Part shown: piece by piece, positions 1-64,000 of the stretch
Numbering within the stretch: position 1 is the first letter of the stretch
Layout: every line of letters begins with the position of its first letter
Sequence record: OR352956.1
DNA: 64,000 nucleotides
Source of the DNA: Escherichia phage AV126
Direction: 5' to 3' (one strand)
The notes under the pieces: generated by a model
What the model was told of the DNA's origin: nothing
Database searches by the model: none
The model's input: only the letters and a program-made list of their open reading frames with translations
Program-made: the position numbers and the translations under genes

Positions 1-1
1 G

Positions 2-1750
2 GAACACCGTTTTGTATTCTATAAGAAAAAGAAATCAAAGAAACATTTCGAGATTCTTGTAGGAGATCTTATTGCATTACAGCAAATAGGAAAACCCCTT
101 CAAGGTTATGTAGAAAATCCATTCGGTAAACGTGTTCCTTTTAACATACCTGGTAAAAAGAGCACTTACTTAAAAATACACGAGGTTATTTCAACAGATG
201 ATAAGAAATATTGTTTTGAGACTCCAAGCAGCTATATTGTCTTTAGACGTGGCGATCACTGCTTCGTTACTGGGAATAGCGGCAAGTCTCGTCTGCTATT
301 GCTGAAAGCTTTAAAATACGCCTACAAAGACCCTTTGTTTGGTGGAATACTTTTCCGTAAGAACACCACTGCTCACCGTAAACCAGGTGGTCTGTTTACA
401 GAAGCAAAACGTTTGTATCTTCCTTTACAACCGCACGTAAAAGAAAGTACAATGGATATCATTTTTGAAGCCACTGGTGGTGGAACCCTCAAATTTGACC
501 ATTTGGAAAATGATAATGTAACAGCAGAAACAAACCATCAGGGTACACAGTATTCAATGGTAGGTTTTGACGAGTTAACCCACTTCACGCAATATGAAAT
601 GCTATATCTTCTGGGACGTATGCGTTCAGAATCGGAAACAAGTTTCATGTTGTGCACATGTAACCCTGACGCAGATAGCTGGGTTTTGAATTGGGTGTTA
701 CCTTATCTTGATGAGGGTGGTTATCCTAGAGAAGATATGTGTGGTAAACAAAAATATTTCATCATTGTTAACGATGAACCTGTTTTTGCTGACACACCTG
801 AAGAACTGAAAGAAAAATATCCAGAAAACTGTTTCATGGAAAACCCTAATACAGGGGAGACAGTTGTTATTGAACCACAAACTTTCGTATTTATTGGTGG
901 GACAATATTTGATAACCCAGAACTGATTAGGCTTAACCCTAATTACTTAGCACAGCTTAAATCACAAACAGCAATTAAAAGAGCACAGCTTCTGGATGGT
1001 TGTTGGTTTGCACGTATCCAGAAAGAATCTTTCTTTCAACGTGAATGGTTACATAAAATATCTTATAAAGATGTTCCTAACAATCTTAAACTAATGCGAG
1101 CCTGGGATAAAGCTGTTTCAGTTCCTACAGAAACTTACCGTTATCCAGACTATACAACATCTGTCAAAATGGGTAAAGATCAAGACGGTAATATCTACAT
1201 CTTTGGTGACTATGACTATGACGCTGTGGATGAGAAAAGTAAAATTTTCGGAAGGTTTAGAAGACTACCTGGGGAAAGGGATAATCTGATTCTTAATCAA
1301 TGTAAGATTGACGGACCAGAAGTTACAGTAGTGCTTCCTAAAGACCCGTCTGGTGCTGGGACAATAGAATATACAGAGTCTGCAAAGAAACTTATTCTAG
1401 AAGGTTTTGTTGTTAAACCAGATGCTATGCCAGGTAACAAGAAAAAGCTTCAGCGTTTTATGCCTTTTAGTAGTGCGTGTCAAAATGGTTTTGTTTATAT
1501 TGTTGAAGATTCTTTCCCTAATGTGGAAACTCTAACCCACTTTTATAAAGAATTGGAATCTTTCAATGGTGAAAGATCTACAGCCACTATTAAAGATGAC
1601 ATTCCCGATGCTGCTGCTTCTTGTTTCAATACTCTGTCAAAAGAGAATACTTTCAAGGCAGTAGCTATCCCTGCAACAACAAATGCTCCTACAGGATACA
1701 GTAGAATGAACAGCGGATTTCACCAACCGTATAGTGTCCGTAAAAGATAA
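2..1750 (+). CDS. terminase large subunit (5'-truncated by window edge)
   Basis: Frame open from position 2 to TAA at 1748-1750; P-loop-like GNSGKS and Walker-B-like VGFDELTHF, Asp-rich C-terminal half; immediately upstream of portal gene. Confidence 0.65.
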   Translation, partial: EHRFVFYKKKKSKKHFEILVGDLIALQQIGKPLQGYVENPFGKRVPFNIPGKKSTYLKIHEVISTDDKKYCFETPSSYIVFRRGDHCFVTGNSGKSRLLLLKALKYAYKDPLFGGILFRKNTTAHRKPGGLFTEAKRLYLPLQPHVKESTMDIIFEATGGGTLKFDHLENDNVTAETNHQGTQYSMVGFDELTHFTQYEMLYLLGRMRSESETSFMLCTCNPDADSWVLNWVLPYLDEGGYPREDMCGKQKYFIIVNDEPVFADTPEELKEKYPENCFMENPNTGETVVIEPQTFVFIGGTIFDNPELIRLNPNYLAQLKSQTAIKRAQLLDGCWFARIQKESFFQREWLHKISYKDVPNNLKLMRAWDKAVSVPTETYRYPDYTTSVKMGKDQDGNIYIFGDYDYDAVDEKSKIFGRFRRLPGERDNLILNQCKIDGPEVTVVLPKDPSGAGTIEYTESAKKLILEGFVVKPDAMPGNKKKLQRFMPFSSACQNGFVYIVEDSFPNVETLTHFYKELESFNGERSTATIKDDIPDAAASCFNTLSKENTFKAVAIPATTNAPTGYSRMNSGFHQPYSVRKR

Positions 1751-1753
1751 TTG

Positions 1754-1782
1754 TTGACAAAAGTCACTTTAAAGTGTATTAT
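1754..1782 (+). promoter_or_regulatory. sigma70-like promoter, TTGACA-N17-TATTAT, upstream of portal gene
   Basis: Consensus -35 at 1754-1759, 17 nt spacer, -10 at 1777-1782; second TATAAT at 1804-1809; in terminase-portal intergenic gap. Confidence 0.5.
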
Positions 1783-1851
1783 AACTAGATAGGTGAGGTT
1801 GTATATAATACAGCCTTGCCTTAACGATTTTATACCTGACTGGAGGAACAA

Positions 1852-3417
1852 GTGTCAACAGGAAAAAGAACGTACACTAAAAAGTCAGAATACTGGGACA
1901 AAGGTGCTGCAAATAAAGCTGCTCTCTCTCCAACAAAAGAAGCAGAGAAAGAGAAAACGTTACTCCTGTCACCTGAAATAGGAACGATCGGATTAAACTC
2001 AATCAAAGCATTTACGAATTTCATGCAACCTTATGAGACTCGTTTCCCAGAATGTATTCGCACTTTTAAAGAGATGGGTGAAGACCCTGATGTAGCTACT
2101 GCTCTTGACGCTACATATATCTTTGTAGATAGAGCATTCTTTGATTTCAAGATAAAATACAATGTAAACTCGGCAAAGTCAAGAAAAGCTGCTAAGTTTA
2201 TTGATTACATGTTACGCAATATGCAAGCCCCTCTACGTCAATATGTTAGATCACTTTTGACATATAAGCAATATGGTTTTGCATTCGCAGAGAAAGTTTA
2301 TGAGTTGGATGAAGATCCTAAAAGTCCTTACTTTGGGTATTGGCGATTGACCAAACTGGCTTTTAGACCACAAGACACTCTTCACATGGCTCAACCTTTT
2401 ACATATTCGGCAGACGGACGTTCTATTCTATCTGTTAACCAGAATATCACCAATACGATGTTAGCTCCAGGTAATACAACTTTAGAAACTGGTATTAAAG
2501 AAATTCCTTTCAGTAAAGTTTTATTTGTTGGTAGCAACATTACAGAGAATAACCCACTAGGAGTTAGTCCGCTTTTAGCTGTATATCGTAGCTGGCGTGA
2601 AAAATCTCTTATTCAGGAATTTGAGGTTATTGGGGTATCTAAAGATTTAGGTGGTATGCCAGTTCTTAAGGTTCCAAGTGACATTCTAAACAGGGCATCT
2701 TTAGATCCTGCTGGGGATGAAGCACAATCTCTTCGAGTTCTCCAAGCCAACATCGCTAACCTGCACTCTGGTGAGCAAGCCTACATGGTATTGCCTTCAG
2801 ACGTTTATGAAGGCACAGTGATGCGTCAATACGATCTCGTATTCCAAGGTGTTGATGGCACGGGTAAACAGTTTGACACTCAAGCACTAATCAAACAACG
2901 CAAGCTAGATATTTATAACCGCTTTGGTGCGGGTGTGTTGATTATGGGTGATGGTGATGCAGGAAGTTTTGCGCTTTCTGACAACAAACAAACACTATTG
3001 TCTCATTTTATTGAGCGAGATGTAGATATTGTTGTAGAAGCTATAAACTCTCAACTGATCCCTCAAACACTACGACTAAACAATATCTTCCTTTCTGATG
3101 AAGATATGCCTAAGTTTGTCAGTGGTGAAATGGGTGATCCTGATATTGAAGTAAATGCTAAAGCTATTCAGCAGTTGGTAGCCTCTGGTGCAATACCTTT
3201 AACCCCAGAAGTTATTAACGAGTTCCTTGAAAAAATTGGTTTTGAATATCGTATCCCTGACGATATTGTTGCCAATAAAGAGAAATTCTTTGAATTCATG
3301 GATAACTATATGCCTGACAAAACTTCACGATCAGGAGATGGTTTAGCTACAGCGGGAACTGGAACGTCTGATACTGTTTCTGCTTTAGATCCTTCAGCAC
3401 AAAACCTGTCGAATTAA
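1852..3417 (+). CDS. portal protein
   Basis: GTG start with GGAGG SD 5 nt upstream; 521 aa; position after terminase and before protease/scaffold/capsid. Synteny and size only. Confidence 0.6.
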   Translation: MSTGKRTYTKKSEYWDKGAANKAALSPTKEAEKEKTLLLSPEIGTIGLNSIKAFTNFMQPYETRFPECIRTFKEMGEDPDVATALDATYIFVDRAFFDFKIKYNVNSAKSRKAAKFIDYMLRNMQAPLRQYVRSLLTYKQYGFAFAEKVYELDEDPKSPYFGYWRLTKLAFRPQDTLHMAQPFTYSADGRSILSVNQNITNTMLAPGNTTLETGIKEIPFSKVLFVGSNITENNPLGVSPLLAVYRSWREKSLIQEFEVIGVSKDLGGMPVLKVPSDILNRASLDPAGDEAQSLRVLQANIANLHSGEQAYMVLPSDVYEGTVMRQYDLVFQGVDGTGKQFDTQALIKQRKLDIYNRFGAGVLIMGDGDAGSFALSDNKQTLLSHFIERDVDIVVEAINSQLIPQTLRLNNIFLSDEDMPKFVSGEMGDPDIEVNAKAIQQLVASGAIPLTPEVINEFLEKIGFEYRIPDDIVANKEKFFEFMDNYMPDKTSRSGDGLATAGTGTSDTVSALDPSAQNLSN

Positions 3418-3444
3418 AAATATTTAATATTTTTTAATTTTCTA

Positions 3445-3473
3445 TTGACAAAACAACAAATATCCTGTAGACT
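3445..3473 (+). promoter_or_regulatory. sigma70-like promoter, TTGACA-N17-TAGACT, with upstream A/T tract
   Basis: -35 at 3445-3450, -10 at 3468-3473; AT-rich UP-like tract 3415-3443; between portal and protease genes. Confidence 0.4.
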
Positions 3474-3509
3474 AAGATTTATGGGATATCTGTTTTTAAG
3501 AGGTTTCAA

Positions 3510-3989
3510 ATGGAACTCAATAAAGATACACTGTGGGAACTCTTCAAAACCTTCGCTGGTTTTAAAGAGAATTCTGAATCCCAACAAGATTCTATACCAT
3601 CTCAAAAACCTGAAACTCTAGTCAAACAAAATAAATTTGATGAAGAAAAGATGCAGGTTATTGAGGTCTTGTATTGTCCACCTGAAGAAGACGATCTCCA
3701 CGGAGAGCGCATGTCTGATTTGGAAATCAGGAAGATGGTTGACAACTTCAATGAGAATATTACCAACATTAGTGGTAATCTTGGTCACATGAAGAACACC
3801 GATAAGTTTTCTCCAATTAAAGCTTGGGTAAATGAAGTCGATTGTTACATTGGTGACGAACTCGTTGTGGAAGGAACTCCCCTCGTTAAAATCCAATTCA
3901 ACGACCCTGAATTATATCAAGCTCGTAAAGACGGCGTTCTTAAAGGTTTGAGTATAGGCGCAATGGGCGTTAAAGTCAAGAAGGACTAA
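3510..3989 (+). CDS. putative prohead protease
   Basis: 159 aa between portal and scaffold; His in DLHGERM and Ser in GLSIGAMG resemble the HK97-type prohead protease His/Ser pair; synteny plus weak motif. Confidence 0.4.
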   Translation: MELNKDTLWELFKTFAGFKENSESQQDSIPSQKPETLVKQNKFDEEKMQVIEVLYCPPEEDDLHGERMSDLEIRKMVDNFNENITNISGNLGHMKNTDKFSPIKAWVNEVDCYIGDELVVEGTPLVKIQFNDPELYQARKDGVLKGLSIGAMGVKVKKD

Positions 3990-3991
3990 TC

Positions 3992-5107
3992 GTGGCAAAT
4001 ACATATTTAACTAACGTAGACTTTTCAGGAAAAGCTACGGAAGAGTCACTAGGTGCTCATATTGCTTACACTTTTGATTTTCAAGGTGGAGCGGCATCTG
4101 GTTATAATACCCCCCTTTTATTTAAGTCAGACGGATCTCCAGACATAACTTTTGAAAAGTTAGAAGCTCTCACTAAAATGGGAGAAGATGTTACAGAGTT
4201 ACGTAAAAGCTATATTCAACAAGTGATGGATCGCATCTCTGAAAAAGTGCGTGAAAAATTTGAAGCTGGTTGGGATTGGGTTTACGTTATTGATGCTGAC
4301 TTCGATGCGAACGTTGCAATTTTCTGTTCAGATAACGGTATGTTCTCTGTTGGCTTTAAAGTTGACGGACTGAATGTTGAAGTTGAAGAGGTTGCTAAAC
4401 CTGTTGTTCGTGTTACTGATTATCAAGTTGTTGATGGTGATGTAATGATCTCCATTGATTTCTTTGAGGACGTTTTAGACGATGCTTTGAGTAATCTCGT
4501 TAAGAGTTCCTTGAAACAAAGTCAAGTTAAAGATTATTTAGTGAAAGCTCACGCTAAAGCTAATACAAACTCTGTGGATGCAGAGGCTAACCCCGCAGGT
4601 GATAAATCTGCAAACACAACTGGAATCAATAAAGGAGAAACCCCTTTGGAAAATATCAACAAAGAAGAATTCCTGAAATCTGCTGAATTCCAAGAACTGA
4701 TGAAAGCACAGATCGCTGAAGCTGTAGAAAAAGCAGCCGCAGATGCACGTGCAGCCGCAGAACTTGAAGCACAGGAAAAAATTGCTAAGGCAGAACAGGA
4801 AGCAGAAGAACTTCGTAAAGCTGAACAAGCTCGTATCGAAGAAGAATATACAACTGTTGTTAAATCCTATTCTTTCGTAGAAGAAGACAAAGTTGAAGCT
4901 CTCGTTAAATATCTGGTAGACAATAAAGATATCGCTGAAACTATCGTCAAAGCATTCGAAAAAGCACGTGCAGAAGTGGACGCAGTTAAGAAAGAATTTG
5001 GAACAGAACGTGGTGTTGATGTGATCAATACTCAACCTGTAGCTAAATCTTCTTCTGAACTGATTAGTCAGAAAGCTGCTGAACTTAAAAAAGCCCAGAA
5101 ACAATAA
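3992..5107 (+). CDS. capsid scaffold protein
   Basis: GTG start; 371 aa, acidic, long Ala/Glu/Lys coiled-coil stretch (AEAVEKAAADARAAAELEAQEKIAKAEQEAEELRKAEQARIEEE); between protease and capsid genes. Confidence 0.55.
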   Translation: MANTYLTNVDFSGKATEESLGAHIAYTFDFQGGAASGYNTPLLFKSDGSPDITFEKLEALTKMGEDVTELRKSYIQQVMDRISEKVREKFEAGWDWVYVIDADFDANVAIFCSDNGMFSVGFKVDGLNVEVEEVAKPVVRVTDYQVVDGDVMISIDFFEDVLDDALSNLVKSSLKQSQVKDYLVKAHAKANTNSVDAEANPAGDKSANTTGINKGETPLENINKEEFLKSAEFQELMKAQIAEAVEKAAADARAAAELEAQEKIAKAEQEAEELRKAEQARIEEEYTTVVKSYSFVEEDKVEALVKYLVDNKDIAETIVKAFEKARAEVDAVKKEFGTERGVDVINTQPVAKSSSELISQKAAELKKAQKQ

Positions 5108-5126
5108 TCTTAGGAGATTAAATTAA

Positions 5127-5525
5127 ATGGCTAAAGGAATTACTTTATCTAACTCTCGCCAGGAATTCGGACACCTGGTTCTGGGTGGAGTGTTTAGCTC
5201 TGACCTTGGACACTGTGTACGTGAAGTTAACCTGGTTAAAACAGCAACCATGAAAATTGGTTCTATCCTGAAAGCTGACAACACTGAAGCTGCTAAAGCT
5301 GAAGCTGCCGATGCTGCTAAAGTTCTGATTTGGACTGATGCTCTGTTCGGTATTGACGATGTAGCAGTAGGTGACACTTTCACCGCAGTTGTTGGCGTAC
5401 GTGATCTTACTCTGAACCGCTTTGCAGTATACTACAAAGATGGCTCCCTGGTAGATGACGCTGGCGTAGCAGCACTGGAAACACATGATCTGAAACTGAC
5501 CGAAAAAGTCGTTTTCACTTCTTAA
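5127..5525 (+). CDS. putative head decoration protein
   Basis: 132 aa, AGGAG SD, codon-optimised, directly upstream of major capsid gene (lambda D-E-like arrangement). Confidence 0.4.
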   Translation: MAKGITLSNSRQEFGHLVLGGVFSSDLGHCVREVNLVKTATMKIGSILKADNTEAAKAEAADAAKVLIWTDALFGIDDVAVGDTFTAVVGVRDLTLNRFAVYYKDGSLVDDAGVAALETHDLKLTEKVVFTS

Positions 5526-5546
5526 TTTTAATAGGAGATTAATATA

Positions 5547-6548
5547 ATGCCAGCAGTAATTTTAGATCAGGTTGTAGATTTCAGCCCTATGATCGAACTT
5601 CAGGATTCCCCTGATACACTGATTGCCAGCCTGAATCTGTTCAGTGTTGACTATCATTCAACTACCGCTATTGAAATCGGTAAAGAAAAAGCTGAAGATG
5701 CTCTGATCTCCGCTCGTGAGCGTGGTGGTGAGCGTAACTTCCTGACCATGAAAAATCCAGAACTGAAAGCGTTCCGCATTCCGTTCTTCCCTCTGGATAA
5801 AAACATCAAAGCTCAAGATATTCAATCTTTCCGTAGCTTTGCAATGGCAGGAATCAATGACTCTCTGCGCACAGACGCTGAAGTTGTTAACCGCTATATG
5901 TCCCAGATTCTGCGTGACGTAGCAAAAACCAAAGAGAAAATCTTTGCAGAAGCAGTTATGGGTCGTGCCTATAACGGCGTAGGTGGTGCAGCTAACTCTG
6001 CATACAACTGGTATACTGAATGGGGTGCTACCCAGAAATCTGTTGCTGTAGACTTTGCTTCTACCACTGTTTCTCCAGCAGCCACTATCGAACAAGAAGC
6101 TCGTGCTTACATCATCGATACTAAACAAGATGGCTCTACCGCTACCCGTATCGTAGCTCTGTGTTCTCGTGAATTTTTCGCATCTCTGGTTAACTCCCCA
6201 TTTGTTCGCCAAGCTTATCAGTATTTCCAGGGAACTCCTAACCTTCTGCGTGACCGCCTTAGCGGTAACATGGATGTTCAGGTGTTCGAATGGAACGGTG
6301 TAACTTACATTGAAGATATCCACGGTAACATCCCTGCTGGTGAAGCATATGTTCTGCCTATGGGTATCGAAGGTATGTTCCAGGCGCACTACGCTCCTGC
6401 GGATACTCCAGAACTGGCTAACACCCAGGCTCGTGAACTGTATACCTTCATGATCAGCCAGCACCGCACTATTCAGCTTCAGTCTGAATTCTCGCTGCTC
6501 GCAGTTAACACCCGTCCAGAACTGGTAGTTAAACTGACTACGGCTTAA
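5547..6548 (+). CDS. major capsid protein
   Basis: 333 aa; AGGAG SD; strongest codon optimisation in window; followed by strong intrinsic terminator; lambda-E-like size and position. Confidence 0.7.
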   Translation: MPAVILDQVVDFSPMIELQDSPDTLIASLNLFSVDYHSTTAIEIGKEKAEDALISARERGGERNFLTMKNPELKAFRIPFFPLDKNIKAQDIQSFRSFAMAGINDSLRTDAEVVNRYMSQILRDVAKTKEKIFAEAVMGRAYNGVGGAANSAYNWYTEWGATQKSVAVDFASTTVSPAATIEQEARAYIIDTKQDGSTATRIVALCSREFFASLVNSPFVRQAYQYFQGTPNLLRDRLSGNMDVQVFEWNGVTYIEDIHGNIPAGEAYVLPMGIEGMFQAHYAPADTPELANTQARELYTFMISQHRTIQLQSEFSLLAVNTRPELVVKLTTA

Positions 6549-6568
6549 TAGAACTCTGTTAAGATTAG

Positions 6569-6602
6569 AGGCTCGTCCGTGATGGGCGAGCCTTTTCTGT
6601 TT
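6569..6602 (+). terminator. intrinsic terminator after capsid gene
   Basis: AGGCTCGTCC-gtgat-GGGCGAGCCT hairpin followed by TTTTCTGTTT. Confidence 0.7.
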
Positions 6603-6632
6603 ACAATAAGAGTTTACAACGAGGAGATTGAT

Positions 6633-6977
6633 ATGTCAAACCCAGAATTGAAACGTTACTTTAGTTATCACGAAATGATTCGTGATTTCGAATCGCTTTC
6701 ACCACTGATCGATGCTGATAAAACATTAGTATCTGCGCCACCAATGTCTTTCTATCTGAAAGATGGTCGTATTGCATTAGGTGGAAACTTCATTCACTTC
6801 CTCACGCGTTTGAGAGAAGAAACAGGTATTCTTGTGCATCCTTTTGCAAGTGAAGAACACATGGGTTACTATCTTGTAAGTTACGAAGACTATGCACCTG
6901 TAAAAATCAAAGAAGAAGTTTTAAAAGTAGAAGCGGTAGACACTCCAGCTAAAAAACGTTCCCTTCGTAAAAAATAA
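6633..6977 (+). CDS. hypothetical head-tail connector region protein
   Basis: ATG at 6633 with GAGGAG SD; ORF-track start 6579 lies inside the terminator hairpin and is rejected; 114 aa. Confidence 0.5.
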   Translation: MSNPELKRYFSYHEMIRDFESLSPLIDADKTLVSAPPMSFYLKDGRIALGGNFIHFLTRLREETGILVHPFASEEHMGYYLVSYEDYAPVKIKEEVLKVEAVDTPAKKRSLRKK

Positions 6978-6986
6978 GGTGGGCTT

Positions 6987-7535
6987 ATGCTGAATGCGGT
7001 AGAGTTGGCACCACTGATCCGAATTCTTGTTTATAACCCTTCTCAAGAAGTATTGCCAGATGCAATGCTGATTCAGATCATCCAGACTTGGATTGATATT
7101 ATAGGGAATGAAGATAAGGATAAGTGTGCAGTATTGTGGAACAGCTTGATTTCTGTTTTAGAGTATTTATGGAACAACGATGTTCTTAATAACAATACTC
7201 AAACAGGAGGAGCTATGTCCCGCAGAGAAAAGATGGGTGAAGTCGAAGTTGAAGTTAAATTTAACAACGGTCAAGTAACTTATAAGTCTCCGTGGGAAGA
7301 TATTTATCATAACTATTTAAATGGTCTTATGGTTATTCCTGGGTGCACGGCAGGACGAGGAGCAACCAGTAAAGTTCTTATTGGTGGTGTTGATGCTCGT
7401 GAGATTGATCGAGTAAACAGCGATCCTAACTCTGTAAATGGTCTTGGTAATGTTGCAAGTGTTGATCGTAATACACGCAACGTTAATTATTTGCGGAATT
7501 ATGGACCTGTTTCTTTTTATCGTAGGGACAAATAA
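6987..7535 (+). CDS. hypothetical head completion/connector protein
   Basis: 182 aa; AAGGTGGG SD; tandem with neighbours in head-tail joining region. Confidence 0.5.
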   Translation: MLNAVELAPLIRILVYNPSQEVLPDAMLIQIIQTWIDIIGNEDKDKCAVLWNSLISVLEYLWNNDVLNNNTQTGGAMSRREKMGEVEVEVKFNNGQVTYKSPWEDIYHNYLNGLMVIPGCTAGRGATSKVLIGGVDAREIDRVNSDPNSVNGLGNVASVDRNTRNVNYLRNYGPVSFYRRDK

Positions 7536-8023
7536 TGGAAAGTGAGATCTTACCAGGTGATGATACGGATTGGGAAACCATTATCAAAAAGATGATGGAC
7601 CTTGAACAAGTTCAAATCGAAGCTGGTTTTTTAACAAACAAAAGGCATCCTGAATCAGATCTCACTATTCCTGCAATAGCAGCTATTCAACAATATGGTA
7701 ATGAAACAAATAACATACCTGCTCGCCCTTTTATAACAGATGGTGCTGTTATCTCACAGAACAATATCGCTAAAAAGATGAAGCAGGTGTTTGCAAATTA
7801 CTTAATGAATAATGTCGGGTTAGCTGTTTTTGAGCCTATAGCGAGAGCCTCTAGAGAAGGAATAGCTCAAGCGATTGCAATGCAACGTTATCGTCCTTTA
7901 TCTCCTGTGACAATTAAGATACGACAAGATAAAGGCAACTATTCTAATCATATCTTAATAGATACGGCATACATGATAAATGCAATCGAAACAAAAATCA
8001 CAAAAAGCAAGTCTAAAAAATAA
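7535..8023 (+). CDS. hypothetical head-tail joining protein
   Basis: 162 aa; start overlaps upstream stop (TAATG coupling). Confidence 0.5.
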   Translation: MESEILPGDDTDWETIIKKMMDLEQVQIEAGFLTNKRHPESDLTIPAIAAIQQYGNETNNIPARPFITDGAVISQNNIAKKMKQVFANYLMNNVGLAVFEPIARASREGIAQAIAMQRYRPLSPVTIKIRQDKGNYSNHILIDTAYMINAIETKITKSKSKK

Positions 8024-8024
8024 C

Positions 8025-8053
8025 TTGCATAAACTTTGTTTTTGATGTATACT
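8025..8053 (+). promoter_or_regulatory. candidate sigma70-like promoter, TTGCAT-N17-TATACT
   Basis: -35 at 8025-8030, -10 at 8048-8053; -10 is close to the downstream SD, so the leader would be very short. Confidence 0.3.
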
Positions 8054-8068
8054 AAAAAGGAGATACAA

Positions 8069-8485
8069 GTGTTACTAGATCAATTTACTCTCCTTGATCT
8101 AACTGAATACCAAGGTCGTAGACGAGTCTACAAAGAGGCGGTTGGTTCAGTTATTGCTAACTTAGAAAGTAGTGTAGAATATGAACCATTTACTATTGAA
8201 GCGGCAAGCTTACAACCGATATCTGGTAAAACACTGAATGCACTACCTGAAGGTTACAGATCTAAGGCTCAATATAGTTTCTGGACTAAAACAGAAATGA
8301 AGGGGTTACAACAAGAAACAGAACAGTTATCAGATCAAATATTGATAGATGGTAAATGGTATTCTGTTTATTCCCTTAAAGATTGGACCAGAACATCTTT
8401 CTTAGGCCATCATCACTGTGTTGCAATATTAGACGATCAAAACAACTCCTGGTCTTATGGAACAGAAGGAGGAAACTTTGGCTAA
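8069..8485 (+). CDS. hypothetical structural protein
   Basis: GTG start 6 nt after AAGGAG SD (ORF-track TTG at 8036 has no SD); 138 aa. Confidence 0.5.
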   Translation: MLLDQFTLLDLTEYQGRRRVYKEAVGSVIANLESSVEYEPFTIEAASLQPISGKTLNALPEGYRSKAQYSFWTKTEMKGLQQETEQLSDQILIDGKWYSVYSLKDWTRTSFLGHHHCVAILDDQNNSWSYGTEGGNFG

Positions 8486-9116
8486 TATTTACCAACAAAT
8501 AGAAGCATACGAAAATGCCATCTACTTAAATATAGGTGGCTTCCTTCAAGAATTAGTGGGGTTGCCAGTCTATGTTATGGATAAGCCATTCATTAAACCG
8601 GATACTCCTTACCTAGCACTACGTATTATCACTTCCAGCGATTCTGGAGGTTGGTCTTACCGAAGCTCTATTCAAAATGATATGTATTCCTACGAGATGG
8701 ATAATACCTACGAGATTGAACTTGTAGCCTATCGTGGAAGACCTACCACTTTGATGAGCTATGTTCTGGCTGCTCTCCGTGGTGCAGAGGAATTAAAATA
8801 CAAACATCTCTATTCTAAAGGTCTTGGTTTTTTAGGAGCCTCTAATATAGCTCAAGCCAATACGATTGTAGACGGAGATAAGACTGAATTAAGAGCGCGT
8901 ATGGTTATGACGTTCAACACTCGTATGAGTATTGAAGATATTGCTACTACACCAATAGAAGCAATCAACATGCACATCCGTTCATTCAGAGATAGTTACA
9001 ATGATCCTATCCCTTTAGATTTAATTCTAAACAGGGTTTATGCAATTACTTTGGTTCCAGGCGAATACTCGTCAGTTAATCAAAATGGATCATTATTTAA
9101 CAACCCTACCGAATAA
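8478..9116 (+). CDS. hypothetical tail completion-type protein
   Basis: In-frame TTG at 8478 sits 6 nt after AAGGAGG SD (ATG at 8457 has no SD); overlaps upstream gene end; 212 aa; precedes sheath gene. Confidence 0.45.
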   Translation: MANIYQQIEAYENAIYLNIGGFLQELVGLPVYVMDKPFIKPDTPYLALRIITSSDSGGWSYRSSIQNDMYSYEMDNTYEIELVAYRGRPTTLMSYVLAALRGAEELKYKHLYSKGLGFLGASNIAQANTIVDGDKTELRARMVMTFNTRMSIEDIATTPIEAINMHIRSFRDSYNDPIPLDLILNRVYAITLVPGEYSSVNQNGSLFNNPTE

Positions 9117-9150
9117 ACTCATTGGAATTAAGTTTCTAACAGGAGCATAA

Positions 9151-10524
9151 ATGGCAACTTTTCGTGAAAAGGTAGCAACCGTAACTTTACTGTATGGTGC
9201 TACATCAATTCGTGAAACCCAGTTCGATATTCCTCTGATCCTTACAGGTCAGAACGTAACTGGCGAAGCGATTCAATATTACTCTTCTTCCGATGCACTT
9301 TTGGAAGCAGGTTATGGATTAAATGATCCAGCGTATATTATGGCAGTCAAACTGTTTAACGGTTTGTTCCCACCAGATCAAGTCATGGTTGGTAAGCGTG
9401 AAGTTACAAACTTTACTCTAACTCCAATCGTAGAAGATAGTGCAACTTACACAATTACCATCAAAAATGGTACCAAGAAAAAAGAATTTAAATTCATTGC
9501 TGATGACACTGCAACTGCACAAGAGATTGTAGTTGGTCTTACTGAAATGATCAATGCAGATCTTGTTTATGGCTCACTGTTTACAGTAGCTAACAACGGC
9601 GCTGCAATGACTTTCACTCCAGTAGAAGGTAAGTTTGGTTCTATTGACAGCACAGGTTTCACTCAAGAAACTGTCTATGCTAATGCTATTACGGAAGATA
9701 TTGCTGCTCTGCATGATATTGATAGTAGCTGGTTCTGGACCCTTTCAGATTCCCATGAAACAGAAGATGTTCTAGCTTTGGCTGCATGGGTAGAAGAGAA
9801 TGATAAAGTTTACTTCTTCTCTAGCTCTGAACCTGGAATTAAAACGAAAGCAGAAGACAACGTTCTGGAACGACTGAATGACCTCGGTTATAATAACACT
9901 TGCTTTGCATTGTGGATGACCGATGCAGATTCTGTATTCCCAGAAGCAGCAGTTGTTGGTGCTATCTGTTCTCGTCAACCTGGTTTAACTACCCTTCACG
10001 GTAAAACACTGGTAGGTGTAGAGATCGAGAAACTAGATCAGACTTCGGAAAACAATATTGTTCAACAGAACGGTAACATCTATCGTAAAGAGCATGGAAC
10101 TCTGTTCTATCGTGATGGATTGATGGTTAGCGGTTTCTTTGTTGACTATGTTGTTCATGCTTTGTGGTTTAAAGCTCGCACAGAAGAATCACTGTTTACA
10201 CTGTTTAAACAACAGTCTATGCTGGGTGGTGGTGTTCGTGCTACTTCAAACGGTCTAGCTTTGATTCGACAAGCTGTTCTGGCTAACCCGATCCAAGTAG
10301 GTATCCTCAACGGTTCCATCGCTAATGAAGTTGTTACTTCTGAAGAGACTGGTTTGCGTGTCGATCTGAAACCTATTGTTTATATTCCTTCTCGTGCCGA
10401 TATGACCGATGCGCAAATCAATGCTCGTCTGGTTGATGGGATGAAGATTGAATATGTTTACGCTGGCTTCTTCCATTACGTTAAAGTTCAGGTCAACGTC
10501 CTGACTAACCGTACTGCAAACTAA
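9151..10524 (+). CDS. tail sheath protein
   Basis: 457 aa immediately upstream of 159 aa tube-like gene and chaperone/tape-measure block; synteny and size. Confidence 0.55.
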   Translation: MATFREKVATVTLLYGATSIRETQFDIPLILTGQNVTGEAIQYYSSSDALLEAGYGLNDPAYIMAVKLFNGLFPPDQVMVGKREVTNFTLTPIVEDSATYTITIKNGTKKKEFKFIADDTATAQEIVVGLTEMINADLVYGSLFTVANNGAAMTFTPVEGKFGSIDSTGFTQETVYANAITEDIAALHDIDSSWFWTLSDSHETEDVLALAAWVEENDKVYFFSSSEPGIKTKAEDNVLERLNDLGYNNTCFALWMTDADSVFPEAAVVGAICSRQPGLTTLHGKTLVGVEIEKLDQTSENNIVQQNGNIYRKEHGTLFYRDGLMVSGFFVDYVVHALWFKARTEESLFTLFKQQSMLGGGVRATSNGLALIRQAVLANPIQVGILNGSIANEVVTSEETGLRVDLKPIVYIPSRADMTDAQINARLVDGMKIEYVYAGFFHYVKVQVNVLTNRTAN

Positions 10525-10527
10525 TAC

Positions 10528-10550
10528 GGCGGGGGTTAAGCCCCCGTTAT
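10528..10550 (+). terminator. hairpin after sheath gene (weak terminator/attenuator)
   Basis: CGGGGG-ttaag-CCCCCG stem-loop, poor U-tract (TTATCAAAATAAAG). Confidence 0.35.
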
Positions 10551-10570
10551 CAAAATAAAGAGGATCTATA

Positions 10571-11050
10571 ATGGATAAAATGCTTACTGGCGTAATGGCC
10601 TACGACCCATCTCAAGTTATCCTTTCATTAGGTGGTTGGGAACCGTGGGGTTTTGCGGCTGATACTAAAATCGTTATTGCTAAATCTAACGATATTATCA
10701 ACCCTTATTCAGGGACTGATGGGGACGTTTCATTAGCTTTGAGTCGTAACCGTTTGGGAACACTCACAATGTCTTTGCAACGCACATCTCCAGCTAACGA
10801 AGTACTTGCAACATATGCACAAACAATGTATTCTACTCGTCAAGTAGCATTCAGTGTTTACTTGGAAGACCCACGTGGCTATTACATTAGCACGATTGGA
10901 TGGATTCAAAGTCAGCCTGAAGATACTATTGGCGAAATGATTACAGAGAACCAATGGGTTATTGGTCTTAAAGATGCAAGCCTTCTGCGTAATGAAGTTG
11001 GTGTAGGTTTGAGCACCCTTAACTCAATCTCTGCTCTGACAATTCAATAA
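10571..11050 (+). CDS. tail tube protein
   Basis: 159 aa between sheath and chaperone/tape measure; GAGG SD; followed by strong terminator. Confidence 0.5.
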   Translation: MDKMLTGVMAYDPSQVILSLGGWEPWGFAADTKIVIAKSNDIINPYSGTDGDVSLALSRNRLGTLTMSLQRTSPANEVLATYAQTMYSTRQVAFSVYLEDPRGYYISTIGWIQSQPEDTIGEMITENQWVIGLKDASLLRNEVGVGLSTLNSISALTIQ

Positions 11051-11056
11051 TAAATA

Positions 11057-11078
11057 AAGGGCAGAAATGCCCTTTTTA
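11057..11078 (+). terminator. intrinsic terminator after tube gene
   Basis: AGGGCA-gaaa-TGCCCT hairpin followed by TTTTT. Confidence 0.7.
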
Positions 11079-11095
11079 TCATTAGAGAGGAAAAT

Positions 11096-11578
11096 ATGTC
11101 ACAAGAACAAGATAACACAATTCAAAAATATGCTCGACCAGAAGAAGTAGTTGAGATTCCGTTAGATGGAAACAGATCTGTTACTTTCCGTATTATGAAG
11201 TGGAGTCCATCTAAAGTGTTTGACAGGATTCCAGAATTGGGTAGTGTTCTGGTTGTTCCTATGACTATGTATAGCACAGCAACAATGTCCGCAGACGAAG
11301 ACCTTGAGTCACGTATTGCTATGGCACTGATCCAACTTTTTGCAGGTTTGGAAGAAAAGAATTTAACTGTCTTTTTGCGTAAAATTTTAGATGAGGTTTA
11401 TACTCAAGACGGTTATAACGTTGCAGAAAATTTTGATGAATTATTTATGGCTCACCCAGAACTAGTGTTAGATCTTACTGCTAAAGTTCTGGAGGTAAAC
11501 TACGGCCCTTTTTTCAAACGAGGTTTCGGAAAACTGTTCACACAGCTTCAGGCGATGACGAGTTTAGCAGCAAATTAA
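11096..11578 (+). CDS. tail assembly chaperone (short, zero-frame product)
   Basis: 160 aa between tube and tape measure; contains slippery heptamer T_TTT_TTC near its 3' end; -1 frame open across the overlap. Confidence 0.6.
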   Translation: MSQEQDNTIQKYARPEEVVEIPLDGNRSVTFRIMKWSPSKVFDRIPELGSVLVVPMTMYSTATMSADEDLESRIAMALIQLFAGLEEKNLTVFLRKILDEVYTQDGYNVAENFDELFMAHPELVLDLTAKVLEVNYGPFFKRGFGKLFTQLQAMTSLAAN

Positions 11579-11844
11579 CACCTGCGATTGAACATGCTAT
11601 CGACACAGCAACGAAAACCCTTACTTTGAAGTGGTATGAGGTTATTCTTTGCAAAGTCGTTAAAGATACCTCGGAAACACTGAAAACATTGGATAACTAC
11701 GGTGTAGATTATCTTTTAAAACTATATGAGTATTTAACATACGAAGAGTATGTTGAAGCCATGTATGTTAAAGACACTTCAATAAAGAGAAAACATCAAA
11801 ACCAGACAAATAAAATGTCAGATTTGTTTAAGAAACTTGTTTAA
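11096..11844 (+). CDS. tail assembly chaperone, predicted -1 frameshift fusion isoform
   Basis: Joining frame 2 (11096 to slip site) to frame 1 (to TAA at 11842-11844) gives about 249 aa; lambda G/GT-like arrangement upstream of tape measure. Confidence 0.5.
11509..11515 (+). other. -1 programmed ribosomal frameshift slippery site (T TTT TTC)
   Basis: XXXYYYZ heptamer in zero frame (codons TTT TTC); -1 frame is open and start-codon-free from 11485 through 11844. Confidence 0.55.
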
Positions 11845-11864
11845 TCCAACACGAGGAACATACT

Positions 11865-13853
11865 TTGTTAGAAATTAACGCCTCCAAAATTAGTAACGTG
11901 GTTACGTTTAAGGTGGACAAGAACAGTCTCAAGGAAGCAAAAGATGCCGTGTTGAGTGTTCAGAAGTTTGCAAATAAAATGCAACCCACTATGAACATGA
12001 CCAAGTTTAGACAACAAATGAAAGAGATTGAGCGTGAACTTAAGAAAGCTCAAACTCAAAGTCAAAAACCTATGCGAGCACCTACTCCCGCTGGAGCGGG
12101 TGCTCCTGTAGGCGGATCTGGCAGACCTAGAACTCCTAAAACCCCGCAAGGAAGAGAAGAAGAAAAAGCTCGTAAAGCTGCTGAACGCGAAGCTAAAGCA
12201 GCAGCACGTAGGGAAGACTTAGGTAATCTTCGTTTGCAGAACTTTAACTACAGAGCAAGAGCATTTAGTAAAGCCAGTCCTGGCGCTATGCAAGAAGCTA
12301 GAGACGTTATGGGTAAAGCTGTAGAGCAATACAAAAAGGGTGAAATAACTCTTCAACGTATGAACCAAGCTCTTGCTCACCAGTTGGATGCTTTACGCAG
12401 ATCTCATCGTGAAAAGAATGCTGAAATAGAAGACGAGGTTCGCGGTCGTCGCCGTATTCGTAGAGAGTTAGAAGCAGAAGCTAAAATGCGTATACGTATG
12501 CGAAATCGTGAACTTAGGGATATAGAACGAAATCGTAAGCGTGAATTAGCACAACAAAAACGTGATCGTGACCGTAGATATGGACAATTAAAAGAAGGTG
12601 CAGCAGGTCTTAATCCACGTATGATTGCATCCTCTTTGATAGGTGCTGGGCTGTTTGCAGGTGGTTCTGTAGTTGGTAACACGTTGATGAATACTAACGA
12701 AAGAATTAAACTTGTAAGCCGTGGTGCTGAAAACGTTCAGACAAACGCCAACGCTATTTTGGCAATGACAGCTTGGGGTGAACAGAACGGTGTAGACTCT
12801 GCAAATATTATTAAATCAATAGATAATATTAAAGACGTTCGTGAACGTCTTGGTAATACAGTTTTAGCTGCAAAGTGGAATGAGAAAGAAGGGAAGTGGA
12901 AAGGCGGTGATAATGGCATAACTGACATTATGAACTTGTTTGGATGGAATCCAGAACAGCTTAAACCTTTACAGAACGATCCTTTAGCTTTTATTCAGGC
13001 TACTGTTAATGAAGGTGAGCGTCGAGGTATGAACTCTGCTCAAATCGGGCGACTTCTTGAAAACCTTGGTGATGACCTTATGCACTACCAACGTATGTTT
13101 AGTAAAAACGGCGAAGGATATAATGAAGTATTGAAAATGCTTCAAAGAACAGGTGCAACATTAACTCAAGAACAAATAGATGCTTCTAAAGAGTTTACTC
13201 GTTTTGCTGCAACAGTTCAGCTTGTAGGTCAAGGTATGCAGAATCATTTCTTAGAGGGTTTTGTAAAAGCTTTACCTAAAGATGATTCTTGGTTGGATAA
13301 CGTTAAAGTGCTAGATCAGTTCGCCAAAGATTTAGGTGAAGAACTTGGTAAAACAACAGTTCAACTTGGTGGTTTTGCTAAAGAATTAGGAGATGGTTTC
13401 GGATCTTTTACCAATTGGCTTAAAGAAACATTCCCAGATACCTTCGGAGACAACACAGATCCTAATAAATCTTTGGCACAAAAAGCATACGAGGCAACGC
13501 AAAGTGGAGACAGCAATCCTGTAGCAGATTGGTTGTACAATTTAACAGGTATTGATACACAAGATATTGGTCGTATGTGGAGAGGAGAACAAACAAGGAC
13601 ACGTGCTTTTGGATTTGGTAATCCTCTTGAAGATTTACGTGAATCAGCCTATACACCTAACGTAAGTTTGGCTCGTAATCAACCTGTTGTTGAGAATACG
13701 GTAGCAATACCAAGTGATCTTATCAAAGTTACGATCAGCCCTTCTTCCGAGTTTGGAAATATTCTTGATGCAAGAATTCAAAATAGCGGAAATAGTATTT
13801 TCCAACGTTTGTCTCTTTCAACTCTAAGTGGACAATCTAACACTGGTGGTTAA
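11865..13853 (+). CDS. tail tape measure protein
   Basis: 662 aa; TTG start with GAGG SD; Arg/Lys/Glu coiled-coil N-half, Gly-rich hydrophobic segment (IASSLIGAGLFAGGSVVG); position after chaperone. Confidence 0.65.
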   Translation: MLEINASKISNVVTFKVDKNSLKEAKDAVLSVQKFANKMQPTMNMTKFRQQMKEIERELKKAQTQSQKPMRAPTPAGAGAPVGGSGRPRTPKTPQGREEEKARKAAEREAKAAARREDLGNLRLQNFNYRARAFSKASPGAMQEARDVMGKAVEQYKKGEITLQRMNQALAHQLDALRRSHREKNAEIEDEVRGRRRIRRELEAEAKMRIRMRNRELRDIERNRKRELAQQKRDRDRRYGQLKEGAAGLNPRMIASSLIGAGLFAGGSVVGNTLMNTNERIKLVSRGAENVQTNANAILAMTAWGEQNGVDSANIIKSIDNIKDVRERLGNTVLAAKWNEKEGKWKGGDNGITDIMNLFGWNPEQLKPLQNDPLAFIQATVNEGERRGMNSAQIGRLLENLGDDLMHYQRMFSKNGEGYNEVLKMLQRTGATLTQEQIDASKEFTRFAATVQLVGQGMQNHFLEGFVKALPKDDSWLDNVKVLDQFAKDLGEELGKTTVQLGGFAKELGDGFGSFTNWLKETFPDTFGDNTDPNKSLAQKAYEATQSGDSNPVADWLYNLTGIDTQDIGRMWRGEQTRTRAFGFGNPLEDLRESAYTPNVSLARNQPVVENTVAIPSDLIKVTISPSSEFGNILDARIQNSGNSIFQRLSLSTLSGQSNTGG

Positions 13854-13860
13854 TAAAATA

Positions 13861-13882
13861 CCTCGCTTCGGCGGGGTTTTTT
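13861..13882 (+). terminator. intrinsic terminator after tape measure gene (UUCG tetraloop)
   Basis: CCTCGC-TTCG-GCGGGG hairpin followed by TTTTTT. Confidence 0.75.
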
Positions 13883-13890
13883 CGTTTCCC

Positions 13891-13920
13891 TTGACACGAA
13901 GTTTCTATATGTGTTACAAT
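13891..13920 (+). promoter_or_regulatory. sigma70-like promoter, TTGACA-N18-TACAAT
   Basis: -35 at 13891-13896, -10 at 13915-13920, just after the terminator; followed by 5'-UTR hairpin GGAAGAT-cttgc-ATCTTCC (13931-13949). Confidence 0.5.
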
Positions 13921-13979
13921 AATCAATATGGGAAGATCTTGCATCTTCCTTTTGGCATTATCATTACTACGAGGTTATC

Positions 13980-14681
13980 ATGGCAGCAATGACTCCACAA
14001 CAGTCGGTGAGAGCCGTCTATAAGGCAGAACAGGAAATCAACTCTACCGAGAATAAAAATACCTCGGCATCTACTGTAAAGGGTGATAATGGTTTCTGCA
14101 TTTTAGCAAGTGTTTATAACAGTTCAAGTGATCAATACATTCAAAACTTTAAAGCAATTACTTTCGATTCAGTCCCTGAAATAGGTGTAACTCGTGAGGC
14201 AGATGTTACAAGTTTTCCAGTAGAATCAGGATCGGATGTAAGTGACCACGTTCAAATAAAAAACAACAGATTTAAACTTTCAGGTATAATTACCGAAACA
14301 CCAATTCGGCTTATGCGAGATCAATTATACAGTGCAGGTGTAAATGGAGCAAGGATTTCTCAAGCAATAGAATATCTAGACCAAATATTTGAGGCAAGAC
14401 AACCAATAGTTCTTTTGACAGAACACAGAACTTTTGAAAATGTTATCCTCAAAGGTTATTCGTATGATTATAAATCTGAATTTGCTATGCAATTTGATTT
14501 AGAGTTTGAACAAATCCGTCTCGTTTCTAAGGCCACTACTAACGCTATTGCTGTAAAAACAGCACCAAATAAGTCAACTGGTGGTGATGTGAAAGGTCAA
14601 GTTGCTTCGAATGGTCCTAAGTCAGATATTACAGTAAGAACTGCTGAAGCTACTAATACCCCAACAAACAACGGAGGTTAA
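13980..14681 (+). CDS. hypothetical tail/baseplate protein
   Basis: 233 aa, first gene after tape measure; GAGG SD. Confidence 0.5.
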   Translation: MAAMTPQQSVRAVYKAEQEINSTENKNTSASTVKGDNGFCILASVYNSSSDQYIQNFKAITFDSVPEIGVTREADVTSFPVESGSDVSDHVQIKNNRFKLSGIITETPIRLMRDQLYSAGVNGARISQAIEYLDQIFEARQPIVLLTEHRTFENVILKGYSYDYKSEFAMQFDLEFEQIRLVSKATTNAIAVKTAPNKSTGGDVKGQVASNGPKSDITVRTAEATNTPTNNGG

Positions 14682-14683
14682 TA

Positions 14684-15097
14684 GTGACAACTTATTCTAA
14701 AACAACAAGGTCTACAAGTAATGCAGGCTACAGTGCAGTTTATCTGGAGGACCATTCTACTTATTTTGCATGGTATCTGAAAACTGAAGAGTACCCTGAT
14801 CAAACATATACAGTTACATTGGATGGAGTTGATTATGACATTCGTTTAAGGTGGAACACTAGGGACGAGTCTTGGCAATGTCAGATAGGATTATCTGGAG
14901 ATGATCCAAGTATAAGTTTCAAAGTTACAAATGGTTTAGATCTTCTTAAACCTTATAAATATCTTGAAAGTGTGCCAGATGGTCAATTGTATATAGTAGA
15001 TACAGTTAAGATTAATGGTCGTCCTGGGTATACAACTACAGGTCGAGATAAACGTTTTGTATTGGTTTATATTGATAACAAACCTAATCAGGCGTAA
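14684..15097 (+). CDS. hypothetical baseplate protein
   Basis: GTG start after GGAGG SD; 137 aa. Confidence 0.45.
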   Translation: MTTYSKTTRSTSNAGYSAVYLEDHSTYFAWYLKTEEYPDQTYTVTLDGVDYDIRLRWNTRDESWQCQIGLSGDDPSISFKVTNGLDLLKPYKYLESVPDGQLYIVDTVKINGRPGYTTTGRDKRFVLVYIDNKPNQA

Positions 15098-15106
15098 GGA
15101 GATAAT

Positions 15107-16117
15107 ATGGCAGAAAGAGAGTATACAAAAGCTCCTGCCCCTAATTTAAACAGGGCATACAAATTATTAATTGGTTCTGCCACAAACACAATACAGAAGA
15201 GAACTAAGAACTCGGCATTTAAATCTACGGTAGATTTGGATACCAAGTTAGGGACAACAGAAAAATCCTCTTCTAATTTGTATTTGTTGCAAGACCATCA
15301 AATAACCTTCAGCATTAAGAAAGATAATAACAAAGATCCTAACCAAGCAGAGATTGTAGTTTATAACCTTTCGGATGATACTGTTAACTATATAAACCGT
15401 GGTATCCGAAATAACTTGGCTGTTGCTTTAGCGGTAGGATACGAAGGTGAAGAGTTGGTTATGGTCTTCAAAGGAACTATCCAGTGGGTTAGTGATACTT
15501 TTGACTCGGTAGACAGGAAAACCACTTTACACTGTTTGGATGGCGGTATTAACATTGCAGAAGCAAGAACAAGCCGCAGTTATCCAAAAGGAACTAAAAT
15601 CAAACGTGTTGTTACAGATTTGGTAAAGGATTTAGGAACTACAGAAGGTAATATACACGTAGATAATGATCAAACCTTATCTTCAGCAACAGCTATGTGT
15701 GGAAACACTTCACATTACCTAGAACATATTTGTAAAAGTATTGATCACAATGTGTCAATACAAGATGGATCTGTTTATGTCACTCCTCGTTCACAAATGT
15801 CTAGTGCACGTAGCGCCTATATTAGCCCTGAAACTGGTCTGATAGGAAGTCCAGAACCATTCCACAACGATATAAAACCTACTAAAAAAGTTACCAAGTC
15901 CTCTAAGAAGGCAAAGAAACCTACAGACGGTGTTAAATTCAAATGCCAAATGAATGGTGCAATATTACCAGAAAAAACAATCTGGTTAAAAAGCCGAGAT
16001 TATGATGGTCCATTTAAAGTTGTTTCTGTTTCTCACAATGGTGATAAAGAGGGTAAAGAGTGGGTTACTGAAGTGGAGTGTGTATCCGTGTCTGAAATAA
16101 TGACTAAGGAGAAATAA
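15107..16117 (+). CDS. putative baseplate hub protein
   Basis: 336 aa directly upstream of V-like spike and W-like genes (Mu gp44 / P2 gpD position). Confidence 0.35.
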   Translation: MAEREYTKAPAPNLNRAYKLLIGSATNTIQKRTKNSAFKSTVDLDTKLGTTEKSSSNLYLLQDHQITFSIKKDNNKDPNQAEIVVYNLSDDTVNYINRGIRNNLAVALAVGYEGEELVMVFKGTIQWVSDTFDSVDRKTTLHCLDGGINIAEARTSRSYPKGTKIKRVVTDLVKDLGTTEGNIHVDNDQTLSSATAMCGNTSHYLEHICKSIDHNVSIQDGSVYVTPRSQMSSARSAYISPETGLIGSPEPFHNDIKPTKKVTKSSKKAKKPTDGVKFKCQMNGAILPEKTIWLKSRDYDGPFKVVSVSHNGDKEGKEWVTEVECVSVSEIMTKEK

Positions 16118-16851
16118 TGGATGCATTGAATTTTGTCACAGCAATGCGTGGCTTAATGACAGAACAATTAGCAGAAGTCCATACAGCCTTGCCAGTCCGT
16201 GTGACTGGCGTTAATTATGGTGCTAAAACTGTCACTTTAGAATCTATTGTTAAAAACACACGATCTAGTGAAGATGAAATAGATTACCCTACTTTTGAAG
16301 ATGTTCCTTTTATGGTTAATGGCGGGGGGACAGGAAGAATCTCATTCCCTATTAAAGCTGGTGATTTAGGAACTGTTATATTTTCTGAAAGAGATCCTTC
16401 TAATGCACTGCAAACTAGTGGGGAAACCTCTTCATCATCCACTTTTATGCAGCCTTGTGGATTATACCCTATTTGTTTTATTCCCAAAATAGCTACAGGA
16501 ACAGATTCAACAGAAGCTGTAGATTCTGAAAAGGTAGTTATTTCTAATAACAAAAACACGTACGCTTCTTTCGACCCTACAGGTAATATTTCAATATGGA
16601 ATAGTCAAGGGATGAAAATAGATATTACTACCTCTGGTATTACTATTACAGATGGCACAGGGACTTTGGATCTAAAAGGTGGTAATTTAACTTTCAAAGG
16701 CGGCGTAGCAGATATTAATGGTCTTAAAATAGATCAGAACGGTTTGATGACAGATGGTAATGGCATCGGATTCCATACTCACACGCACACGGTTCGTAAC
16801 ATTCAGAGCGGTAGCTCAAGTGCCGAGTCCTTAAAACCAACAGGAGCCTAA
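16117..16851 (+). CDS. baseplate central spike protein (P2 gpV-like)
   Basis: PVRVTGVN and AGDLGTVIFSERD resemble the gpV OB-fold motif; C-terminal HTHTHT His cluster like metal-binding spike tips. Confidence 0.55.
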   Translation: MDALNFVTAMRGLMTEQLAEVHTALPVRVTGVNYGAKTVTLESIVKNTRSSEDEIDYPTFEDVPFMVNGGGTGRISFPIKAGDLGTVIFSERDPSNALQTSGETSSSSTFMQPCGLYPICFIPKIATGTDSTEAVDSEKVVISNNKNTYASFDPTGNISIWNSQGMKIDITTSGITITDGTGTLDLKGGNLTFKGGVADINGLKIDQNGLMTDGNGIGFHTHTHTVRNIQSGSSSAESLKPTGA

Positions 16852-16852
16852 C

Positions 16853-17479
16853 ATGGGAATCCCTTTTGACTTAAAGCTTGGACCAAACAACGACCTCATC
16901 ATGGACGATGGGGATTTGGTCCTCACCACAACCAGAACAGAAATTGCAGCACAAACTCTTGGGATAACTCTGAACACGTATCGTGGAGAGTGGTTTTTAA
17001 ATACTAACTTCGGTGTTCCTTACTTACAAGAGATTATTGGTGTTGCTAGAAAGAAAGATATTGTAGACAGAATATTTTTAGCGGAGATTGCCAAAAACGT
17101 TTACATAGATACAATAAACAGTTATAAATCTGCTTATGACATGGACCAACGTTATTACTCAATGACAGTTATGGTGACAGTTGGAGCAGATACAGTAACA
17201 TCCATATTCAATACTCAACCTTCTGAAGAGTTTATTTACCCTGAAGCTGGTGAAGATAATGCAGCGATCATTTGTGAAGCTTACAGTATTGTTGAGAATT
17301 CGAATAGACTTTATCGCTTTATCAACTTTGTTGGTTTGCCACGTGATACCTACTCTACTTGGTGGAATGAATGGTCTACAGAGTCAGCAGGGGAAAGAAT
17401 CATGGTTAACGAAAAAGGTGATGCATTAGCTACAAACAATAATTTCGGTATAACAGCTATGACAGGAGTAGAAGAATAA
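16853..17479 (+). CDS. baseplate wedge protein (gp25/gpW-like)
   Basis: N-terminal DLVLTTTRTEIAAQTLGITLNTYRGEWFLNTNFGVPY matches the characteristic gp25/gpW motif. Confidence 0.55.
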   Translation: MGIPFDLKLGPNNDLIMDDGDLVLTTTRTEIAAQTLGITLNTYRGEWFLNTNFGVPYLQEIIGVARKKDIVDRIFLAEIAKNVYIDTINSYKSAYDMDQRYYSMTVMVTVGADTVTSIFNTQPSEEFIYPEAGEDNAAIICEAYSIVENSNRLYRFINFVGLPRDTYSTWWNEWSTESAGERIMVNEKGDALATNNNFGITAMTGVEE

Positions 17480-17952
17480 TGGCAGATTTAACTACGATCA
17501 AAGTTTCTGATCTTACACAAACAACCTCTGTATCTGATACAGATTTCTTTGTAACAGATCAGGCTGGAATAACAAAGAAGACTTCTTTGAAAGTGCTGTT
17601 GAGTGGTGCAGGGGTAACTAGAAACCGTTTAAATGCACGGGGAACAGTAACTAGCACTTTGGCATTAGATATTAGTTCAGCAGAATATTTTTCGGCAACC
17701 TTATCTTCTGCAACGTGCACAATTAGTTTTACTAATATTCCAGTAGCAACGAATGCAGTTTTAAACTTTACTTTATCTTTGCGTCAAGGAAGTGGCGCAA
17801 ATAAAGTCGTATGGCCTTCTTCTGTAAAATGGAGTTTTGGTCGTTCCCCAGTTTTGAGTTATCGTCAAGGTGCAACAGACACTTTTGAGTTTATCAGTTA
17901 TGATAATGGTGCAACTTGGACAGGTAGCTTAGTTTTAGCAGGAGTTATTTAA
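17479..17952 (+). CDS. hypothetical baseplate/tail protein
   Basis: 157 aa, Ser/Thr-rich, start overlaps upstream stop. Confidence 0.45.
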   Translation: MADLTTIKVSDLTQTTSVSDTDFFVTDQAGITKKTSLKVLLSGAGVTRNRLNARGTVTSTLALDISSAEYFSATLSSATCTISFTNIPVATNAVLNFTLSLRQGSGANKVVWPSSVKWSFGRSPVLSYRQGATDTFEFISYDNGATWTGSLVLAGVI

Positions 17953-20828
17953 TGTCAAGAGTTAAGCACAATATTGACAACACGTTTCAGTTGATTGAAG
18001 GGTTGGTTCAGTTTCTGGAAAGAAATACTGGGCTTACTATAGATCCTACGGTTCAGCACTACATTATCAACCCACAAAACGTATTGGCGAACAACAGACA
18101 CTTTATTAACTGGACAGCGCAGGAAGGGCAACCAAACGGTGACGCTACTACCGAAGGTCAATCTGTGCTTATCACTGGTTTTGCTTATGCATATTTGGCT
18201 ACAGGGGATAAAAAATATCTTGAATCTGCCGAAAAGTATTGGCAAGCTTATATAGATGGCTTCTTCGGGGGCCAACCTATTCCTGATCCTCCGGCTAAAT
18301 ATCGTCCCAACTGGATCATCAATGGTAAAGAACCACGTTTAGCACATTACCCTCTCACAGACGATGGGTATCCTACGCACGGTGGGTTCAAAGGTAGCAT
18401 GATGACTTGGATTAACGGAAGAACTGTTATTCCTAAAGGTGCGCCACATTGGGGAGAATATTTAGATAAAGCTTGGTTTGCTTTCAATGGCAATCTTGGT
18501 TGGAACTCCGTTAACGCAACAGTTTATGCAATTAACCCAGACGGTTCAACCAACTGGAAAGAATATGGAGATCAGTGGGACGTTGAATGGATTATAGATC
18601 GTCTAGGACGTAAAGTTGATTGGGATGGTAACATTTTATCTACAGGTCACAGCTTTGCAGAATATGGAACAGTGCAACTTAAAAATGCTTCTGTGAACGG
18701 GGATTATAAATTCAACTATGCTACATGCAACCCTGTAGAACACGGTGGATATCTGCTTAAGCGTAATGAGATGTGGCATAACCGTCCTGTAAACGTTCCG
18801 GTAGAGTTAGGTTATCAAGATAATGCTTCCGATGCTGAAACGTGGTGGTGCGATGCAAACTACTTGATGTATCAGATCACAGGGGAGAGAAAATATTGGC
18901 TTTGCTGGCAATCTTCTTTATTGTTGTGTCAAGACTACTCAAACATTGATATGTTTGATAAATTCTTCCGTAGATCTACGACAGCGATAATTCCTTTTAC
19001 AGATGGTATATCTTATGATTACTCATATCCATCTACAGCAATACCTAAATACTCTCGTGACGAATTAGGCTACACAGTAATTCGCCAAGATGTTGCAGCC
19101 CAAACAACTCTAGAACAACAGGCAGTTTGGTTCAGAGTGGATCAGAATTCAAAACTGCGTATTGAGTTTCAAGGTGTAGATGATGCAGGGGAAGGTATTC
19201 TTTTCCGTCCAGAATTAGAATTAAGCAAGACTAAGAGTGAAACAGACACAGTGACATATCGTTGTGGCTTACCTCTTGGTGCAGCTAATATGACTAAGAT
19301 GGATATACCTTTATCTAGTTTTATGCGCACCGAACCTCCTGGAGGTGGTGTATATATTATTGCTGAACCTAGAATCATTGTTGACTGGGGAAGCAATACT
19401 GTGATACAATATAAATATGCAACTGGTATTGCTGGGACAAATAGTGATCAGATAGTTTCTGCTAATATGGATTCAGATGGTGGTTTTACTGTTGGGTTTT
19501 GGTTAACACCAACTAAAACAGCCAATTTAAAATCTATTACGTATCGTTCATACGCAGATGATTTTAACATCACTATTACGGATTCCGCAGGTTGGAGATG
19601 GTGGGCCATGTTAGAAAAAACAAATTCTACATGGGTTACTAAAGCTTTAAGTCCTGCTGATTTCAAATTAAGTACTTGGCAACCTAATCACGATGACACA
19701 GAGACAAAACCTTCGTCAATAAACCTGACTGCTATTGATCAGATCAATATTGCATTGGATTCTGAACCTGCAAATGGCTTGACGGGGGCAATCGATTTTT
19801 ATTGCGTTAACGATATCCCATCTTTGTATTCTTCAGCCACTGGTGATGATTACACAATGTATTTCAGGGTTACAGTTTCATCTGAAAATCCTTATACAGC
19901 AAAACTTGGAGATTGTACAATACTGGACTACAAACTTGACAGTTTGAATTATACTCCAGGAATCATTCCATTTTCTAATATTAGTGATCCTAACACAGCA
20001 TTATATGACGGTTGGCGCGGTATTCCTTACCCAGGTTATCAATACCCATCCTTATATTGTTTTAAAGGGAGAGATATTGATTGGGTTCGTATGAACAACA
20101 GTATAGACTTTTTATATGATTCACAAATGTGGTTTTATAATAAGTTTGCCCCTGTGATGCCTGGGCCAATGGCACAAGCTTATGTTTGGGATCGTTGGGA
20201 TGCTCATAAATACGGAAACAAGAATGAGTTCACAATGTATCATTGGAACGATAAAGCTTGGGATGGTTATGAAGCACGAGCATTCTTCTGTGCGTGTCAT
20301 ACAGTATACGAACTGAAACAACGAGGAGCAGAAGTTCCTGAAAAACTTTTAACAGTTTGTAAAAACTGGATCAACTATCTGAAGTGGTTCCAAGACAACA
20401 ACGAAGGAAGAACACCAACAATATTTTATCCCAATGGAGAAGTGGCAGCGCCTGTAGATGACTTTACAAGTCACATGTCTGCGCTCTTTATGGCAGGATG
20501 TGCTATAATGGGGATGGCTGGATATGATTCAGAAATTCCTAACATTAAAATAGTAGCAGACCGCTGTTTTGAACTTATTCAGGAAAATTATATTGTTCTT
20601 GGTCCTAATCATGTTATGAATGGCTGTTGGAGTTCCGCTCCTAGACCAGATAGTGATAACGGAGTCTTCTTTGGCTTCCACGCTGGAGAGTTGTTACGTG
20701 GTTTTGGGTTGTATGCTTTATACAAAAAACTTAATCCCCAAAATGCATTACCTGTTTTGGATTCGAGCAATATTCCTGCACTTACTGTTTTGACAATGGC
20801 AAACATTAGTGTGGACGTTACCGAGTAA
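17952..20828 (+). CDS. large tail-associated protein, possible glycan-hydrolase-like tailspike
   Basis: 958 aa, Trp/Tyr/Asn-rich; inserted between baseplate W-like and J-like genes; function inferred from position only. Confidence 0.3.
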   Translation: MSRVKHNIDNTFQLIEGLVQFLERNTGLTIDPTVQHYIINPQNVLANNRHFINWTAQEGQPNGDATTEGQSVLITGFAYAYLATGDKKYLESAEKYWQAYIDGFFGGQPIPDPPAKYRPNWIINGKEPRLAHYPLTDDGYPTHGGFKGSMMTWINGRTVIPKGAPHWGEYLDKAWFAFNGNLGWNSVNATVYAINPDGSTNWKEYGDQWDVEWIIDRLGRKVDWDGNILSTGHSFAEYGTVQLKNASVNGDYKFNYATCNPVEHGGYLLKRNEMWHNRPVNVPVELGYQDNASDAETWWCDANYLMYQITGERKYWLCWQSSLLLCQDYSNIDMFDKFFRRSTTAIIPFTDGISYDYSYPSTAIPKYSRDELGYTVIRQDVAAQTTLEQQAVWFRVDQNSKLRIEFQGVDDAGEGILFRPELELSKTKSETDTVTYRCGLPLGAANMTKMDIPLSSFMRTEPPGGGVYIIAEPRIIVDWGSNTVIQYKYATGIAGTNSDQIVSANMDSDGGFTVGFWLTPTKTANLKSITYRSYADDFNITITDSAGWRWWAMLEKTNSTWVTKALSPADFKLSTWQPNHDDTETKPSSINLTAIDQINIALDSEPANGLTGAIDFYCVNDIPSLYSSATGDDYTMYFRVTVSSENPYTAKLGDCTILDYKLDSLNYTPGIIPFSNISDPNTALYDGWRGIPYPGYQYPSLYCFKGRDIDWVRMNNSIDFLYDSQMWFYNKFAPVMPGPMAQAYVWDRWDAHKYGNKNEFTMYHWNDKAWDGYEARAFFCACHTVYELKQRGAEVPEKLLTVCKNWINYLKWFQDNNEGRTPTIFYPNGEVAAPVDDFTSHMSALFMAGCAIMGMAGYDSEIPNIKIVADRCFELIQENYIVLGPNHVMNGCWSSAPRPDSDNGVFFGFHAGELLRGFGLYALYKKLNPQNALPVLDSSNIPALTVLTMANISVDVTE

Positions 20829-20836
20829 GGGGTAAA

Positions 20837-22990
20837 ATGAAACAAGCTATATTTACTGTCACGCGAGACAAGAGAGTAAATGCGAGTTCATTTAACTACA
20901 CGACTGTTGATGGAACAGCAGTCGCTGGTAGAGATTATATTGCAAAATCGGGAACACTTGTGTTCCCTGATGATGCTGATTCTGCTACCATTGTGGTTGA
21001 AGTATTTGAACGACCAAAGAACTCAATAGATCTTAACTTCTCCCTCCAAGTTTCAGGGATTAGTCAAAATAACATGATGGTTGAAACGACCATCAATTGT
21101 ATTATAACTACGATCCAAGAAAATACTACTCCAATAACTTGGACTACAAAAGACGTTAAAATGTTCTCTCCTATGTATTGGACAATAGATTCTCAAGCAA
21201 CGGAAAGTTGTTCTATTGTATCTCATGGAGACTCTTTTACTGCAAGATTTGTAAACAGAACAACAGCAGGTTTGGCAGGGGTTATCTGGAGCACAGTTGA
21301 CAAATATGACCATAAAGGTGTTGGGTATTTACCCCACACAGATTTAAGTTCAGAGAAACTTTGGTTTAAAATGGAAATTAGTCAAAACATGCCAGGTTTT
21401 AAAGAAGAACCTTTGGTGCCAACTTTGACTGTAACTCTCTTGGATAAAAGTGTCCACTATGTTAGTTTAGGATTTTATGCTTCAGATATTTCAGAAGATG
21501 GTAAAACAGCTACAATCAAATTAGATTTTGGTAATATCTTTTCTGGTCCTAATAACGATATTCCTTTGGACATGAGTGCTGTAGATAATATTTTCTTCTC
21601 TTTGATTACAGCAAGGTATGAAGAAATAGAAGAGATTGTGCCTATTGATAGTCAAGAGGCTTGGTTTACTTTCACTCTCCTTGAACCTACTTCTGGTTAT
21701 AGCATCATGAAAGTCAGCAACCTTGTCCAGCCTGAACATGATATTCGTATGTGCACATCTTATGATGATATGTATAACCTGACTCCAGAGAGAGTTATTT
21801 ATAATACATATGCGCTAGGTTATCGTGGGATGATTAACCATTATAACGGAATGTCCCATTATTATGAGTTCTCATGGAATGGAACATCTTGGGCTTTAAA
21901 TAGATCTGTCTTCCTGAATCCTGCCACAGAAGCTTGGCTAAATAGTTTCCATTCTATAGCAAACGAGAAGGGCTACACAATAATGAACTCTTTAAGTTTT
22001 GAATTGATGAGCACAGTTTGTCCTGTAGAATGGGTCCAGCATGATTGGAACGATGCTCTTGCAGCAACAGGGTATGAACCTCCTAGTTATGTGTTGTCTC
22101 CAACTATTGACGAAGGTATGGAATATTTGCAAAATGTTATTAATAAAATAGCATCTATTTCGCAAGCTAATAATATTCCAGTTGTCATTCAAATTGGTGA
22201 GCCTTGGTGGTGGTATAATACAGCAAGTAAAATGCCTTGCATATATGATTACACTACCAAACTGGCATTCAACACAGAAACAGGTTTATTTGCACAAGAT
22301 GCAGGAACAATAGATAATTATAAAACAGGAACGCCGTTTGACGAATACTATGCATTTTTGTCTCGTAAACTAGGATTAAGAGTTACAAAGTTTGCAACAG
22401 ATACTAGAGCAACTTACCCAGGAGCCAAGGTAACATTGCTTCCGTTCTTGCCATCAATTATCGGCAACGGTTTGATGGAGTTTGTTAACTTCCCTAAAGA
22501 TTATTATATCCCAGAAAACTTCGACTTTTATTGTTCAGAATGTTATGACTGGTTGTTGGAAGGTAAGATGGAAAAATCTTTTGACGCTATCACAATACCT
22601 AATGAACAATTAGGTTTTAGTTATGATAAGATACATTATCTTGCAGGTTTTGTTCCAGATGCTACTCTTGCACCTTTGTATGGCTTTGATCCTAAATCAA
22701 ACTACCGCACATATCTTTGGAAGATGATTATAGGTAACATAGTGTTGAACGCCAATAAGTTTGACGGACTTACACAATATATATGGGCCTATCCTCAAAT
22801 AATGCATGATTCTATCACGGTAGTTAATTCTCAATCCCAAGTTTTCTATATGGGTAACGTGCCTTTGAACGTTTATTTACAGGATATCACTCTTAAACAG
22901 GTAAATGTTGAGATTGCCACCATAAGTGGAATTACATTAGCCACTAAATCTGGAGAAGATTTAGTAACAACACAAAAATTTTATATATAG
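20837..22990 (+). CDS. tail-associated protein with N-terminal Calx-beta-like domain
   Basis: N-terminus TVDGTAVAGRDYIAKSGTLVFPDDAD matches Calx-beta signature (DGTA..G.DY....GTL.F); 717 aa. Confidence 0.4.
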   Translation: MKQAIFTVTRDKRVNASSFNYTTVDGTAVAGRDYIAKSGTLVFPDDADSATIVVEVFERPKNSIDLNFSLQVSGISQNNMMVETTINCIITTIQENTTPITWTTKDVKMFSPMYWTIDSQATESCSIVSHGDSFTARFVNRTTAGLAGVIWSTVDKYDHKGVGYLPHTDLSSEKLWFKMEISQNMPGFKEEPLVPTLTVTLLDKSVHYVSLGFYASDISEDGKTATIKLDFGNIFSGPNNDIPLDMSAVDNIFFSLITARYEEIEEIVPIDSQEAWFTFTLLEPTSGYSIMKVSNLVQPEHDIRMCTSYDDMYNLTPERVIYNTYALGYRGMINHYNGMSHYYEFSWNGTSWALNRSVFLNPATEAWLNSFHSIANEKGYTIMNSLSFELMSTVCPVEWVQHDWNDALAATGYEPPSYVLSPTIDEGMEYLQNVINKIASISQANNIPVVIQIGEPWWWYNTASKMPCIYDYTTKLAFNTETGLFAQDAGTIDNYKTGTPFDEYYAFLSRKLGLRVTKFATDTRATYPGAKVTLLPFLPSIIGNGLMEFVNFPKDYYIPENFDFYCSECYDWLLEGKMEKSFDAITIPNEQLGFSYDKIHYLAGFVPDATLAPLYGFDPKSNYRTYLWKMIIGNIVLNANKFDGLTQYIWAYPQIMHDSITVVNSQSQVFYMGNVPLNVYLQDITLKQVNVEIATISGITLATKSGEDLVTTQKFYI

Positions 22991-22998
22991 GAGTAAAA

Positions 22999-25005
22999 AT
23001 GTCAACTACAATTACTAATTTACCCGAAACATCAAAAGTTAATGGTTCTGATTACCTGGTTTTAGACCAACCTGATAAGACTGTTAAAAGCACAGTTTCC
23101 AACTTTCTTAAAGTTGCTGGAATATACAAGCATTTCTCCTCTTTTTACGAGATGATTGCATCCACGGAGGAAGAGTTACCTGTAGATTCAGTATGCTCAA
23201 CCGGCGGCACAATGTGGGTTAGGTCTGCTACTCAGCCGGCATTAACATCCTTTACCCCTATAAGTGCGATTTGCGGAGATGATTTCGGCATAACCGCTGG
23301 AGGGTCTGTCCCTGGCCAGACCATATCTGATTTCCTAACTGTAGCTTACACATCTGGGTGCCGTGGGTACTTCAAGTCAGTCGGTGAAGTTACTGTAACC
23401 AGCAGTATAGAACTATTGTCGATTGATAAAAACTTAGTTGTTGATTGGTCTGGCATAAAGCTGTTCGGGGCCTCTGATGGGGTGGAAATGCACCTGTCAT
23501 CAACCGAGATTCAGTCTTCACTTCTTGCTGATATGGATCGTGGCTCTACAGTTGTGCGGGTGGCCGGGGCTGTAGAGGGTGATTTGATTTACATAGAGGA
23601 TAACGAGAAGTACGAGACTCAGTGGGGATTTAACTCCAGGGAGTTGTTTATTGCAGAGCGTGAGTCTGGTTCTGATATGAAAATTGATCGACCTTCCCTT
23701 TTCAGGCACTTGATCGCAAACAACGTTAAGGTGAACAGGTACAAACCAGTAAGGTTGATTTTCAACAACTTCAAGATGGAGCATTTCAATAACCGTGATA
23801 ACTCATCTTTTGTGAATGTAGGCTCCGTGTCATTCGGGACTTCATCTTCGTGGTTTCGCGGTTTTTATATGCCTGTTTTTTCTGGTGACGTGGAGACTAG
23901 CGGCGGTTCTTCATACTCATTGATAGCTTGCTACATGCCGAGGGTTGGTAATGTAGTTGCTAATAGGTGTCAATACCCTATTAGCCCAGCAGCAGGCACT
24001 TATGACACAGTTATTGAGAGCATCACAGCAACATTCTGCCGACATGCTGCCGCTCCAACAACTTGGTTCAATAAGTTTGAGGTTAAAAAGTGCTTCGGCT
24101 ACAACAACTTCGCCACGATGGACTCCCACGCGGGTTTTGATGCTAAATGGCGTAATGTGTTCGCAACGGAAGAACAAGACATGCCGAATATAAGATGCAT
24201 TGGTGGTGAGATTACCGATATCAATATAGTTGCCAGCTTAGGTACAACCCCTGCGGAAGACCCCCAGATAGGTCTCGTTACATTCACTGGTGATGCTTCT
24301 ATGTACAGAGATTGGATTGCCACTAATGTTACGCTCAATTATAAGAACCGAACCGATGATATTTTCGCATTACCATGGCAGGCTGATAATGTCTATTACG
24401 AAAATATTAACTGCATGGGGGGCTTTATTAGATGCGCAAACACAGCATCAAAAATAAAAACAGTAACATTAACAAACATCAATGCCAGCGTGAGACTGGT
24501 AGGTAACTGCGGAAATCTGAAAACATTAATAAACAACAGGGTAATTCCAGATGGTAGTTTCTACATGTATGAGAATGCACCGAACGCGAAGAGAACTACA
24601 TTATGGGAAGTTAACTGTGGGCATACTTCGGGGGCGTCTGCTAACAAAGTTTTAAAGATTTTTGATAACTATGGAACATCAGAATCACAAAACCTACTAG
24701 TAAAAGTTAAGTCGTGCTCTTCATATAATAACGGAGGATCCGTTGCTTATATTGAGAAGACGTACCTAGTAAATCATAAGCTCAGCGCGAACTCTTCCGC
24801 GTCGATATCAGGACCTGTGAATGAAACTCGCATAAACGGCGTGACAGATTCGGACATATCACTCAATGTAACATTAACTAATTCTGCGGGATACACACAG
24901 TCACCAGATATAAACGCGCATTTCTTTGAGCTAACTATAGCTACAGCCACAAGTAGACCGAATAACGTATTCGGTATAACTGTAGAGATATCAAAACTCA
25001 ATTGA
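22999..25005 (+). CDS. tailspike / receptor-binding protein (chimeric)
   Basis: 668 aa; AT-rich conserved-looking N-terminal anchor (MSTTITNLPETSKVNGSDYLVLDQ), then body with higher GC and different codon usage. Confidence 0.5.
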   Translation: MSTTITNLPETSKVNGSDYLVLDQPDKTVKSTVSNFLKVAGIYKHFSSFYEMIASTEEELPVDSVCSTGGTMWVRSATQPALTSFTPISAICGDDFGITAGGSVPGQTISDFLTVAYTSGCRGYFKSVGEVTVTSSIELLSIDKNLVVDWSGIKLFGASDGVEMHLSSTEIQSSLLADMDRGSTVVRVAGAVEGDLIYIEDNEKYETQWGFNSRELFIAERESGSDMKIDRPSLFRHLIANNVKVNRYKPVRLIFNNFKMEHFNNRDNSSFVNVGSVSFGTSSSWFRGFYMPVFSGDVETSGGSSYSLIACYMPRVGNVVANRCQYPISPAAGTYDTVIESITATFCRHAAAPTTWFNKFEVKKCFGYNNFATMDSHAGFDAKWRNVFATEEQDMPNIRCIGGEITDINIVASLGTTPAEDPQIGLVTFTGDASMYRDWIATNVTLNYKNRTDDIFALPWQADNVYYENINCMGGFIRCANTASKIKTVTLTNINASVRLVGNCGNLKTLINNRVIPDGSFYMYENAPNAKRTTLWEVNCGHTSGASANKVLKIFDNYGTSESQNLLVKVKSCSSYNNGGSVAYIEKTYLVNHKLSANSSASISGPVNETRINGVTDSDISLNVTLTNSAGYTQSPDINAHFFELTIATATSRPNNVFGITVEISKLN

Positions 25006-25026
25006 CACACCACAAATAAAAACTAG

Positions 25027-25042
25027 TCCTGCTTCGGCGGGG
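25027..25042 (+). terminator. UUCG-tetraloop hairpin after tailspike gene (no U-tract)
   Basis: CCTGC-TTCG-GCGGG, same motif family as terminator at 13861; followed by GTAATCATT. Confidence 0.3.
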
Positions 25043-25072
25043 TAATCATTGAGAATAACAATAGGAGTACAT

Positions 25073-25171
25073 ATGGAATCTCAACTCAGTCAACCTAAGC
25101 AGGTTATCAACGTCAAAGTGAACAAGCAGAGTATCGCTCATGATTTAAAAAGTAATGAGAACGCACTATGA
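25073..25171 (+). CDS. small hypothetical protein (32 aa)
   Basis: ATG 7 nt after AGGAG SD; stop overlaps next start (ATGA). Confidence 0.3.
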   Translation: MESQLSQPKQVINVKVNKQSIAHDLKSNENAL

Positions 25172-25410
25172 GAAAATTTTTAATAGGTATGTTCTGTACA
25201 TATCCTGATAATAAAGTCAGTTCTACTAAAGTCTGGAACGCTGTAGGCATGTCGGTTATGACAGGCATGTTTATCTTTTTAGGAATAGAAAAAGAAATTC
25301 CTGAATGGATGGGTTGGGCTTTTGTTTTCATGATAACCCCTTCTCGCCTCATGAAAAATCTTATTGATTTACGTTGGGGCAGATCACAATCTACCAAAGA
25401 GGATGACTAA
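25168..25410 (+). CDS. small membrane protein, holin-like topology
   Basis: 80 aa; two hydrophobic segments (VWNAVGMSVMTGMFIFLGI; WMGWAFVFMITP) and charged C-terminus (RWGRSQSTKEDD). Confidence 0.3.
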   Translation: MRKFLIGMFCTYPDNKVSSTKVWNAVGMSVMTGMFIFLGIEKEIPEWMGWAFVFMITPSRLMKNLIDLRWGRSQSTKEDD

Positions 25411-26897
25411 TGGACGAATATGGTTTGACAGATGCGGGATTTGTAATCCCGACTTTTGACGATGTTTTAAACAACTACATGACAGCAGTAAAAAACACAT
25501 TTGGTGCAGATGCAGCCACTTCGGAAGATACTGTGATCGGACAACTGTTTAGAATAATTGCATACACAGATTACACATTGTGGGAAGGTATGCAAGGGGT
25601 TTATAATACTCAAACACTGGATGGTGCAGAAGGTATTTATCTTGACGAAATCTTTTCTAAACGTGGTTTCTATCGAGCAGGGGCAGCAGCAAGTACAGGT
25701 TATGCATATGTTAAGAGTAATAACAAAGCAGCTTGGACTTATGAGCTAGGCACGGATATTTACTTCAACTCTGATAGTGATATGAACTACTATGTTAGCA
25801 CACCAACTATGTTGAATGCTAAGATTGCAGCTTATCAAATCTCTCGTGCTAATGCAACTGCTACAGGTGTTCCAAATATTACTTTTTATGCACAAAGTGC
25901 GGTAGACGGAGGACTAAACAGTAAAACACTTGCACCTGGTTCTTCTACATTTATAACAGATCTTGAAACTTTTATCAAGGCGAACTTAACAGAGGCTGAT
26001 CGTAGTCTTGTATTTTCTGATTCTGGTAACTTGTCAATTGGTTTTACTTCTTTAACCAGTGATACTCCAGTGGGATTAGTAACTCCTATCAAATTTTATG
26101 CTAGTGTTCCAGTTGGAACCAAATGGAGTGAAATTCCGGTAGTTGCAGCAGAGAAAGGATACAATCCGGTGGGTGTGGAGTCTATTACAGGGATATCTTC
26201 TACCTTTACAGGTTATCTTGATAGTGGTAACTTCTATTCGTTTTCTCCTGGTCGAGATGTTGAGACAGATGCAGAATTCCGCTCTCGTTTCAATGACAAC
26301 GTTGACGAAGCTAACGCAGGGACACGAGCAGCTATTGTGAAAGCTCTGTTACTTACAGATGGTGTTACTAAGGTGAAGATTTATGATAACCCTACGTTAC
26401 ATGATCAAGAACATGCTCCAGCTATGACTTTCCAGACTATAGTCTATGGAGGGAGTGCTGAAGAAGTTGCTGAAGTTATTTACAAAACTAAACCAATCAA
26501 CAGTTTGACACATGGAACAACTAATATAACTGTTACAACGGAAGACGGAGGACAAGAAATTATTCGTTTTTCTCCTGGTGCTTCTGCTACGTATTCCGTA
26601 AAACTTGTTTATCAAACTGTCAACGGAACAACTTTAAGTGGAACAGAAAAACAAAACATTGTAGAAGCTTTACAAAACCTGCAAGCTTACTTTGAATTAG
26701 GTTCTTCAGTAACGAACGATCAAATCAAAGGTGTTATTTATGCAGCACTTGCTTTTGGACGCTTGACTTCTCTTCGTGTTTATGTTAAACTTAATACTGA
26801 GGATGACAGTAAATATACAGAGAATAATATAGTTCCTGCTTATAATGTTGTCCCTTCTTTTGACCTTGATAACATTTCTTACGAGTATGGAGTGTAA
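25410..26897 (+). CDS. baseplate J-like protein
   Basis: 495 aa; LDGAEGIYLDEIFSKRGFYRAGAAASTGYAYV resembles the baseplate-J motif; followed by I-like gene and tail fibre. Confidence 0.45.
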   Translation: MDEYGLTDAGFVIPTFDDVLNNYMTAVKNTFGADAATSEDTVIGQLFRIIAYTDYTLWEGMQGVYNTQTLDGAEGIYLDEIFSKRGFYRAGAAASTGYAYVKSNNKAAWTYELGTDIYFNSDSDMNYYVSTPTMLNAKIAAYQISRANATATGVPNITFYAQSAVDGGLNSKTLAPGSSTFITDLETFIKANLTEADRSLVFSDSGNLSIGFTSLTSDTPVGLVTPIKFYASVPVGTKWSEIPVVAAEKGYNPVGVESITGISSTFTGYLDSGNFYSFSPGRDVETDAEFRSRFNDNVDEANAGTRAAIVKALLLTDGVTKVKIYDNPTLHDQEHAPAMTFQTIVYGGSAEEVAEVIYKTKPINSLTHGTTNITVTTEDGGQEIIRFSPGASATYSVKLVYQTVNGTTLSGTEKQNIVEALQNLQAYFELGSSVTNDQIKGVIYAALAFGRLTSLRVYVKLNTEDDSKYTENNIVPAYNVVPSFDLDNISYEYGV

Positions 26898-26899
26898 AA

Positions 26900-27529
26900 A
26901 TGGCAGTGAGTGTTGACCATGTAACAACTTGGGCCAGTATCAATGAAGACGTTAAAAACCTTCTGATTGAAGATTTTAAATCTTCTCCTAACATTGTCAA
27001 GCTCCTCTACATCGTATCCAGTGAAAAGCAAAAGATAGATCAGGCAATGATCTATCTTGCTAAACACCGCTTGATCTCCACAGCCACAGGCAAATACCTA
27101 GATATCTTAGGAGAAGAAATGGGGATCGAACGTAATGGCTCTGATGATGAAGAGTATAGAACAATATTAAAAATCAGGGCTTACCGCGTAGCCTCATCGG
27201 GGACTCGTGGTGACATAATTGATATCTTCGCCCGTTTCACAGGAACCGAGCGTGAAACGCTTAATACTTACGTAGGTTTGAATAAAACCTTTGATGTGTT
27301 TTTCTACAACCTGTGTCTTCAATCTGATCAAGCTTTAGAGCAGTTGCTAAGTGTTTTTCCTATTATTAGCAGCTACCGTCTTGGAGCAAAAGCAGGATCA
27401 GCTTTTGGTTTTAGTTCTTATTATGCTACCAAACCGCCTCATGGTATTGGTGGTTTAGGTTCCCTGTACATGGAATCTACTGGGGATGAAACAGGACGCA
27501 TGTGTACGCTTCTCAAGCAAATAGATTAA
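26900..27529 (+). CDS. putative baseplate/tail protein (P2 gpI-like position)
   Basis: 209 aa between J-like gene and tail fibre. Confidence 0.35.
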   Translation: MAVSVDHVTTWASINEDVKNLLIEDFKSSPNIVKLLYIVSSEKQKIDQAMIYLAKHRLISTATGKYLDILGEEMGIERNGSDDEEYRTILKIRAYRVASSGTRGDIIDIFARFTGTERETLNTYVGLNKTFDVFFYNLCLQSDQALEQLLSVFPIISSYRLGAKAGSAFGFSSYYATKPPHGIGGLGSLYMESTGDETGRMCTLLKQID

Positions 27530-27538
27530 GGAGTTTAA

Positions 27539-28600
27539 ATGGCGAAGCCAATATATTATCCTGACTGGGCTACACAAACTGTAACGCTCCCAGGAACTTT
27601 AAACACAAACAAAATTAGACCTAAAGAAACCATCCGCACAGTTGGTATGGATTATGGTCAAATCATGACTTGCGAAGAAATGAACTGGATTCTTAATAAT
27701 ATCGGTTTATGGATTCGTTATTTGGTGGATGACTTTATTCCAACTTTACCTAATACTTACTTGCCTTTAGTTGGAACTAAGATTACAATGGCAGGTGATG
27801 CTACTGGTGAGGCTACTTGGAACGGTGATAAAGAAGTTATTTTATCTATCCAAGTTCAAGATAACAGTCATAATCACTTATCGGCAAACATTACAGATGC
27901 TACTAGTTCAATAGTAACACCAAATGTGTTGGTAAAACGTGATGCAGGTGGTGCTATTTATGGTGGTGATGTTTATGTTAATGGTACTTCCACAACAGAT
28001 CCTGCAACCCTGTTTTTCAAGAACTTTGCAGGACAGACTAATGGTGAGATTTCTGCCGAATACCAAAGTGGAGGTCAGCTTTATATTTATCGTAGAAATC
28101 CTAGCACAGGTAGTGTAGCCGCAGGTGTTCGTTTATATGATGCAGGTTATGTTCTAATAGACAATCCAAGATCAAACAATGGACAAGACACTTCAAACGG
28201 AAATGCTTTAGTTCGCTTAGATTATCTGAATTCTCGTTTGACCTCTCTTCAGAACACATTGCAGACGAATATTAACACTGTTCAAAACAACTTGAATAAT
28301 GTTAACAACAACCTCTCTTCTCGTATAAACAATGTAGAAAGTAATCATCAAAGTCAGATTACAAATAACTACAACTATGCTAACGGAACCTTTGTAAGAG
28401 ATATTCGTTATACTAGCCAGGGTGTGTATTATCCGCCAGGGAACGAAGTTTCTTGGACTTATATCTGTTCTTCTGGTTATGTTCTTTCTGGTATTATTGT
28501 TCAGGAAACAGGTCGTAGTTCTGCGGATAACATTGGTGGGGTTTACTTCAAACGCCTCCAGCGCAACGTTAACGGAAACTGGTACGATATTGGAGGCTAA
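27539..28600 (+). CDS. tail fibre protein
   Basis: 353 aa; Asn/Gln/Thr-rich with coiled-coil (LDYLNSRLTSLQNTLQTNINTVQNNLNNVNNNLSSRINNVESN); directly upstream of tail fibre assembly gene. Confidence 0.55.
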   Translation: MAKPIYYPDWATQTVTLPGTLNTNKIRPKETIRTVGMDYGQIMTCEEMNWILNNIGLWIRYLVDDFIPTLPNTYLPLVGTKITMAGDATGEATWNGDKEVILSIQVQDNSHNHLSANITDATSSIVTPNVLVKRDAGGAIYGGDVYVNGTSTTDPATLFFKNFAGQTNGEISAEYQSGGQLYIYRRNPSTGSVAAGVRLYDAGYVLIDNPRSNNGQDTSNGNALVRLDYLNSRLTSLQNTLQTNINTVQNNLNNVNNNLSSRINNVESNHQSQITNNYNYANGTFVRDIRYTSQGVYYPPGNEVSWTYICSSGYVLSGIIVQETGRSSADNIGGVYFKRLQRNVNGNWYDIGG

Positions 28601-29146
28601 ATGATATTTACAAATTTTAAAAAGTATATTCCTGAAGATCCTGAACTAAAAGAATTGGTAGAAGCAGAGAACATTCTTTTCCTTCGTTGTGATCAAGGTT
28701 ACGATTGGTATGATTTACGTAGCACAGAATTCAATAACGATAAAATGAAAGTCGTTTTTGATGATCAAAATCGTATTGTGTTTTGGAATACTGATCCTAC
28801 ACTACTTTGCCCTGAAGATCTTTCTATAGCACAAGTAGACTTTAATATAGATACTTTTGAGGATATTAGGAACAAGGTTTTAGATTTAGAAACCTTAACT
28901 CTTAAGGATAAAGAGTATTCCCGTGAAGAGTTGATGACACAAACTAGTGCAAAGATTCGCTCTTTACAAGAAACAGCGGTAGCACTTATAACACCTTTAC
29001 AATATGCTAAAGATTTAGAAATGGCTACTGAAGATGAATTAGCTTATCTTAAAAATCTTCAAGTTTATGTGGTTAAACTAAACCGTGTTCCGCTTCAAAA
29101 AAACTATCCTTACGCTATAGATTGGCCTACATTACCGACGGAATAA
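28601..29146 (+). CDS. tail fibre assembly protein (Tfa-like chaperone)
   Basis: 181 aa; C-terminus (LQYAKDLEMATEDELAYLKNLQVYVVKLNRV...IDWPTLP) matches the conserved Tfa motif. Confidence 0.7.
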   Translation: MIFTNFKKYIPEDPELKELVEAENILFLRCDQGYDWYDLRSTEFNNDKMKVVFDDQNRIVFWNTDPTLLCPEDLSIAQVDFNIDTFEDIRNKVLDLETLTLKDKEYSREELMTQTSAKIRSLQETAVALITPLQYAKDLEMATEDELAYLKNLQVYVVKLNRVPLQKNYPYAIDWPTLPTE

Positions 29147-29155
29147 GGGATCACT

Positions 29156-29491
29156 ATGGAATTTCAAGAAGCATGGGGACTTGCAAAGGATGCAATCATC
29201 CCTTTAATCGGAGTCATCTGGTTCTTTTTCAAACAAAAAATGGATAAATTCGGCTCTGATCTTGAGGAAATGGAGGAGAAAAGTCGAGAGCTAGAGAAGA
29301 AGTTGGTCTTTGTTGAATCAACTTATGCAACTAAAGCCGAACTTACCCAGATGCTAAATCAAATTAACTCTACATTAATGGCAAATAATAACACTCTTGA
29401 GCAAAAGATTGAAAAGATTATGGACCTCAAGAATGCTACTATTCAAATGATGCTAGATGACATAGTTAAACGTACACAGAATAAGGGGTAA
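29156..29491 (+). CDS. membrane-anchored coiled-coil protein (holin- or spanin-like topology)
   Basis: 111 aa; single N-terminal TM (AIIPLIGVIWFFF) then coiled coil; GGGATCAC SD. Confidence 0.3.
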   Translation: MEFQEAWGLAKDAIIPLIGVIWFFFKQKMDKFGSDLEEMEEKSRELEKKLVFVESTYATKAELTQMLNQINSTLMANNNTLEQKIEKIMDLKNATIQMMLDDIVKRTQNKG

Positions 29492-29494
29492 TTA

Positions 29495-32400
29495 ATGGCA
29501 ACATTCCCAACATATCCAGCAACGTCTCTTGAACAGGGCGTAGATCTGGTTATTTTCTCGTCTAACCAACTCCATGATGTTATTAATGGAAGTGCTACAG
29601 AGAGTATTGAAACAGAATCAGGGTTGATACCAACCCTGAGAAAAGCCCTTGTTGACAACTTTTTCTTTAAAAGTCCATTAGATTGGGCGCAAGGCACAAA
29701 CGAAACAGTTTTTAACCAACTTCGTTATTTCCAGAACGGAGTGTTGAGTGGTTATTACTATGCGCCTAATGCTACGCTGGTAAACCCAATTCCTATGCAA
29801 GGGACTCCAGTAGGAGATAACAACTGGGTATTGTGGGGACTGAAGACAGAACAACTAGCAACAGAAGTCACCCCTTGGGTATATTCTGGTGCAACTGGTT
29901 ATGAAACAGTAATCAGTCCTCCCTACATCTTTGATAGTGCTATTGTTACAATCAATGGTGTTATTCAGGTTCTGGGAGAAGCTTTCCGCATAGAAGATAG
30001 TAAAATCATTTTATCTGAACCTTTGGGACATGATCCTGCAACAGGACTGCCAAACAAGCTTTTTGCCTATATTGGTAAAATCGTAGCTTCCGCAGATACA
30101 GATCCTAACTTAGAAAACCGTCTTGTCAGTTTAGAAACAAAAACTGAAGAACTGACAGAAAGCATGGATAAAGTACCTTTACAAACTATTGCTCGTAAAT
30201 ACGGTTTGTTGGATGACGAAGTAGCTTACGCAACAGCGGGTCAATCATTAACAGGGATTAAAGCTCTGTATGATCCGGTAGCACAATCTTCCTACACATT
30301 GCCTCCTAACATCACAGGGACTTTAACATCTTTGTCTGTTTCTGGAGTAATGACTTATTCTGGCGGATCTGTAGATCTTTCTGCATTAGCTGTTGAACGT
30401 GGACAGTTTGTTCATTTGCCTACAAGCTTTGGTAATAATGTAACTCTGACAGCTAAAAATCAGACGATTGGGCGTGGCGCTGGTCGCTATCGTTGGGCGG
30501 GAAGTTTACCAAAAAGTATTTTAGCTTCTGATACATTGGAAACAAGTGGTGGATTAGGTCCAAATGCATGGGTTCTAACTAATACAGAAGGACTGTTAAC
30601 CCCTCGTGGTGGAACATACAACGATTTATTCGATGTTGTCCACTTGTCAGAATTTGCTAACAATACAACTACATATACCACACCAGAAGCAGCTTTCCAG
30701 GCGGCACTGTTAGCAGCAAAAGCTTCGAAAAGTAAGATTCTCGACGCTTACGGTTGCGATATGACTTTCACGACAAGCTCTTTTGATATTCAAGATATCA
30801 CTTTGCGTGGGGGTGTGTTCCGTGGTCAACGCGACTATCGTGTGCAAAATGCTACAGTAGAAGGCACAACTTTCCGTAACTCTCGTGTTATGTATTGGGG
30901 TGGTGCTGTGCGCATGTTCGATTGTTTGTGGGACGGTGCTCCTCGCGCAGGTCAAGTTGGTAGCTTGGTATTCCAAGGCAACCCAATATCAGGTACTTTT
31001 GAAATTGATAATTGTACTTTTAAAAATGGGTTATATGGCATCCTTCAACAAGGAACAGGGGAACCAGTAACACGCGGTGTCTTCCGTAACCTTACCTTCA
31101 TGGACATGCAAGGTGATGCAATAGAACTGAACGTCATCAATAAACATTATGATGATGGTTGTGTGATTGAGAATATTTACCTGTCTAATATCGATGGGAC
31201 TAACGCTCCTATTCCTCTGTCCAACTGGGGTATCGGTATTGGTGTAGCTGGTAAAGGACCATATGGTTACGGAATCCCTGATGATCAATATTGCAAGAAT
31301 ATTACAATTCGTAACGTTTTTGCAAAACGTTGTCGTCAGATTGTCCACGTAGAAGTTGGCCGTAATATTTCTATCGAAAACATTCATGGCGATCCAGATC
31401 AAACTGTATCTGTTGGGACAGGTTTGGCAACTGGCGCAGTTGTAATGTATGGAAGTAAAGATTTTACGATTGATGGTGTTTACGGAGAGCCTAAAACAGA
31501 CGGTAGCACACTTGCAAGTAATATCCGTATGATTTATTTGGAGTGGGGAACTAACGCAGTTCTGGACGAAGAGGGCAATCCGGTAGTTCCGGCACAGGGC
31601 AGACCTTCAAACCCATGCTTTAACTATTCTGTTCGTAACATTCACACCAAAACTGGGCGTGTTTTTGCAGGAGTTTCCGCTGGGCCAGGTTATGAAAACA
31701 GAGTCAGCTTTGAGAATATCCGTTGTGCTGCGTTGCAGTTGTTCGGTGTAGCTTCTTGGCTTTCAATGTCTAACATCACCTGTAATATCTTTGATTGTGT
31801 TGGTCAACCTGAATCTGGTCCAGGGACATTTTATGATGGATTCTTCCGTAGAGAAAAATCTGTTCTTGAGATGGTTAACGTAAACTGTTACCCAGATGGC
31901 AAGACTATGGTTACTGGTCGTCCACAGTGGAGCCGTTGCCGTTACTCTGATATTCATCGTGTCAACTGTAATGTTGAAGCTAATATGTATACCAATATCG
32001 CAGGTGGTATTGGAGCTATTGTAGGGACAACTGGCAAAGTTTATTACTTAGAGCCTAACCCTAGCCGAAACATTGATGGGATGCATTTCCCAACAGGGAA
32101 GGAGTTTGACAAAGGGGATATGATAGTCAAAGCGGATAATACGTTCTTCCTTGTAACAACAAGTGGGGCATACATTCCAGATATCCCAGCTTTCGGTATT
32201 CGAGCTACACAGGCAGGAGATACCTTCCTGACACAGAACTTGACTCCTAACGGGACAGCAACAAACGCTTCTTGGTTGTATCACTATCCTCTGTCAGCAG
32301 GAACACGTATCCGTATTCCTGGTGCTGGTGTAGGTGGAGCAGATTTGGACACAGTTATTACTCGTGCACCTTATCAAGATAATGATACGTGGACTAACCC

Positions 32401-32548
32401 AGTTAAAATAGACATTGCAGATCCAATTGTAACGCCTACGAGTGCTGGAGTTAGAATCAAAACCATACCTAACGATTCTAGTAATGTTTCTGTAGGTAAT
32501 ACTGCGGTTATTCGCCCAACACCAGTGGTAGATGTGCCAACAACCTAA
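29495..32548 (+). CDS. tailspike protein with right-handed beta-helix (pectate-lyase-like) domain
   Basis: 1017 aa; central region with periodic Asn/Ile/Val/Gly repeats typical of parallel beta-helix (NITIRNVF, ISIENIHGD, VFRNLTFMDMQGDAIELNV). Confidence 0.5.
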   Translation: MATFPTYPATSLEQGVDLVIFSSNQLHDVINGSATESIETESGLIPTLRKALVDNFFFKSPLDWAQGTNETVFNQLRYFQNGVLSGYYYAPNATLVNPIPMQGTPVGDNNWVLWGLKTEQLATEVTPWVYSGATGYETVISPPYIFDSAIVTINGVIQVLGEAFRIEDSKIILSEPLGHDPATGLPNKLFAYIGKIVASADTDPNLENRLVSLETKTEELTESMDKVPLQTIARKYGLLDDEVAYATAGQSLTGIKALYDPVAQSSYTLPPNITGTLTSLSVSGVMTYSGGSVDLSALAVERGQFVHLPTSFGNNVTLTAKNQTIGRGAGRYRWAGSLPKSILASDTLETSGGLGPNAWVLTNTEGLLTPRGGTYNDLFDVVHLSEFANNTTTYTTPEAAFQAALLAAKASKSKILDAYGCDMTFTTSSFDIQDITLRGGVFRGQRDYRVQNATVEGTTFRNSRVMYWGGAVRMFDCLWDGAPRAGQVGSLVFQGNPISGTFEIDNCTFKNGLYGILQQGTGEPVTRGVFRNLTFMDMQGDAIELNVINKHYDDGCVIENIYLSNIDGTNAPIPLSNWGIGIGVAGKGPYGYGIPDDQYCKNITIRNVFAKRCRQIVHVEVGRNISIENIHGDPDQTVSVGTGLATGAVVMYGSKDFTIDGVYGEPKTDGSTLASNIRMIYLEWGTNAVLDEEGNPVVPAQGRPSNPCFNYSVRNIHTKTGRVFAGVSAGPGYENRVSFENIRCAALQLFGVASWLSMSNITCNIFDCVGQPESGPGTFYDGFFRREKSVLEMVNVNCYPDGKTMVTGRPQWSRCRYSDIHRVNCNVEANMYTNIAGGIGAIVGTTGKVYYLEPNPSRNIDGMHFPTGKEFDKGDMIVKADNTFFLVTTSGAYIPDIPAFGIRATQAGDTFLTQNLTPNGTATNASWLYHYPLSAGTRIRIPGAGVGGADLDTVITRAPYQDNDTWTNPVKIDIADPIVTPTSAGVRIKTIPNDSSNVSVGNTAVIRPTPVVDVPTT

Positions 32549-32557
32549 TGGAAATAG

Positions 32558-32585
32558 AGAGGGGGGATTCCCCCCTCTTCTTCCA
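32558..32585 (+). terminator. hairpin terminator after tailspike gene
   Basis: AGAGGGGGG-att-CCCCCCTCT 9 bp stem followed by TCTTCC. Confidence 0.5.
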
Positions 32586-32614
32586 ATAGAATGGTCTAAT
32601 AATAGGAGAGATAA

Positions 32615-34639
32615 ATGAATTTAACAAGACCTAATAGTGCGATAGCCGATCTGGTAGAAGCTACTTATCGAAAACGTCGCAGTTTTGAGGCAGGTTTTAC
32701 ATTACGTAATTCCCGTGAAGTTTTGCTGTTAGCGGCAGAAGGGAATTATTACCAATGGAAAGGAACTTTTCCTAAAGTAGTTCCAGCAAACTCTACGCCA
32801 GCCACCACAGGCGGTATTTCTTCCCTTGCATGGCAAAGTGTTGGGACCGCTGATGATATAGCAATTATCAATGCCAAGTTTACGGCAATGCAGCAACAGA
32901 TTGATGATCTGTCGGAAACAATACCTGAAGCTGGTAAATCGGCTTATCAGATCGCACTTGATAATGGTTTTGTTGGAACAGAAGCACAATGGCTTGCTTC
33001 TTTGAAAGGGGATACTGGTGCTCAACTTAATATTAAAGGATCGTTAGCAAGCACTAGTGAACTACCATCTACAGGTAACGTTGCAGGGGATGGTTATATC
33101 GTAGGCGATGTGATTTACGCTTGGGACGGTTCTGTTTGGAAACTTATTTCTTCTCTTGGACCAGAAGGGAAATCAGCTTACGAGGTATGGTTGGCAGATG
33201 GTAATACAGGATCTGTTTATGACTTTCTTGCCTCTATAAAAGGTGATAAAGGAGACGTTGGTCCTACAGGTCCACAGGGTGCACCTGGTGTCAACGCTAA
33301 TGGTTTTGATTACCGTGGAGATTTGCCTTCTACAAGTAACTTACCACAACCTAACTCTGAAAACGTAAGCCAAGCTTATTCTATTAATGGTAATCTTTAT
33401 GTCTCTAATGGGACAGCTTGGGTCAACATGGGTAATATTGTTGGTCCTCAAGGTCCACAAGGTGAGGCAGGTAAAGACGGTCTAGATGGAACAGATGGAG
33501 ACGAAGGGAAATCTGCATATCAAAGTTGGCTGGACGCTGGTAATGAAGGGACAGAAGTAGATTTTATTGCCTCGCTTAAAGGTCCAAAAGGAGACAAGGG
33601 AGAGCAAGGAGAACGAGGACCACAAGGCGAATTAGGTCCACAAGGACCAGTGGGTGCAACAGGATCAGGTTTAGAGATTATCGGGGTTCTGAACAGCGAA
33701 GCTGAACTTCCTCCGACTGGAGAAGTAGGTGACGCATATAAAATTAATAATGATTTGTATGTTTGGGTTCAAGATGCTACGGAATGGATGAATGTTGGTA
33801 GTCTTGGAGGAACATCAATTACAGCTAAAGGTCATGTTCCGAACAGTGAAGCTCTACCTGTTTACAATAACTATGGTGATGCCTACTTAACTGAAGACAC
33901 TAGTAATCTTTACATCTATACCTACGATCAAGACACCAATTCCGCATCTTTTGTTGACATGGGAAGTATTAAAGGCGACAAAGGTGAAAAAGGGGATAAA
34001 GGAGATAAGGGTGATCCTGGAACAAACGGAACCAACGGTACTGATGGGACCAACGGTAAGGACGGCGCACAGTGGTTTGTAGCAACAACTAATCCAGTCG
34101 CAGGAGACGGTGTTATCAATGATTACGCCTTCAATACTACCACTGGAGCAGTGTTTAAGAAAACAGATTCTTCTACGTGGACACTTATAGGAACTCTTCC
34201 TAGTATACCAGAAGCCCCTCAAGACGGCTTGACGTATGGTCGTTCTGATGGAAACTGGATCGAAATATCAGGATCAGATCCTACGGAAGCTATAACACCA
34301 ACTAGAGTTACAGCAGGTTTCATGGAACTTGAAACAACTACTACCAACTCTGGAGCATCTTGGACTCCTTCTGGAACTTCCAATATGTATGTTGTTACAG
34401 TAACTGACGCTCTGACAGTTGGAGCATGGCCTGGTGTCACTGGCTCTACAAAACCTAAAGCGTTTTCAGCAATGATTTATTTGATTCAAGATACAACGGG
34501 ACACACGGTTACACTAGATGCGTCTTATGGAGCACTAAATGATACAGAAATAGCAACTACTGCTAACGCAGTAACAATTTTGCAATTAACGTATCCTGGT
34601 GTGGGTGATATCGTGGACATGGTTGTTGTAACACGATAA
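32615..34639 (+). CDS. collagen-like repeat tail fibre protein
   Basis: 674 aa; four Gly-X-Y blocks alternating with repeated GKSAYQ...SLKG modules; own terminators on both sides. Confidence 0.65.
   Translation: MNLTRPNSAIADLVEATYRKRRSFEAGFTLRNSREVLLLAAEGNYYQWKGTFPKVVPANSTPATTGGISSLAWQSVGTADDIAIINAKFTAMQQQIDDLSETIPEAGKSAYQIALDNGFVGTEAQWLASLKGDTGAQLNIKGSLASTSELPSTGNVAGDGYIVGDVIYAWDGSVWKLISSLGPEGKSAYEVWLADGNTGSVYDFLASIKGDKGDVGPTGPQGAPGVNANGFDYRGDLPSTSNLPQPNSENVSQAYSINGNLYVSNGTAWVNMGNIVGPQGPQGEAGKDGLDGTDGDEGKSAYQSWLDAGNEGTEVDFIASLKGPKGDKGEQGERGPQGELGPQGPVGATGSGLEIIGVLNSEAELPPTGEVGDAYKINNDLYVWVQDATEWMNVGSLGGTSITAKGHVPNSEALPVYNNYGDAYLTEDTSNLYIYTYDQDTNSASFVDMGSIKGDKGEKGDKGDKGDPGTNGTNGTDGTNGKDGAQWFVATTNPVAGDGVINDYAFNTTTGAVFKKTDSSTWTLIGTLPSIPEAPQDGLTYGRSDGNWIEISGSDPTEAITPTRVTAGFMELETTTTNSGASWTPSGTSNMYVVTVTDALTVGAWPGVTGSTKPKAFSAMIYLIQDTTGHTVTLDASYGALNDTEIATTANAVTILQLTYPGVGDIVDMVVVTR
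33242..34066 (+). repeat. interrupted collagen-like Gly-X-Y triplet repeats (coding)
   Basis: Blocks at about 33242-33292, 33443-33511, 33581-33670, 33974-34066. Confidence 0.8.
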
Positions 34640-34642
34640 CAG

Positions 34643-34669
34643 AAGCCCCGAAAGGGGCTTTCTTTTTAT
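34643..34669 (+). terminator. intrinsic terminator after collagen-like gene
   Basis: AAGCCCC-gaaa-GGGGCTT hairpin followed by TCTTTTTAT. Confidence 0.75.
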
Positions 34670-34680
34670 GGAGGGTTTAA

Positions 34681-37353
34681 ATGTTTCCAATTCCAATATT
34701 TACTATTATGACCAGCACTGGTGTCGTTCCTCTGCCAGCAGGTATTGTTAAAAAAGTAATCACTTTAGATTACCCAGATAATGCTGGTAATTCTAATAGC
34801 AGTTTAGCAATTTTGCTTAATGATGGCAGATTGTTTACTCAAGGCGCAAACCTTTTTGGTGAGATTGCAGATGGAACTCGTAGTGCACGATTCAATAATT
34901 TCCACTTAGCTTCTACTGTAGTAGCGGATGTGTTTACCGCAGATCGTTGTTTTGTTATTAAAACTAACAGTGGGGGATGGCAATATTCAGGATTGACAGC
35001 AGGGTTAGTAGGATCTATAGCAGCAGGTGGGACGGATGCATGTGTAACTACTTGGACCAGCTTTCCATCTGTAATAACAGGGACTATCTCTTTAGCCAAT
35101 CTTAAAGAGGTTAAGGGAGGATATAACAACACTCTCTGGTTAATGAATAGTGGTGTTCTTTATGGATCGGGTCAAAACACAGTAGGCAGTTTAGGTGCAA
35201 GTACTACTAACGAAGTTTCTACTCCTCGTCAGATAACAAGTGCAGCAGTTGCTTTTGATGCAGGTTACAACCAATGCTCTTATGTCAACAATGTGGGAAC
35301 CTTGCGTGTTTGTGGAGCCAGCAAAGGTTTAGCAGGTAACAATAACACAACAAAAGCTTTTGTAAATGCTACGATATCCACTACTGAAACAGTGTATGTC
35401 AAAGATTACATCAATACCGTTTCCCAGACAATAGTTGTAGGAGATACCTCCGGCGGCACGGGTACAGTAAACTACTTATATGTTAGGTCTAATACAGAAA
35501 CAACCTACACTAAACTGGATACCTTTGCAGCAGGTTTCTCAACATGGAAGTTTCCACCAAGCCGCCACTCTTTTTTCGTTGGGATCAATAATTCCTTGTG
35601 GGCTATTGGTAAGAACTACACTGCAAACTTAGGTTTGGGGTATGATTCTGCGAGCGGAGATCCACTTCAAGTGGGAAAACCAGTTAAACCTGAAGGAGTG
35701 GGTTCCTGGGATATAAACAAGCTCACAAGCGTTCATACGCTGAATATGGATGTTACTAACCAATTAGGTTATCAAGGAACCTTTTTCGTTTATAATGGAG
35801 ATATGTATTATTCCGGTATTTGGAAAGATGGGAAAGCCTCGTATCTGTTCAATAGTGGTCTAAACTATAATAAATTCACACCAATAGCAAGCTCCGTGAT
35901 TACGGGTGATATTCTGGCAACTGGCTTAACTACAGATTCTTTAGGAATTTGTATTGTAGGTGGAACTAAACAGTTGACACATTCTGTTAGCCCAGAAGGA
36001 GGTAAACTTTTCAATATTAAATACACTTCTTCTGCCCCTGCAAACATGACAATATCATCTACTGGTTTAATGACTTTCCATGCAGAAGGTGGTTTTGATG
36101 CAGGTATGACAGCCTTAAACGCTGAAGGAACAACTTTATCAGATACCTCTGGAGGATATGCTTCAACATTGAGTGTTTACACCCCTAGCTTATCTGCGAT
36201 GGATGTAGGAACAACACAAACAATGGTAGCAGAAATAACGCCAACAGGAGCAGCAAGCTTACCTGGTATGGTTGTTGAGTATACAACTACAGATCCTAAT
36301 GTTGCTACAGTAGATCCTACAACTGGTGTAATAACTGGTGTTGGTGATGGTGGTTGTAGAATTGGTTGCACAGCTACGTATCAAGGTGTTGTTACCGCTT
36401 CTGATAGTTCTTATTTAACGGTGAACGCTGTTGCGGGAAAGGAGTTAGCTCCATCTCCGAGTAGTAGTCTAACGGTTCTAAACGGATATTTCAACCACTC
36501 GGCAGATGGGGCAATTACGTTCCCAATTTTATCGGGTACTGTCACACCAGCTAACTTTGTAGTTAAGGTGGATGACGTTGTAATACCTTCAAATAAAGTA
36601 ATATTTAGAAATAAAGCTTTCTCTACAGTGGATAGTTATCCAGCAGGAGAATATAGACTGGCTATTGAATTTGCAAGTGCTTCAGTAGTGAATAGTGTTG
36701 ATGTGTCTATGGAAGCAAATCCAGATCTTTTAGAATTATGGGGCGGCAACAGAATTGGTTATTCTACAAGCCCAGCCTCACAATTCTTAAAAGGTTGTGC
36801 TAACTTAAGACGAATAACTTCTGATTGTTTTAGTAACACATCTTACACCGGAACATCTATAAGTGGTATCTTCTCTGGCTGTACAAGTTTGACAGCTATC
36901 CCTGAAGGATTATTCAGTGATGCTTTATTTCCTTCAATGACAACAATGTCAAGCACGTTTGAAGGTTGTACATCTTTAACATCTATTCCTTCAGATTTAT
37001 TTAAGAATCTATCAAAAGTTACAAGATATTCTTACACCTTTAAAGATTGCACCTCTCTTGCAGAAGTTCCAGCAGGAATGTTTGATAATATTCCAACGAA
37101 AGTGACCTCTTTAACAGCTACATTCCAAGGTTGTTTAGGACTTACAGATTTTAATAAGATCTTTAATGACAACCCAGGGTTAACTGTTTGTGGTAAACGT
37201 GGAGCATTATCTTCTTTCTTTAGTGGATGCACAAATCTTACAGGAACAGGAACAACATTAACAAATACATTAGGCGGAGTAGCTAATAGTTACCTATTCA
37301 GGTATTGCACAAAACTTTCGGATTATAACAACATTCCTTCCGGTTATAAATAA
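34681..37353 (+). CDS. adhesin-like tail fibre protein with RCC1-like, Ig-like and BspA-type LRR repeats
   Basis: 890 aa; GGAGGG SD; N-terminal beta-propeller-like repeats, Ig-like segment (VATVDPTTGVITGVGDGG), C-terminal F.GCTSLT..P repeats. Confidence 0.55.
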   Translation: MFPIPIFTIMTSTGVVPLPAGIVKKVITLDYPDNAGNSNSSLAILLNDGRLFTQGANLFGEIADGTRSARFNNFHLASTVVADVFTADRCFVIKTNSGGWQYSGLTAGLVGSIAAGGTDACVTTWTSFPSVITGTISLANLKEVKGGYNNTLWLMNSGVLYGSGQNTVGSLGASTTNEVSTPRQITSAAVAFDAGYNQCSYVNNVGTLRVCGASKGLAGNNNTTKAFVNATISTTETVYVKDYINTVSQTIVVGDTSGGTGTVNYLYVRSNTETTYTKLDTFAAGFSTWKFPPSRHSFFVGINNSLWAIGKNYTANLGLGYDSASGDPLQVGKPVKPEGVGSWDINKLTSVHTLNMDVTNQLGYQGTFFVYNGDMYYSGIWKDGKASYLFNSGLNYNKFTPIASSVITGDILATGLTTDSLGICIVGGTKQLTHSVSPEGGKLFNIKYTSSAPANMTISSTGLMTFHAEGGFDAGMTALNAEGTTLSDTSGGYASTLSVYTPSLSAMDVGTTQTMVAEITPTGAASLPGMVVEYTTTDPNVATVDPTTGVITGVGDGGCRIGCTATYQGVVTASDSSYLTVNAVAGKELAPSPSSSLTVLNGYFNHSADGAITFPILSGTVTPANFVVKVDDVVIPSNKVIFRNKAFSTVDSYPAGEYRLAIEFASASVVNSVDVSMEANPDLLELWGGNRIGYSTSPASQFLKGCANLRRITSDCFSNTSYTGTSISGIFSGCTSLTAIPEGLFSDALFPSMTTMSSTFEGCTSLTSIPSDLFKNLSKVTRYSYTFKDCTSLAEVPAGMFDNIPTKVTSLTATFQGCLGLTDFNKIFNDNPGLTVCGKRGALSSFFSGCTNLTGTGTTLTNTLGGVANSYLFRYCTKLSDYNNIPSGYK
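36781..37340 (+). repeat. BspA-type leucine-rich repeats (coding, about six copies)
   Basis: Repeated FSGCTSLTAIP / FEGCTSLTSIP / FKDCTSLAEVP / FQGCLGLTDF / FSGCTNLTG / FRYCTKLSD units. Confidence 0.6.
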
Positions 37354-37355
37354 GA

Positions 37356-37385
37356 AAAGGAGCCATTTGGCTCCTTTCTTTTATA
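37356..37385. terminator. bidirectional terminator between convergent modules
   Basis: AAAGGAGCC-attt-GGCTCCTTT hairpin with T-rich flanks on both strands; between + strand stop (37353) and - strand ssb stop (37410). Confidence 0.7.
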
Positions 37386-37409
37386 AAAACTCTTTATAAA
37401 TCAATAAGA

Positions 37410-38297
37410 TCAGAACGGAATATCATCATCGAAGTCCATCGGAGGTTCTTCTTGATTACTTGGAGTTGGTTCTGGTTGTGGTTCAGGCTTTTTAACTTCT
37501 TTCTTCTCTTCTTTCTTAGGTTGTTCTGCGGAACCACGAATGGCAGCAGCAACTTTATCAGACAGAGCTAGAACTTTACGAGCAGAATCAATCAGATCTT
37601 CTACAGATACAGTCTTAATGGTATGGTCTTTACAAGCATTGAGGATAGCGTGACCAACAGATGCCCCAAGATCATAATCATTAATATCAACGCCACGAGA
37701 TTCAGCAATTTCAGATTTCAGCGTGACAGTTGCAGATTGAACAACCCCAGCGATATCGAAAGCATCGCCTTTAACACCATTACGAATCAGTTCCAGTGCA
37801 CCATTTACTGCGTGACCAGTTTCCAGACCTACAGTATCACGTTTTTTATAGGACTGTTTAGGAGCAGCATCGTTGGAACCTTTATTGCCAGAAGATTTGT
37901 TAGACTTCTGAACACCATCGGTAGACAATACTGTAATACGAGATTTTTTAGTATTGTAGTAAGTTTTACCGCCTTTATTATCAACGCGATCAATATCAAT
38001 ACTTACTTCTACACCTTTTTCAATAGTGATCCAGTTATCACCTTCTTTAACTTGCAGGTTTTCATAACCTTCTTTCAGTTCAATGTCACCAAGAGAAATC
38101 CAAACACCTTTCTCATCTGGTTTAGCACCTTTCTCTTTCAGAACAAGAGAAGCTCGGTGAGTTGAAACAATCGTTTTTCCTTCCCAATGAAAAGTTTTAG
38201 GTTCAGCGAATTTATCCAGTTTAACGTAGTCTACGATACCAGTTGCATAAGTTACGGTTTTGCCTTTACGATCAGTTTCAGTATTAATTACGGACAT
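37410..38297 (-). CDS. ssb: single-stranded DNA-binding protein
   Basis: 295 aa; AGAGGAG SD; Gly/Asn-rich linker and acidic tail ending MDFDDDIPF, identical to the E. coli SSB C-terminal tip. Confidence 0.85.
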   Translation of the reverse strand: MSVINTETDRKGKTVTYATGIVDYVKLDKFAEPKTFHWEGKTIVSTHRASLVLKEKGAKPDEKGVWISLGDIELKEGYENLQVKEGDNWITIEKGVEVSIDIDRVDNKGGKTYYNTKKSRITVLSTDGVQKSNKSSGNKGSNDAAPKQSYKKRDTVGLETGHAVNGALELIRNGVKGDAFDIAGVVQSATVTLKSEIAESRGVDINDYDLGASVGHAILNACKDHTIKTVSVEDLIDSARKVLALSDKVAAAIRGSAEQPKKEEKKEVKKPEPQPEPTPSNQEEPPMDFDDDIPF

Positions 38298-38313
38298 TAT
38301 TATCTCCTCTACA

Positions 38314-38706
38314 TTACATTAATTTTGCACAGAAAGAGCGGAGTCTTTCCATATCATCTTGCTCTAACAGGTATTTACCTTTACCTATTCCAACTCCAAT
38401 TTCACCATTAGGAAAATGAACTATTTGCACTGGGAAACCTCCGAGTTTAATTGTGGCAGCTTTGCCTTCTTCGTCTATAACGTTTCGGATTGTATCTTGC
38501 AGTGAAATGAATTCTTTGTTTGTAACAGTGGTTTCAATTATTTCAGATGTTTCAACACGAGCAGTTAGCTTCTTGTTTCCACCTTGAATAACCAAAATTT
38601 GAAAATAAAAAGAGTTGTCAAGACCTACAACATTTTTCTCAACTAGTGTTAAACTGGTATAATTTCCATAAACAGTTTCAACAGCTATCTTAGAACGTTC
38701 AGTCAT
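38314..38706 (-). CDS. hypothetical protein
   Basis: 130 aa, tandem with ssb. Confidence 0.5.
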   Translation of the reverse strand: MTERSKIAVETVYGNYTSLTLVEKNVVGLDNSFYFQILVIQGGNKKLTARVETSEIIETTVTNKEFISLQDTIRNVIDEEGKAATIKLGGFPVQIVHFPNGEIGVGIGKGKYLLEQDDMERLRSFCAKLM

Positions 38707-38751
38707 TGAATGCTATCCTATCATAAAATGTTTAATATTGTCAAGCTTTAA

Positions 38752-39348
38752 TTACCAAGGAATATCATCTTCTTCTTCCGATTTGGTATCTACTTGAGGC
38801 GGACGTGGAACATTAACCTCTTTAACAAAGCGAAGATATGGGAAACGCGTAGCGATTTTAATAACATGTTTGGCATCTTCTCTAACATCTTTGTGCAAGA
38901 AGCAGATCCCTGTTTCCAAAGTTGTTTCAAAATCTTTAGAGTAATAACAATCCTTTCCATCAAATGCAGCCTGGCAGATGGACAGATCAAACTCATTCAG
39001 AAAGGTTGTCATTACATTTGGGTCCATAATCATAAGGTTGCAAAGCTGACCATCACGTTCAAATTCAAAAACGTGTTTAAGACCAGTAACACCCTCGTAG
39101 TTATCCGAAGCCTCTTTGTTTCCTAGTTTACGAATATTAGTTCCCATCAAAGCAGATGCAATCAAGTCTTGTATTTGCTCTTCTGATCGATGTGCAGGAA
39201 GAGACGTGTAAAAATCCAGATCACGTCCAGCAATATCAAGAATACGCCAATCACGAACAGCACCGCCAGCCAAGACAGAATTAGGATCAGCGATCTTTAA
39301 TACGGTAAGAATTTCTTTGGCAATATTGATTTGTTTTGATTTAGTCAT
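38752..39348 (-). CDS. nucleotidyltransferase, CCA-adding/poly(A) polymerase head-domain-like, with SSB-tip-like C-terminus
   Basis: LAGGAVRDWRILDIAGRDLDFY matches the GG.VRD....D.D signature; only 198 aa; ends SEEEDDIPW. Confidence 0.5.
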   Translation of the reverse strand: MTKSKQINIAKEILTVLKIADPNSVLAGGAVRDWRILDIAGRDLDFYTSLPAHRSEEQIQDLIASALMGTNIRKLGNKEASDNYEGVTGLKHVFEFERDGQLCNLMIMDPNVMTTFLNEFDLSICQAAFDGKDCYYSKDFETTLETGICFLHKDVREDAKHVIKIATRFPYLRFVKEVNVPRPPQVDTKSEEEDDIPW

Positions 39349-39559
39349 TGATACGCTCCACAGTTACTTTAACAATATCGTCCATATTAATCTCATCTCC
39401 CAAGACTTCAATAACACCTTCCTCATAAAGTCGAGCACATTCTTCCCATACTTCTGCTTCCGTCATTCCACCTTCAATCTTATTTGCAAGACCTTTAATA
39501 ACATCTTCATTTTGTTCATCAATAAGAATTGAAACATTAAAGCTCACTAGTTTACGCAT
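39341..39559 (-). CDS. hypothetical protein
   Basis: 72 aa acidic ORF, tandem with neighbours. Confidence 0.45.
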   Translation of the reverse strand: MRKLVSFNVSILIDEQNEDVIKGLANKIEGGMTEAEVWEECARLYEEGVIEVLGDEINMDDIVKVTVERIND

Positions 39560-39569
39560 TGTTTTCTCC

Positions 39570-39737
39570 TTATACCTCTAAATGGAAAGTTTCTTTAGAT
39601 ACAAAATCGTATCCACCTTTTTCAAGCCAGTCATTGTAAACCTCATCGGCTTGAGACTCTATCATAAAATACCGAGTGGTAACTTCGTCTCCGACAATAC
39701 GCACAATTTTATAGCAAATCATGATACCATTTCCCAT
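39570..39737 (-). CDS. small hypothetical protein (55 aa)
   Basis: Below ORF-track cut-off; fills gap; MGNGIMICYKIVRIVGDEV... Confidence 0.35.
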   Translation of the reverse strand: MGNGIMICYKIVRIVGDEVTTRYFMIESQADEVYNDWLEKGGYDFVSKETFHLEV

Positions 39738-39928
39738 TAATCTTCCTCCAGATCAATTTCATTATAGCAATGTATGCAGTAGCCATCGTTGTGCATATGC
39801 TGTTCATAAGACATATCTTTACCACAAGACCAACAACGAATATCACCATCGTCCCATTCACGTTCTTCTTCGCCTTCAAATGCATCTGGTAGGTAAGGCA
39901 TACCAAGACAATGTAAATCGTAATGCAT
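39737..39928 (-). CDS. small zinc-ribbon protein
   Basis: 63 aa from ATG at 39928 (AGGAGGAG SD); CWSCG...CIHCY cysteine pairs; longer ORF-track start 40033 overlaps polymerase gene and is rejected. Confidence 0.5.
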   Translation of the reverse strand: MHYDLHCLGMPYLPDAFEGEEEREWDDGDIRCWSCGKDMSYEQHMHNDGYCIHCYNEIDLEED

Positions 39929-39941
39929 ATCTCCTCCTATA

Positions 39942-39959
39942 AAGGGGCAGAAGCCCCTT
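39942..39959 (-). other. RNA hairpin between polymerase and downstream gene
   Basis: AAGGGGC-ttct-GCCCCTT on - strand; followed by SD rather than U-tract. Confidence 0.3.
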
Positions 39960-39977
39960 ATAAAACAATATGTTAGA

Positions 39978-42900
39978 TCAATGACAGGATGCCCAGGAAT
40001 TACCCACGTCATATCCGGCAGTAAGCTGAACATTAAGATTGTAAAATTCTCCAGCCTTAGTAACAGCTAAAGCAGCAAGTTCACCTGCCCGACTATAGGC
40101 TGTAAACCATCCACCTTTGGGAGATTCATGAATGTTAGCCCAAATTTGCCCTGTCTCTTTTTCCTTATTATGCTTCCATTCTTCAACTTTAGCAAGGCAT
40201 TCTTTATCAATTTTCTTTTGTTCTTCAGGATCGTCTACTTTCTTCCAACCTAATGATTCAGGTGAAAACCATTTAAATTCTACAAGGCTACGAGAAACTT
40301 CAAGCTGGGCTTCATCGTGATATGCAATCATTTGTTGCACGAAGTCTTTATTCTTCCAGTCATCTTTAAAGAAGTCAACACTTAGCCCTTCTTCTTCGAT
40401 CATGTCGTCATAAATAACCATTGCACGTTTAGCACAGATAACCCCACCACTTTGGAACAGAGAGTTAAGAATCGCGTGAGCAGAACGAGTAGGAACCTTA
40501 CGACCGTCAATACCCAAAACATACTGTTTACCAGTCTTAACCCAGAAATCGTTTAAACGTTCTTTAAGACGCGCCAGTGGGAATGCAGCTTCCCAGAAAG
40601 CATCGAACACCAGTTGCCCTGTGTATTTATCGCTACCAATTGTTTTAGCAACCTTGTCTGCTTGAGCGCCGTACGTGCAGTTACCTGTCAACGTGATAAA
40701 ACCATTCTGACGCATAACAAAAGATTCATTCTTGGTTGAGATACAGAATACATCTGTTACTCGTGAAAAAGCTTTTGTCAACCTCTGTCCTGAAATAGTT
40801 TGTCCGTTATTGATTGCCAACGTTAACATGCCATCTTTTTGAACAGAACCATACGCAATATTACCTGTCATATTGATAGCCAAAGAAACAGCGTCGCTAA
40901 TCTTACCTTTCTTTTGACGGATAACAAGACTGCCGTTTGGACGCTTATGACCATCTGCCATCCAGAATGCCTCTAAGAATGCTTCCAACACAGCTTGACC
41001 TTGATTAGCAATTAATGTAGACCAGTCCACTTCGTGCTTATTTTGACCCACTTCAACGCCACATTTAGTCAAAAATTCCCTAAACTGACTCTTATTAGGA
41101 CGTAATGAATGCATCGTTCCAGATACATACTCGTCAAATGTGAAGATATCTCCCACAGCCTCACGTGCTTCTTCTAAGAATTTTTTCTCATCTTGATCTA
41201 CCGTGACTGTAATACCCATTACTTTATTTCTGGCTTTGCTAGACCACTTATAGTAGCCATCCGAAAGAAGCCAGCCTAAGAAACGACCTTCTTCCACTGT
41301 TAGAGTAGACACCACACCAGATCGCCCTGCTGCAATTATGTTTGACTCCGAGTTTAAATCCTCTGTAGATCTACGCTCCACTTGCATATACTTAACATTG
41401 TTACCATCTGATCGCATAGTTTTTCTCTGTGCGTTAATCCACATATGATCGTTAGTAACTTCTACTTTGAACCACTTGTTACCGAGAGAGACAACTTCTG
41501 CATCGTTATAGTCCCACAGCTTAAGAATAGGGGTATATTCGTAAAGAGCGGTGTGAGTATTATAAGATAAAACTTCATCCCCTACAAAAAGATCTTTACG
41601 TTTCTTCCAACCCGTTCTTGTTAACACTTCCGTATTATCTACAGGTACACAACCGTATTTAACGCTCTTAGCAGGACCACGTTCAAACTTACGTCCAATA
41701 ATATCAGTAATATGTTTTGCCATCATAGTATGCACATCGTTTGGTTTTTCTAACAGAAGTGCATTACAGTAAGCATGATCAGGATTATCATATCTCCACG
41801 TATAATGCGACTCAATCTTCGCCTCTAATGAATCAAAGTCATAACCAATCTGGAAGTATTTAGGAACCTCTACACCAAACAGGTTACGCATCTGCCATCC
41901 AAACAAAGAGGTAACACGAGGAATATTGGCTACAGACCTATGCTTCATACGAGAGGTTGCTGCATCGCATGTAGCCGCTGGCGTAGGTATACGTCCATCT
42001 GCACGAACTGCTGCCAAGAAACCTTTGTTGTATTCTTGATCTTCTTCGTCTTCTTCCCAATCAGCACCGCCACCTAAAATAGAGTTCCTACGATGCTTAT
42101 ACGTTAAGTATTCTACAATCTGTGTAGCATAAGGAAACTTCTCACCCAAAGCTTGCAGGTTAGGACAAATTTCTTTTTCCTGACCTTTGGTAAAACATGG
42201 GTTAGTCAATACTTTAAGACCGCGACCTTTACCTTTTGCTATACGCTCTTGAATCTTCCTTTCCAAGGTTTCCGGTGTGCACTCCAGATGATCACAACGG
42301 TCCTGACAAAAATTAGAAGATAGAGTTTGCTCAACGTAAGCTCGAATACCTTTCTGAAGTTCTTCCTCACTCTTTTTAATCTTGGTGCCAGATTTAAGAG
42401 TCAAATCTTTATCTTTATATTCCGATGGTACCCAACCTAATCCTACAAGCCAGTTTTTAATATGGGTTGTATCGTTTAATGTTGCAGGGATGTGAGGATC
42501 ACATAAAGGCTCATCTGCTGCAACTGGCAGTTTCCACTCTTTCCCCAACATAACTAACCACCAATCTCCATCCCTCTCTTCCAAATGACCATCATGTTTC
42601 TTAGCAAAATTGATCATATGGTTAGTTGGCTCTAAGTTCTTTTTAATTTGCAACTTAGGTGGAATAAAAGCCTTAAGATAGCCTTTTGTTGCTGGTTTAG
42701 GTGGCAAAATAGGCTCAACGAGTAAACGAAGACGCTCCATTTCTGCATCCAAAAAAGCAAGGTTCTCTTCTGCTTGCTTCATGTTAAAAGCAAACCCACG
42801 GTGTTCCTGGCGCGTGATAATGTCTGCTACACGTTGTTCAAGTTCAAATGGACCTTCCCATTTATCATAATCCCCCCATTCTTCCATGAGGTAATTATAT

Positions 42901-43547
42901 ACACTTGTGTTGGCTTTGTTATCATAGATACAGTAATAAAGCATATCCGCAGCAAAAGTCTTAAATCGATCTTCTTCTGGAATCTCTTTACGGAAATCTA
43001 TTTTTACATCCCCACCTGCCTTTCGAGAAAGTGCTGCCAAACTATGTCCTGATTTGCCCTCAATCTTTCGATCTGGGTTTAACACTTTACTCAAAATCAA
43101 GGAGTCAATAAGTTTTACCTTATTTTTGCCCCACGTATTATATTTAACACTGTAATCTAATCCATAAAACAGTTTTGTAGCCAACCAGTCGTAGTTGATA
43201 CCGTTGTGAGCCACAGCCATTTCAACCAGATATTCAGGCTTGTCTTTAAAATAACCTTCATGATTAATAAAGTCTGGGAAATCTTTTAGTTGAAAATGCG
43301 TGTAATCTTGCGCCACATACTCTTTAAGAACATATGTGTATTTACCATCTGACTCTTCATAAGGACGCCCATCAAAGATGTATTTAGGGCCATCGTGGAA
43401 AGCTACTATTTCTCCTGTTTCATGGTTCTCTAAGACAATACAGTGCATTTGAAATGTGTCTTTGAGACGATAAGGACTAGCTAAATAATCAATAGTGTCA
43501 TTATTCAACAATCCGTTTGCTTCAATATCCCATGTAAACTTACTCAC
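39978..43547 (-). CDS. family A DNA polymerase with 3'-5' exonuclease domain, interrupted by an intein
   Basis: 1189 aa; exo motif WDIEANGL; motif A-like DFDSLEAK; motif B split (RGPAKSVKYG / CTYGAQADKVA) by 324 aa insert. Confidence 0.85.
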   Translation of the reverse strand: MSKFTWDIEANGLLNNDTIDYLASPYRLKDTFQMHCIVLENHETGEIVAFHDGPKYIFDGRPYEESDGKYTYVLKEYVAQDYTHFQLKDFPDFINHEGYFKDKPEYLVEMAVAHNGINYDWLATKLFYGLDYSVKYNTWGKNKVKLIDSLILSKVLNPDRKIEGKSGHSLAALSRKAGGDVKIDFRKEIPEEDRFKTFAADMLYYCIYDNKANTSVYNYLMEEWGDYDKWEGPFELEQRVADIITRQEHRGFAFNMKQAEENLAFLDAEMERLRLLVEPILPPKPATKGYLKAFIPPKLQIKKNLEPTNHMINFAKKHDGHLEERDGDWWLVMLGKEWKLPVAADEPLCDPHIPATLNDTTHIKNWLVGLGWVPSEYKDKDLTLKSGTKIKKSEEELQKGIRAYVEQTLSSNFCQDRCDHLECTPETLERKIQERIAKGKGRGLKVLTNPCFTKGQEKEICPNLQALGEKFPYATQIVEYLTYKHRRNSILGGGADWEEDEEDQEYNKGFLAAVRADGRIPTPAATCDAATSRMKHRSVANIPRVTSLFGWQMRNLFGVEVPKYFQIGYDFDSLEAKIESHYTWRYDNPDHAYCNALLLEKPNDVHTMMAKHITDIIGRKFERGPAKSVKYGCVPVDNTEVLTRTGWKKRKDLFVGDEVLSYNTHTALYEYTPILKLWDYNDAEVVSLGNKWFKVEVTNDHMWINAQRKTMRSDGNNVKYMQVERRSTEDLNSESNIIAAGRSGVVSTLTVEEGRFLGWLLSDGYYKWSSKARNKVMGITVTVDQDEKKFLEEAREAVGDIFTFDEYVSGTMHSLRPNKSQFREFLTKCGVEVGQNKHEVDWSTLIANQGQAVLEAFLEAFWMADGHKRPNGSLVIRQKKGKISDAVSLAINMTGNIAYGSVQKDGMLTLAINNGQTISGQRLTKAFSRVTDVFCISTKNESFVMRQNGFITLTGNCTYGAQADKVAKTIGSDKYTGQLVFDAFWEAAFPLARLKERLNDFWVKTGKQYVLGIDGRKVPTRSAHAILNSLFQSGGVICAKRAMVIYDDMIEEEGLSVDFFKDDWKNKDFVQQMIAYHDEAQLEVSRSLVEFKWFSPESLGWKKVDDPEEQKKIDKECLAKVEEWKHNKEKETGQIWANIHESPKGGWFTAYSRAGELAALAVTKAGEFYNLNVQLTAGYDVGNSWASCH
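40680..41651 (-). mobile_element. intein with double-LAGLIDADG-type homing endonuclease in polymerase motif B
   Basis: Insert begins CVPVDNTEVLTRTGW, has TNDHMWI block B-like motif and FLGWLLSDGYY / FLEAFWMADGHK, ends FITLTGN before Cys +1; in frame, 972 nt. Confidence 0.7.
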
Positions 43548-44341
43548 TATTCCTCCTTTCTAATGTTCTCCAGAACCCACTGAAGTTCTTTTAAACTTAA
43601 ACTTCTTACTCCCGCAGTTTTACTAGCTTCAGTTTTAAGTAACGGGTAAGCCTCAATGATACGTGTTTTAAGATCAGAAGTCAAGGCTTTTAAAAAATAG
43701 GTAGATGCTTCAGATAAAGAATCTTCTTCTGTTAGCACTTTACCTGCGCTTGCTCCGGCTCTCCTAACGGCTATGTCGTAGTCTTTGCTGTTACCTAATA
43801 CGAACAGTCGATTCTCTCCTAAAACAACGGGAGAACGCTTCTGGCTGCGTTTAATCCATATCTGGAATACACAAGGAACATCCCAAGGTTCTCCATGAAG
43901 AATAAAAGATCCTTTGGGACACTCTTCTTCGTGAAGAAGATGCATATAAGGATTTAGTTTGTGTGCAAAAAAGATTTTTTGAAATGTGCGAGGCAAGATA
44001 AAACAAATACCACCTTCGTTATCCAACATTTCAGCACAATGGTTAAAGAACTTAATGGCAAGACTAGCATTTTTTCCAAATGGAGGATTACCGACAAAAG
44101 CAGTTACACTACCAACAGACTCAACAGATTGAGCTAAAAAATCTGCCTCAATACAATCTTCAAACTTAGGGTCAATATCAAAAGAAGTTATGTTTTTAAA
44201 ACAAGAAGAGAAAGCTCCTTCTCCCGCAGATGGTTCTACGTAGTTAGCTTCCTCTCCAAAAATTTCTTTGATCTTATCACATAAGAACCCCGCATAAGCG
44301 GGGTTAGTGTAATATTGATCAAGTGTGTTCAACTTGCTCAA
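43547..44341 (-). CDS. N6-adenine DNA methyltransferase (gamma-class motif order)
   Basis: 264 aa; SAM motif VEPSAGEGAF then catalytic NPPF (FVGNPPFGK); no adjacent restriction endonuclease. Confidence 0.75.
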   Translation of the reverse strand: MSKLNTLDQYYTNPAYAGFLCDKIKEIFGEEANYVEPSAGEGAFSSCFKNITSFDIDPKFEDCIEADFLAQSVESVGSVTAFVGNPPFGKNASLAIKFFNHCAEMLDNEGGICFILPRTFQKIFFAHKLNPYMHLLHEEECPKGSFILHGEPWDVPCVFQIWIKRSQKRSPVVLGENRLFVLGNSKDYDIAVRRAGASAGKVLTEEDSLSEASTYFLKALTSDLKTRIIEAYPLLKTEASKTAGVRSLSLKELQWVLENIRKEE

Positions 44342-44350
44342 TAGTCCTCC

Positions 44351-44782
44351 TTAGTTGTTAGCGAACTCAATAGTGAGGTCAACTTTACCATCATCAGAAA
44401 TAACCATGTTTTTGGTATTTTTAAAGATGATATCTACTTTACCTTCGCTTACACGACAGAATGCAACACCATCTGCAACTTTATCAATATAATATTTGTA
44501 AGAAAGAATACCCACTTTACTACGACCAGCACCTTTTGTGAAAGAAGGGCTTACATCGAAACGGAAACCTTTAGAAGAAACAACACGGTAAGAACGTCCA
44601 GTTGGGATATGTTCAATAACAGAGACATTGTTCTCAACAACTTTTACAGCAAACTCTTCAGGATGATCCTCAACAATCATGTGTGGGATGGCAAATGCCA
44701 ACGCTTGTTTGTGTTTAATAACACCAGCACCCAGAGCACCAGCAGCTTTAACTTTTGCATTCAGATCGATTGTCATACGCAT
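44351..44782 (-). CDS. hypothetical protein
   Basis: 143 aa; AGAGGAG SD; own promoter. Confidence 0.5.
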   Translation of the reverse strand: MRMTIDLNAKVKAAGALGAGVIKHKQALAFAIPHMIVEDHPEEFAVKVVENNVSVIEHIPTGRSYRVVSSKGFRFDVSPSFTKGAGRSKVGILSYKYYIDKVADGVAFCRVSEGKVDIIFKNTKNMVISDDGKVDLTIEFANN

Positions 44783-44815
44783 TTTTACTTCTCCTCTTGT
44801 TTGGTTGATGAGACA

Positions 44816-44844
44816 AGTATAAGTCCCTTCCGTAAAGTTGTCAA
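44816..44844 (-). promoter_or_regulatory. sigma70-like promoter (- strand), TTGACA-N17-TATACT
   Basis: -35 at 44844-44839, -10 at 44821-44816 (- strand); downstream of terminator. Confidence 0.5.
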
Positions 44845-44847
44845 CAG

Positions 44848-44876
44848 GTATTTTTAATAAAAGGGCCGAAGCCCTT
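44848..44876 (-). terminator. intrinsic terminator after primase-helicase gene
   Basis: On - strand AAGGGC-UUCG-GCCCUU followed by UUAUUAAAAAU; overlaps stop codon. Confidence 0.6.
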
Positions 44877-46653
44877 AATAGTTGCTATCCGTAGGCAAAT
44901 TAGCAGGATTGTTGAAATACTGCTCTTTGTCATGCAGAGTTGCAGTTCTAATGTCATAGTAAAACTGCCCTGCCGGACCAGTTTCCGAGAACTCACGGTT
45001 TTTTAGGATAAAGCAATGAGTCGTATTGCGTTCTACAGGGTCTTCAGCGGCTTTATCTCGTTCCAAAGCCAAGGTAATACCAGCACCTTTAGCCAAGAAA
45101 CTACTACCCATTGCATCGTCCTCTGTTAAGTGTTCATTGCCACCATTAGCCGACTTCTTAACGTGTGAGATGACGATAATGGTTATAGCATACTCTTTCA
45201 TGATGCGCTTCAACCATGTTGCTAACTCTTCCTGGGCTTGAACATCCATACCAGAAAGCAAATCAGAATAAGGGTCGATAACAAGAATTGTTACTCCAAA
45301 ATAGATGATCATCTCCAAAACTTTTTCTTTGATAGACTCCACATCTGCTCCACGATCATCACACACATAAAAACGTGGTGATCCATCTTCTCTTTCGTAA
45401 AAATCTAGGATTTTTTCTTTATTCTCTTCCAAGATTTGAAATTTCTCTTCCGGTGTTTTCCTGTGTAGAGGAATATGCAGGAACGAGGACAACAGGTTAC
45501 GAGAATATTTCTTATAAGTTGCTTCCAAGGACAGAATACCTAGGGTATGTTCTGGGTGCGCAACAATAATATGTTTGGTGATCTCGTTCACCATCAAAGT
45601 TTTACCGATACTGGTCTTTGCCAGGATAACTGTAATCTCTTCCTCTACTAAACCACCACCCAGCATATTTGCAGCAACACGCATAAAAGGAGGCAAGGTA
45701 ATCATCTTGGATTCCAAGCATTCTAATGCAGCTTCATACAAGACATTAGAAGCATAAACACCTGCTGGGGTGTATAGACGAGCACTCCAAAAAGCTTTTA
45801 CGAAATCTTTTGCACGACCTTCTTCCAGATACTGATTGGCATCCTTAAGATCCATCTGCATACGGTAGACTTTGTTACGAGGCAGCACCTTAACAATATT
45901 TTCAAATGCCTCGTTACCTGCTTTGTCGTTATCCATGCAAACAATAATCTTCTTAAATTTTTCAAAGAAAGGATATTGTGCCTGAACTTGTTTATACATA
46001 CTGGTTTCACCAGTTGTGCCACTTACTACGGCTGGAAGCTCATATTTACTGTCCAAGTTTTCAGATAGCATTTGATAAGCTGCCAGAGCATCGTGTTCAC
46101 CACCTGTAATTACAACAGTATGAGAACGATCTGCAAAACGAATTTGTCCAAAAAGATCTACATCTTTACCTACTTGACCAATAGGTTTACTGAAATCTTT
46201 AGGATGAATACGACGCTTAAAACCAACCAATTCTTTACCGATGGTAGTTGGATATAAACAACTTTCTACTACCATCTGATCTCCTTCCTGACGGTATTCA
46301 TAACGAACACCATAGAAAGATGAAACTTTTTCTTTAATGCCTCGATAACCACGTGGGTTGGTTGATGTTTCTTGAACAATTTTACGATGAATCTGTTTAT
46401 TAAATTCCGAACCCACAATCTCCTCCTCTTCTTCTAAAACTTCACCATTTTCTCGTAACCATTCTACGCTAGGAATAGTGTATTCACACGCAAAGCACTT
46501 AGCACCTTTATGCTCTCCATTAGAATCTAATCCATAAACCATCAGGTTATTACGAGAGCGATCCTTGCCATTTTTCATGCAGCGCGGACAACCTGTATGT
46601 CCTTCCTTGCTAAGATCAACATCAAATCCATATTTAGTTATAATGTGCGACAC
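44875..46653 (-). CDS. bifunctional DNA primase-helicase (T7 gp4-like)
   Basis: 592 aa; N-terminal Zn-binding (CPRC...CFAC), TOPRIM acidic cluster (CMDNDKAG), C-terminal P-loop (AKTSIGKT) and Walker-B-like (ILVIDPYSD). Confidence 0.8.
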   Translation of the reverse strand: MSHIITKYGFDVDLSKEGHTGCPRCMKNGKDRSRNNLMVYGLDSNGEHKGAKCFACEYTIPSVEWLRENGEVLEEEEEIVGSEFNKQIHRKIVQETSTNPRGYRGIKEKVSSFYGVRYEYRQEGDQMVVESCLYPTTIGKELVGFKRRIHPKDFSKPIGQVGKDVDLFGQIRFADRSHTVVITGGEHDALAAYQMLSENLDSKYELPAVVSGTTGETSMYKQVQAQYPFFEKFKKIIVCMDNDKAGNEAFENIVKVLPRNKVYRMQMDLKDANQYLEEGRAKDFVKAFWSARLYTPAGVYASNVLYEAALECLESKMITLPPFMRVAANMLGGGLVEEEITVILAKTSIGKTLMVNEITKHIIVAHPEHTLGILSLEATYKKYSRNLLSSFLHIPLHRKTPEEKFQILEENKEKILDFYEREDGSPRFYVCDDRGADVESIKEKVLEMIIYFGVTILVIDPYSDLLSGMDVQAQEELATWLKRIMKEYAITIIVISHVKKSANGGNEHLTEDDAMGSSFLAKGAGITLALERDKAAEDPVERNTTHCFILKNREFSETGPAGQFYYDIRTATLHDKEQYFNNPANLPTDSNY

Positions 46654-46665
46654 TTTGTTCTCCTG

Positions 46666-46944
46666 TTAAAATGGTTCGTTAGTCTCCATCATATATTCTG
46701 CTTCTAGTTCTTCCATGTGCTTTCTAAATTGGAAAGCAATTTCTGCTACAGTTACATTTAAATCTTTTTCAAAAACTTCTGTAGATCCTTCATAAAAACG
46801 AATACCGTCAATTAAAAGCCCTCCGTGGTAATCCCAATCGCTTTCACGAGAAAGTGGATTAGGTTCTTCATAATAGTAATCCACCTCCACGACCAAGGCT
46901 TTCCCGTTACGAGCGGTGTATTCAAAATCAAAAGTGTTAATCAT
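46666..46944 (-). CDS. hypothetical acidic protein
   Basis: 92 aa, Glu/Asp/Tyr-rich. Confidence 0.45.
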   Translation of the reverse strand: MINTFDFEYTARNGKALVVEVDYYYEEPNPLSRESDWDYHGGLLIDGIRFYEGSTEVFEKDLNVTVAEIAFQFRKHMEELEAEYMMETNEPF

Positions 46945-47888
46945 TATAACTCCTCAAATAAAAGCCTACGACGCTCATTCAACACATCAATGTGATAATG
47001 AGTCCTGACATACTTAGCTAATGCTAATCCTTTCTCCATGCAAACATCGGGAGCACTTAATAAGTATTCCGTAATATCTTTCCACTCGGAAGGTGTTTCA
47101 GCAAAGAATAACAAATCTTTAAACTCTTGTGTATGATAATTCTCACGAGGAGAGCAGATTAAAGGTAAACCCTTAGCACCTGCCTCAAGAATTTTAAGAT
47201 TGCTTTTTGCATTATTAAACACGTTATCGATCAATGGTGCAAGACTGATTTGATGACCATCGTAAGATTCCATGTAGTTGGCATATGGTCTTACACCTTC
47301 ATAAACACAAGTTGGTGCTACATTTTCCCTGATTAAAGACCATTCACGACTACTTAAAACTTCAGAATCCCTACGAAAACCACATATTGTAAGATCTTTA
47401 CCAAAATCGGGCAAGATAGCCAAATCTTGTTTATGTGTTTCACTTCCAGCCCAGACTAATGGAGTTTTGGAGTAGCGATCACGGGTCAACACAAATTGAC
47501 CTTCATCGTAAGGAAGTCCATTAGGGATTATGTGCACATTATCATTGTATTGTGAAAGTTCAACTTGCAAGGCAGGTGTCGTAGTTGTAACAAGATCACT
47601 GTGCTCTAAAAACCATTTTAAATGTTCACGAATACCTGATTCAAAAATACCTTCTAACATGTGTCCTTTTGGAATAACTAAAGAGTCATCCAAATCCATA
47701 ACCATTTTAAAGCCTAGGTTTTTAAGGGCTAAAAAGCCCTCTTTACCTTTTGTTGGCACTCCGTTAAAAACGAAAACGTTGTGTTTAGGTTGTGAAGAGA
47801 ACTGCCTTGAGTAAGGCAGCACTACCCTATGGAAATCGCAGACACTATAATTGATTCCGTTACGATTGTCAAGAATTATTTGTCCCAT
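46944..47888 (-). CDS. glycosyltransferase, GT-B fold (paralog 1)
   Basis: 314 aa; C-terminal SNLKILEAGAKGLPLICS resembles GT1/GT4 motif; paralog of 47896-48843. Confidence 0.55.
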   Translation of the reverse strand: MGQIILDNRNGINYSVCDFHRVVLPYSRQFSSQPKHNVFVFNGVPTKGKEGFLALKNLGFKMVMDLDDSLVIPKGHMLEGIFESGIREHLKWFLEHSDLVTTTTPALQVELSQYNDNVHIIPNGLPYDEGQFVLTRDRYSKTPLVWAGSETHKQDLAILPDFGKDLTICGFRRDSEVLSSREWSLIRENVAPTCVYEGVRPYANYMESYDGHQISLAPLIDNVFNNAKSNLKILEAGAKGLPLICSPRENYHTQEFKDLLFFAETPSEWKDITEYLLSAPDVCMEKGLALAKYVRTHYHIDVLNERRRLLFEEL

Positions 47889-47895
47889 ACTTCAC

Positions 47896-48843
47896 CTACA
47901 AACTTTCAATAACCTGGCGTCGCAACTCGTTTGCATCTGCCAGATTATAATGTGTTCGAACATGTTCAGCCAAGAACAAGCCACGATCTTCCCGATAATT
48001 TGGATTGCGAAGAAGCTTAACAATTTCGTAATGCCATTCTGCTTTATTCTCTGCGTAAGCAACAGCGCGAGCATCTACAGGGTTAAAATAAGGTAATACC
48101 TTAGAACAAACAATTGGAATACCTTTTGCTCCAGCTTCCAGGATTTTGAGATTGCTTTTACAATTATTAAAATCATTATCTACCAAAGGAGCTATAGCAA
48201 TAGCATGACTTTCGTAAACACTCATGTAATTATCTAAATCTTTTACAGCGGCTTTATATTTGGCATTTGGTAAATTTCTGCGAATCTTAATCCACTCTTG
48301 TCCCGTGATGCTTTGTGATGCTTCATATCCCGCAATAGTAAGAAGTTCATCATCGAAAGTATTAGAGACTAGTCGTAAGTCTGGTTCGTGACTAGCACCG
48401 CCAGCCCATACAACAGGGGTACCGGATGAACGATCATTTGACAAAGTGAATTGTCCGCTATCAAAAGGAAGTGCATTTCGGATCACAACAACATTCCTAT
48501 TTAAGTGACGGATCTTATATGCCAAATATTCCGTAGTCACAATAACCACATCAGCAAGCTTAACCATAGCTACAATAGCATGAGTGTTTGACTCGTATAG
48601 ACTTGCTAAATAATGTTCTGGATTAAGTTGGTAAAAATCATCTAAGTCTACAACAACCTTAACACCTTGACGTTTCAAAGATAAAACGTATTCTGCACCT
48701 TTAGAGTGGATACGGTTAAACACAACAACATCTTTCTTAGGTTGAATATTATTGTTGTTAAATGGTATAACAATACGATGATAGTCACAACCGCTGTGAG
48801 GTTTTGCATCAATTTTTAGTTTAGACCATTTTTTATTTGACAT
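47896..48843 (-). CDS. glycosyltransferase, GT-B fold (paralog 2)
   Basis: 315 aa; same N-terminal (CDYHRIVIPF) and C-terminal (SNLKILEAGAKGIPIVCS) motifs as neighbour. Confidence 0.55.
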   Translation of the reverse strand: MSNKKWSKLKIDAKPHSGCDYHRIVIPFNNNNIQPKKDVVVFNRIHSKGAEYVLSLKRQGVKVVVDLDDFYQLNPEHYLASLYESNTHAIVAMVKLADVVIVTTEYLAYKIRHLNRNVVVIRNALPFDSGQFTLSNDRSSGTPVVWAGGASHEPDLRLVSNTFDDELLTIAGYEASQSITGQEWIKIRRNLPNAKYKAAVKDLDNYMSVYESHAIAIAPLVDNDFNNCKSNLKILEAGAKGIPIVCSKVLPYFNPVDARAVAYAENKAEWHYEIVKLLRNPNYREDRGLFLAEHVRTHYNLADANELRRQVIESL

Positions 48844-49516
48844 GTGCTAGTGCCTCCTCATAGGAAATTCGGATTTTCCCATTTTTAATATCCTCTAAAG
48901 ATGCTTTATATTCTTCCCAGTTAATCCCAATAGCAGCCTCTTTCTCTTCTTTTGTCAGGTTAGCAAAAGGCATAGGATTGTTTCCAAAAACATCGTCTGG
49001 GTGGATATAAGCCATGATACGAAGTGGACAAGGTGTTGCCTGAATACCATGATTCAAACCAGCAGCTTGCAAACGGTGTCCCCATTCAGCATCTTCAAAA
49101 CCATAACCGTGAGTGTAAGGACGGAAATAACCCATCTTCTCAACAACGGAACGAGAATACATTGCAAATTGACACATTGCAAGTTCCCAGAGAATAACTT
49201 CTCCTTTGCTTCCAACAACTTTATCTTTGAAATACTCCGGCATACCAAAGAAATCCCATCCTCCAGAGACAGCTTGATCTACAAAGTATGTTTCCCATCC
49301 CTCCATGACTGGGTAGCAATCATCGTCAAAAATAAACCAATAATCATAACCTTCTTCATAAAACTGGTGCATAAGTTCATTCCTGGCATAAGCTACACCT
49401 TTACGATCTGGATCGTTGAATACTCGAAAATCTGCACGTGGATCTGTTACAAGGTAGTCTTTAAGTGGACGGACACCTACAGTGATAACACCCACTCCGA
49501 TTTTAATATTTTCCAT
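48833..49516 (-). CDS. glycosyltransferase, GT-A-like (DxD)
   Basis: 227 aa; YARNELM and WFIFDDDCYP acidic DxD-type motif. Confidence 0.5.
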   Translation of the reverse strand: MENIKIGVGVITVGVRPLKDYLVTDPRADFRVFNDPDRKGVAYARNELMHQFYEEGYDYWFIFDDDCYPVMEGWETYFVDQAVSGGWDFFGMPEYFKDKVVGSKGEVILWELAMCQFAMYSRSVVEKMGYFRPYTHGYGFEDAEWGHRLQAAGLNHGIQATPCPLRIMAYIHPDDVFGNNPMPFANLTKEEKEAAIGINWEEYKASLEDIKNGKIRISYEEALAHVK

Positions 49517-49524
49517 TTTCTCTC

Positions 49525-50088
49525 CTAAATAGTTTTACTGTGATCGTGACAGTGTAATAAATGATGTATAGACCGTTGAGGATTTGTTTGACCTAATCTG
49601 TAAATGTGAAACAGATACATTCCCCGCATCAATCCTAACCTCTTTCCTTTTTCATGTAAAGTGCGAGAGAAAATTAAGTCGAATTGGATAGATTTTTCTT
49701 CGAAAGGAATTTCGTTCCACAACGATTTTCTAAAAAGCAAAAAGAAACCTGCCAGAGGTGTTCCGAAAGGAACTTCTTCAACACTCACTTTATGATATTC
49801 TCTTGCAATCTTAGCATATTCTATATGGTTTAGAATATCTGGATCATCGTTAATTTGGTTAGAGAAAAGCTGATAACCACTACCTAACCTGTTACAAGTT
49901 GCACCTATTACATCAAAAGGTGGGTTTGAAATAACAAGCTCTTCAAGCATAGATGGTTGATCAGGCAGGAGGAACATTGTATCGGTATCTCTTAAGCACA
50001 CCCAACTATCATCTGGAAGAACGGCAATAGCTTCATTGATAGCCTTGCCGATATTTCCTGTCAGATAGGGAGTAATATAATAAATCAT
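49525..50088 (-). CDS. putative GT-A-like glycosyltransferase
   Basis: 187 aa; CLRDTDTMF DxD-like motif; tandem with other glycosyltransferases. Confidence 0.35.
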   Translation of the reverse strand: MIYYITPYLTGNIGKAINEAIAVLPDDSWVCLRDTDTMFLLPDQPSMLEELVISNPPFDVIGATCNRLGSGYQLFSNQINDDPDILNHIEYAKIAREYHKVSVEEVPFGTPLAGFFLLFRKSLWNEIPFEEKSIQFDLIFSRTLHEKGKRLGLMRGMYLFHIYRLGQTNPQRSIHHLLHCHDHSKTI

Positions 50089-50104
50089 TCTCCCCTCCGT
50101 TATA

Positions 50105-50296
50105 TTAACTGTCAGCTACAATCCCACGTTTAATCATTTCTTGTTGGATTTGGATGACACGATCTCGTGCTTCCATATATTCTTTAAAAGATTCTTGGAG
50201 ATGGTCACGAGCTACATCCCGTAGTTTAATCAGTTTGTCGTTTGTCACTTCTTGAAGAGAGATTTCGCCAGTTTCATTGGTCCCAAGCGTTTTCAT
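50105..50296 (-). CDS. hypothetical protein
   Basis: 63 aa. Confidence 0.4.
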   Translation of the reverse strand: MKTLGTNETGEISLQEVTNDKLIKLRDVARDHLQESFKEYMEARDRVIQIQQEMIKRGIVADS

Positions 50297-50552
50297 TTAC
50301 AACCTCCTTAATAGCTACTGCACAGTTCTTACAAATACATTGACCTTTGTTCTTAGAAATTTCAATGTAAGGTTCATTTTCGTTTTCTCTGCGTCGTGAA
50401 TCGTATATTACAGTATTGAAGCAGACAACGCAAATGTTTTTAATAACGACATATTTTTGCACTTTTTGCTTAGTGCGAAAATTGACTTCAATGACTTCTC
50501 CCATCAGTGAATCTCCCCTAAAATGTTGTTTTGAGACATTACTGCGGAGCAT
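50274..50552 (-). CDS. small Cys-rich (zinc-ribbon-like) protein
   Basis: 92 aa; CVVC...CICKNC. Confidence 0.4.
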   Translation of the reverse strand: MLRSNVSKQHFRGDSLMGEVIEVNFRTKQKVQKYVVIKNICVVCFNTVIYDSRRRENENEPYIEISKNKGQCICKNCAVAIKEVVNENAWDQ

Positions 50553-50788
50553 TCTACAGCATCATGAGTCCTTGCAAAACGCTCCCACAGCACAGCATCT
50601 ACTTTAAGAACCATACAAGGATAAATACTGTCGTTGATCATATCAATGCTATATTTATCTACATCCTTTTCATCTTCCATAAACAAAGTAGCGTATGCTT
50701 CCAAATGTTTACGGGTGTAGTATACGTCCTCTTCGGTAAGACCGACAACCAGGTAACTTGCTACAACAACAGTATTATCTTCTTGCAT
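50504..50788 (-). CDS. hypothetical protein
   Basis: 94 aa from ATG at 50788 (GGGGAG SD); ORF-track start 50851 overlaps upstream gene. Confidence 0.4.
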   Translation of the reverse strand: MQEDNTVVVASYLVVGLTEEDVYYTRKHLEAYATLFMEDEKDVDKYSIDMINDSIYPCMVLKVDAVLWERFARTHDAVECSAVMSQNNILGEIH

Positions 50789-50789
50789 T

Positions 50790-51311
50790 TTAACTCCCCT
50801 TTGGTAGATAGAAACCATGCACTTTATCTCGATAAACAAGACGCATATCACGCTCCCAGTGTGTCCTTATATTCCGTTTCTTGAAGTATAGAGCACCTTT
50901 AGTAACATCTAAAACAGACCGCAATTCAGGAAAATGTTTCTCTAAATAAAGTAAACGTTCCGCTATTGCTTTTGCTTCCTGCCACTTATCTTTTTCTGTT
51001 ACGTTAAAAGTTTTCGCATATGAGAATTGCCCTTTCTGGAACAAGACTCCTCTGACTGTGTTAGGGAAGTATGTATCATTTCTTCTGTTGATTACTACAT
51101 TCCCAACGGCATTCATTCCTTTTTTACCCAGACCTCGACCTTCTGCGTAAATTGCACAAGCTAATAGAATTTTATCATTATATTGCTTTGTACATTTGTG
51201 AACTACTTTAGCAGTTTTTACGTTTGCAGCTTCGGCTTTCGCCACAACAGGTGTAAATGTAAAAGCAGTTAAGGATAGTAACGCAACTGTTACAAAGTTT
51301 TTTATCAGCAA
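50790..51311 (-). CDS. secreted cell wall hydrolase, SleB/CwlJ family (putative signal-peptide endolysin)
   Basis: 173 aa; TTG start after AAAGGAGG SD; signal peptide (MLIKNFVTVALLSLTAFTFTPVVAKA); VGNVVINRRNDTYFPNTVRGVLFQKGQFS matches family core. Confidence 0.7.
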   Translation of the reverse strand: MLIKNFVTVALLSLTAFTFTPVVAKAEAANVKTAKVVHKCTKQYNDKILLACAIYAEGRGLGKKGMNAVGNVVINRRNDTYFPNTVRGVLFQKGQFSYAKTFNVTEKDKWQEAKAIAERLLYLEKHFPELRSVLDVTKGALYFKKRNIRTHWERDMRLVYRDKVHGFYLPKGS

Positions 51312-51343
51312 ATTTTGCCTCCTTTTTAAGTTAACGAACTTCT

Positions 51344-51372
51344 AGTATAACACGATAGAGGCTTTATTGCAA
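51344..51372 (-). promoter_or_regulatory. sigma70-like promoter (- strand), TTGCAA-N17-TATACT
   Basis: -35 at 51372-51367, -10 at 51349-51344; directly after G-rich hairpin 51373-51392. Confidence 0.45.
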
Positions 51373-51392
51373 GAGGGGGATTTCTCCCCCTC
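51373..51392 (-). other. G/C-rich hairpin between TerD-like gene and hydrolase promoter
   Basis: GAGGGGGA-tttc-TCCCCCTC 8 bp stem; no U-tract; similar to palindrome at 32558-32578. Confidence 0.4.
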
Positions 51393-51410
51393 AAAATCAT
51401 TTGTTAATTA

Positions 51411-52013
51411 TTATGGACATTCATACCATTCTTTTTTACCACCGAAGGCCATCACCACATCGCAAATATCCAGACCAGCTTTACCTACACCATATGCTTT
51501 CAGTTTCCATTCCCCATCTTCACGAACCAAGGAAGCCACGTGGCAGATTGTGTTGCCAGCTACTTCAGGAGCTAGGAAGTCAAAATCCAGAATTTCCACA
51601 TTGCGCTCGGAGTCGAAGATTTTAAGCATACCTTCAGAAGCATGACCAAAACGTTTCAGACCTGTATCATCATCAATGGTCAGAACAAAGGCAATCTCTT
51701 GTGCATCAGGAGAGATTTTAGCCAGAGTAATATCAATCTGCTCCATGCTGCCAGTCCCATCACGAACATCGTCACCAGCGAAGGTAGAACGTTCAGGATC
51801 AAACTTGTTAGCATAGCAAACCAGATGACGTGCAGACAGCATTTCAGGATTGCCAGCGGCATTGTGACGACAAACCAGTGCACTTACATCCAGATCCAGT
51901 TTAGAATCAGATTTCCAAGAGAATTCCAGGCGCAGTTCTTTCAGAGCCGGAGCAACTTTCTTCAGGGAAATTTTTTCGCTAGAGCCTTTTTTCAGGGAAA
52001 TTTTATCATTCAT
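51411..52013 (-). CDS. terD: TerD-domain protein
   Basis: 200 aa; N-terminal duplicated motif MNDKISLKKGSSEKISLKK parallels the start of bacterial TerD; GDDVRDGTGS resembles TerD Ca-binding motif. Confidence 0.75.
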   Translation of the reverse strand: MNDKISLKKGSSEKISLKKVAPALKELRLEFSWKSDSKLDLDVSALVCRHNAAGNPEMLSARHLVCYANKFDPERSTFAGDDVRDGTGSMEQIDITLAKISPDAQEIAFVLTIDDDTGLKRFGHASEGMLKIFDSERNVEILDFDFLAPEVAGNTICHVASLVREDGEWKLKAYGVGKAGLDICDVVMAFGGKKEWYECP

Positions 52014-52028
52014 CTTTTGTCTCCTCTA

Positions 52029-52298
52029 TTATTTAAGTGTAATACCAGTTACAGTCAATTCTACTTCCAAAAGCTTAGATGTGTTTTGGATTGCTACTAA
52101 TTGTGCATGATGGTTTAGTTCTACAGCAGAATAATCATTTTCCCCATCATCTACTTTTAAATAAACAATAACTTCACTAAGGTCTAAACCATTTTCGTCA
52201 AATGCATTTTCATAGACGAAAGTATCTCCTACATCCAAATCTTTAATGGTAAGGCATCGTTTATTTACTTTTTGCTCATCAATTTCGAAGTTTAACAC
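52029..52298 (-). CDS. small hypothetical protein (paralog B of 53320-53598)
   Basis: 89 aa; shares DL.VGDTF.Y..A.DE.GLD and C-terminal VELTVTGITLK with paralog A. Confidence 0.5.
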   Translation of the reverse strand: MLNFEIDEQKVNKRCLTIKDLDVGDTFVYENAFDENGLDLSEVIVYLKVDDGENDYSAVELNHHAQLVAIQNTSKLLEVELTVTGITLK

Positions 52299-52527
52299 TT
52301 CTTCCTCCTAATGTTATCTCCGGTTTGTATATACGAAGAATTATAGCATTTTCATTTTCTTTGTCAACCCATTCTTCATAATCGGGCCATACATGAATCT
52401 CTACTCTACTTACAATATTTTCCATCCGCACAGTCCCAATGAAATATTCTTTGAGACTGCGCATAATGAAAGCTTCTCTCTCGCGCCAATAATTTTCTAC
52501 GACTTGAGAGGCAAGCTCGTCGATCAT
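52279..52527 (-). CDS. hypothetical protein
   Basis: 82 aa; start overlaps vWA gene stop. Confidence 0.4.
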   Translation of the reverse strand: MIDELASQVVENYWREREAFIMRSLKEYFIGTVRMENIVSRVEIHVWPDYEEWVDKENENAIILRIYKPEITLGGRSVKLRN

Positions 52528-53318
52528 TTTTTAGCACCTACCTTAACAACCCACTCTCCGAACTCTTCAGATAAGAGTTTGTCATAAAGCTCTGAATCTG
52601 TCAAGTCTAAATCTTTAATGCCAATAAAACCAACATTGTCATAAGCATTTGCCAGTTCTTTCAGGAAGCTGAACTTCTCATTACCAACGCCAACCATGAA
52701 CCAATAGATAGGCTTATTCTTATTCTCTTCAATAAGACGACGAACAGCACTAGGATCACCATTCTCACCATCTGTCTGGAAGAATACAACACCAGGAGTA
52801 ACGTCAGCACCTGGTTCAGATACAGCTACAACTTTTTCACGCTCTACAGATACTGTTTCAGTTTTACCCAGCAGACGATTAAAGAAGCCTTTCTTTGGAG
52901 CCTCCTCTTGTACCACTTGTTTAGTGGTAACATATTTGGTAACAGTGCCAAAATACTCATCGTAGATATCTGCCATTACAGGGGCGTAATTTGTTCCACC
53001 TCCGATACGAACATTACGCATACATTTACCAACATAGTCATCGTAAACGTCTGCTGTTGCTGGAGTAAGCTCTTGAGAACTCGTATTGAAGGCCCACATG
53101 TCAATTTGTTCATTATCGTCGAACAGCATACCAAAAGGAAGCAGTTTGCCTACAAAATCACTCACTACCCCACGAGTATATAGACCATGCATACTACCAG
53201 AAATATCTAGAGCACATGCTACACGAAGAACAATCTTACCTTCATTCAGGTTCTTATTCTTTTTCAGAGAGAAAGCAAGGTTTTCTTGACGTTTTTTCAG
53301 GCTGATTTTCTCGGACAT
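52524..53318 (-). CDS. von Willebrand factor A domain protein (TerY-like)
   Basis: 264 aa; MIDAS motif DISGSM; N-terminus MSEKISLKK shares the EKISLKK motif with the TerD-like protein. Confidence 0.7.
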   Translation of the reverse strand: MSEKISLKKRQENLAFSLKKNKNLNEGKIVLRVACALDISGSMHGLYTRGVVSDFVGKLLPFGMLFDDNEQIDMWAFNTSSQELTPATADVYDDYVGKCMRNVRIGGGTNYAPVMADIYDEYFGTVTKYVTTKQVVQEEAPKKGFFNRLLGKTETVSVEREKVVAVSEPGADVTPGVVFFQTDGENGDPSAVRRLIEENKNKPIYWFMVGVGNEKFSFLKELANAYDNVGFIGIKDLDLTDSELYDKLLSEEFGEWVVKVGAKK

Positions 53319-53319
53319 A

Positions 53320-53598
53320 TTATTTCTCCTTCTTAAGTGTAATATTGGTAACTTCTAAATCTACTTCCACCATATTTGTATCTGGTGGGATGCAATGAGT
53401 ATAGCCTCGTTGTGCTAGTGATCCATTAATACAGATCGCACTGTTTGTGGAATTTTTAATGAACACCAAGTTACGGTAGGTATCCAACCCTGCGTCTTCA
53501 TAGGCATCATAATACATGAATGTGTCCCCTATGCCAAGGTCTTCGAAAGCAATAGGTAAATCCTGACACTTTTCTTCTTGAATATTGAATCTAAACAC
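53320..53598 (-). CDS. small hypothetical protein (paralog A of 52029-52298)
   Basis: GTG at 53598 after GAGGAGG SD gives 92 aa aligning end-to-end with paralog B; ORF-track start 53664 overlaps upstream gene. Confidence 0.45.
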   Translation of the reverse strand: MFRFNIQEEKCQDLPIAFEDLGIGDTFMYYDAYEDAGLDTYRNLVFIKNSTNSAICINGSLAQRGYTHCIPPDTNMVEVDLEVTNITLKKEK

Positions 53599-54154
53599 GC
53601 ATACCTCCTCTACCAATTTTGAAGCCCAAATCGTAAGCTTCCTTAGTGATCTTTTGTAACTCACTTATAGGAAGTGTTACAAGAGGATCATCTTCTTCAA
53701 TTTCCATCTTGTCATCTTCTGTTTCAATGAGAGTATTATGCACTTTGTGATAAGGGTTGTCAACACGTTTAAACTTATTCTTTTCTGTGCTGAAAAAACA
53801 ATCTGGATCTTCTTCACCATCACCCCAACCTTGGTTAGGATCTCCGTCAGATTGTTCTGTAGGGATTTCACCTGTAAAATACTCTTCCAGCACCATAGCG
53901 ATACCGTCCCTTGGATTCGAGGAATGCATTAAATCACAAACCTTACCCCAATCCATAGCCCATTCGAACCGTTCACGAACGCCATTTTCATTCTCCTTTC
54001 CAGAGAAAACACAACCATAACTATCATAGTTGCCATACATCTCTTCAATAACAACACCATCCTTCAAAAGAAAGAGATAGCAAGGTGATCCGTCGAAAGA
54101 AGTAGAAAGGGCAGCTTTGCCCGATTCCTTACACAAAAAGCTAAAACAACCCAT
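53591..54154 (-). CDS. hypothetical protein
   Basis: 187 aa, Cys-containing N-terminus, acidic C-terminal half. Confidence 0.45.
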   Translation of the reverse strand: MGCFSFLCKESGKAALSTSFDGSPCYLFLLKDGVVIEEMYGNYDSYGCVFSGKENENGVRERFEWAMDWGKVCDLMHSSNPRDGIAMVLEEYFTGEIPTEQSDGDPNQGWGDGEEDPDCFFSTEKNKFKRVDNPYHKVHNTLIETEDDKMEIEEDDPLVTLPISELQKITKEAYDLGFKIGRGGMRV

Positions 54155-54351
54155 TACAAACCCTCCTTCAGATTATCAAGAGCTACAGTGGTTTCACAAA
54201 ATTCTCCATATGCTTTATGATGTTCTAGAAAAGCTTCAGGTCCACCCCAATCATTATCGTGTGTATTCCAACCATCAATAAAAGCATCTTCAATGATTGT
54301 GATCAGTTCCTGTCGAGTCAACGTAATGGTATCAGGTTTTGGATTATGCAT
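54154..54351 (-). CDS. hypothetical protein
   Basis: 65 aa; start overlaps upstream stop. Confidence 0.4.
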   Translation of the reverse strand: MHNPKPDTITLTRQELITIIEDAFIDGWNTHDNDWGGPEAFLEHHKAYGEFCETTVALDNLKEGL

Positions 54352-54517
54352 CTTCTTTCTCCTCTAAAATATGAAACCCATAGCTACAATAGTCCTGAAA
54401 GGTTTCGTGTGCAAGATCTTCTATATCCTCTTGAGACATATCATCTTCAATTTCGATATCCACAACCTCATTGCATCCACACCAAGCAGTTTCAATATTC
54501 ACTCGTAAAGTTTTCAT
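54344..54517 (-). CDS. small hypothetical acidic protein (57 aa)
   Basis: Below ORF-track cut-off; ATGA overlap with upstream gene; MKTLRVNIETAWCGCNEVVD... Confidence 0.3.
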   Translation of the reverse strand: MKTLRVNIETAWCGCNEVVDIEIEDDMSQEDIEDLAHETFQDYCSYGFHILEEKEDA

Positions 54518-54720
54518 TCTTCTTCCTCATTAAATTCCACATCAGAAATAACTTTAAATCTACCAAAGTTACGACAACCTTCATAGATATATCCATCACG
54601 ACAAGCTGCAAAAATATCTGGAGTTTGTAGCTGGGTCATTGGGGCAAAGCGTTTCTCTTCGTCATAACGAACACCTATTTCTCCAGCTTGTTCGTCAAGC
54701 ATGTATACACGGATTCTCAT
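54514..54720 (-). CDS. hypothetical protein
   Basis: 68 aa; ends EEEE; coupled to neighbours. Confidence 0.4.
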   Translation of the reverse strand: MRIRVYMLDEQAGEIGVRYDEEKRFAPMTQLQTPDIFAACRDGYIYEGCRNFGRFKVISDVEFNEEEE

Positions 54721-55829
54721 TTACCCAACCCCTTCTTAACAGCGTCAACCATCCCATCTTCGAGAGATTGAACTTCATTGATGTAATCAACACGGGCAGC
54801 ACGGGCTTCCGTATTGATGCGGTTAGTTTCTTCCAACATTTTAACCAAGTTTTCCTGATCGTGACGCAGAGTTTCAATATCCAACACTTGACGGTTAGCC
54901 AGTGCTGCTGCTTCGATCTGATTCTGTGTGGCAAGATCGCTACCCAGTTTAATTGCCAGGTTAAATTCATCAAGAACGTTATTCTGTGTCTCTGCGGCTT
55001 TCATTTGACGTAAGCTTTCAATATACATTGAGAAGTTAGCAGAGTAAGCAGGAATAACATTATTTACTATGTTACGCGCAGATCGCATTAAGCTTGCAGA
55101 AACTTTTTGCATACCTTGCACACGTGGTCCCATTTGGACACACAGTAGGCGCAATGCTTTTAAATCCGCAATACGAATCTCCAGAAGATCCAAGGTATCT
55201 CGGATCGCTTGTCGCTGTTCTACCGCATCTTCTGGAAGAGCAGCCAAAGCTTGTTCTTCTTTTTCATAGGTCGCTGTTAGAAGCTGCATATCTCGGTTCA
55301 AACTTGCAGCATATTGTCCAATAGCTTGATGTAGCTTTTCAAGGTATACCAAAGAATCTTCTTCTTTGCGAATATCCATTTGAAGGTTCTTTACCAACTC
55401 TTCAATACGGTTATTAACATTATCAAACTCCCCAAACAGGTCTTCTTTCATACCCATAACTTTTTTAATGAGTTTAGTAATACCCTTGCTTTGTTTAATA
55501 GAGTTTGGATCAAGTTGTTTTGCCTGTTTAATCAAAGCTGTGAGTCGTTCACTCATCTGATCGCCTTGATTACTACGTTGATGTTTTAATACCTCAGCAT
55601 TCAAGGAACGCAAGGTTGTTCCTGCCTCTGCCCCAATCTCTTCGATCTCTTGTCGGGTCATAGAAGGCAAAACTGGAACTTCTTGCGGTGCCGCTGGTGC
55701 ATAAACAGGACTGGCATCTAACACGCTTGGAGCGAATACAGATTTACTTGCATCTGTTGTTGCAGCGAATACACTCATTTCAGACTTCTTCTGACCACCA
55801 GTAGCTGCTTTTAAAAATGGACTTGTCAT
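54717..55829 (-). CDS. TelA-like helical protein
   Basis: 370 aa, Ala/Pro-rich N-terminus then long helical/coiled-coil body; assignment by size, composition and Ter context only. Confidence 0.35.
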   Translation of the reverse strand: MTSPFLKAATGGQKKSEMSVFAATTDASKSVFAPSVLDASPVYAPAAPQEVPVLPSMTRQEIEEIGAEAGTTLRSLNAEVLKHQRSNQGDQMSERLTALIKQAKQLDPNSIKQSKGITKLIKKVMGMKEDLFGEFDNVNNRIEELVKNLQMDIRKEEDSLVYLEKLHQAIGQYAASLNRDMQLLTATYEKEEQALAALPEDAVEQRQAIRDTLDLLEIRIADLKALRLLCVQMGPRVQGMQKVSASLMRSARNIVNNVIPAYSANFSMYIESLRQMKAAETQNNVLDEFNLAIKLGSDLATQNQIEAAALANRQVLDIETLRHDQENLVKMLEETNRINTEARAARVDYINEVQSLEDGMVDAVKKGLGK

Positions 55830-56416
55830 TCTTCATTCTCCTCTTCTGCATCTCTTATATATGGTGAAACACCGTACTCTTTAGCTACTTTAACCCAATC
55901 ATCCCATTTATATAACCATAATTTTCCTTCAGTTCCTTCTTTATCTGATTTCAACCACATGTTAGGTTGCTTGCCTGGGTACATGCGATTAGGTTTACGA
56001 TTATAACCTCTAACACATCTTGTCGCAAACCTATCTACCAGAACAAGAACATATTTATATTCGTGGTTCAACGGCTCTTTGGAAGTGGCTTTAGGATTAG
56101 CCCCTAATTCTGCTGCCAGTTTTTGCCAATGAGCACCGTGCCTACTAAACTTACCCATACAACCATCAATAGCATGAGCAATTTCGTGCTTCATTGTATC
56201 CACGATCATATCTCTTGTGGAGTTCTTATGCAAGTGCCAATTTACAACAACAATTTTATCTCGGTAGTTGCACCAACCGAAAGAGTTATTCACTTTGTTT
56301 CTAACACAAGCTTTATATCCTGCTTCACGTAACATGTTGTAGTAAACAGGAAAATCTTCTTTTATTTCCTGCATCACTTCCCACCACAAGAGTTGCAAGT
56401 CTCTCTCGGTATGCAT
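55826..56416 (-). CDS. putative zinc metallopeptidase (SprT-like HExxH)
   Basis: 196 aa; MKHEIAHAIDGCMGKFSRHGAHW has HExxH plus downstream His. Confidence 0.4.
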   Translation of the reverse strand: MHTERDLQLLWWEVMQEIKEDFPVYYNMLREAGYKACVRNKVNNSFGWCNYRDKIVVVNWHLHKNSTRDMIVDTMKHEIAHAIDGCMGKFSRHGAHWQKLAAELGANPKATSKEPLNHEYKYVLVLVDRFATRCVRGYNRKPNRMYPGKQPNMWLKSDKEGTEGKLWLYKWDDWVKVAKEYGVSPYIRDAEEENEE

Positions 56417-56419
56417 AAC

Positions 56420-57013
56420 TTACACCTTAAAAGCGAAATGCGTGGTCGTGGCTTCAAAATCAGGGCCAGATAAACTTGCACTGAAATCTGAAATATTTGT
56501 AATTAAAAAGCTTTTATGCATACCTAACACAGCCACGCTTTCAATATCTTCTACTAACATTTCAATCATGTTAGAAACATGGCTGAACGTATAGTTTTGT
56601 TTTTTGATGGTGTAGAAAGAAAGACTCCCACCTGCTGTATAAGATACCTCTTCAAAATCTTTAATCGTATATTGTGTGCCATCAGTAAAGAAAATGGTAG
56701 CTTTATTAGTAGCACGTTTCTTGTTTTTTGGTCCTTTTTTACGTTTACTGCGAGTAGGCAAACCGTTTGGAAATACCGTAGCTACAAATTCTTCAGGAGA
56801 AACCTCCTTACCGAAATCATAACCGTAAGAAACAGCGTCTATAAACTCGTCGTCTTCATTTTTAAAATAATGAAAATAGGGCCAATTTGAGAGATTATCG
56901 AGCATCTTATGCTCATCCACAGCAGAGAACGTATCCCTCAAAGCACGTGTGATTTGCAAAGCATTAGGCAAACTTTTAACACCTGTAATGGAAGTACGAA
57001 TAGAAATTGTCAT
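56420..57013 (-). CDS. hypothetical protein with basic patch
   Basis: 197 aa; TRSKRKKGPKNKKRATNK. Confidence 0.45.
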   Translation of the reverse strand: MTISIRTSITGVKSLPNALQITRALRDTFSAVDEHKMLDNLSNWPYFHYFKNEDDEFIDAVSYGYDFGKEVSPEEFVATVFPNGLPTRSKRKKGPKNKKRATNKATIFFTDGTQYTIKDFEEVSYTAGGSLSFYTIKKQNYTFSHVSNMIEMLVEDIESVAVLGMHKSFLITNISDFSASLSGPDFEATTTHFAFKV

Positions 57014-57027
57014 TGTTTTTCTCCTTA

Positions 57028-57465
57028 TTAACGTCGCTTGCTACGAGATGAACTCTTTTTACTTAAAGGGCTATTGTAAGATTTACGAGTTGTATAGCTA
57101 CTATTTGTTTTAAAAGTTTGTCTCGGCTTTTCATAAGTTTTTATCTCTTGTTTAGGCTTACCATAAAAATTAGTTTTCGGCTTAGGTGTATTATAATGCT
57201 TATTAATAATCGTTCTGTTATCGTTATAATCTCCACTGCTACGATTACTACCGCCACTCATCATATGCCCTAACAACATACCTGTAGCAAACTCACCAAC
57301 ACCGCTACTACTAGAACCGCCACCATTGTTGATAATAGTTGTATCTCCGTCAGATCCTTGTTGAGCGTATTGTTGAGGAGGTTGTTGGTATTGTGCAGGA
57401 TTTGTTTCATCCTCGCAAGCTGTTAAAAAGATACAACCAATTAAAATCAGGGCTAGTTTTTTCAT
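57028..57465 (-). CDS. putative lipoprotein
   Basis: Start MKKLALILIGCIFLTAC: signal peptide with lipobox LTAC; Gln/Gly/Ser-rich then basic C-terminus; ORF-track N-terminal extension rejected. Confidence 0.55.
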   Translation of the reverse strand: MKKLALILIGCIFLTACEDETNPAQYQQPPQQYAQQGSDGDTTIINNGGGSSSSGVGEFATGMLLGHMMSGGSNRSSGDYNDNRTIINKHYNTPKPKTNFYGKPKQEIKTYEKPRQTFKTNSSYTTRKSYNSPLSKKSSSRSKRR

Positions 57466-57652
57466 ATTTGCTTTCCTCGTTTTGGCTATTAATACATCTG
57501 TGTTTGAAATCTCCAGAGAAGCAATAAAGTTGCTCTCCATCTCGGTATAAACTCACTTTACTGCCGTTGATTACGCTTGTCAATACAAAAATTACAACAA
57601 ACAACCCTATTGCAAAACAGATATTTTCAAACACAACCAACAAGTATTTCAT
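57407..57652 (-). CDS. small membrane protein
   Basis: 81 aa; N-terminal TM (ICFAIGLFVVIFVLTSVI); 3' end overlaps lipoprotein start in another frame, so one of the two starts may be wrong. Confidence 0.35.
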   Translation of the reverse strand: MKYLLVVFENICFAIGLFVVIFVLTSVINGSKVSLYRDGEQLYCFSGDFKHRCINSQNEESKYEKTSPDFNWLYLFNSLRG

Positions 57653-57999
57653 TTTAAAAATACCTCATCATCAGTTTCATTATCCCAGAAGAACAAATCC
57701 CAACCATTTGGATCGTTCCATTTGGCTGCTGGAGAAGTCCATATTTGTTCGATATCAATATTCAAAACTTCACCGTTTCGTTTTGAAACAGCTTTAGTTA
57801 ATTCCCAACGAGATACAGGCTCTACTTCTCCTGAACCACTTCCACAACAAGCTACAACATTAGGAGGCAAATTAATTGGATCTTTGGTCACAATCATAAC
57901 GCTTACCCCAGGGTAAACTTTTGAAAGATAGTCTGAAATGTAATCCACATCACCAGATAAATCCCAAACAAGTTCTTGAATTTCATCAAAATTATTCAT
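57649..57999 (-). CDS. hypothetical protein
   Basis: 116 aa acidic/Trp-rich; AGGAG SD. Confidence 0.45.
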   Translation of the reverse strand: MNNFDEIQELVWDLSGDVDYISDYLSKVYPGVSVMIVTKDPINLPPNVVACCGSGSGEVEPVSRWELTKAVSKRNGEVLNIDIEQIWTSPAAKWNDPNGWDLFFWDNETDDEVFLK

Positions 58000-58041
58000 A
58001 AGTCTCTCCTATAAAATAGCCTCCCGAAGGAGGCTCATCTA

Positions 58042-59016
58042 TTAAACAGCAGCTTCTTCTTTTTCAGGGAAGATAAAGCTTGCAATAACACCAAGAGCTA
58101 ATGTGCCTAGAACAATCATCAGACTTACGTTAGGGGAAATATCATGCGGGAGGAATGACCATTTGGCATGAAGTGTTTCACCGAACGGGTGATACATAAG
58201 TTTAGCACCAACAAACACCAGAACCACAGCAACAGCTTTCTCTAAGTGAACCAGATATTTCACAGCTACACTTAACACAAAGAAAAGTGCACGTAAACCA
58301 AGAACAGCCATCAGCATTGCAGAATAAACTAGCAGAGGTTCTTGTGTCACCCCGATCACAGCCGGAACTGAATCAAAAGAGAAGACAATATCTGTAAGCT
58401 CAATAACAAACACACAAAGAAGAGCAGGAGTTGCATATTTAATACCATTCTTAATGGTAATGAACTTTTCACCATCCAGTGCATTGTGCACAGGCAGAAC
58501 TTTACCTACTAAACGAACAGCCCAATGCTTAGAGTAATCAATATCCTCTTCTTCGTCACCACCTTTGATGATAGCCACGGCAGACCAGGCTACAATCAAA
58601 CCGAACAACACTTGGACCGACCAATGAAGGTTAAACAAAGCGGTGCCTGCTGCAACAAAAATACCTCGGAAGACAATGGCTCCTGCAATCCCCCAAAGTA
58701 AAATCTTATGTTGGAGATGTGTGCTCTTAATTCCAAAGCTTGCAAAAATTGCCATGAACACCATCAGGTTATCTACAGAAAGACTCTTTTCCAACACATA
58801 ACCACTTAGGAAAAGCGCGGCAAACTCTTTACCATGTTCTACCCAAATGAATGCGTAATATCCTAAAGCTAAAGCAATCCAAAAAACAGACCAAAGCAAA
58901 GCAGATTTAATTCCAATTTCTTTATTCTCTTTATGACCAAAGAAATCGATACCAATAGACAATGCCAAAATACCAACTAAAACAACTACATCAATAATTG
59001 GGAAACCGAGTTGCAT
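58042..59016 (-). CDS. terC: TerC-family integral membrane protein
   Basis: 324 aa, multiple TM segments; EKSLSVDNLMVF and FSFDSVPAVIGVT match the two TerC signature repeats. Confidence 0.75.
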   Translation of the reverse strand: MQLGFPIIDVVVLVGILALSIGIDFFGHKENKEIGIKSALLWSVFWIALALGYYAFIWVEHGKEFAALFLSGYVLEKSLSVDNLMVFMAIFASFGIKSTHLQHKILLWGIAGAIVFRGIFVAAGTALFNLHWSVQVLFGLIVAWSAVAIIKGGDEEEDIDYSKHWAVRLVGKVLPVHNALDGEKFITIKNGIKYATPALLCVFVIELTDIVFSFDSVPAVIGVTQEPLLVYSAMLMAVLGLRALFFVLSVAVKYLVHLEKAVAVVLVFVGAKLMYHPFGETLHAKWSFLPHDISPNVSLMIVLGTLALGVIASFIFPEKEEAAV

Positions 59017-59033
59017 TCTTTTCTCCTCTCTTT

Positions 59034-59052
59034 GCGGGGAACTATTCCCCGC
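59034..59052 (-). other. RNA hairpin in TerC 5' leader
   Basis: GCGGGGA-actat-TCCCCGC immediately upstream of the TerC SD. Confidence 0.35.
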
Positions 59053-59064
59053 TTCATGTGATAT

Positions 59065-59092
59065 ATCTTACTCTTTTTAAGAACTATGTCAA
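59065..59092 (-). promoter_or_regulatory. candidate sigma70-like promoter (- strand), TTGACA-N16-TAAGAT
   Basis: -35 at 59092-59087, -10 at 59070-59065; upstream of TerC. Confidence 0.35.
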
Positions 59093-59095
59093 CAC

Positions 59096-59317
59096 TTATT
59101 TTGTTGAATGAGAGGAAAAGATTCCTCGTAATACAGCCAGAATAAACGAAACACAAACCACGGTCCAGAAGGTTACTGGGACAGTGATATCTGCATGACC
59201 CATAACTTCAGCAACATAGTTGTAAGCCAGCAACAGTAACCAAGCTGGAATCAAACTAAGCATAAAAGCAATAACAAAAAAGCTTACCACTGCAACAATA
59301 CCTGCAAAAACACCCAT
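59096..59317 (-). CDS. small membrane protein
   Basis: 73 aa, two hydrophobic helices. Confidence 0.45.
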   Translation of the reverse strand: MGVFAGIVAVVSFFVIAFMLSLIPAWLLLLAYNYVAEVMGHADITVPVTFWTVVCVSFILAVLRGIFSSHSTK

Positions 59318-59329
59318 ACTAATCTCCTC

Positions 59330-59815
59330 TTAAAGTTTATAAATAGTCACATCGTGACCAGCTTTTACTAAAGTTTCTTTGATCATGACTTCAATGATAG
59401 CCCAATTACCTCCAGCATGACCTGCACCTATCATAGGTAGACCAATCTTATGTGCTGGCTGATCTCCTTTATCGTAATTGTGTAAGTCCATTGCCATAGC
59501 TGCAAGAGCATCATACAGCGCATCATAATCTAGTTGACGACCTTTACTATTGTATCCATAACGATACTGTCCATAAAGGTTGTATACCATAGGGTTAGGA
59601 TAATCTTCTGGTTCCCCTAAACTAAAAGAACCAAGCTTTTTCTGGTTTCCTGCTCCTGTAGCTAAATCTGCTTCGTATGCATATGGAAACGCATATTTTA
59701 TTTGTGGGGCAATGCCTGCCCCCATATTACACATACAGTTGCAACAATGAGCAATAACAGTTACTTCACCTGCTTTAGCGGCATCAATAAGATTACCTGT
59801 TTTCATTTTAAGCAT
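59330..59815 (-). CDS. macro-like domain protein (ADP-ribose binding/processing fold)
   Basis: ATG at 59815 after AGGAG SD; VTVIAHCCNCMCNMGAGIAPQI and KIGLPMIGAGHAGGNW align with macro motifs but with substitutions; 161 aa. Confidence 0.45.
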   Translation of the reverse strand: MLKMKTGNLIDAAKAGEVTVIAHCCNCMCNMGAGIAPQIKYAFPYAYEADLATGAGNQKKLGSFSLGEPEDYPNPMVYNLYGQYRYGYNSKGRQLDYDALYDALAAMAMDLHNYDKGDQPAHKIGLPMIGAGHAGGNWAIIEVMIKETLVKAGHDVTIYKL

Positions 59816-59828
59816 TTTTAGCTCCTTA

Positions 59829-60656
59829 TTACAGAATGTGTTGTTTTGTGTAACGATCCAAGAATTCAAAGTTTTCAGCATACTTTGCAATCCGATTGTA
59901 GCCTTCAGCTAAACAGCCGAAGAAAAGTTGTTCCACATAGTAGTGTGGCAATTGGCTAAGAATGATTTTGAAGTCTTCATGATTTTGGCCCATAAGATAC
60001 TTAATAGGACGAACAAGGCACTGTGCATCACGTTCTTCATTAATCATTTTAACAAACGCTTCTGGTGTATTAATGTAGTTAAAATTCAGTTTAGCTTCAG
60101 TATCTGCTTGATTACCTTCGTATTTTGCAAAATACAAGAAGTAAACATCATTTTTAACTTGATTTTCATCAAGAATCTCAATCAGTTTGTCTTCATGCGT
60201 TCCGGTGATATTTACATCATCAATGAACACCAACTTCTTATCACCCCAGAATTCTTTGTTGCAGTAGAATGTATCCCCATCAATAAGTTTCTTACGACTA
60301 GCTTTATCCAAGAAGCCATAATCGTTAATATAACTAACTTTACGATGAATAATATCCAGTTCTGCTGAACGACCTTGATCATATTGTGCTTGCAACATAT
60401 TAAAGTAATTAATAAAATGATCTGTCATCATTGTTGCAGCATTATGCACATGGTTATAAGGAGAAGGAATGATAACAAATTGTTCCCCAATATGTTTCAT
60501 TGCCACTTGAGCAAAAAACTGAAGTGCCAATTCTTTACCCATACGACGCGCAGCTTGGTTACTGCCAAATTTCAATTTTGAATAATCTTTGATATCAAAA
60601 GTAGCAGTTTCCAGGTCATCAAATTTATTTGCAAAAATTTGAGTTTGATTACGCAT
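59829..60656 (-). CDS. phosphoribosyltransferase-like protein (type I PRTase fold)
   Basis: 275 aa; KLVFIDDVNITGTH resembles PRPP-binding motif; does not resemble Prs. Confidence 0.45.
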   Translation of the reverse strand: MRNQTQIFANKFDDLETATFDIKDYSKLKFGSNQAARRMGKELALQFFAQVAMKHIGEQFVIIPSPYNHVHNAATMMTDHFINYFNMLQAQYDQGRSAELDIIHRKVSYINDYGFLDKASRKKLIDGDTFYCNKEFWGDKKLVFIDDVNITGTHEDKLIEILDENQVKNDVYFLYFAKYEGNQADTEAKLNFNYINTPEAFVKMINEERDAQCLVRPIKYLMGQNHEDFKIILSQLPHYYVEQLFFGCLAEGYNRIAKYAENFEFLDRYTKQHIL

Positions 60657-61326
60657 TTACAATTTCTCCTCTTTTAAGTTTCTCTAGTAAGTCGTTAGGG
60701 TTCTTAATATGACAGAAGTTAATCCCTATGTCAACACATTTTCCATCAAATTCTTCGCTGTCCCCAACATGTAAAATCTCTTCAGCCTTCAAAGGAATGC
60801 TTGAATATGTGGCGGTCCTAACAAAGAATCTAGGATCTGGTTTACACAACAGATGTTCGTCTGAAAAATGCATAAATTCAAAACAATTCCAACTGTCAAA
60901 CATACAAGCACGACGCAAAATATCCCCAGATATAAAATTAGTATTGCTTTTAATACTAAGATCATATTTACCAGACAAGTATAGCAAACAAACTGGCAAA
61001 TCTAAAGCAATATGTGGAGGAAATTTAAGAAACCATTGCTCACACTCAAAACGCATTTGTGCAGATTCTACAGGGGTTAAACCTATCTTTCTTCCCAACA
61101 TATTCCATGCATATGCTACACCTTCTGCACACCCATTTAGTGCAGCATTATCCATAATTTCTTTGGCATCTTTATAGGCTTCTTTTGCGGCACGTTCAGA
61201 CATTCTACCATATGTGGCAATAGTGTGCGTACGTGCATCTGCATAGTTTTGATTGGCAGAAATAAGAGTATTCCATACATCAAAAGAGATATGTTTTATT
61301 GTCATATTAGGCCCACCATGCATCAA
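60649..61326 (-). CDS. HAD-superfamily hydrolase-like protein (atypical motif I)
   Basis: 225 aa; motif I FDVWNTL (DxW, not DxD), motif III-like LLCKPDPRFF, motif IV-like HVGDSEEFD. Confidence 0.45.
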   Translation of the reverse strand: MMHGGPNMTIKHISFDVWNTLISANQNYADARTHTIATYGRMSERAAKEAYKDAKEIMDNAALNGCAEGVAYAWNMLGRKIGLTPVESAQMRFECEQWFLKFPPHIALDLPVCLLYLSGKYDLSIKSNTNFISGDILRRACMFDSWNCFEFMHFSDEHLLCKPDPRFFVRTATYSSIPLKAEEILHVGDSEEFDGKCVDIGINFCHIKNPNDLLEKLKRGEIVNA

Positions 61327-61912
61327 GATTTAAGTTACTATCTACCACAACTTGTTCTATGTGGTAGCCTTTTATCTGTATCCCACTGTTTAAGAGCATA
61401 TCATATGCTTCATTGAAACGCAACTTATCTTCTGCGGAATATAAGCGAGCATTATAAAATCGGTAATCAATTTCTTCAACATTAGAAGAAATACGGAAGA
61501 AGTTTGTTTCTACTTCAGGATCACTTGCTGAAGTCTTAATGTGAACTTCTCCATAATTTTCTTTACTTAGATCCATGAAAAGAACACAGGCAACATGTTT
61601 AAACATTCGTTCCAGTTTGTAACGAACAACATTGAAACCTGCATTCTCAAGTTTCTCTACACATTGCAACATTAACGTAGTGTCGAGATCGCTTTGATAC
61701 TTTGTTAACATACGATCACGTTGAGACTTTGTATCCCGATGTAAATCAATTGTTGTGCATTTGGCACCAATGATCTTAGCTGCTTTCATCAACTCTTCAG
61801 AACTAACGTTAGATAAAGTAAGATGAAAATGGGCTTTCCACACTTTTTTAGCAGGAATGCCAAAAGATTTATCCCCGCTATTTGGCATGTTAACTACTAC
61901 ACTATGTTGCAT
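61307..61912 (-). CDS. hypothetical protein
   Basis: 201 aa; single HLTL motif only. Confidence 0.45.
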   Translation of the reverse strand: MQHSVVVNMPNSGDKSFGIPAKKVWKAHFHLTLSNVSSEELMKAAKIIGAKCTTIDLHRDTKSQRDRMLTKYQSDLDTTLMLQCVEKLENAGFNVVRYKLERMFKHVACVLFMDLSKENYGEVHIKTSASDPEVETNFFRISSNVEEIDYRFYNARLYSAEDKLRFNEAYDMLLNSGIQIKGYHIEQVVVDSNLNLDAWWA

Positions 61913-61927
61913 TACTTATCTCCTCAC

Positions 61928-62152
61928 TTAAAATGGAAGTCTTTGAAGTTCATCTCCTCCGATATCAAGTAATTTAGCAACATCTCGATCAGAAAGCAAC
62001 TCTTTTCTTTGTAAAATATCTACAAGGGTTGCAAGAATATCCTTAACGTCCCGATCACTGTTCTTCAAAAGTTCTCCTGCCGTCCCTACCCTATCTCCTA
62101 CAGCAAAATATGTAACCATAAAACCTCCTAAGTTAATCTGATTGCCAACCAC
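61928..62152 (-). CDS. hypothetical protein
   Basis: 74 aa; overlaps nrdG 3' end. Confidence 0.35.
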   Translation of the reverse strand: MVGNQINLGGFMVTYFAVGDRVGTAGELLKNSDRDVKDILATLVDILQRKELLSDRDVAKLLDIGGDELQRLPF

Positions 62153-62603
62153 TTGCCGTTTTGGTCCATAATCTTTGATTATCTGACCCTCTGAAAGGTT
62201 TTGTAGTTGGATTGTTTATTTCATACTTTCCGTCTACAATAATGTCAACAAGATTTTTAATATACAAAGGCACTTCCTCAAAAGTATATCCTGTATACAC
62301 CATTATATCTTTGCTTGACCCATAAACGTCTCTAACCTTTTCTATAAGGTTTTTAACATTGTAAATATTCTGCGGATCTAATGGCTCTCCTCCTAAAATT
62401 GTTAAACCTTTTACAAACGGTCTTGACAAATCTTTTAAAACTTGCTCTACATTTTCGTGAGTGAACGGTTTCCCATAAGAATAAGACCAGGCTTTTTGGT
62501 TAAAACAGCCACGACAACCGTGGCTACAACCACTAACCCAGAGGGAGCACCTAACTCCCTCACCATTAATAAGATCTACAGGTTCATATCCTGCAAAATT
62601 CAA
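62133..62603 (-). CDS. nrdG: anaerobic ribonucleotide reductase activating protein (radical SAM)
   Basis: 156 aa; CxxxCxxC cluster (GCSHGCRGC); immediately downstream of nrdD, start overlaps its stop. Confidence 0.85.
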   Translation of the reverse strand: MNFAGYEPVDLINGEGVRCSLWVSGCSHGCRGCFNQKAWSYSYGKPFTHENVEQVLKDLSRPFVKGLTILGGEPLDPQNIYNVKNLIEKVRDVYGSSKDIMVYTGYTFEEVPLYIKNLVDIIVDGKYEINNPTTKPFRGSDNQRLWTKTASGWQSD

Positions 62604-64000
62604 AGATGTTTCTCCCTTTGCAAAACTTCCTGCATTTTACCTTTGTTGTAAGGCCGTGAATTAGGGGCAGAAAGATACCCTGATACACGTCTAACTACAG
62701 AAATAGTTTCTTCTTCATGGTTGCCACAATCAGGACACTCAAACCCTTTAGCCGTTGCCTTAAATTCTCCATGAAAACCACACTTAAAGCATTGATCCAC
62801 GGGCTGATTAATACCAAAATAGTGAATATGTTCATAAGCGTAGTCTACTAAAGTCTCCAAAGCTTCTAAGTTATTCTTTAAGTTTGGTGTTTCGACATAA
62901 CTTATGTTACCACCATTGCTAATCTGTGCAAAACCTGCTTCATAATCCCATTTTTCAAAAGGATTTGTTACCAACCAAACAGGTTGATGAAAAGAGTTAG
63001 TAAGATAGTCTCTTTCTACCAAACCTGGGTATTTTTCATTTAAAGCTGTTGCAAACTTATAGCACAAAGATTCTGCTGGAGTTCCATAGAGACTAAACGC
63101 CAGGTTAGATCGTTCTTTAAACACAGCACACACATCTTTCATATGTTGCAGAATGTTTTTACCAAGTTCCTTTTTATCTTTTTCTTCTGGATAAAGGATT
63201 TCCAAAGCTTCGGCAAGACCTACATAACCAATACTAATAGAAGCATAACCACCTTCAAACAAAACACCAATTTCATCATTGGCATTTAAACGCGCTAAAG
63301 CCCCTTCCATGAAAAGAATAGGGTTTTCAGATGCTTTGGTATGTCTGATACGGTTTACACGTAGCATGTGAGCATCGTAGGCTATCTCCATATGTTTATT
63401 AAGAAGATCGGTGAAAGATTCTCCTTTACTTCTCGCTTCCGCAGCAATCAGTGGCAAATTGATAGAAACTACTCCAAGGTTGAATCGTCCATCATATTTT
63501 TCTCCTTGTTCGGTGGCATAGTACGACAAAAAGGAACGACAACCCATACTCGTAACAGTACCATCTGCTGATCCCGTAACTTCTTTGTTCAAAGGAACAG
63601 AAATAAAGTCTGGATAAATACGATCAGCACAACATGCCAAAGCTTGTTGCTTAAGGTCATAGTTAGGATCACTAGGTTTCATGTTAACACCTTCTTGTAA
63701 AAAGAAAATAACTTTAGGGAATACAGGCGTTACATGATCTTTGCCTAGACCATTACTATGCACTTTAAGATAGTTAGCTGTGATCATTCTGCCAAAAACA
63801 GAGGTATCCAGACCCATACTGATTGTAATAAAAGGAGATTGTCCATTTACACTCATTAAAGTATTAACCTGATACAAGAGAGTTTGCATAGCATCATATA
63901 CATCTTGTTCGGTCATTTCCAGGGCTTCTTTCCTTGCATAACAGCCGTAGCGACGTTTGGTTATCTCCATGTTTTTAAGGAAACTAGCTTCAACATAAGG
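62600..64000 (-). CDS. nrdD: anaerobic ribonucleoside-triphosphate reductase (class III), N-terminus beyond window
   Basis: Frame open to window edge; C-terminal Zn-ribbon cysteines (CFKCGFHGEF...CPDCGN) and glycyl-radical motif RVSGYL. Confidence 0.85.
   Translation of the reverse strand, partial: PYVEASFLKNMEITKRRYGCYARKEALEMTEQDVYDAMQTLLYQVNTLMSVNGQSPFITISMGLDTSVFGRMITANYLKVHSNGLGKDHVTPVFPKVIFFLQEGVNMKPSDPNYDLKQQALACCADRIYPDFISVPLNKEVTGSADGTVTSMGCRSFLSYYATEQGEKYDGRFNLGVVSINLPLIAAEARSKGESFTDLLNKHMEIAYDAHMLRVNRIRHTKASENPILFMEGALARLNANDEIGVLFEGGYASISIGYVGLAEALEILYPEEKDKKELGKNILQHMKDVCAVFKERSNLAFSLYGTPAESLCYKFATALNEKYPGLVERDYLTNSFHQPVWLVTNPFEKWDYEAGFAQISNGGNISYVETPNLKNNLEALETLVDYAYEHIHYFGINQPVDQCFKCGFHGEFKATAKGFECPDCGNHEEETISVVRRVSGYLSAPNSRPYNKGKMQEVLQREKHL

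Follow-up and report, generated by a model that had tools for sequence, protein, structure and literature searches.

Why should a small nucleotidyltransferase, encoded in the replication operon of a coliphage, end in an acidic run followed by Ile-Pro-Trp, and what might such an end do? The tips of single-stranded DNA-binding (SSB) proteins are the hub by which bacteria organise replication, repair and recombination, and the C-terminal end of the E. coli protein, MDFDDDIPF, docks in pockets of ExoI, RecQ, PriA, chi, RecO, RNase HI, DnaG and other partners. A related arrangement is found in phage T7, where the SSB gp2.5 and the primase-helicase gp4 have similar acidic, Phe-ended tails that are thought to share a site on the polymerase. 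In a modelling study the gp2.5 C-terminus was aligned onto the gp4-tail peptide DTDF in 6P7E, and the tails were treated as docking at one polymerase site (PMC12339929). Here, we describe two proteins of one phage replication module that both carry tips of the bacterial type, and weigh what the second of them may be for.

Two tipped genes at the end of a replication operon

The window, the whole stretch of 64,000 nucleotides of Escherichia phage AV126 (OR352956.1) that was analysed, is a Phapecoctavirus, with 98% identity to phage ESCO5 (149-kb genome). Its replisome is T7-style, with a PolA-type polymerase, which has an intein, and a fused primase-helicase. Downstream of the genes for these proteins, and in the same direction, lie the last three genes of the Phapecoctavirus replication operon, in the order nucleotidyltransferase (NTase), 130-aa protein and SSB-like protein, an order that is kept across the Stephanstirmvirinae. 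The features of this region are the following.

37355–37378, both strands: bidirectional hairpin terminator between the SSB-like gene and a converging tail-protein gene
37410–38297, minus strand: ORF of the SSB-like protein (295 aa, phrog_4477 family), with which the replication operon ends
37413–37448, minus strand: tip EPPMDFDDDIPF of the SSB-like protein, with the stop codon TGA at 37410–37412
37413–37538, minus strand: disordered Pro/Lys/Glu-rich linker and acidic tail, residues 254–295 (pLDDT 47–56, no secondary structure)
37539–37832, minus strand: family-specific four-helix bundle, residues 156–253 (AF2 helices)
37923–38297, minus strand: N-terminal OB-fold domain, residues 1–125
38314–38706, minus strand: 130-aa protein, phrog_16560, always between the NTase and SSB-like genes
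38752–39348, minus strand: ORF of the NTase, 198 aa, ending ...KSEEEDDIPW
38755–38769, minus strand: SSB-tip-like end DDIPW of the NTase, with the stop codon at 38752–38754
38755–38808, minus strand: unstructured C-terminal tail of the NTase, residues 181–198, PRPPQVDTKSEEEDDIPW (AF2)
38809–39348, minus strand: NTase catalytic domain, residues 1–180, a class II CCA-adding / poly(A)-polymerase-type head with a partial neck

An earlier note on this DNA had read the phage SSB as ending MDFDDDIPF, like that of E. coli, and a nucleotidyltransferase two genes away as ending SEEEDDIPW, and both readings hold: the first ORF shares 12 identical residues with the E. coli tip, and a single ORF separates it from the second. 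The 130-aa protein encoded by that intervening ORF occupies the same slot in EmilieFrey, KP13-26, phiWec186/190 and loci L005 and L011–L021. Searches of Pfam, NCBIfam, PADLOC and the PDB sequences left it without a match, also when a profile of 8 sequences was used. The terminator consists of GAAAGGAGCC-AAAT-GGCTCCTTTT followed by a T-run, and is present on both strands.

The SSB-like protein and its relatives

The SSB-like protein is matched over its full length by the phrog_4477 profile (E=2.7e-97), and its 137 homologues nearly all end D-D-[IVL]-P-F. Its C-terminus reads ...EEPPMDFDDDIPF, in which the 12-residue tip does not differ from that of E. coli SSB (aligned by phmmer to 1eqq_A and 7f2n_A; also 4mz9). 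The label of SSB that the protein had been given earlier is borne out by an OB fold of nucleic-acid-binding type, by the disordered tail and by the host tip, but not by the profiles. SSB families match it over residues ~250–295 only; there is no Pfam SSB match, NCBIfam PRK09010 reaches 22.8 bits where 260 would be needed and covers tail residues 254–295 only, and the SSB sequences of the PDB align over residues 269–295 only. Canonical SSB identity was rejected because SSB profiles reach the tail alone and not the OB domain, and the protein is a non-canonical one, in which a four-helix bundle lies between the OB fold and the disordered tail. It resembles E. coli SSB in an identical 12-residue end placed after a disordered linker, and differs from it in a body that is unrelated in sequence and has an extra helical domain. 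The helices of that domain span residues 156–172, 179–201, 208–223 and 232–253 in the AF2 model (pLDDT above 90), and D154, G157, G161 and H162 are near-invariant in the family, within the motif D-x-x-G-x-E-T-G-H. Fold searches with the helical domain gave a designed helical repeat and uncharacterised viral proteins; the bundle probably mediates oligomerisation.

Canonical SSB-tip pockets require a free C-terminal carboxylate. In Justusliebigvirus and in about 14% of the SSB-like family, DDDIPF is followed by a conserved extension of 14–16 aa, which removes that carboxylate, so that the motif cannot serve in every case to hijack host proteins through the canonical pocket. The extended form reads DDDIPF-APIGLQY.... 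The burial of DDDIPF under a conserved extension in many of these proteins also means that the motif may be read without a free C-terminus. At the nucleotide level, the last ~43 nt, which encode the tip, match E. coli ssb with ~88–93% identity in 5421 of 5426 genomes. A recent capture of the tip from the host could account for this match, although by a rough estimate it is only slightly above what 12 identical codons would give.

A member of this family has been described before. In a 2026 preprint, Bas52_0087 of a Vequintavirus is presented as SSB-like with a host-like tip, composed of OB, helical and disordered tail parts, and as the trigger of the DRT10 (UG17) defence system (bioRxiv 10.64898/2026.04.29.721553). 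The same preprint ties an FDDDIPF-tipped SSB-like homologue genetically to host ExoI/SbcB and independently proposes that its tip engages host SSB partners such as ExoI/SbcB; a second tip-bearing protein is not mentioned in its available text (bioRxiv 10.64898/2026.04.29.721553). The claim that the phage SSB hijacks host SSB partners has a published counterpart for a homologue, and must be narrowed in view of the extended forms. Vequintavirus homologues match the window protein at E ~1e-23. The Vequintavirus form differs in its length of ~408–415 aa and in having two OB folds, where the window form has one. The orthologue in Bas53 ends FDDDIPF and has D252 and Y351, the residues that the preprint gives as mutated in Bas52 escape mutants (bioRxiv 10.64898/2026.04.29.721553). 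From a comparison of the motif by eye, D154 of the window protein appears to correspond to Bas53 D252, the position hit in a Bas52 escape mutant. No neighbour in a 9-kb stretch around the Bas53 gene is annotated as a nucleotidyltransferase, in annotations that label all of them 'hypothetical'. In the literature, phage SSB-like proteins are known to trigger the Retron-Eco8, Hachiman, Hna, AbpAB, DARNA and DRT10 defence systems.

A half-size nucleotidyltransferase with a conserved tip

The NTase is a half-size enzyme of the Pol-beta superfamily, of the class II CCA-adding / poly(A)-polymerase type, with the motifs GGxxRD...DxD intact. Motif A reads G28-G29-A-V-R32-D33...D43-L-D45, in which G28, G29, R32, D43 and D45 are invariant in the family, and aligns to GGAVRDLLLGKTPHDVDV of CCA-adding enzymes in a profile comparison with the PDB; a motif-B-like stretch, DLSICQA, is also present. 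The AF2 model (pLDDT 89, pTM 0.81) has the predicted head-neck fold of class II enzymes, and in Foldseek it matched CCA-, CC- and A-adding enzymes and the E. coli poly(A) polymerase (3wfp, 3aql, 1miv, 1ou5 and 5hc9; E 5e-5 to 1e-3, probability 1.00, TMq 0.5–0.57), with TM-scores of ~0.27–0.31 when normalised to target length. The head domain PF01743 scored 15.2 bits, below the Pfam gathering threshold of 23, and was matched by 43 of 72 family members at E ≤1 (best E 3.9e-5). The NTase thus shares the GGxVRD...DxD motif A, the motif-B-like stretch and the head-neck fold with class II tRNA nucleotidyltransferases and poly(A) polymerase I. Those enzymes, with ~370–450 aa and body and tail domains, differ from this protein of 198 aa, whose structured part ends near residue 176, which lacks the body and tail domains for the tRNA minihelix and which has a docking-type C-terminal tail.

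The tail has no secondary structure after residue 176, and pLDDT drops there to 72 and then to 57. It is a Pro-rich and acidic stretch of ~18 residues, with SEEEDD before IPW and a free C-terminus. Like the end of E. coli SSB it combines an acidic run, I-P-aromatic, a free C-terminus and a flexible linker; it differs in that it ends in W instead of F and belongs to an enzyme that is no ssDNA-binding protein. Such ends are rare in the phage. Among 574 ORFs of the window (stop-to-stop, at least 40 aa, six frames), D[DE][ILVM]P[FWY] occurred in just two, the SSB-like protein and the NTase, and in both at the very end. The 149-kb genome of ESCO5, with 2382 ORFs, likewise has a C-terminal acidic run with IP[FW] in these two proteins only.

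Conservation sets the tip apart from the linker. Eleven of the 12 orthologue tails that were read (35–96% identity) end D/E-D-I-P-W, and the remaining one, in P0002, ends DDSFPW. The DDIPW-type end is kept in P0001, in P0003–P0010, at loci L004, L006, L007, L011 and L012, and in the syntenic but only 35%-identical P0138 of locus L005. The linker before it varies from 13 to 23 residues and differs among orthologues in both length and sequence. This comparison is based on nine orthologue tails aligned to that of the window NTase, with loci L004, L006, L007, L011 and L012 as further cases. In several orthologues the likeness extends further into the SSB 9-mer, as in NDFEDDIPW beside MDFDDDIPF. 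All NTase tails read have W as their final residue and the SSB-like protein always has F, which could mean a tuned affinity or a different receptor. As judged from this alignment, the NTase tip is under purifying selection, constant beside a drifting linker; scans in six frames, of the window as well as the ESCO5 genome, and the conservation among orthologues were the grounds for rejecting a chance match. The tip is missing from the syntenic NTase orthologues of Justusliebigvirus, KP13-26 and loci L013–L021; it is therefore dispensable for the core function of the NTase, an accessory of the enzyme and no inherent part of it. Nor is its presence strictly tied to whether the SSB tip is free: NTases with and without the tip occur beside free as well as extended SSB tips, in all four combinations. 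A search of the literature on mimicry of the SSB C-terminus in phages gave nothing on this NTase, and 'DDIPW' gave one unrelated paper only. The tail is a real and apparently undescribed mimic of the SSB tip on a non-SSB enzyme, and a variant of the T7 gp2.5/gp4 theme.

A proposed docking role and alternatives

A shared docking motif would look like this tail does, being conserved, placed on an unstructured linker and one of two such tips in the genome. On balance we lean towards the view that DDIPW serves for docking, as a short linear motif like the SSB tip and with a partner that the phage SSB tip also uses; to judge from the likeness of the two tips, the enzyme probably binds partners that SSB recruits as well. 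In such a complex, a hydrophobic pocket rimmed by basic residues would take up the terminal aromatic side chain together with the free carboxylate, while the acidic residues before them would lie along a basic ridge of the receptor. A candidate receptor would have to recognise the tip of the phage SSB too, and could belong either to the host's SSB-interacting proteins or to the phage replisome; by binding it the NTase would be brought to single-stranded DNA coated with SSB, or would compete there. A protein with an SSB-type tip cannot itself bind SSB tips, and localisation of the NTase to ssDNA would thus be indirect, through the shared partner. That the tail binds at all, which receptor it binds and on what substrate the enzyme acts we infer; possible substrates would be tRNA 3' ends, DNA or RNA 3' ends at forks, or the target of an anti-defence reaction resembling that of Gad2, a distant relative. 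If docking is true, the T7 principle of shared acidic tails reaches a new enzyme class, and a five-residue deletion becomes a handle on the role of widespread small phage nucleotidyltransferases, about half of which have precomputed matches to PF26128. If the tail binds nothing, the finding shrinks to a conserved, unexplained motif.

The tail might instead act within the module itself. In T7 gp2.5, T4 gp32 and E. coli SSB, the acidic tail binds to the DNA-binding surface of its own protein; an acidic aromatic tail could in the same manner mimic nucleic acid and fold back onto the substrate groove of the NTase, or else contact the SSB-like protein at its OB or helical domain. The NTase tail is indeed acidic and flexible, the extra helical domain of the SSB-like protein is without an assigned role, and many members of the NTase family end in generic acidic and aromatic tails (DEEF, DFSDEW, DNDNF) and not in strict IPF or IPW. 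Such regulation is nonetheless improbable in our estimate: the strict I-P-W end and the resemblance to the SSB 9-mer in several orthologues exceed what charge mimicry needs, and AF2 leaves the tail undocked on the NTase domain (pLDDT 57). Equally little weight is given to the reading of the NTase as a plain enzyme of CCA 3' ends in tRNA repair, with a tail unrelated to replication that arose by coincidence or is a remnant of recombination. CCA-adding enzymes are its best structural and profile matches, GenBank annotates relatives as 'tRNA nucleotidyl transferase / poly(A) polymerase', and the phage has 10 tRNAs as well as RNA-ligase and phosphoesterase repair genes. Against this, the tRNA-holding body and tail domains are absent from the 198 aa, where full enzymes have ~390–440 aa (target-length TM-score ~0.29), the gene lies in the replication operon, away from the tRNA and RNA-repair genes, and the conservation and recurrence of the tip exclude coincidence. 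There are no tRNA genes within the window. A need for the enzyme in tRNA maturation was rejected, as CCA is already encoded in all 10 tRNA genes of the phage. A role in tRNA repair and a functional docking tail are compatible and not mutually exclusive.

It is also unlikely, to a similar degree, that the tail is a decoy which, together with the phage SSB tip, titrates nucleases and helicases that interact with host SSB, such as ExoI/SbcB, RecJ and RecQ, off phage DNA or off host SSB, with an enzyme body that is irrelevant or acts on the captured partner. The SSB-like tip is identical to that of the host, and the published model for Bas52_0087 proposes competition with SbcB (bioRxiv 10.64898/2026.04.29.721553). 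About half of the NTase family, moreover, have precomputed matches to PF26128 'Gad2', an anti-defence nucleotidyltransferase family. A monomeric, one-tailed enzyme would, however, be a weak competitor of the multimeric and abundant SSB, and catalytic residues that are invariant across the family argue that the enzyme activity matters. Gad2 itself is the Gabija anti-defence nucleotidyltransferase of Pfam PF26128 (10.1101/2023.05.01.538930). Like it, the NTase is phage-encoded and of the Pol-beta type, whereas Gad2 has ~400 aa and comes from Bacillus SPbeta-like phages (10.1101/2023.05.01.538930). Precomputed matches to PF26128 are listed for about half of 120 relatives, including the DDIPW-bearing P0009 (59% identical) and P0297 of Justusliebigvirus; those of P0138 and P0243 are faint, that of P0227 is weak and that of P0248 is unmarked, and none is listed for the closest relatives, P0001–P0008. 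A local Pfam scan gave no PF26128 match for any NTase relative scanned, and tblastn with the window NTase, P0248 and the 416-aa P0233 gave no Bacillus SPbeta-type match; at the BLAST level no similarity to Bacillus phages was seen, and a direct link to Gad2 was not found.

Tips of the SSB type recur beyond this operon. A C-terminus of the form [ILVMC]P[FWY] was found in 8 of 147 cluster representatives of the NTase family and, among phage ORFs taken as background, in 8 of 1531 (odds ratio 11, Fisher p=2e-5), and the tipped NTases fall at 6–7 separate places in a neighbour-joining tree of the family, with further cases that end EIPF or EIPY. In a census of 80 phage loci, 17 ORFs with a length of 100 aa or more had an acidic residue followed by [ILVMFC]P[FWY] as their end. 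Of these, nine are of SSB type, three are NTases, one is a T7-like primase-helicase and one a replication-initiation/DnaD-like loader; the other three are functionally unassigned, namely one in L084 that matches no PHROG and two phrog_862 members in L030 and L037. Mimicry of the SSB tip may conceivably be a general targeting code on non-SSB proteins of phages, a wider idea that we regard as doubtful. In Phapecoctavirus, a Gad2-like NTase would then plug DDIPW into the host SSB interactome (e.g. ExoI, RecQ or PriA) or into the phage polymerase, and there alter 3' ends or stop a host nuclease or defence system from acting at SSB-coated DNA, with Trp giving an edge over the Phe-ended tails of SSB; the tips on the DnaD-like loader, on the primase-helicase and on the 6–7 NTase branches would be further instances. 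If the NTase does enter the SSB network through its tip, an acidic run followed by a C-terminal [ILV]-P-[FWY] suggests itself as a rule for finding phage proteins at SSB-coated DNA.

The analogy with the shared tails of T7 that the earlier note had drawn survives in part. As in T7, two proteins of one replication module have acidic, aromatic-ended tails, and both tails are real; the second bearer is here an NTase and not a helicase, the primase-helicase of the window phage being without such a tail, and the motif is of the bacterial DDIPF type in place of the T7 type (gp4-tail peptide DTDF). A genuine pair of the T7-like kind was found at the related locus L087, where a gp4-like primase-helicase ending ADDRVPF adjoins a gp2.5-like SSB ending DEDVPF.

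The two tips and their operon

The window is 98% identical to Escherichia phage ESCO5, and 64 further phage records match it at 95-99% identity, most of them E. coli phages of the genus Phapecoctavirus (Stephanstirmvirinae, myoviruses of ~150 kb). Several GenBank phage records carry the host labels Campylobacter, Acinetobacter, Klebsiella or Pseudomonas and have genomes 96-97% identical to E. coli Phapecoctavirus or Vequintavirus; these labels are probably unreliable. The minus-strand replication operon runs from primase-helicase through DNA polymerase and small ORFs to its last three genes, which end at a terminator:

Features at the end of the replication operon
38752-39348 (-), nucleotidyltransferase (NTase) gene, 198 aa, product ends KSEEEDDIPW
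38314-38706 (-), 130-aa ORF (phrog_16560), between the NTase and SSB-like genes
37410-38297 (-), SSB-like gene, 295 aa, product ends EEPPMDFDDDIPF
37355-37378, bidirectional hairpin terminator at the operon end, against the converging tail-protein gene

The 130-aa protein keeps its place between NTase and SSB-like gene in Stephanstirmvirinae-like phages and contains an invariant block, H97...G101-E102-x-G104...K111. It matched no known family, and could be a partner of the NTase or of the SSB-like protein.

An earlier note held that the phage SSB carries the host tip and that a neighbouring NTase ends in a similar tail. Both statements are borne out: the last 12 residues of the SSB-like protein are identical to those of E. 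coli SSB, and the NTase, one ORF away, ends in DDIPW. Of the 574 ORFs of 40 aa or more read from the window in six frames, these two alone contain the motif D[DE][ILVM]P[FWY], C-terminal in both, and in the whole ESCO5 genome, joined from four retrieved stretches (2382 ORFs, 30 aa or longer), an acidic run with terminal IP[FW] was likewise confined to them. The 43-45 nt encoding the SSB-like tip (37404-37448) are 88-93% identical to the 3' end of ssb genes from chromosomes and plasmids, and of 5426 complete E. coli genomes 5421 contained a match to the last ~43 nt (about 88-93% identity). Given the 12-residue identity, the ssb match and the restriction of such tips to two proteins in window and ESCO5 alike, the observation is real and no chance match. 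The DNA identity is slightly above what we would expect from identical codons, which hints at an old recombinational capture of the host tail.

The only other tip candidate in the genome is a small hypothetical protein (61928-62215 (-), stop-to-stop range; ESCO5 gp185, 63 aa as annotated) adjoining anaerobic ribonucleotide reductase genes. Its end, ...GGDELQRLPF, is weakly tip-like, with LPF and only two acidic residues upstream.

The SSB-like protein and its extended relatives

Sequence comparison rejects a bacterial-type SSB: Pfam gave no SSB family match, and NCBIfam and PDB sequences matched the tail only. The protein falls in phrog_4477 (E=2.7e-97; annotation 'unknown function'), a large family with 137 matches, whose Vequintavirus members are longer (about 408-415 aa). 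The AlphaFold2 model (56-sequence alignment, mean pLDDT 83) predicts the following parts:

Predicted parts of the SSB-like protein
Residues 1-125, beta-domain
Residues 133-148, disordered stretch
Residues 156-253, four-helix bundle
From about residue 254, disordered tail (pLDDT <50 at 262-282)

According to a 2026 preprint (bioRxiv 10.64898/2026.04.29.721553), the phage Bas52 form has two OB folds, and Bas52_0087 is an SSB-like protein with a host-like C-tip that triggers the DRT10 defence system; competition with host ExoI/SbcB was proposed for it. For this family the host-like tip has thus been published before. Phage Bas53 of the BASEL collection has an orthologue with D252, Y351 and the C-terminus YAFDDDIPF, which matches Bas52_0087.

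Of the 120 SSB-family homologues listed, 17 (about 14%) do not end at DDDIPF, among them every Justusliebigvirus example seen. Their conserved extension of 14-16 aa reads [AS]P[IVL]GLQY..., as in APIGLQYGRNFLHCF, and some end ...YALYA. Examples are found at phage loci L002 (7026-7973) and L004 (4001-5399) and in the homologous proteins P0013, P0025, P0041, P0060, P0065, P0106 and P0112. Such an extension would remove or mask the free C-terminal carboxylate of the tip. A few Phapecoctavirus genomes (ZCKP1, nieznany, Mt1B1_P17 and contig L004) combine an identical extension with an HNH endonuclease gene overlapping the 3' end of the SSB gene, a co-occurrence that suggests co-conversion during homing. 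The window's stop-and-terminator junction is common to at least 27 records, and the sequence following the SSB-like stop resembles a degraded relic of that extension.

Fold of the nucleotidyltransferase and recurrence of its tail

The NTase model (AlphaFold2, 72-sequence alignment, pLDDT 89, pTM 0.81) has a compact alpha/beta domain to about residue 176, followed by an unstructured tail. Foldseek matched it to class II CCA-, CC- and A-adding enzymes and to E. coli poly(A) polymerase (E about 5e-5, TMq about 0.55); these proteins have 370-450 residues, of which the match takes in only the head and part of the neck. In the family profile its motif A, GGApRDW...DLD, aligns to GGAVRD...DVD of CCA-adding enzymes, and G28, G29, R32, D43 and D45 are invariant in the alignment. 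The head domain PF01743 was matched by 43 of 72 family members, the window NTase itself falling under threshold. Precomputed Pfam matches to PF26128, named after Gad2, a ~400-aa phage nucleotidyltransferase inhibiting Gabija (10.1101/2023.05.01.538930), are listed for about half of its members, a 59%-identical orthologue among them; this link was neither reproduced by a local Pfam scan nor extended by tblastn, which gave no Bacillus SPbeta-type match.

An [DE]DIPW end was found in 11 of 12 orthologue tails read (35-96% identity), among them that of a distant phage in which the gene order is kept (P0138, locus L005); the remaining one, P0002, ends DDSFPW. Some tips, such as NDFEDDIPW and NFEDFQDDIPW, are nearer the SSB 9-mer MDFDDDIPF. 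The linker from the last beta-strand (RFPxxRFV[KR][ED]V) to the tip measures 13-23 residues, with little sequence conservation. The final residue is always W in the NTase tip and always F in the SSB tip. The tail is absent in the syntenic orthologues of Justusliebigvirus (EmilieFrey), Klebsiella phage KP13-26 and loci L013-L021, and by these comparisons it is an accessory feature.

An exhaustive search of the wider family gave 147 representatives of 50%-identity clusters, of which eight end in [ILVMC]P[FWY], as against 8/1531 background ORFs (at least 100 aa, from 80 phage loci, non-coding ORFs included; approximate odds ratio 11, p=2e-5). Aromatic C-termini generally were enriched twofold. 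Tip-bearing members fall at 6-7 separate places in a neighbour-joining tree of the catalytic domain only, and a profile search revealed further family tails (EIPF, EIPY, DNDNF).

In the 80 phage loci an acidic residue with terminal [ILVMFC]P[FWY] occurs in 17 ORFs of at least 100 aa. Most can be classified: SSB-type proteins account for nine, NTases for three, and a T7-like primase-helicase and a replication-initiation/DnaD-like loader for one each. Three lack an assigned function, one in L084 (no PHROG match) and two phrog_862 proteins of about 230 aa, at L030 715-1416 (...GDDVPW) and L037 4074-4805 (...KDKDIPW), which place Trp-ended tips on other phage proteins too.

SSB-tip-like ends also occur on non-SSB replication proteins of other phages. 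The L087 primase-helicase (2228-3904) ends ...ERADDRVPF and adjoins a gp2.5-like SSB (6193-6750) ending ...DLDEDVPF; the L044 protein (4740-5234 (-)) ends ...DDEEGLPF, its best PHROG match being 'replication initiation protein', and a DnaD-like helicase-loader family also matches.

Possible roles of the nucleotidyltransferase tail

Conservation, disorder in a confident model, recurrence and specificity argue for a functional tail. We lean, slightly beyond even chances, towards a short linear docking motif of SSB-tip type, which would let a truncated NTase without substrate domain reach a protein that recognises the phage SSB tip as well. This receptor may belong to the host SSB partners or to the phage replisome; the comparison is with T7, where gp2.5 and gp4 are treated as sharing one gp5 site (PMC12339929).

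It is unlikely that the tail acts as a decoy for host nucleases, and an autoinhibitory nucleic-acid mimic seems equally improbable. Just as doubtful is a plain tRNA-repair enzyme to which the tail is irrelevant. Outside the window (L009 7194-9205; L008/L009) ESCO5 has ten tRNA genes, besides genes annotated as RNA ligase, phosphoesterase, two 'histidyl tRNA synthetase', Sir2 and DprA-like, a background for any NTase role in tRNA repair; tRNA maturation by the NTase is not required, since all ten tRNA genes encode CCA.

Acidic tails common to replisome proteins are textbook knowledge for T7 and, with the host-like tip of the SSB-like family, were already known. The literature searched contained no SSB-tip mimic on a Pol-beta nucleotidyltransferase and no account of such tips recurring among these enzymes.

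Upstream in the operon, the DNA polymerase (39978-43547 (-)) has 1189 aa as compared with 859 aa in EmilieFrey, owing to a 324-residue insertion (residues 633-956, at about 40680-41651). Cys is the first residue of the insertion, a LAGLIDADG-like LLSDGYY block lies within it, and its end, ...TLTGN, is followed by Cys; it resembles an intein carrying a homing endonuclease.

Follow-up and report, generated by a model that had tools for sequence, protein, structure and literature searches.

What is a 324-residue insert doing inside a catalytic motif of the DNA polymerase of this phage, a Phapecoctavirus, and how is an enzyme interrupted at that point brought to its working form? The insert is very probably an active, recently mobile intein with a LAGLIDADG endonuclease, which splits polymerase motif B and whose splicing chemistry we infer. 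A preliminary description had proposed such a selfish element in the replicative polymerase, and the proposal is borne out by its presence and absence among phages, its fold, its profile matches and a footprint of transfer. The element is ordinary in kind; the copy in the window, i.e., the whole stretch of 64,000 nucleotides analysed here, is unannotated in the closest GenBank/RefSeq records, which name the 3.57-kb gene only "DNA polymerase I". Literature searches turned up no account of this polymerase intein.

The insert in polymerase motif B

The family A polymerase is encoded on the minus strand by an ORF of 1189 codons plus stop (39978..43547, from the ORF list), with matches to Pfam DNA_pol_A and to the DNA polymerase families of PHROGs on either side of the insert; the DNA_pol_A match ends at residue 634 and the PHROG families pick up again at residues 925-966. 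Alignment with the intein-less gene of phage phAPEC8 places the N-extein at 41652..43547 (minus strand, residues 1-632, ending AKSVKYG), comprising the exonuclease domain and the palm and fingers as far as the first half of motif B. The C-extein, delimited by the ORF list, the same alignment and PHROGs, runs from CTYGAQ to the stop codon (39978..40679, minus strand) and holds the second half of motif B and the remainder of the polymerase domain. Between them lies the intein (40680..41651, minus strand), from Cys1 to Thr-Gly-Asn324. Its translation is an open 324-residue segment, CVPVDNTEVLT...NGFITLTGN, flanked by GPAKSVKYG and CTYGAQADKV, which confirms the in-frame insertion between KYG and CTYG described earlier; the landmarks then listed (Cys1, TNDHMWI, two LAGLIDADG-like motifs, and Thr-Gly-Asn before Cys+1) are each found in it. 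A plus-strand reading of the same interval was ruled out, its translation being riddled with stops. Motif B of family A polymerases follows the pattern R-x-x-x-K-x-x-x-[YF]-G-x-x-Y-G, known from T7, Klenow and Taq, and the insert flanks agree with this pattern. Neither GC nor GC3 sets the insert apart from its flanks (GC 0.399, against 0.394 and 0.420), and a scan for promoters and terminators across the polymerase gene gave background levels only.

The clearest view of the boundaries comes from empty alleles (junctions are marked here by a slash). The polymerase of phAPEC8 is 98% identical to that of the window in protein and about 95% in nucleotides, and its gene, at 2598 nt, is without exactly these 972 nt (KYG/ITYG), so that presence and absence differ precisely between polymerases 95-96% identical in nucleotides; alignment with intein-less polymerases, proposed earlier as a check, thus reveals no collinear segment in the homologues. 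The phAPEC8-type empty site reads ...AAGTATGGT/ATTACCTATGGT..., and the empty site of phAPEC8 or tuntematon contains AAATCTGTTAAGTATGGT/ATTACCTATGGTGCACAA. Sequence searches showed the polymerase site uninterrupted in 126 phage records, and found the motif B (b-site) intein in 11. Given the exact absence of 972 nt from phAPEC8 and the 126 uninterrupted sites, the insert is neither a chance feature nor a lineage-wide domain. Alignments identify the first C-extein residue as Cys+1, with the codon TGC (40677..40679, minus strand); the three intein-less alleles checked all carry Ile (ATT) at this position.

The record of Pseudomonas phage KIL1 presents a homologous insert as a joined, intron-like CDS, and the curated profile libraries return no significant Hint match; both would suit an in-frame group I intron or a lineage-specific insertion domain kept in the mature enzyme. 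We nevertheless consider either extremely improbable and have rejected both, on account of the exact absence of the insert from such close polymerases, its intein fold and its open, conserved frame. The insert also breaks the motif B helix, its boundary residues are intein-like, the same module is found in unrelated host proteins (e.g., a GH5 cellulase), and conservation at the protein level through an open frame would be needless for an intron.

Phages ukendt, nieznany and nepoznato, which were isolated on E. coli MG1655, carry the insert in polymerase genes 98.8% identical in nucleotides to that of the window. As these phages are viable and an essential active-site helix is split, splicing must presumably occur; the paper on their isolation does not mention inteins. 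We propose that the polymerase is translated as a 1189-residue precursor, in which the motif B helix lining the active site is broken after Gly632, and that the intein would then excise itself and join ...KYG to CTYG... to give a polymerase of 865 residues. The mature enzyme would thus differ from the product annotated for the 3.57-kb gene, and would carry an intein-borne change of Ile to Cys in motif B.

Fold, relatives and the nested endonuclease

An AlphaFold2 model of the insert (pLDDT 90, pTM 0.89) finds its closest structural matches among endonuclease-containing inteins. In Foldseek the best match is TliVMA (2.4e-15), followed by PhoVMA, PI-SceI, PI-PfuI and PI-PkoII, with intein matches spanning E 2e-15 to 4e-9; free LAGLIDADG enzymes come next, namely I-DmoI, I-Tsp061I and I-SceI (E 1e-5 to 2e-4, with alignments of about 177-189 columns). 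The five class 1 inteins share the two-domain plan, with a LAGLIDADG domain between blocks B and F, and superpose on the model with TM 0.56-0.68 on the query at 9-16% identity, but they are larger (366-537 residues). Some of them carry an extra DNA-recognition region and, to our knowledge, F:4 is Asp and G:6 is His in all five. The 324-residue insert is predicted to fold as a Hint splicing domain with the LAGLIDADG domain nested between blocks B and F.

Profile searches, another check suggested at the outset, point the same way. A family profile run against the PDB matched Hint domains at E 1e-5 to 1e-2, among them a BIL domain (1.3e-5), the Spl DnaX intein (2e-4) and the class 3 AceL NrdHF intein (0.008), and the single sequence of the window intein matched the endonuclease of PI-PkoII at E 0.001. 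Across PDB profile matches the AceL NrdHF intein appears at E 0.001-0.008 and class 1 inteins appear as well; with a profile of the splicing domain only, of which the N-terminal half alone aligned, relatives of class 1 and of class 3 could not be told apart. Pfam gave nothing significant on the insert (Hint at E 0.09; LAGLIDADG_3 at E 0.0015, under its cut-off), NCBIfam spurious weak matches only, and PHROGs no match. The family is abundant in phage polymerases yet unrecognised by these three libraries, and routine phage annotation therefore misses it.

The endonuclease domain spans approximately residues 108-283 (40803..41330, minus strand), as delimited by the secondary structure of the model and by profile and fold matches. 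Its first LAGLIDADG motif is FLGWLLSDGYY (residues 124-134; 41250-41282, minus strand), with D131 as the acidic residue, and its second is FLEAFWMADGH (residues 225-235; 40947-40979, minus strand), with D233. The acidic residue is retained in 112 of 112 family members at motif 1 and in 158 of 162 at motif 2, while motif 1 as a whole has been lost in about 50 of the 162 relatives, including an intein at polymerase motif A of phages phi92 and PaulScherrer. The insert of the window has both acidic helices and the fold of a two-motif LAGLIDADG protein.

Relatives of the insert form 349 clusters at E<=1e-30, mostly borne by phage PolA, and in phage polymerases that differ widely they are inserted in motif B either exactly where the window intein lies or next to that point. 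Other phage motif B inteins (Pseudomonas phage KIL1-5; metagenomic P0003, P0006, P0008 and others) have the same signature at 28-71% identity, but from one polymerase clade to another the insertion point moves by 1-4 residues, position +1 holds Cys, Ser or Thr, and many carry a reduced endonuclease.

Splicing residues and the question of class

The residues at the boundaries and in the splicing blocks are those of an intein: a nucleophile at residue 1, His at B:10, a C-terminal Asn and Cys at +1. The block A nucleophile is Cys1 (codon 41649..41651, minus strand, by translation), a Cys in 96% of 162 family members. Block B, T66-N-D-H69-M-W71 (41439..41456, minus strand), lies within TNDHMWI at residues 66-72 and provides Thr B:7, His B:10 and Trp B:12, which are conserved in 97.5%, 97.5% and 99.4% of the 162 members, respectively. 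Block F is V-F-C303-I-S-T (40734..40751, minus strand), with Cys303 (codon 40743-40745) at F:4, and block G is T-L-T322-G323-N324 (40680..40694, minus strand), with Thr at G:5, Gly at G:6 and Asn at G:7; the Thr-Gly-Asn ending recurs in 143 of 153 complete relatives. Cys1, Thr66, His69, Asn324 and Cys+1 are all present and lie in some of the most conserved columns among the 162 relatives. Of the usual assisting residues, Asp at F:4, His in block F and His at the penultimate position are missing.

The C-terminus had been singled out as atypical, with a hint of unusual splicing chemistry, which is only partly right. Gly rather than His is indeed penultimate; it is, however, unexceptional, being found in 96% of the 162 relatives. 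Among phage class 1 inteins, penultimate residues other than His are on record, and the intein of mycobacteriophage Bethlehem gp51 (an RDF/metallophosphoesterase) splices completely with its native penultimate Gly, whereas replacing this Gly by His slowed splicing (PMC5050341). The gp51 intein is an end-to-end homologue (hhalign probability 96%, E 7e-9, 294 columns) that likewise has Cys1, TxxH, Cys F:4, a C-terminal Thr-Gly-Asn and a nested LAGLIDADG endonuclease; it differs in Val at B:12, Ser+1, the host protein, an actinobacteriophage origin and an identity of only about 22%. Its demonstrated splicing is a further reason to expect autocatalytic excision with extein ligation of the window intein.

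More unusual is a feature that had gone unnoticed: Trp71, Cys303 and Thr322 together make up the "WCT" signature of class 3 inteins, alongside Cys1 and TxxH of class 1. The register of the triplet is backed by alignment with the Bethlehem gp10 and gp51 inteins, Cys303 falling on the F:4 Cys of the latter, and the combination of Cys1/TxxH with WCT is kept in 141 of 153 relatives, mostly at motif B of phage PolA. The predicted catalytic residues thus bring together the marks of two splicing classes that were already known.

The WCT triplet defines class 3, in which Cys F:4 is obligate (PMC2807308), and it is quite possible, though short of an even chance, that the window intein is purely of this class. 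Cys303 would then attack the N-terminal junction, a branched intermediate would form at block F, the N-extein would pass to Cys+1, and Cys1 would be catalytically dispensable. The triplet is complete and conserved at B:12, F:4 and G:5, Trp71 falls opposite Trp67 in the alignment with the class 3 prototype, and neither a block F His nor a penultimate His is present, as in the class 3 AceL NrdHF intein; a later definition of class 3 holds the residue-1 nucleophile to be 'not required' (PMC5222942). In the first intein of P0089, moreover, Cys1 is apparently missing and W-C-T-G-N is retained. Tori and Perler reportedly found in 2011 that the tested WCT inteins with Ser1 or Cys1 behaved as class 3, which would speak against an essential Cys1 here.

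Known class 3 inteins (the prototype MP-Be 'DnaB', which is the Bethlehem gp10 terminase intein; Msm DnaBi1; AceL NrdHF) share the triplet, are also phage-associated and in most cases carry a LAGLIDADG endonuclease. However, their first residue is a non-nucleophile (Pro, Ala), and as a rule they are without Thr B:7 and have His G:6 and Ser or Thr at +1, whereas in the window intein these positions are Cys1, Thr B:7, Gly G:6 and Cys+1. With Cys at residue 1 it departs from the original class 3 definition, which admits no Cys, Ser or Thr nucleophile there, and Hoffmann et al. likewise select class 3 by 'no cysteine at the N-end plus Cys at C2:4'. The retention of Cys1 in 96% of 162 relatives that diverge to <30% identity argues against pure class 3 chemistry, as does that of Thr B:7, the residue by which class 1 inteins load the nucleophile at position 1 and which class 3 inteins have generally lost (PMC6195587). 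In profile comparison the class 3 prototype matches weakly and in part (probability 66%, over the N-terminal part and the endonuclease only), and canonical class 3 DnaB intein structures are not among the PDB profile matches.

Rather doubtful, in our judgement, is plain class 1 splicing, in which Cys1 would do all of the N-terminal chemistry, Cys303 would be tolerated in place of Asp F:4, and Trp71 and Thr322 would be structural. Cys1, TxxH, the terminal Asn and Cys+1 form a full class 1 set, in which Asp F:4 and His G:6, absent here, are typical though not obligatory; the literature treats the Bethlehem RDF intein, the nearest relative to have been characterised, as class 1, and its B:12 residue is Val instead of Trp. 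Grafting WCT onto a class 1 intein gave no class 3 activity (PMC7664689). Against this, a merely tolerated residue would not show 96% conservation together with Trp B:12 at 99% and Thr G:5 at 91% among the 162 relatives, and in the original survey the triplet was nearly restricted to inteins without a residue-1 nucleophile (34 of 37; PMC2807308).

Since both cysteines are conserved across the whole family, we expect neither to be dispensable, and tentatively propose the following course. The N-terminal step would most likely be initiated by Cys1 with Thr66 and His69, as in class 1, while Cys303 with Trp71 and Thr322 would provide a second thiol that splicing could not do without; it would act as the branch point of a relay, as in class 3, or coordinate the junctions. 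The C-terminal steps would be standard, with attack by Cys+1 and cyclisation of Asn324 without the usual penultimate His. An unlikely but specific version, suggested by the conservation pattern, is that the family is a mechanistic group of its own, intermediate between class 1 and class 3, with a linear thioester at Cys1, relay to a branched intermediate at Cys303 and then transfer to the +1 residue; such a relay would account for the joint conservation of both cysteines, Thr B:7 and WCT. If so, the family would be an evolutionary bridge from class 1 to class 3, the supposed absence of which has been used to argue for a convergent origin of class 3 (PMC7664689). In any case the pairing of an essentially invariant Cys1 with the class 3 WCT, without either assisting His, bears on that origin, although the mechanistic point is only incremental, since Ser1 or Cys1 had been noted in a handful of WCT inteins as early as 2010.

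Homing footprint and mobility

The window shares with phage phiWec187, a Justusliebigvirus, a tract of 1,220 nt with 2 mismatches (40660..41879, minus strand), which takes in the intein together with 228 nt of upstream and 20 nt of downstream sequence. Outside this tract the two polymerase genes are about 20% divergent, and the intein is 99.8% identical between the two phage genera. The comparison with phAPEC8 is complementary, the two genes being about 1% divergent except for tracts of ~350 nt upstream and ~65 nt downstream of the insert. Mismatch maps were drawn from pairwise global alignments, a three-way MAFFT alignment having misplaced the intein-less allele across the large gap. A near-identical tract within a divergent gene is consistent with a homing and co-conversion footprint, which marks the element as a genuine and recently mobile intein. 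It would also make a clean natural case of an intein homing from one phage genus to another, with co-conversion tracts that can be measured.

In the mechanism that we favour, the endonuclease domain of the freed intein would cut intein-less polymerase alleles during mixed infection, and repair from the intein-bearing genome would copy in the intein and flanking polymerase sequence. The co-converted flank would bring with it the TGC codon, replacing the native Ile by the Cys+1 needed for splicing. It is improbable, to our mind, that the endonuclease is dead and that an intein which still splices persists by vertical descent and occasional general recombination. Loss of motif 1 in about a third of the relatives does indicate that decay occurs in the family, and 11 phage records with the b-site intein are few beside 126 without; here, however, both motifs and both acidic residues are intact and the domain models well. 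The 99.8% identical intein in ~20% divergent polymerases, with short flanking tracts centred on the insert, looks like the product of recent endonuclease-driven gene conversion. A mosaic tract of this sort could in principle also be left by ordinary recombination, with no part played by endonuclease-driven homing.

The window intein has a competitor in a second, related intein, the site of which is 50 codons away. This second intein lies at polymerase motif A in sister phages phi92, ESCO5 and PaulScherrer, i.e., in the same gene and the same phage subfamily, and no polymerase gene among the records examined holds both. Its residue signature is the same (Cys1, TADHRW, VWC and ITITGN/C), but it is inserted at SHY/CWRY, upstream of the motif B site, is shorter (245 residues), has the second LAGLIDADG motif only and is 32% identical to the window intein. 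The motif A insert is annotated as an 'intein' in GenBank record MZ501100, from the BASEL collection.

An in-frame insert in polymerase motif B

The sole long ORF across window positions 40680-41651 lies on the minus strand and encodes a family A DNA polymerase of 1189 aa (39978..43547, -); plus-strand translation of 40680-41651 gives many stops. On the minus strand this interval supplies 324 codons, CVPVDNTEVLT...VFCISTKNESFVMRQNGFITLTGN, which follow ...ERGPAKSVKYG and precede CTYGAQADKVAKTIG... in the translation. The joined flanks read R-x-x-x-K-x-x-x-Y-G|x-x-Y-G (the bar marks the insertion point), which is the pattern that family A polymerases such as T7 gp5, Klenow and Taq show in motif B (the O-helix). 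ORF, translation and flanking pattern thus confirm the preliminary description of a 324-aa in-frame insert splitting motif B, and the elements listed there, Cys1, TNDHMWI, two LAGLIDADG-like motifs (aa 124-134 and 225-235 of the insert) and T-G-N ahead of Cys+1, the first C-extein residue, are all present in the minus-strand translation. The Pfam DNA_pol_A alignment extends as far as residue 634, and matches to several PHROG polymerase families set in again between residues 925 and 966. A 98-aa Cys-rich ORF (39737-40033, -) overlaps the final 56 nt of the gene; translation probably begins at an ATG inside it, since the genes annotated 3' of the polymerase in the closely related Phapecoctavirus phAPEC8 are all shorter.

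The polymerase gene is 98.8% identical to those of three Phapecoctavirus phages, ukendt, nieznany and nepoznato, in whose records the entire 3570-nt CDS is annotated just as DNA polymerase. phAPEC8, ESCO13, tuntematon and most others in the group match at 95-96% in two pieces, and the gene of the intein-less members is 2598 nt, exactly 3570 minus 972. The phAPEC8 protein aligns with a clean 324-residue gap (KYG|ITYG). With the two flanks joined as query, 126 phage records proved to have no interruption at the site, the closest matching the window's flanks at 83% at most. A collinear segment in homologous polymerases, which would have pointed to a lineage-specific domain, is therefore absent from this position. 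All three empty sites that were read carry an Ile codon (ATT) in place of the window's Cys+1 (TGC).

Domain architecture and the intein family

Pfam returned LAGLIDADG_3 at E 0.0015 and its curated Hint family at just E 0.09 for the insert, NCBIfam gave no relevant match and PHROGs none, and a direct sequence search of the PDB matched the PI-PkoII intein endonuclease domain at E 0.001. A profile of the insert and seven metagenomic relatives did find Hint domains in the PDB (a bacterial intein-like domain, 1.3e-5; Spl DnaX mini-intein, 2e-4; class 3 AceL NrdHF intein, 0.008). The AlphaFold2 model made from the same small alignment is confident (mean pLDDT 90.1, pTM 0.89); it is rich in beta structure towards both termini, with a middle domain of helices and sheet. 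Its top PDB matches in Foldseek are all endonuclease-containing inteins, TliVMA (2.4e-15) followed by PhoVMA, PI-SceI, PI-PfuI and PI-PkoII, and free-standing LAGLIDADG enzymes such as I-DmoI rank after these and match the middle domain. From the profile, model and Foldseek matches, the insert is a Hint splicing domain in which a LAGLIDADG homing endonuclease is nested, with block B before it and block F after it. The intein interpretation as a whole, endonuclease included, is supported by fold, profile matches, polymorphism and the transfer footprint.

It is well known that phage replication genes can carry inteins with LAGLIDADG endonucleases, and GenBank already has an annotated sister intein in this very gene. 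The closest GenBank and RefSeq relatives carry no annotation for the motif B intein, Pfam, NCBIfam and PHROGs do not detect it, and our literature search found no publication describing it. It belongs to a very large and apparently uncurated family of phage-polymerase inteins: an exhaustive profile search returned 349 cluster representatives with E<=1e-30 (1,947 with E<=1e-10), and 153 complete inteins of 243-374 aa were delimited in the best 150 proteins. Among these proteins the usual location is motif B of family A polymerases, typically K-x-x-x-Y-[AGS]|[CST]-x-Y-G, with two inteins in some polymerases and a few in unrelated hosts such as a GH5 cellulase; the exact motif B site moves by one to four residues from one polymerase clade to another. 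The polymerase intein of Pseudomonas phages KIL1-5 (32% identity) also lies in motif B, but four residues earlier; in KIL1 (comparison locus L006, NC_030934) it is annotated like an intron, as a two-piece joined CDS (BH774_gp099), and the insert is an open in-frame intein, Cys1...TGN|C. phi92, ESCO5, PaulScherrer and about 30 other Stephanstirmvirinae records carry a 245-aa relative with the second LAGLIDADG motif only, which sits not in motif B but beside motif A (SHY|CWRY), 50 codons upstream; BASEL record MZ501100 labels it an intein.

Free-standing homologues of 343-356 aa (about 28-31% identical) occur in Vibrio phage VnaP (L007:1474-2544) and as protein relatives P0004, P0005, P0023 and P0030. 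They retain Hint-like ends and both LAGLIDADG motifs but none of the splicing residues: Cys1 is missing, Gln replaces His B:10, Ser, Asp or Gly stands at Cys F:4, and both the terminal Asn and the +1 nucleophile are gone. The VnaP gene lies among polymerase fragments annotated as pieces II-V and looks like an intein-derived homing endonuclease within a split polymerase gene. A subgroup of the family (P0098, P0101, P0115, P0119; motif B context RQxAKxx|..|TF(K/R)PLYGG) has Ser-Gly-Gln in place of the terminal Thr-Gly-Asn and would use a C-terminal Gln.

Residue signature and splicing chemistry

Cys1, Thr B:7, His B:10, Trp B:12, Cys F:4 and Thr-Gly-Asn at G:5-G:7 are common to 141 of the 153 complete inteins, with Cys (70), Thr (37) or Ser (34) at +1. 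In a column-by-column count over 162 relatives and 325 positions, all eight residues fall within the 18 most conserved: Trp71 (99.4%), His69 and Thr66 (97.5% each), Cys303 (96.3%), Gly323 and Cys1 (95.7% each), Asn324 (93.8%) and Thr322 (90.7%). The WCT triplet (Trp B:12, Cys F:4, Thr G:5) defines class 3 inteins, in which Cys F:4 rather than residue 1 attacks the N-terminal junction (PMC2807308; PMC5222942). Some WCT inteins that also have a nucleophile at residue 1 were on record by 2010, the original survey listing three with Ser1 or Cys1 and 34 of 37 without such a nucleophile (PMC2807308). A later large survey picked out class 3 by an operational rule, "no Cys at the N-end, Cys at C2:4" (PMC7891396); WCT is elsewhere said to occur in class 3 only, for which a separate origin is argued (PMC7664689). 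The window's intein has WCT but also a residue-1 nucleophile, and it retains Thr B:7, generally absent from class 3 inteins (PMC6195587); like the class 3 AceL NrdHF intein, it lacks both histidines that usually assist Asn cyclisation. That a family uniformly unites class 1 and class 3 signatures is modestly new. One of two inteins in a GH5 cellulase (P0089, residues ~128-462; ...YPGW|PVPQSTEILT) apparently lacks Cys1 and still has T-H-W, Cys F:4 and T-G-N|C, which could be a class 3-like configuration in an otherwise Cys1 family, or a decayed copy or alignment artefact.

Because phages with a 98.8%-identical, insert-bearing gene were isolated on E. coli MG1655 even though the insert splits an essential active-site helix, we infer that the precursor splices. 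For the first step we favour a scheme in which Cys1 would initiate class 1-style, with Cys303 essential as relay or coordinator, since the conservation of Cys1 and Thr B:7 matches that of WCT across a family diverged below 30% identity, and residue 1, if dispensable, should have drifted as in canonical class 3. A two-cysteine relay bridging the two classes seems unlikely. Nearly as likely as the favoured scheme is a pure class 3 pathway, with which experiments by Tori and Perler (2011) on WCT inteins with Ser1 or Cys1 reportedly agree. The current class 3 wording, in which a residue-1 nucleophile is "not required" (PMC5222942), agrees with it too. Plain class 1 splicing, with a passive Cys at F:4, is the least compatible of the three readings, fitting the residue conservation most poorly.

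Two inteins of mycobacteriophage Bethlehem were extracted for profile alignment. The gp51 RDF intein (Cys1, TANHRV, VWC, LTGN|S) is the closest characterised relative: it matches the family profile over its whole length (hhalign probability 95.8%, E 7e-9), with the F:4 Cys and T-G-N of the two in register. The gp10 class 3 prototype (Pro1, SHGW, KCI, THN|T) aligns in its N-terminal part and endonuclease only, Trp on Trp (65.7%, E 5.8e-5). The penultimate Gly, which the preliminary description had tentatively linked to unusual chemistry, is present but is the rule in this family and no sign of impaired or exotic C-terminal chemistry; it is a known functional phage-intein variant, because the gp51 intein splices completely in E. 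coli with Gly and is slowed by mutation of that Gly to His (PMC5050341).

Mobility and probable co-conversion

The same intein was found in just 11 phage records, namely ukendt, nieznany and nepoznato (GenBank and RefSeq each), the Justusliebigvirus phage phiWec187 and four labelled Campylobacter phage, which look identical to one another. The phiWec187 and window polymerases share 85% protein identity, and their genes are ~20% divergent over the full length except for gene nt 1669-2888, where 2 mismatches occur in 1,220 nt against roughly 240 expected at background divergence. This tract comprises the intein, 228 nt upstream and 20 nt downstream. Relative to intein-less phAPEC8 the window is ~1% divergent outside a cluster of mostly synonymous differences, which runs from ~375 nt upstream of the insert up to the N-terminal junction and ~65 nt past the C-terminal junction. 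The pattern is that expected of double-strand-break repair from an intein-bearing donor, that is, homing with co-conversion of the flanks, and shows recent transfer between two phage genera; such a textbook inter-genus footprint is modestly new. The Cys+1 codon falls within the co-converted tract, so the intein arrives together with the nucleophile it needs downstream, leaving an Ile-to-Cys change in motif B of the spliced polymerase. The acidic residues of the LAGLIDADG motifs, Asp131 and Asp233, are both intact and are conserved in relatives retaining both motifs; the endonuclease is presumably active and the driver of homing.

The co-converted tract also contains the empty site of the phi92/PaulScherrer-type intein (SHY|CWRY; cf. 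comparison locus L004:2441-3298), at codons Tyr582|Thr583 (41799-41804, -), where the window reads SHY-T-WRYDNPDH and phAPEC8 SHY-C-WRYEPEPH. Whichever intein moved in would therefore replace the target site of the other, or that other element itself, and no polymerase gene in the records examined has both. Five records labelled 'Campylobacter phage' with host C. jejuni (MG065639, MG065645, MG065656, MG065689, MG065650), four of which have this exact intein, hold polymerase genes 86-95% identical to those of E. coli Stephanstirmvirinae phages, and their host label looks doubtful.

Follow-up and report, generated by a model that had tools for sequence, protein, structure and literature searches.

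A probable GTAC-specific orphan adenine methyltransferase of the gamma class, encoded next to the DNA polymerase gene of a phAPEC8-like coliphage

Described methyltransferases closest to the phage protein

Adenine methyltransferases of this kind are already known from coliphages; in phAPEC8, rV5 and many relatives the gene product is annotated as "putative DNA N6-adenine methyltransferase". The window analysed here (the whole 64,000-nucleotide stretch of Escherichia phage AV126, record OR352956.1) comes from a Phapecoctavirus, a phAPEC8-like coliphage, and the methyltransferase encoded in it was found to be 97% identical to phAPEC8 gp078 and about 53% identical to the rV5 and Bas orthologues. 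It agrees with gp078 in length, in motifs, in position and in overlapping the polymerase gene by 1 nt; the polymerase of phAPEC8 is devoid of an intein whereas that of the studied phage carries one, and otherwise nothing material differs. Two more methyltransferases are carried by phAPEC8, a small GATC-type enzyme (gp177) and a Dcm-like one (gp194), both outside the window. The former and bas51_0176 of phage Bas51 are likewise orphan adenine methyltransferases of the same phage groups, but they differ from the studied protein in size (169-177 aa), in family (phrog_799), in their target, which is GATC, and in the location of the gene outside the window.

In Bas51, the small NPPY/NPPF methyltransferase was reported to be the GATC enzyme, which triggers the retrons Asa1 and Squ1, and nearly every genomic site was methylated (PMC12548924). 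We considered the retron-triggering "N6 adenine methyltransferase" of Bas51 as an orthologue of the studied protein and rejected it, as the residues D69, D79 and T83 identify the 177-aa enzyme instead. The anti-restriction label of the P1 DarB type found in record LR597654 was also discarded; DarB is a very large, virion-packaged methyltransferase-helicase fusion, whereas the protein here has 264 aa and consists of the methyltransferase domain alone, and the resemblance was confined to the catalytic core (positions 732-859 of 1259 in phrog_9133).

The predicted fold of the methyltransferase resembles those of M.TaqI, M.BseCI, CamA and MmeI. This class I methyltransferase fold could be superposed on gamma-class enzymes of solved structure, and not in the Rossmann core alone, with alignments spanning 222-247 residues, although sequence identity to M.TaqI, M.BseCI and CamA was only 13-19% and these enzymes are much longer (421-579 aa against 264 aa, the recognition domain of the studied protein being about 100 aa long). 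Structure matches in BFVD were uninformative. By sequence, the nearest solved relatives of the catalytic core are METTL5 and Ta1320, with which the NPPF motif is shared; these, however, act on RNA and have neither the conserved C-terminal domain nor a link to restriction-modification.

M.PabI and M.HpyAXII yield GTm6AC, the same product as that proposed here for the phage enzyme. M.HpyAXII is a compact gamma-class protein too, with motif IV at residue 87 (PMC2588503) as compared with N85 in the studied protein. M.PabI and M.HpyAXII belong to PabI-family restriction-modification systems, whereas the phage methyltransferase has no restriction partner. A further GTAC-specific m6A methyltransferase is M.CviQI. 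The published GTAC methyltransferases are mutually very divergent, with 8-18% identity (PMC2588503).

The methyltransferase gene and its junction with the polymerase gene

The methyltransferase CDS (43547..44341, minus strand) encodes 264 aa between a TTG start and a TAG stop, matches the phrog_5172 profile (E = 3.5e-109) and is the orthologue of phAPEC8 gp078 and rV5 gp096. A Shine-Dalgarno sequence, AGGAGG (44346..44351, minus strand), was located 4 nt before the TTG and shares bases with the TAA that ends the upstream ORF. Three motifs were recognised on the minus strand, namely motif X (DQYYT, residues 8-12, 44306..44320), motif I, which is the AdoMet-binding loop (EPSAGEGAF, residues 36-44, 44210..44236), and the catalytic amino-methyltransferase motif IV (NPPF, residues 85-88, 44078..44089). 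The order X-I-IV with a C-terminal domain in last place is that of the gamma class, and motif I stands ahead of NPPF as the earlier note had described. In an alignment of 49 homologues (38-92% identity) the invariant residues were D8 and T12 in motif X, E36, P37, A39, G40 and G42 in motif I, N85, P86 and P87 in motif IV with G89 directly after it, and, outside the motifs, D55; judged from this alignment, the motifs are conserved far beyond chance. The gene itself was 95-99% conserved across 64 phage records.

Residues 166-264 (43550..43846, minus strand) form a conserved C-terminal domain of some 100 aa, which bears the motifs RRxGxxAGK and TAGxRSxS and is presumed to be a compact target-recognition domain. 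Across the family it was aligned with no large gaps, and its invariant residues were kept in all 49 sequences.

Profile searches placed the protein among Type II methyltransferases. It matched the PADLOC models PDLC03255 (E = 8e-35, residues 21-254 on positions 15-250 of the 269 in the profile) and PDLC03256 (E = 7e-28, nearly full length). With Pfam, Eco57I scored 16.7 bits, below its cut-off of 25.3, and NCBIfam gave no match; nothing above threshold was obtained when the protein, the C-terminal domain alone and several homologues were scanned with the Pfam and NCBIfam models, and the PF26055 label precomputed for some homologues was not reproduced even at E = 10. The missing match to a curated model reflects divergence from these models and leaves the motif and fold results unaffected. 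The assignment to gamma-class N6-adenine methyltransferases made in the earlier note thus holds, with agreement between the motifs, the fold prediction, the Type II models of PADLOC and the restriction-modification genes found beside bacterial homologues (see below), and we consider it very probable that the ORF product is a DNA m6A methyltransferase.

Downstream of the methyltransferase gene, and translationally coupled to it, lies the gene of a family A DNA polymerase (39978..43547, minus strand) with a 324-aa intein at 40680..41651. The minus strand at the junction reads ...AAGGAGGAA-TAG-TG..., the TAG occupying 43549..43547 and the polymerase GTG 43547..43545. The overlap of methyltransferase stop and polymerase start that had been claimed is therefore real and amounts to one base, 43547, which is common to both codons; the same was seen in phAPEC8. 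Within the coupling junction (43545..43556, minus strand; GGAGGAATAGTG) the GGAGG serving as ribosome-binding site of the polymerase sits inside the 3′ end of the methyltransferase gene.

On the other side, a 143-aa ORF of unknown function (phrog_9938; 44351..44782, minus strand) belongs to the same apparent operon. It had no Pfam or PADLOC match and so is not a recognisable restriction enzyme, and a tblastn search with the restriction-enzyme partners of the bacterial homologues returned zero matches in the window, phAPEC8 and Bas51. The earlier note's statement that no restriction endonuclease is adjacent was borne out, the two neighbours being this ORF and the DNA polymerase gene; as a partner was found neither next to the gene nor anywhere in the window, the phage methyltransferase is an orphan.

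The best sigma-70-like promoter of the region (TTGACA-17-TATACT, 44816..44844, minus strand), a consensus match only (11/12), coincides with the site where the phAPEC8 annotation has a host-dependent promoter; sigma-70-like sites are just as numerous in the region as expected from shuffled sequence. From this candidate promoter all three genes, from the 143-aa ORF through the methyltransferase to the polymerase, would be transcribed. There is a faint suggestion that the methyltransferase may be expressed early.

Bacterial homologues and GTAC as the candidate target

The bacterial homologues, which are carried by the genomes of Poseidonibacter ostreae, Sphingomonas and Burkholderia anthina among others, were found in a restriction-modification setting. 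A restriction-enzyme gene directly followed the homologue in 29 of 80 bacterial loci; in 22 of the 80 its product has about 210 aa and matches REase_II PDLC03460, the gene overlapping or directly abutting the homologue, and in six the product has about 160 aa and matches REase_II PDLC03550. Sequence searches of Pfam, NCBIfam and the PDB gave no name for either of these partner families. At one locus, L062, the methyltransferase gene (3986..4792) is followed, with a 4-nt overlap, by a PabI-family gene (4789..5535, 248 aa). Its product matched R.CcoLI (7cfa, E = 7e-18) and R.PabI (1.7e-8) and keeps the EWQIGY and ASENHKRDI motifs, including the catalytic Y, H and D. The characterised PabI-family enzymes all act on GTAC and are all blocked by GTm6AC (PMC10273834, PMC2588503), a modification that likewise stops RsaI (PMC2588503). 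A Helicobacter "phage" record with a methyltransferase and a downstream gene was also considered and set aside; it holds a related but different Type II system (PDLC03274), and its nuclease is not PabI-like.

A second line of evidence came from Bas51, whose orthologue bas51_0200 is 53% identical to the studied methyltransferase. Nanopore calling in this phage gave 509 methylated adenines at GTAC in the wild type and 511 in a mutant lacking GATC methylation (PMC12548924, S4 Table). We counted 258 GTAC sites in the Bas51 genome, that is 516 adenines, so that about 99% of them carry m6A. The mutation lies in a different gene, that of the 177-aa methyltransferase, and as the signal persisted when GATC methylation was lost, it does not depend on the GATC enzyme. 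Apart from PMC12548924, the literature yielded neither methylomes nor RsaI digests of phAPEC8- or rV5-like phages, and no methylation data for Phapecoctavirus.

The third line was the rarity of the site itself. No other 4-bp palindrome in the window was as strongly depleted as GTAC (48 observed against 193 expected, z = -10.4), and it likewise ranked first in Bas51 (258 against 441) and in about 135 kb of Phapecoctavirus DNA (128 against 398); its observed/expected ratio in 50 kb of E. coli K-12 was 0.90. In the pooled flanks of the bacterial homologues, GTAC depletion was strong only at the six loci with the 160-aa partner (O/E 0.43), and otherwise it did not separate loci with a restriction enzyme from those without.

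The alternative that survives best, which we nevertheless regard as unlikely, is that the protein is an orphan DNA N6-adenine methyltransferase with a target other than GTAC, the family being multi-specific and the Bas51 signal arising from another enzyme or from a base-calling artefact. Bas51 has a third candidate adenine methyltransferase, the Mod-like beta-class protein bas51_0070 (441 aa), to which no site has been assigned either; this could be the GTAC enzyme, and hence the data of PMC12548924 alone do not tie GTAC to the family of bas51_0200. About 349 "other" methylated sites are also left over in that phage, and the 6mA calls at GTAC could in principle reflect modification of a neighbouring cytosine by the Dcm-like enzyme of the phage. 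Against this, the layout of bas51_0070 is that of a Type III Mod, which usually has asymmetric sites, and 349 sites are about what is expected for one 5-bp asymmetric motif; moreover, bas51_0070 is absent from Bas59 and from the examined Phapecoctavirus sequence, yet GTAC is strongly depleted there. The bacterial loci can be read in both directions. At least three unrelated restriction-enzyme families partner the homologues, which may mean several specificities, and the specificity might have changed because the C-terminal domain of the studied protein shares only 24% identity with that of the PabI-linked member and 44% with that of Bas51. On the other hand, the PabI partner at L062 ties a full-length family member to GTAC, and the family has no hypervariable target-recognition domain, the gap-poor C-terminal alignment of 49 sequences suggesting one shared specificity. 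Taking these points together, we hold GTAC to be the probable target of the studied methyltransferase.

Probable role and meaning for phAPEC8-like phages

The reading that we favour, with fair confidence, is that of an orphan gamma-class GTm6AC methyltransferase which serves in anti-restriction and is made together with the replication proteins. It is predicted to be an active stand-alone enzyme, from a family of compact Type II restriction-modification methyltransferases, that would have lost its restriction partner. The host-type promoter would give a three-gene unit with the 143-aa ORF first, the methyltransferase in the middle and the DNA polymerase last, in which translation of the polymerase would begin one base inside the methyltransferase stop codon. 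Given this coupling and the operon, the methyltransferase would be produced alongside the replication proteins, with newly replicated phage DNA as its substrate. With 5′-GTAC-3′ as the most likely target and GTm6AC as the product, progeny genomes would become immune to GTAC-specific enzymes, either endonucleases of the RsaI type or base-excision enzymes of the PabI type, and the roughly four-fold depletion of GTAC in the phage would act beside methylation.

The earlier note had offered two purposes for self-methylation. Protection against host restriction is the probable one in view of the restriction-modification context of the bacterial homologues, and we place moderate confidence in anti-restriction as the selected function; nothing was found to support control of replication or packaging. 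In the BASEL study, Vequintavirinae and their relatives were reported to be exceptionally sensitive to the restriction-modification systems used (PMC8594841), so the methyltransferase gives no broad protection; protection at GTAC only is not in conflict with this.

It is much less probable that methylation serves the phage's own biology, whether in marking replicated DNA, timing packaging, regulating genes or discriminating phage from host, with the polymerase coupling being functional in itself. Orphan methyltransferases with regulatory roles are known, for example Dam and CcrM, the gene forms part of the replication module and shows translational coupling with the polymerase, and the rarity of GTAC sites would be in keeping with a signal. 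Yet this coupling is a feature of Phapecoctavirus alone; the orthologue of rV5-like phages comes after a DnaQ-like exonuclease gene, RNR or endonuclease V genes adjoin it in phages outside the rV5-like group, and in Asteriusvirus and Flaumdravirus, too, its neighbours are different. In addition, the 48 GTAC sites of the window showed no obvious clustering, many 6-bp restriction sites are avoided by the studied phage as well, in keeping with anti-restriction as a general strategy, and the bacterial roots of the family lie in restriction-modification systems. The least credible reading, which was rejected, is that adenines in the rRNA or tRNA of the infected host are methylated by an enzyme of the METTL5/Ta1320 type (COG2263). 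Similarity to such enzymes is limited to the Rossmann core of about 150 residues while the alignments with DNA methyltransferases extend well beyond it, the conserved 100-aa C-terminal domain is missing in these single-domain proteins of about 200 aa, and the restriction-modification operons of the 29 bacterial homologues and the full-length PADLOC Type II matches speak against it. All this argues strongly for DNA as the substrate of the orphan methyltransferase.

Taken alone, the finding is routine: a phage orphan methyltransferase whose annotation can already be found in public records. What is added is modest, namely a testable specificity, GTAC, for a widespread and uncurated family of compact gamma-class enzymes, and a link between the extreme GTAC depletion of the phage and a concrete defence pressure. 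The methylated sites of therapeutic-candidate coliphages also bear on host-range prediction against restriction-modification, on the interpretation of nanopore data and on methylation-triggered defences. More tentatively, phAPEC8- and rV5-like coliphages may have been under long-standing GTAC-directed restriction pressure, possibly including that of PabI-type enzymes. Their answer would have two layers: GTAC sites would have been purged 2- to 4-fold, and those remaining would be fully methylated to GTm6AC by a gamma-class enzyme of unusually small size. Were this correct, a family of more than 2,000 proteins that is covered by no curated model would receive its first functional assignment, the source of the unassigned GTAC methylation in the published Bas51 methylome would be accounted for, and GTm6AC might itself be sensed by retrons or methyl-directed nucleases.

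Gene arrangement and gamma-class motifs

The window originates from a Phapecoctavirus, one of the phAPEC8-like myoviruses of E. coli (~150 kb), and over 60 phage records match the 2 kb around the methyltransferase gene at 98-99% identity. About 20 GenBank 'Campylobacter phage' records (MG0656xx), in which the gene is 93-99% identical, are rV5-like or phAPEC8-like coliphage genomes, and their host labels look wrong. The ORF (43547..44341, minus strand; 264 aa) begins with TTG, four bases after an AGGAGG, and ends with TAG; the G of this stop also opens the GTG start codon of the family A DNA polymerase gene that lies downstream (39978..43547, minus strand) and whose GGAGG sits within the 3′ end of the methyltransferase ORF. 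The same 1-nt overlap was found in phAPEC8. The polymerase itself has 1,189 aa vs 865 aa in phAPEC8, the difference being a 324-aa intein (40680..41651, minus strand; residues 633-956; KSVKYG/C...TGN/CTYGAQ) within Pol A motif B; it gave weak LAGLIDADG_3 matches, only ~11 phage records share it at ≥99% identity, and the Pseudomonas KIL phage polymerase contains a 32%-identical relative.

The earlier note had described both this stop-start overlap and a motif I ahead of NPPF, and the residue positions agreed with it: motif X, DQYYT, occupies residues 8-12, motif I, EPSAGEGAF, residues 36-44 and motif IV, NPPF, residues 85-88. NPPF also occurs in a 187-aa ORF (49525..50088, minus strand; phAPEC8 gp071, annotated as glycosyltransferase), which was rejected as a methyltransferase since it had no methyltransferase match, the tetrapeptide being a chance motif. 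Immediately upstream of the primase/helicase gene is a run of four glycosyltransferase genes (46944..50088, minus strand), and genes for a dTDP-rhamnose pathway are found at another place in the phAPEC8 genome.

Identity of the protein is 97% with phAPEC8 gp078 and ~53% with rV5 gp096, and both have for years carried the annotation "putative DNA N6-adenine methyltransferase", so the identification itself is not new. The only Pfam match was a sub-threshold Eco57I (16.7 vs 25.3 bits), NCBIfam returned no match, and in PHROG the protein falls in phrog_5172 (E = 3.5e-109), a family listed with unknown function. Homologues in a large protein database numbered 2,462; 49 of them (38-92% identity) were aligned, and no variation was seen in the residues of motifs X, I, II and IV or at R194, G196, G200, G244 and S247 in the C-terminal 100 aa. 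The AlphaFold model built from this alignment was confident (pLDDT 93), its top Foldseek matches in the PDB being M.BseCI, a Type I M subunit, CamA and M.TaqI, and the PADLOC Type II methyltransferase models, apparently built from REBASE sequences, matched nearly end to end (E = 8e-35). Motif order and fold thus both support the gamma-class assignment, and the protein is very probably a DNA m6A methyltransferase of some specificity.

DNA as the probable substrate, and the lone phage copy

The nearest solved relatives in a profile search of PDB sequences were Ta1320 and METTL5, and JGI labels some homologues "predicted RNA methylase"; the genomic context was therefore tested by scanning one bacterial genome per species, which gave 80 loci, and clustering the neighbouring ORFs. 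A conserved ~210-aa gene came next after the homologue in 22 loci, mostly overlapping its stop codon by a few bases, and a conserved ~160-aa gene with a D...E-x-K/R signature did so in 6 others. In PADLOC, the ~210-aa family matched the Type II restriction enzyme model PDLC03460 (best E = 1e-13) and the ~160-aa family matched PDLC03550 (best E = 3e-18). At a further locus, L062 (3986-5535; marine Alphaproteobacteria MAG chromosome, OZ242373.1), the next gene starts 4 nt inside the methyltransferase ORF and encodes a 248-aa PabI-family enzyme (R.CcoLI 7cfa, E = 7e-18; R.PabI 2dvy, E = 1.7e-8), which keeps the EWQIGY and ASENHKRDI motifs holding the catalytic Tyr, His and Asp. Characterised members of the PabI family come from Pyrococcus, Helicobacter and Campylobacter, groups to which this marine alphaproteobacterium does not belong. 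From these paired restriction enzyme genes, the proteins were judged to form a true restriction-modification methyltransferase family with DNA as its substrate.

The phage gene is flanked by the polymerase gene and a 143-aa ORF (phrog_9938) that had no PADLOC match, and no homologue of the bacterial partner nucleases was found in the window, phAPEC8 or Bas51. The absence of an adjacent restriction endonuclease, as first noted, is thus confirmed, and "orphan" is correct.

GTAC as the predicted target

Three independent lines, namely the PabI link, the methylome of Bas51 and site depletion, point to GTAC, and GTm6AC is the likely product of the phage enzyme. All characterised PabI-family enzymes (R.PabI, R.HpyAXII, R.CcoLI) act on 5′-GTAC and are blocked by GTm6AC from the partner methyltransferase (PMC10273834, PMC2588503); the L062 methyltransferase should therefore be a GTAC enzyme.

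For the Vequintavirus Bas51, the 6mA calls of Nakamura et al. (2025) (PMC12548924, S4 Table) put the number of methylated adenines in the wild type at 1,405 for GATC, 509 for GTAC and 576 for other sites; with T83P in "the N6 adenine methyltransferase", the counts were 35, 511 and 349, respectively. The genome (WalterGehring, MZ501111) holds 703 GATC (1,406 adenines) and 258 GTAC (516 adenines), so that both sites are ~99% methylated. D69, D79 and T83-NPPY identify the mutated gene as bas51_0176 (177 aa), which is not the orthologue of the methyltransferase described here. E. coli K-12 is not known to have a GTAC methyltransferase of its own; GTAC methylation, kept in the mutant, is therefore made by another enzyme. 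Among the three adenine-methyltransferase candidates of Bas51 (segments L104:14456-15781, L102:8091-8624 and L102:24069-24887 of its record), two are candidates for this activity: bas51_0200, of the family studied here, and bas51_0070, a 441-aa, beta-class, Mod-like protein that neither Bas59 nor the Phapecoctavirus sequence examined, phAPEC8 included, encodes. The ~349 residual "other" sites would more plausibly be the work of a Mod-like enzyme such as bas51_0070, since a single asymmetric 5-bp motif should occur about that often. The authors did not tie GTAC methylation to a gene (PMC12548924).

Of the 4-bp palindromes, GTAC was the most depleted in each of the phage sequences analysed, with 48 observed vs 193 expected for the window (z = -10.4), 128 vs 398 for ~135 kb of Phapecoctavirus (z = -13.5) and 258 vs 441 for Bas51 (z = -8.7). 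This was not so in the host, where a 50-kb stretch of E. coli K-12 had 139 vs 155 (O/E = 0.90). Two points weaken the case for GTAC: its depletion around bacterial homologues does not discriminate, and the C-terminal domain of the phage enzyme is only 24-44% identical to informative members. Many 6-bp restriction palindromes were also nearly absent (PstI and SphI 0; BamHI, PvuII, PvuI and NcoI 1 each in ~135 kb), and methylation would thus be one layer within a broader anti-restriction strategy. The genus carries two more methyltransferases besides gp078, both outside the window and given here by their positions in phAPEC8 NC_020079: gp177 (33211-33720; 169 aa; TNPPF), an orthologue of the retron-triggering GATC enzyme with 47% identity to the Bas enzyme, and gp194 (26117-26800; 227 aa), 48% identical to a Dcm-like enzyme.

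Probable expression and role in the phage

The top sigma-70-like site of the region (44844..44816, minus strand; TTGACA-17-TATACT) is found immediately ahead of the 143-aa ORF, at the position of an annotated host-dependent promoter in phAPEC8; as the scan gave no more sites in total than shuffled sequence, it counts as a consensus match only. No terminator-like site was seen between the 143-aa ORF, methyltransferase and polymerase genes. This arrangement suggests co-expression with replication proteins, by which newly made DNA would be methylated before packaging.

Control of replication or packaging, also proposed in the earlier note, found nothing in its support, and the polymerase coupling is not conserved across the family: the orthologue comes after a DnaQ-like exonuclease gene in rV5-like phages, where a Dcm-like methyltransferase adjoins the primase and polymerase genes, adjoins endonuclease V in an Asteriusvirus and follows ribonucleotide reductase genes in Pseudomonas KIL phages. 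The overlap is therefore read as ordinary operon compaction with no mechanistic link. Vequintavirinae and relatives were "exceptionally susceptible" to the restriction systems tested in BASEL (PMC8594841), which fits narrow single-site protection and argues against a general anti-restriction activity.

The interpretation as an orphan gamma-class DNA adenine methyltransferase is correct, and the finding is real but ordinary, being annotated already in public records. The analysis adds evidence that places the family in Type II restriction-modification systems and predicts a target, GTm6AC, that can be tested. It also puts forward an enzyme that may account for the GTAC methylation left unassigned in Bas51, and shows how strongly these phages purge GTAC.
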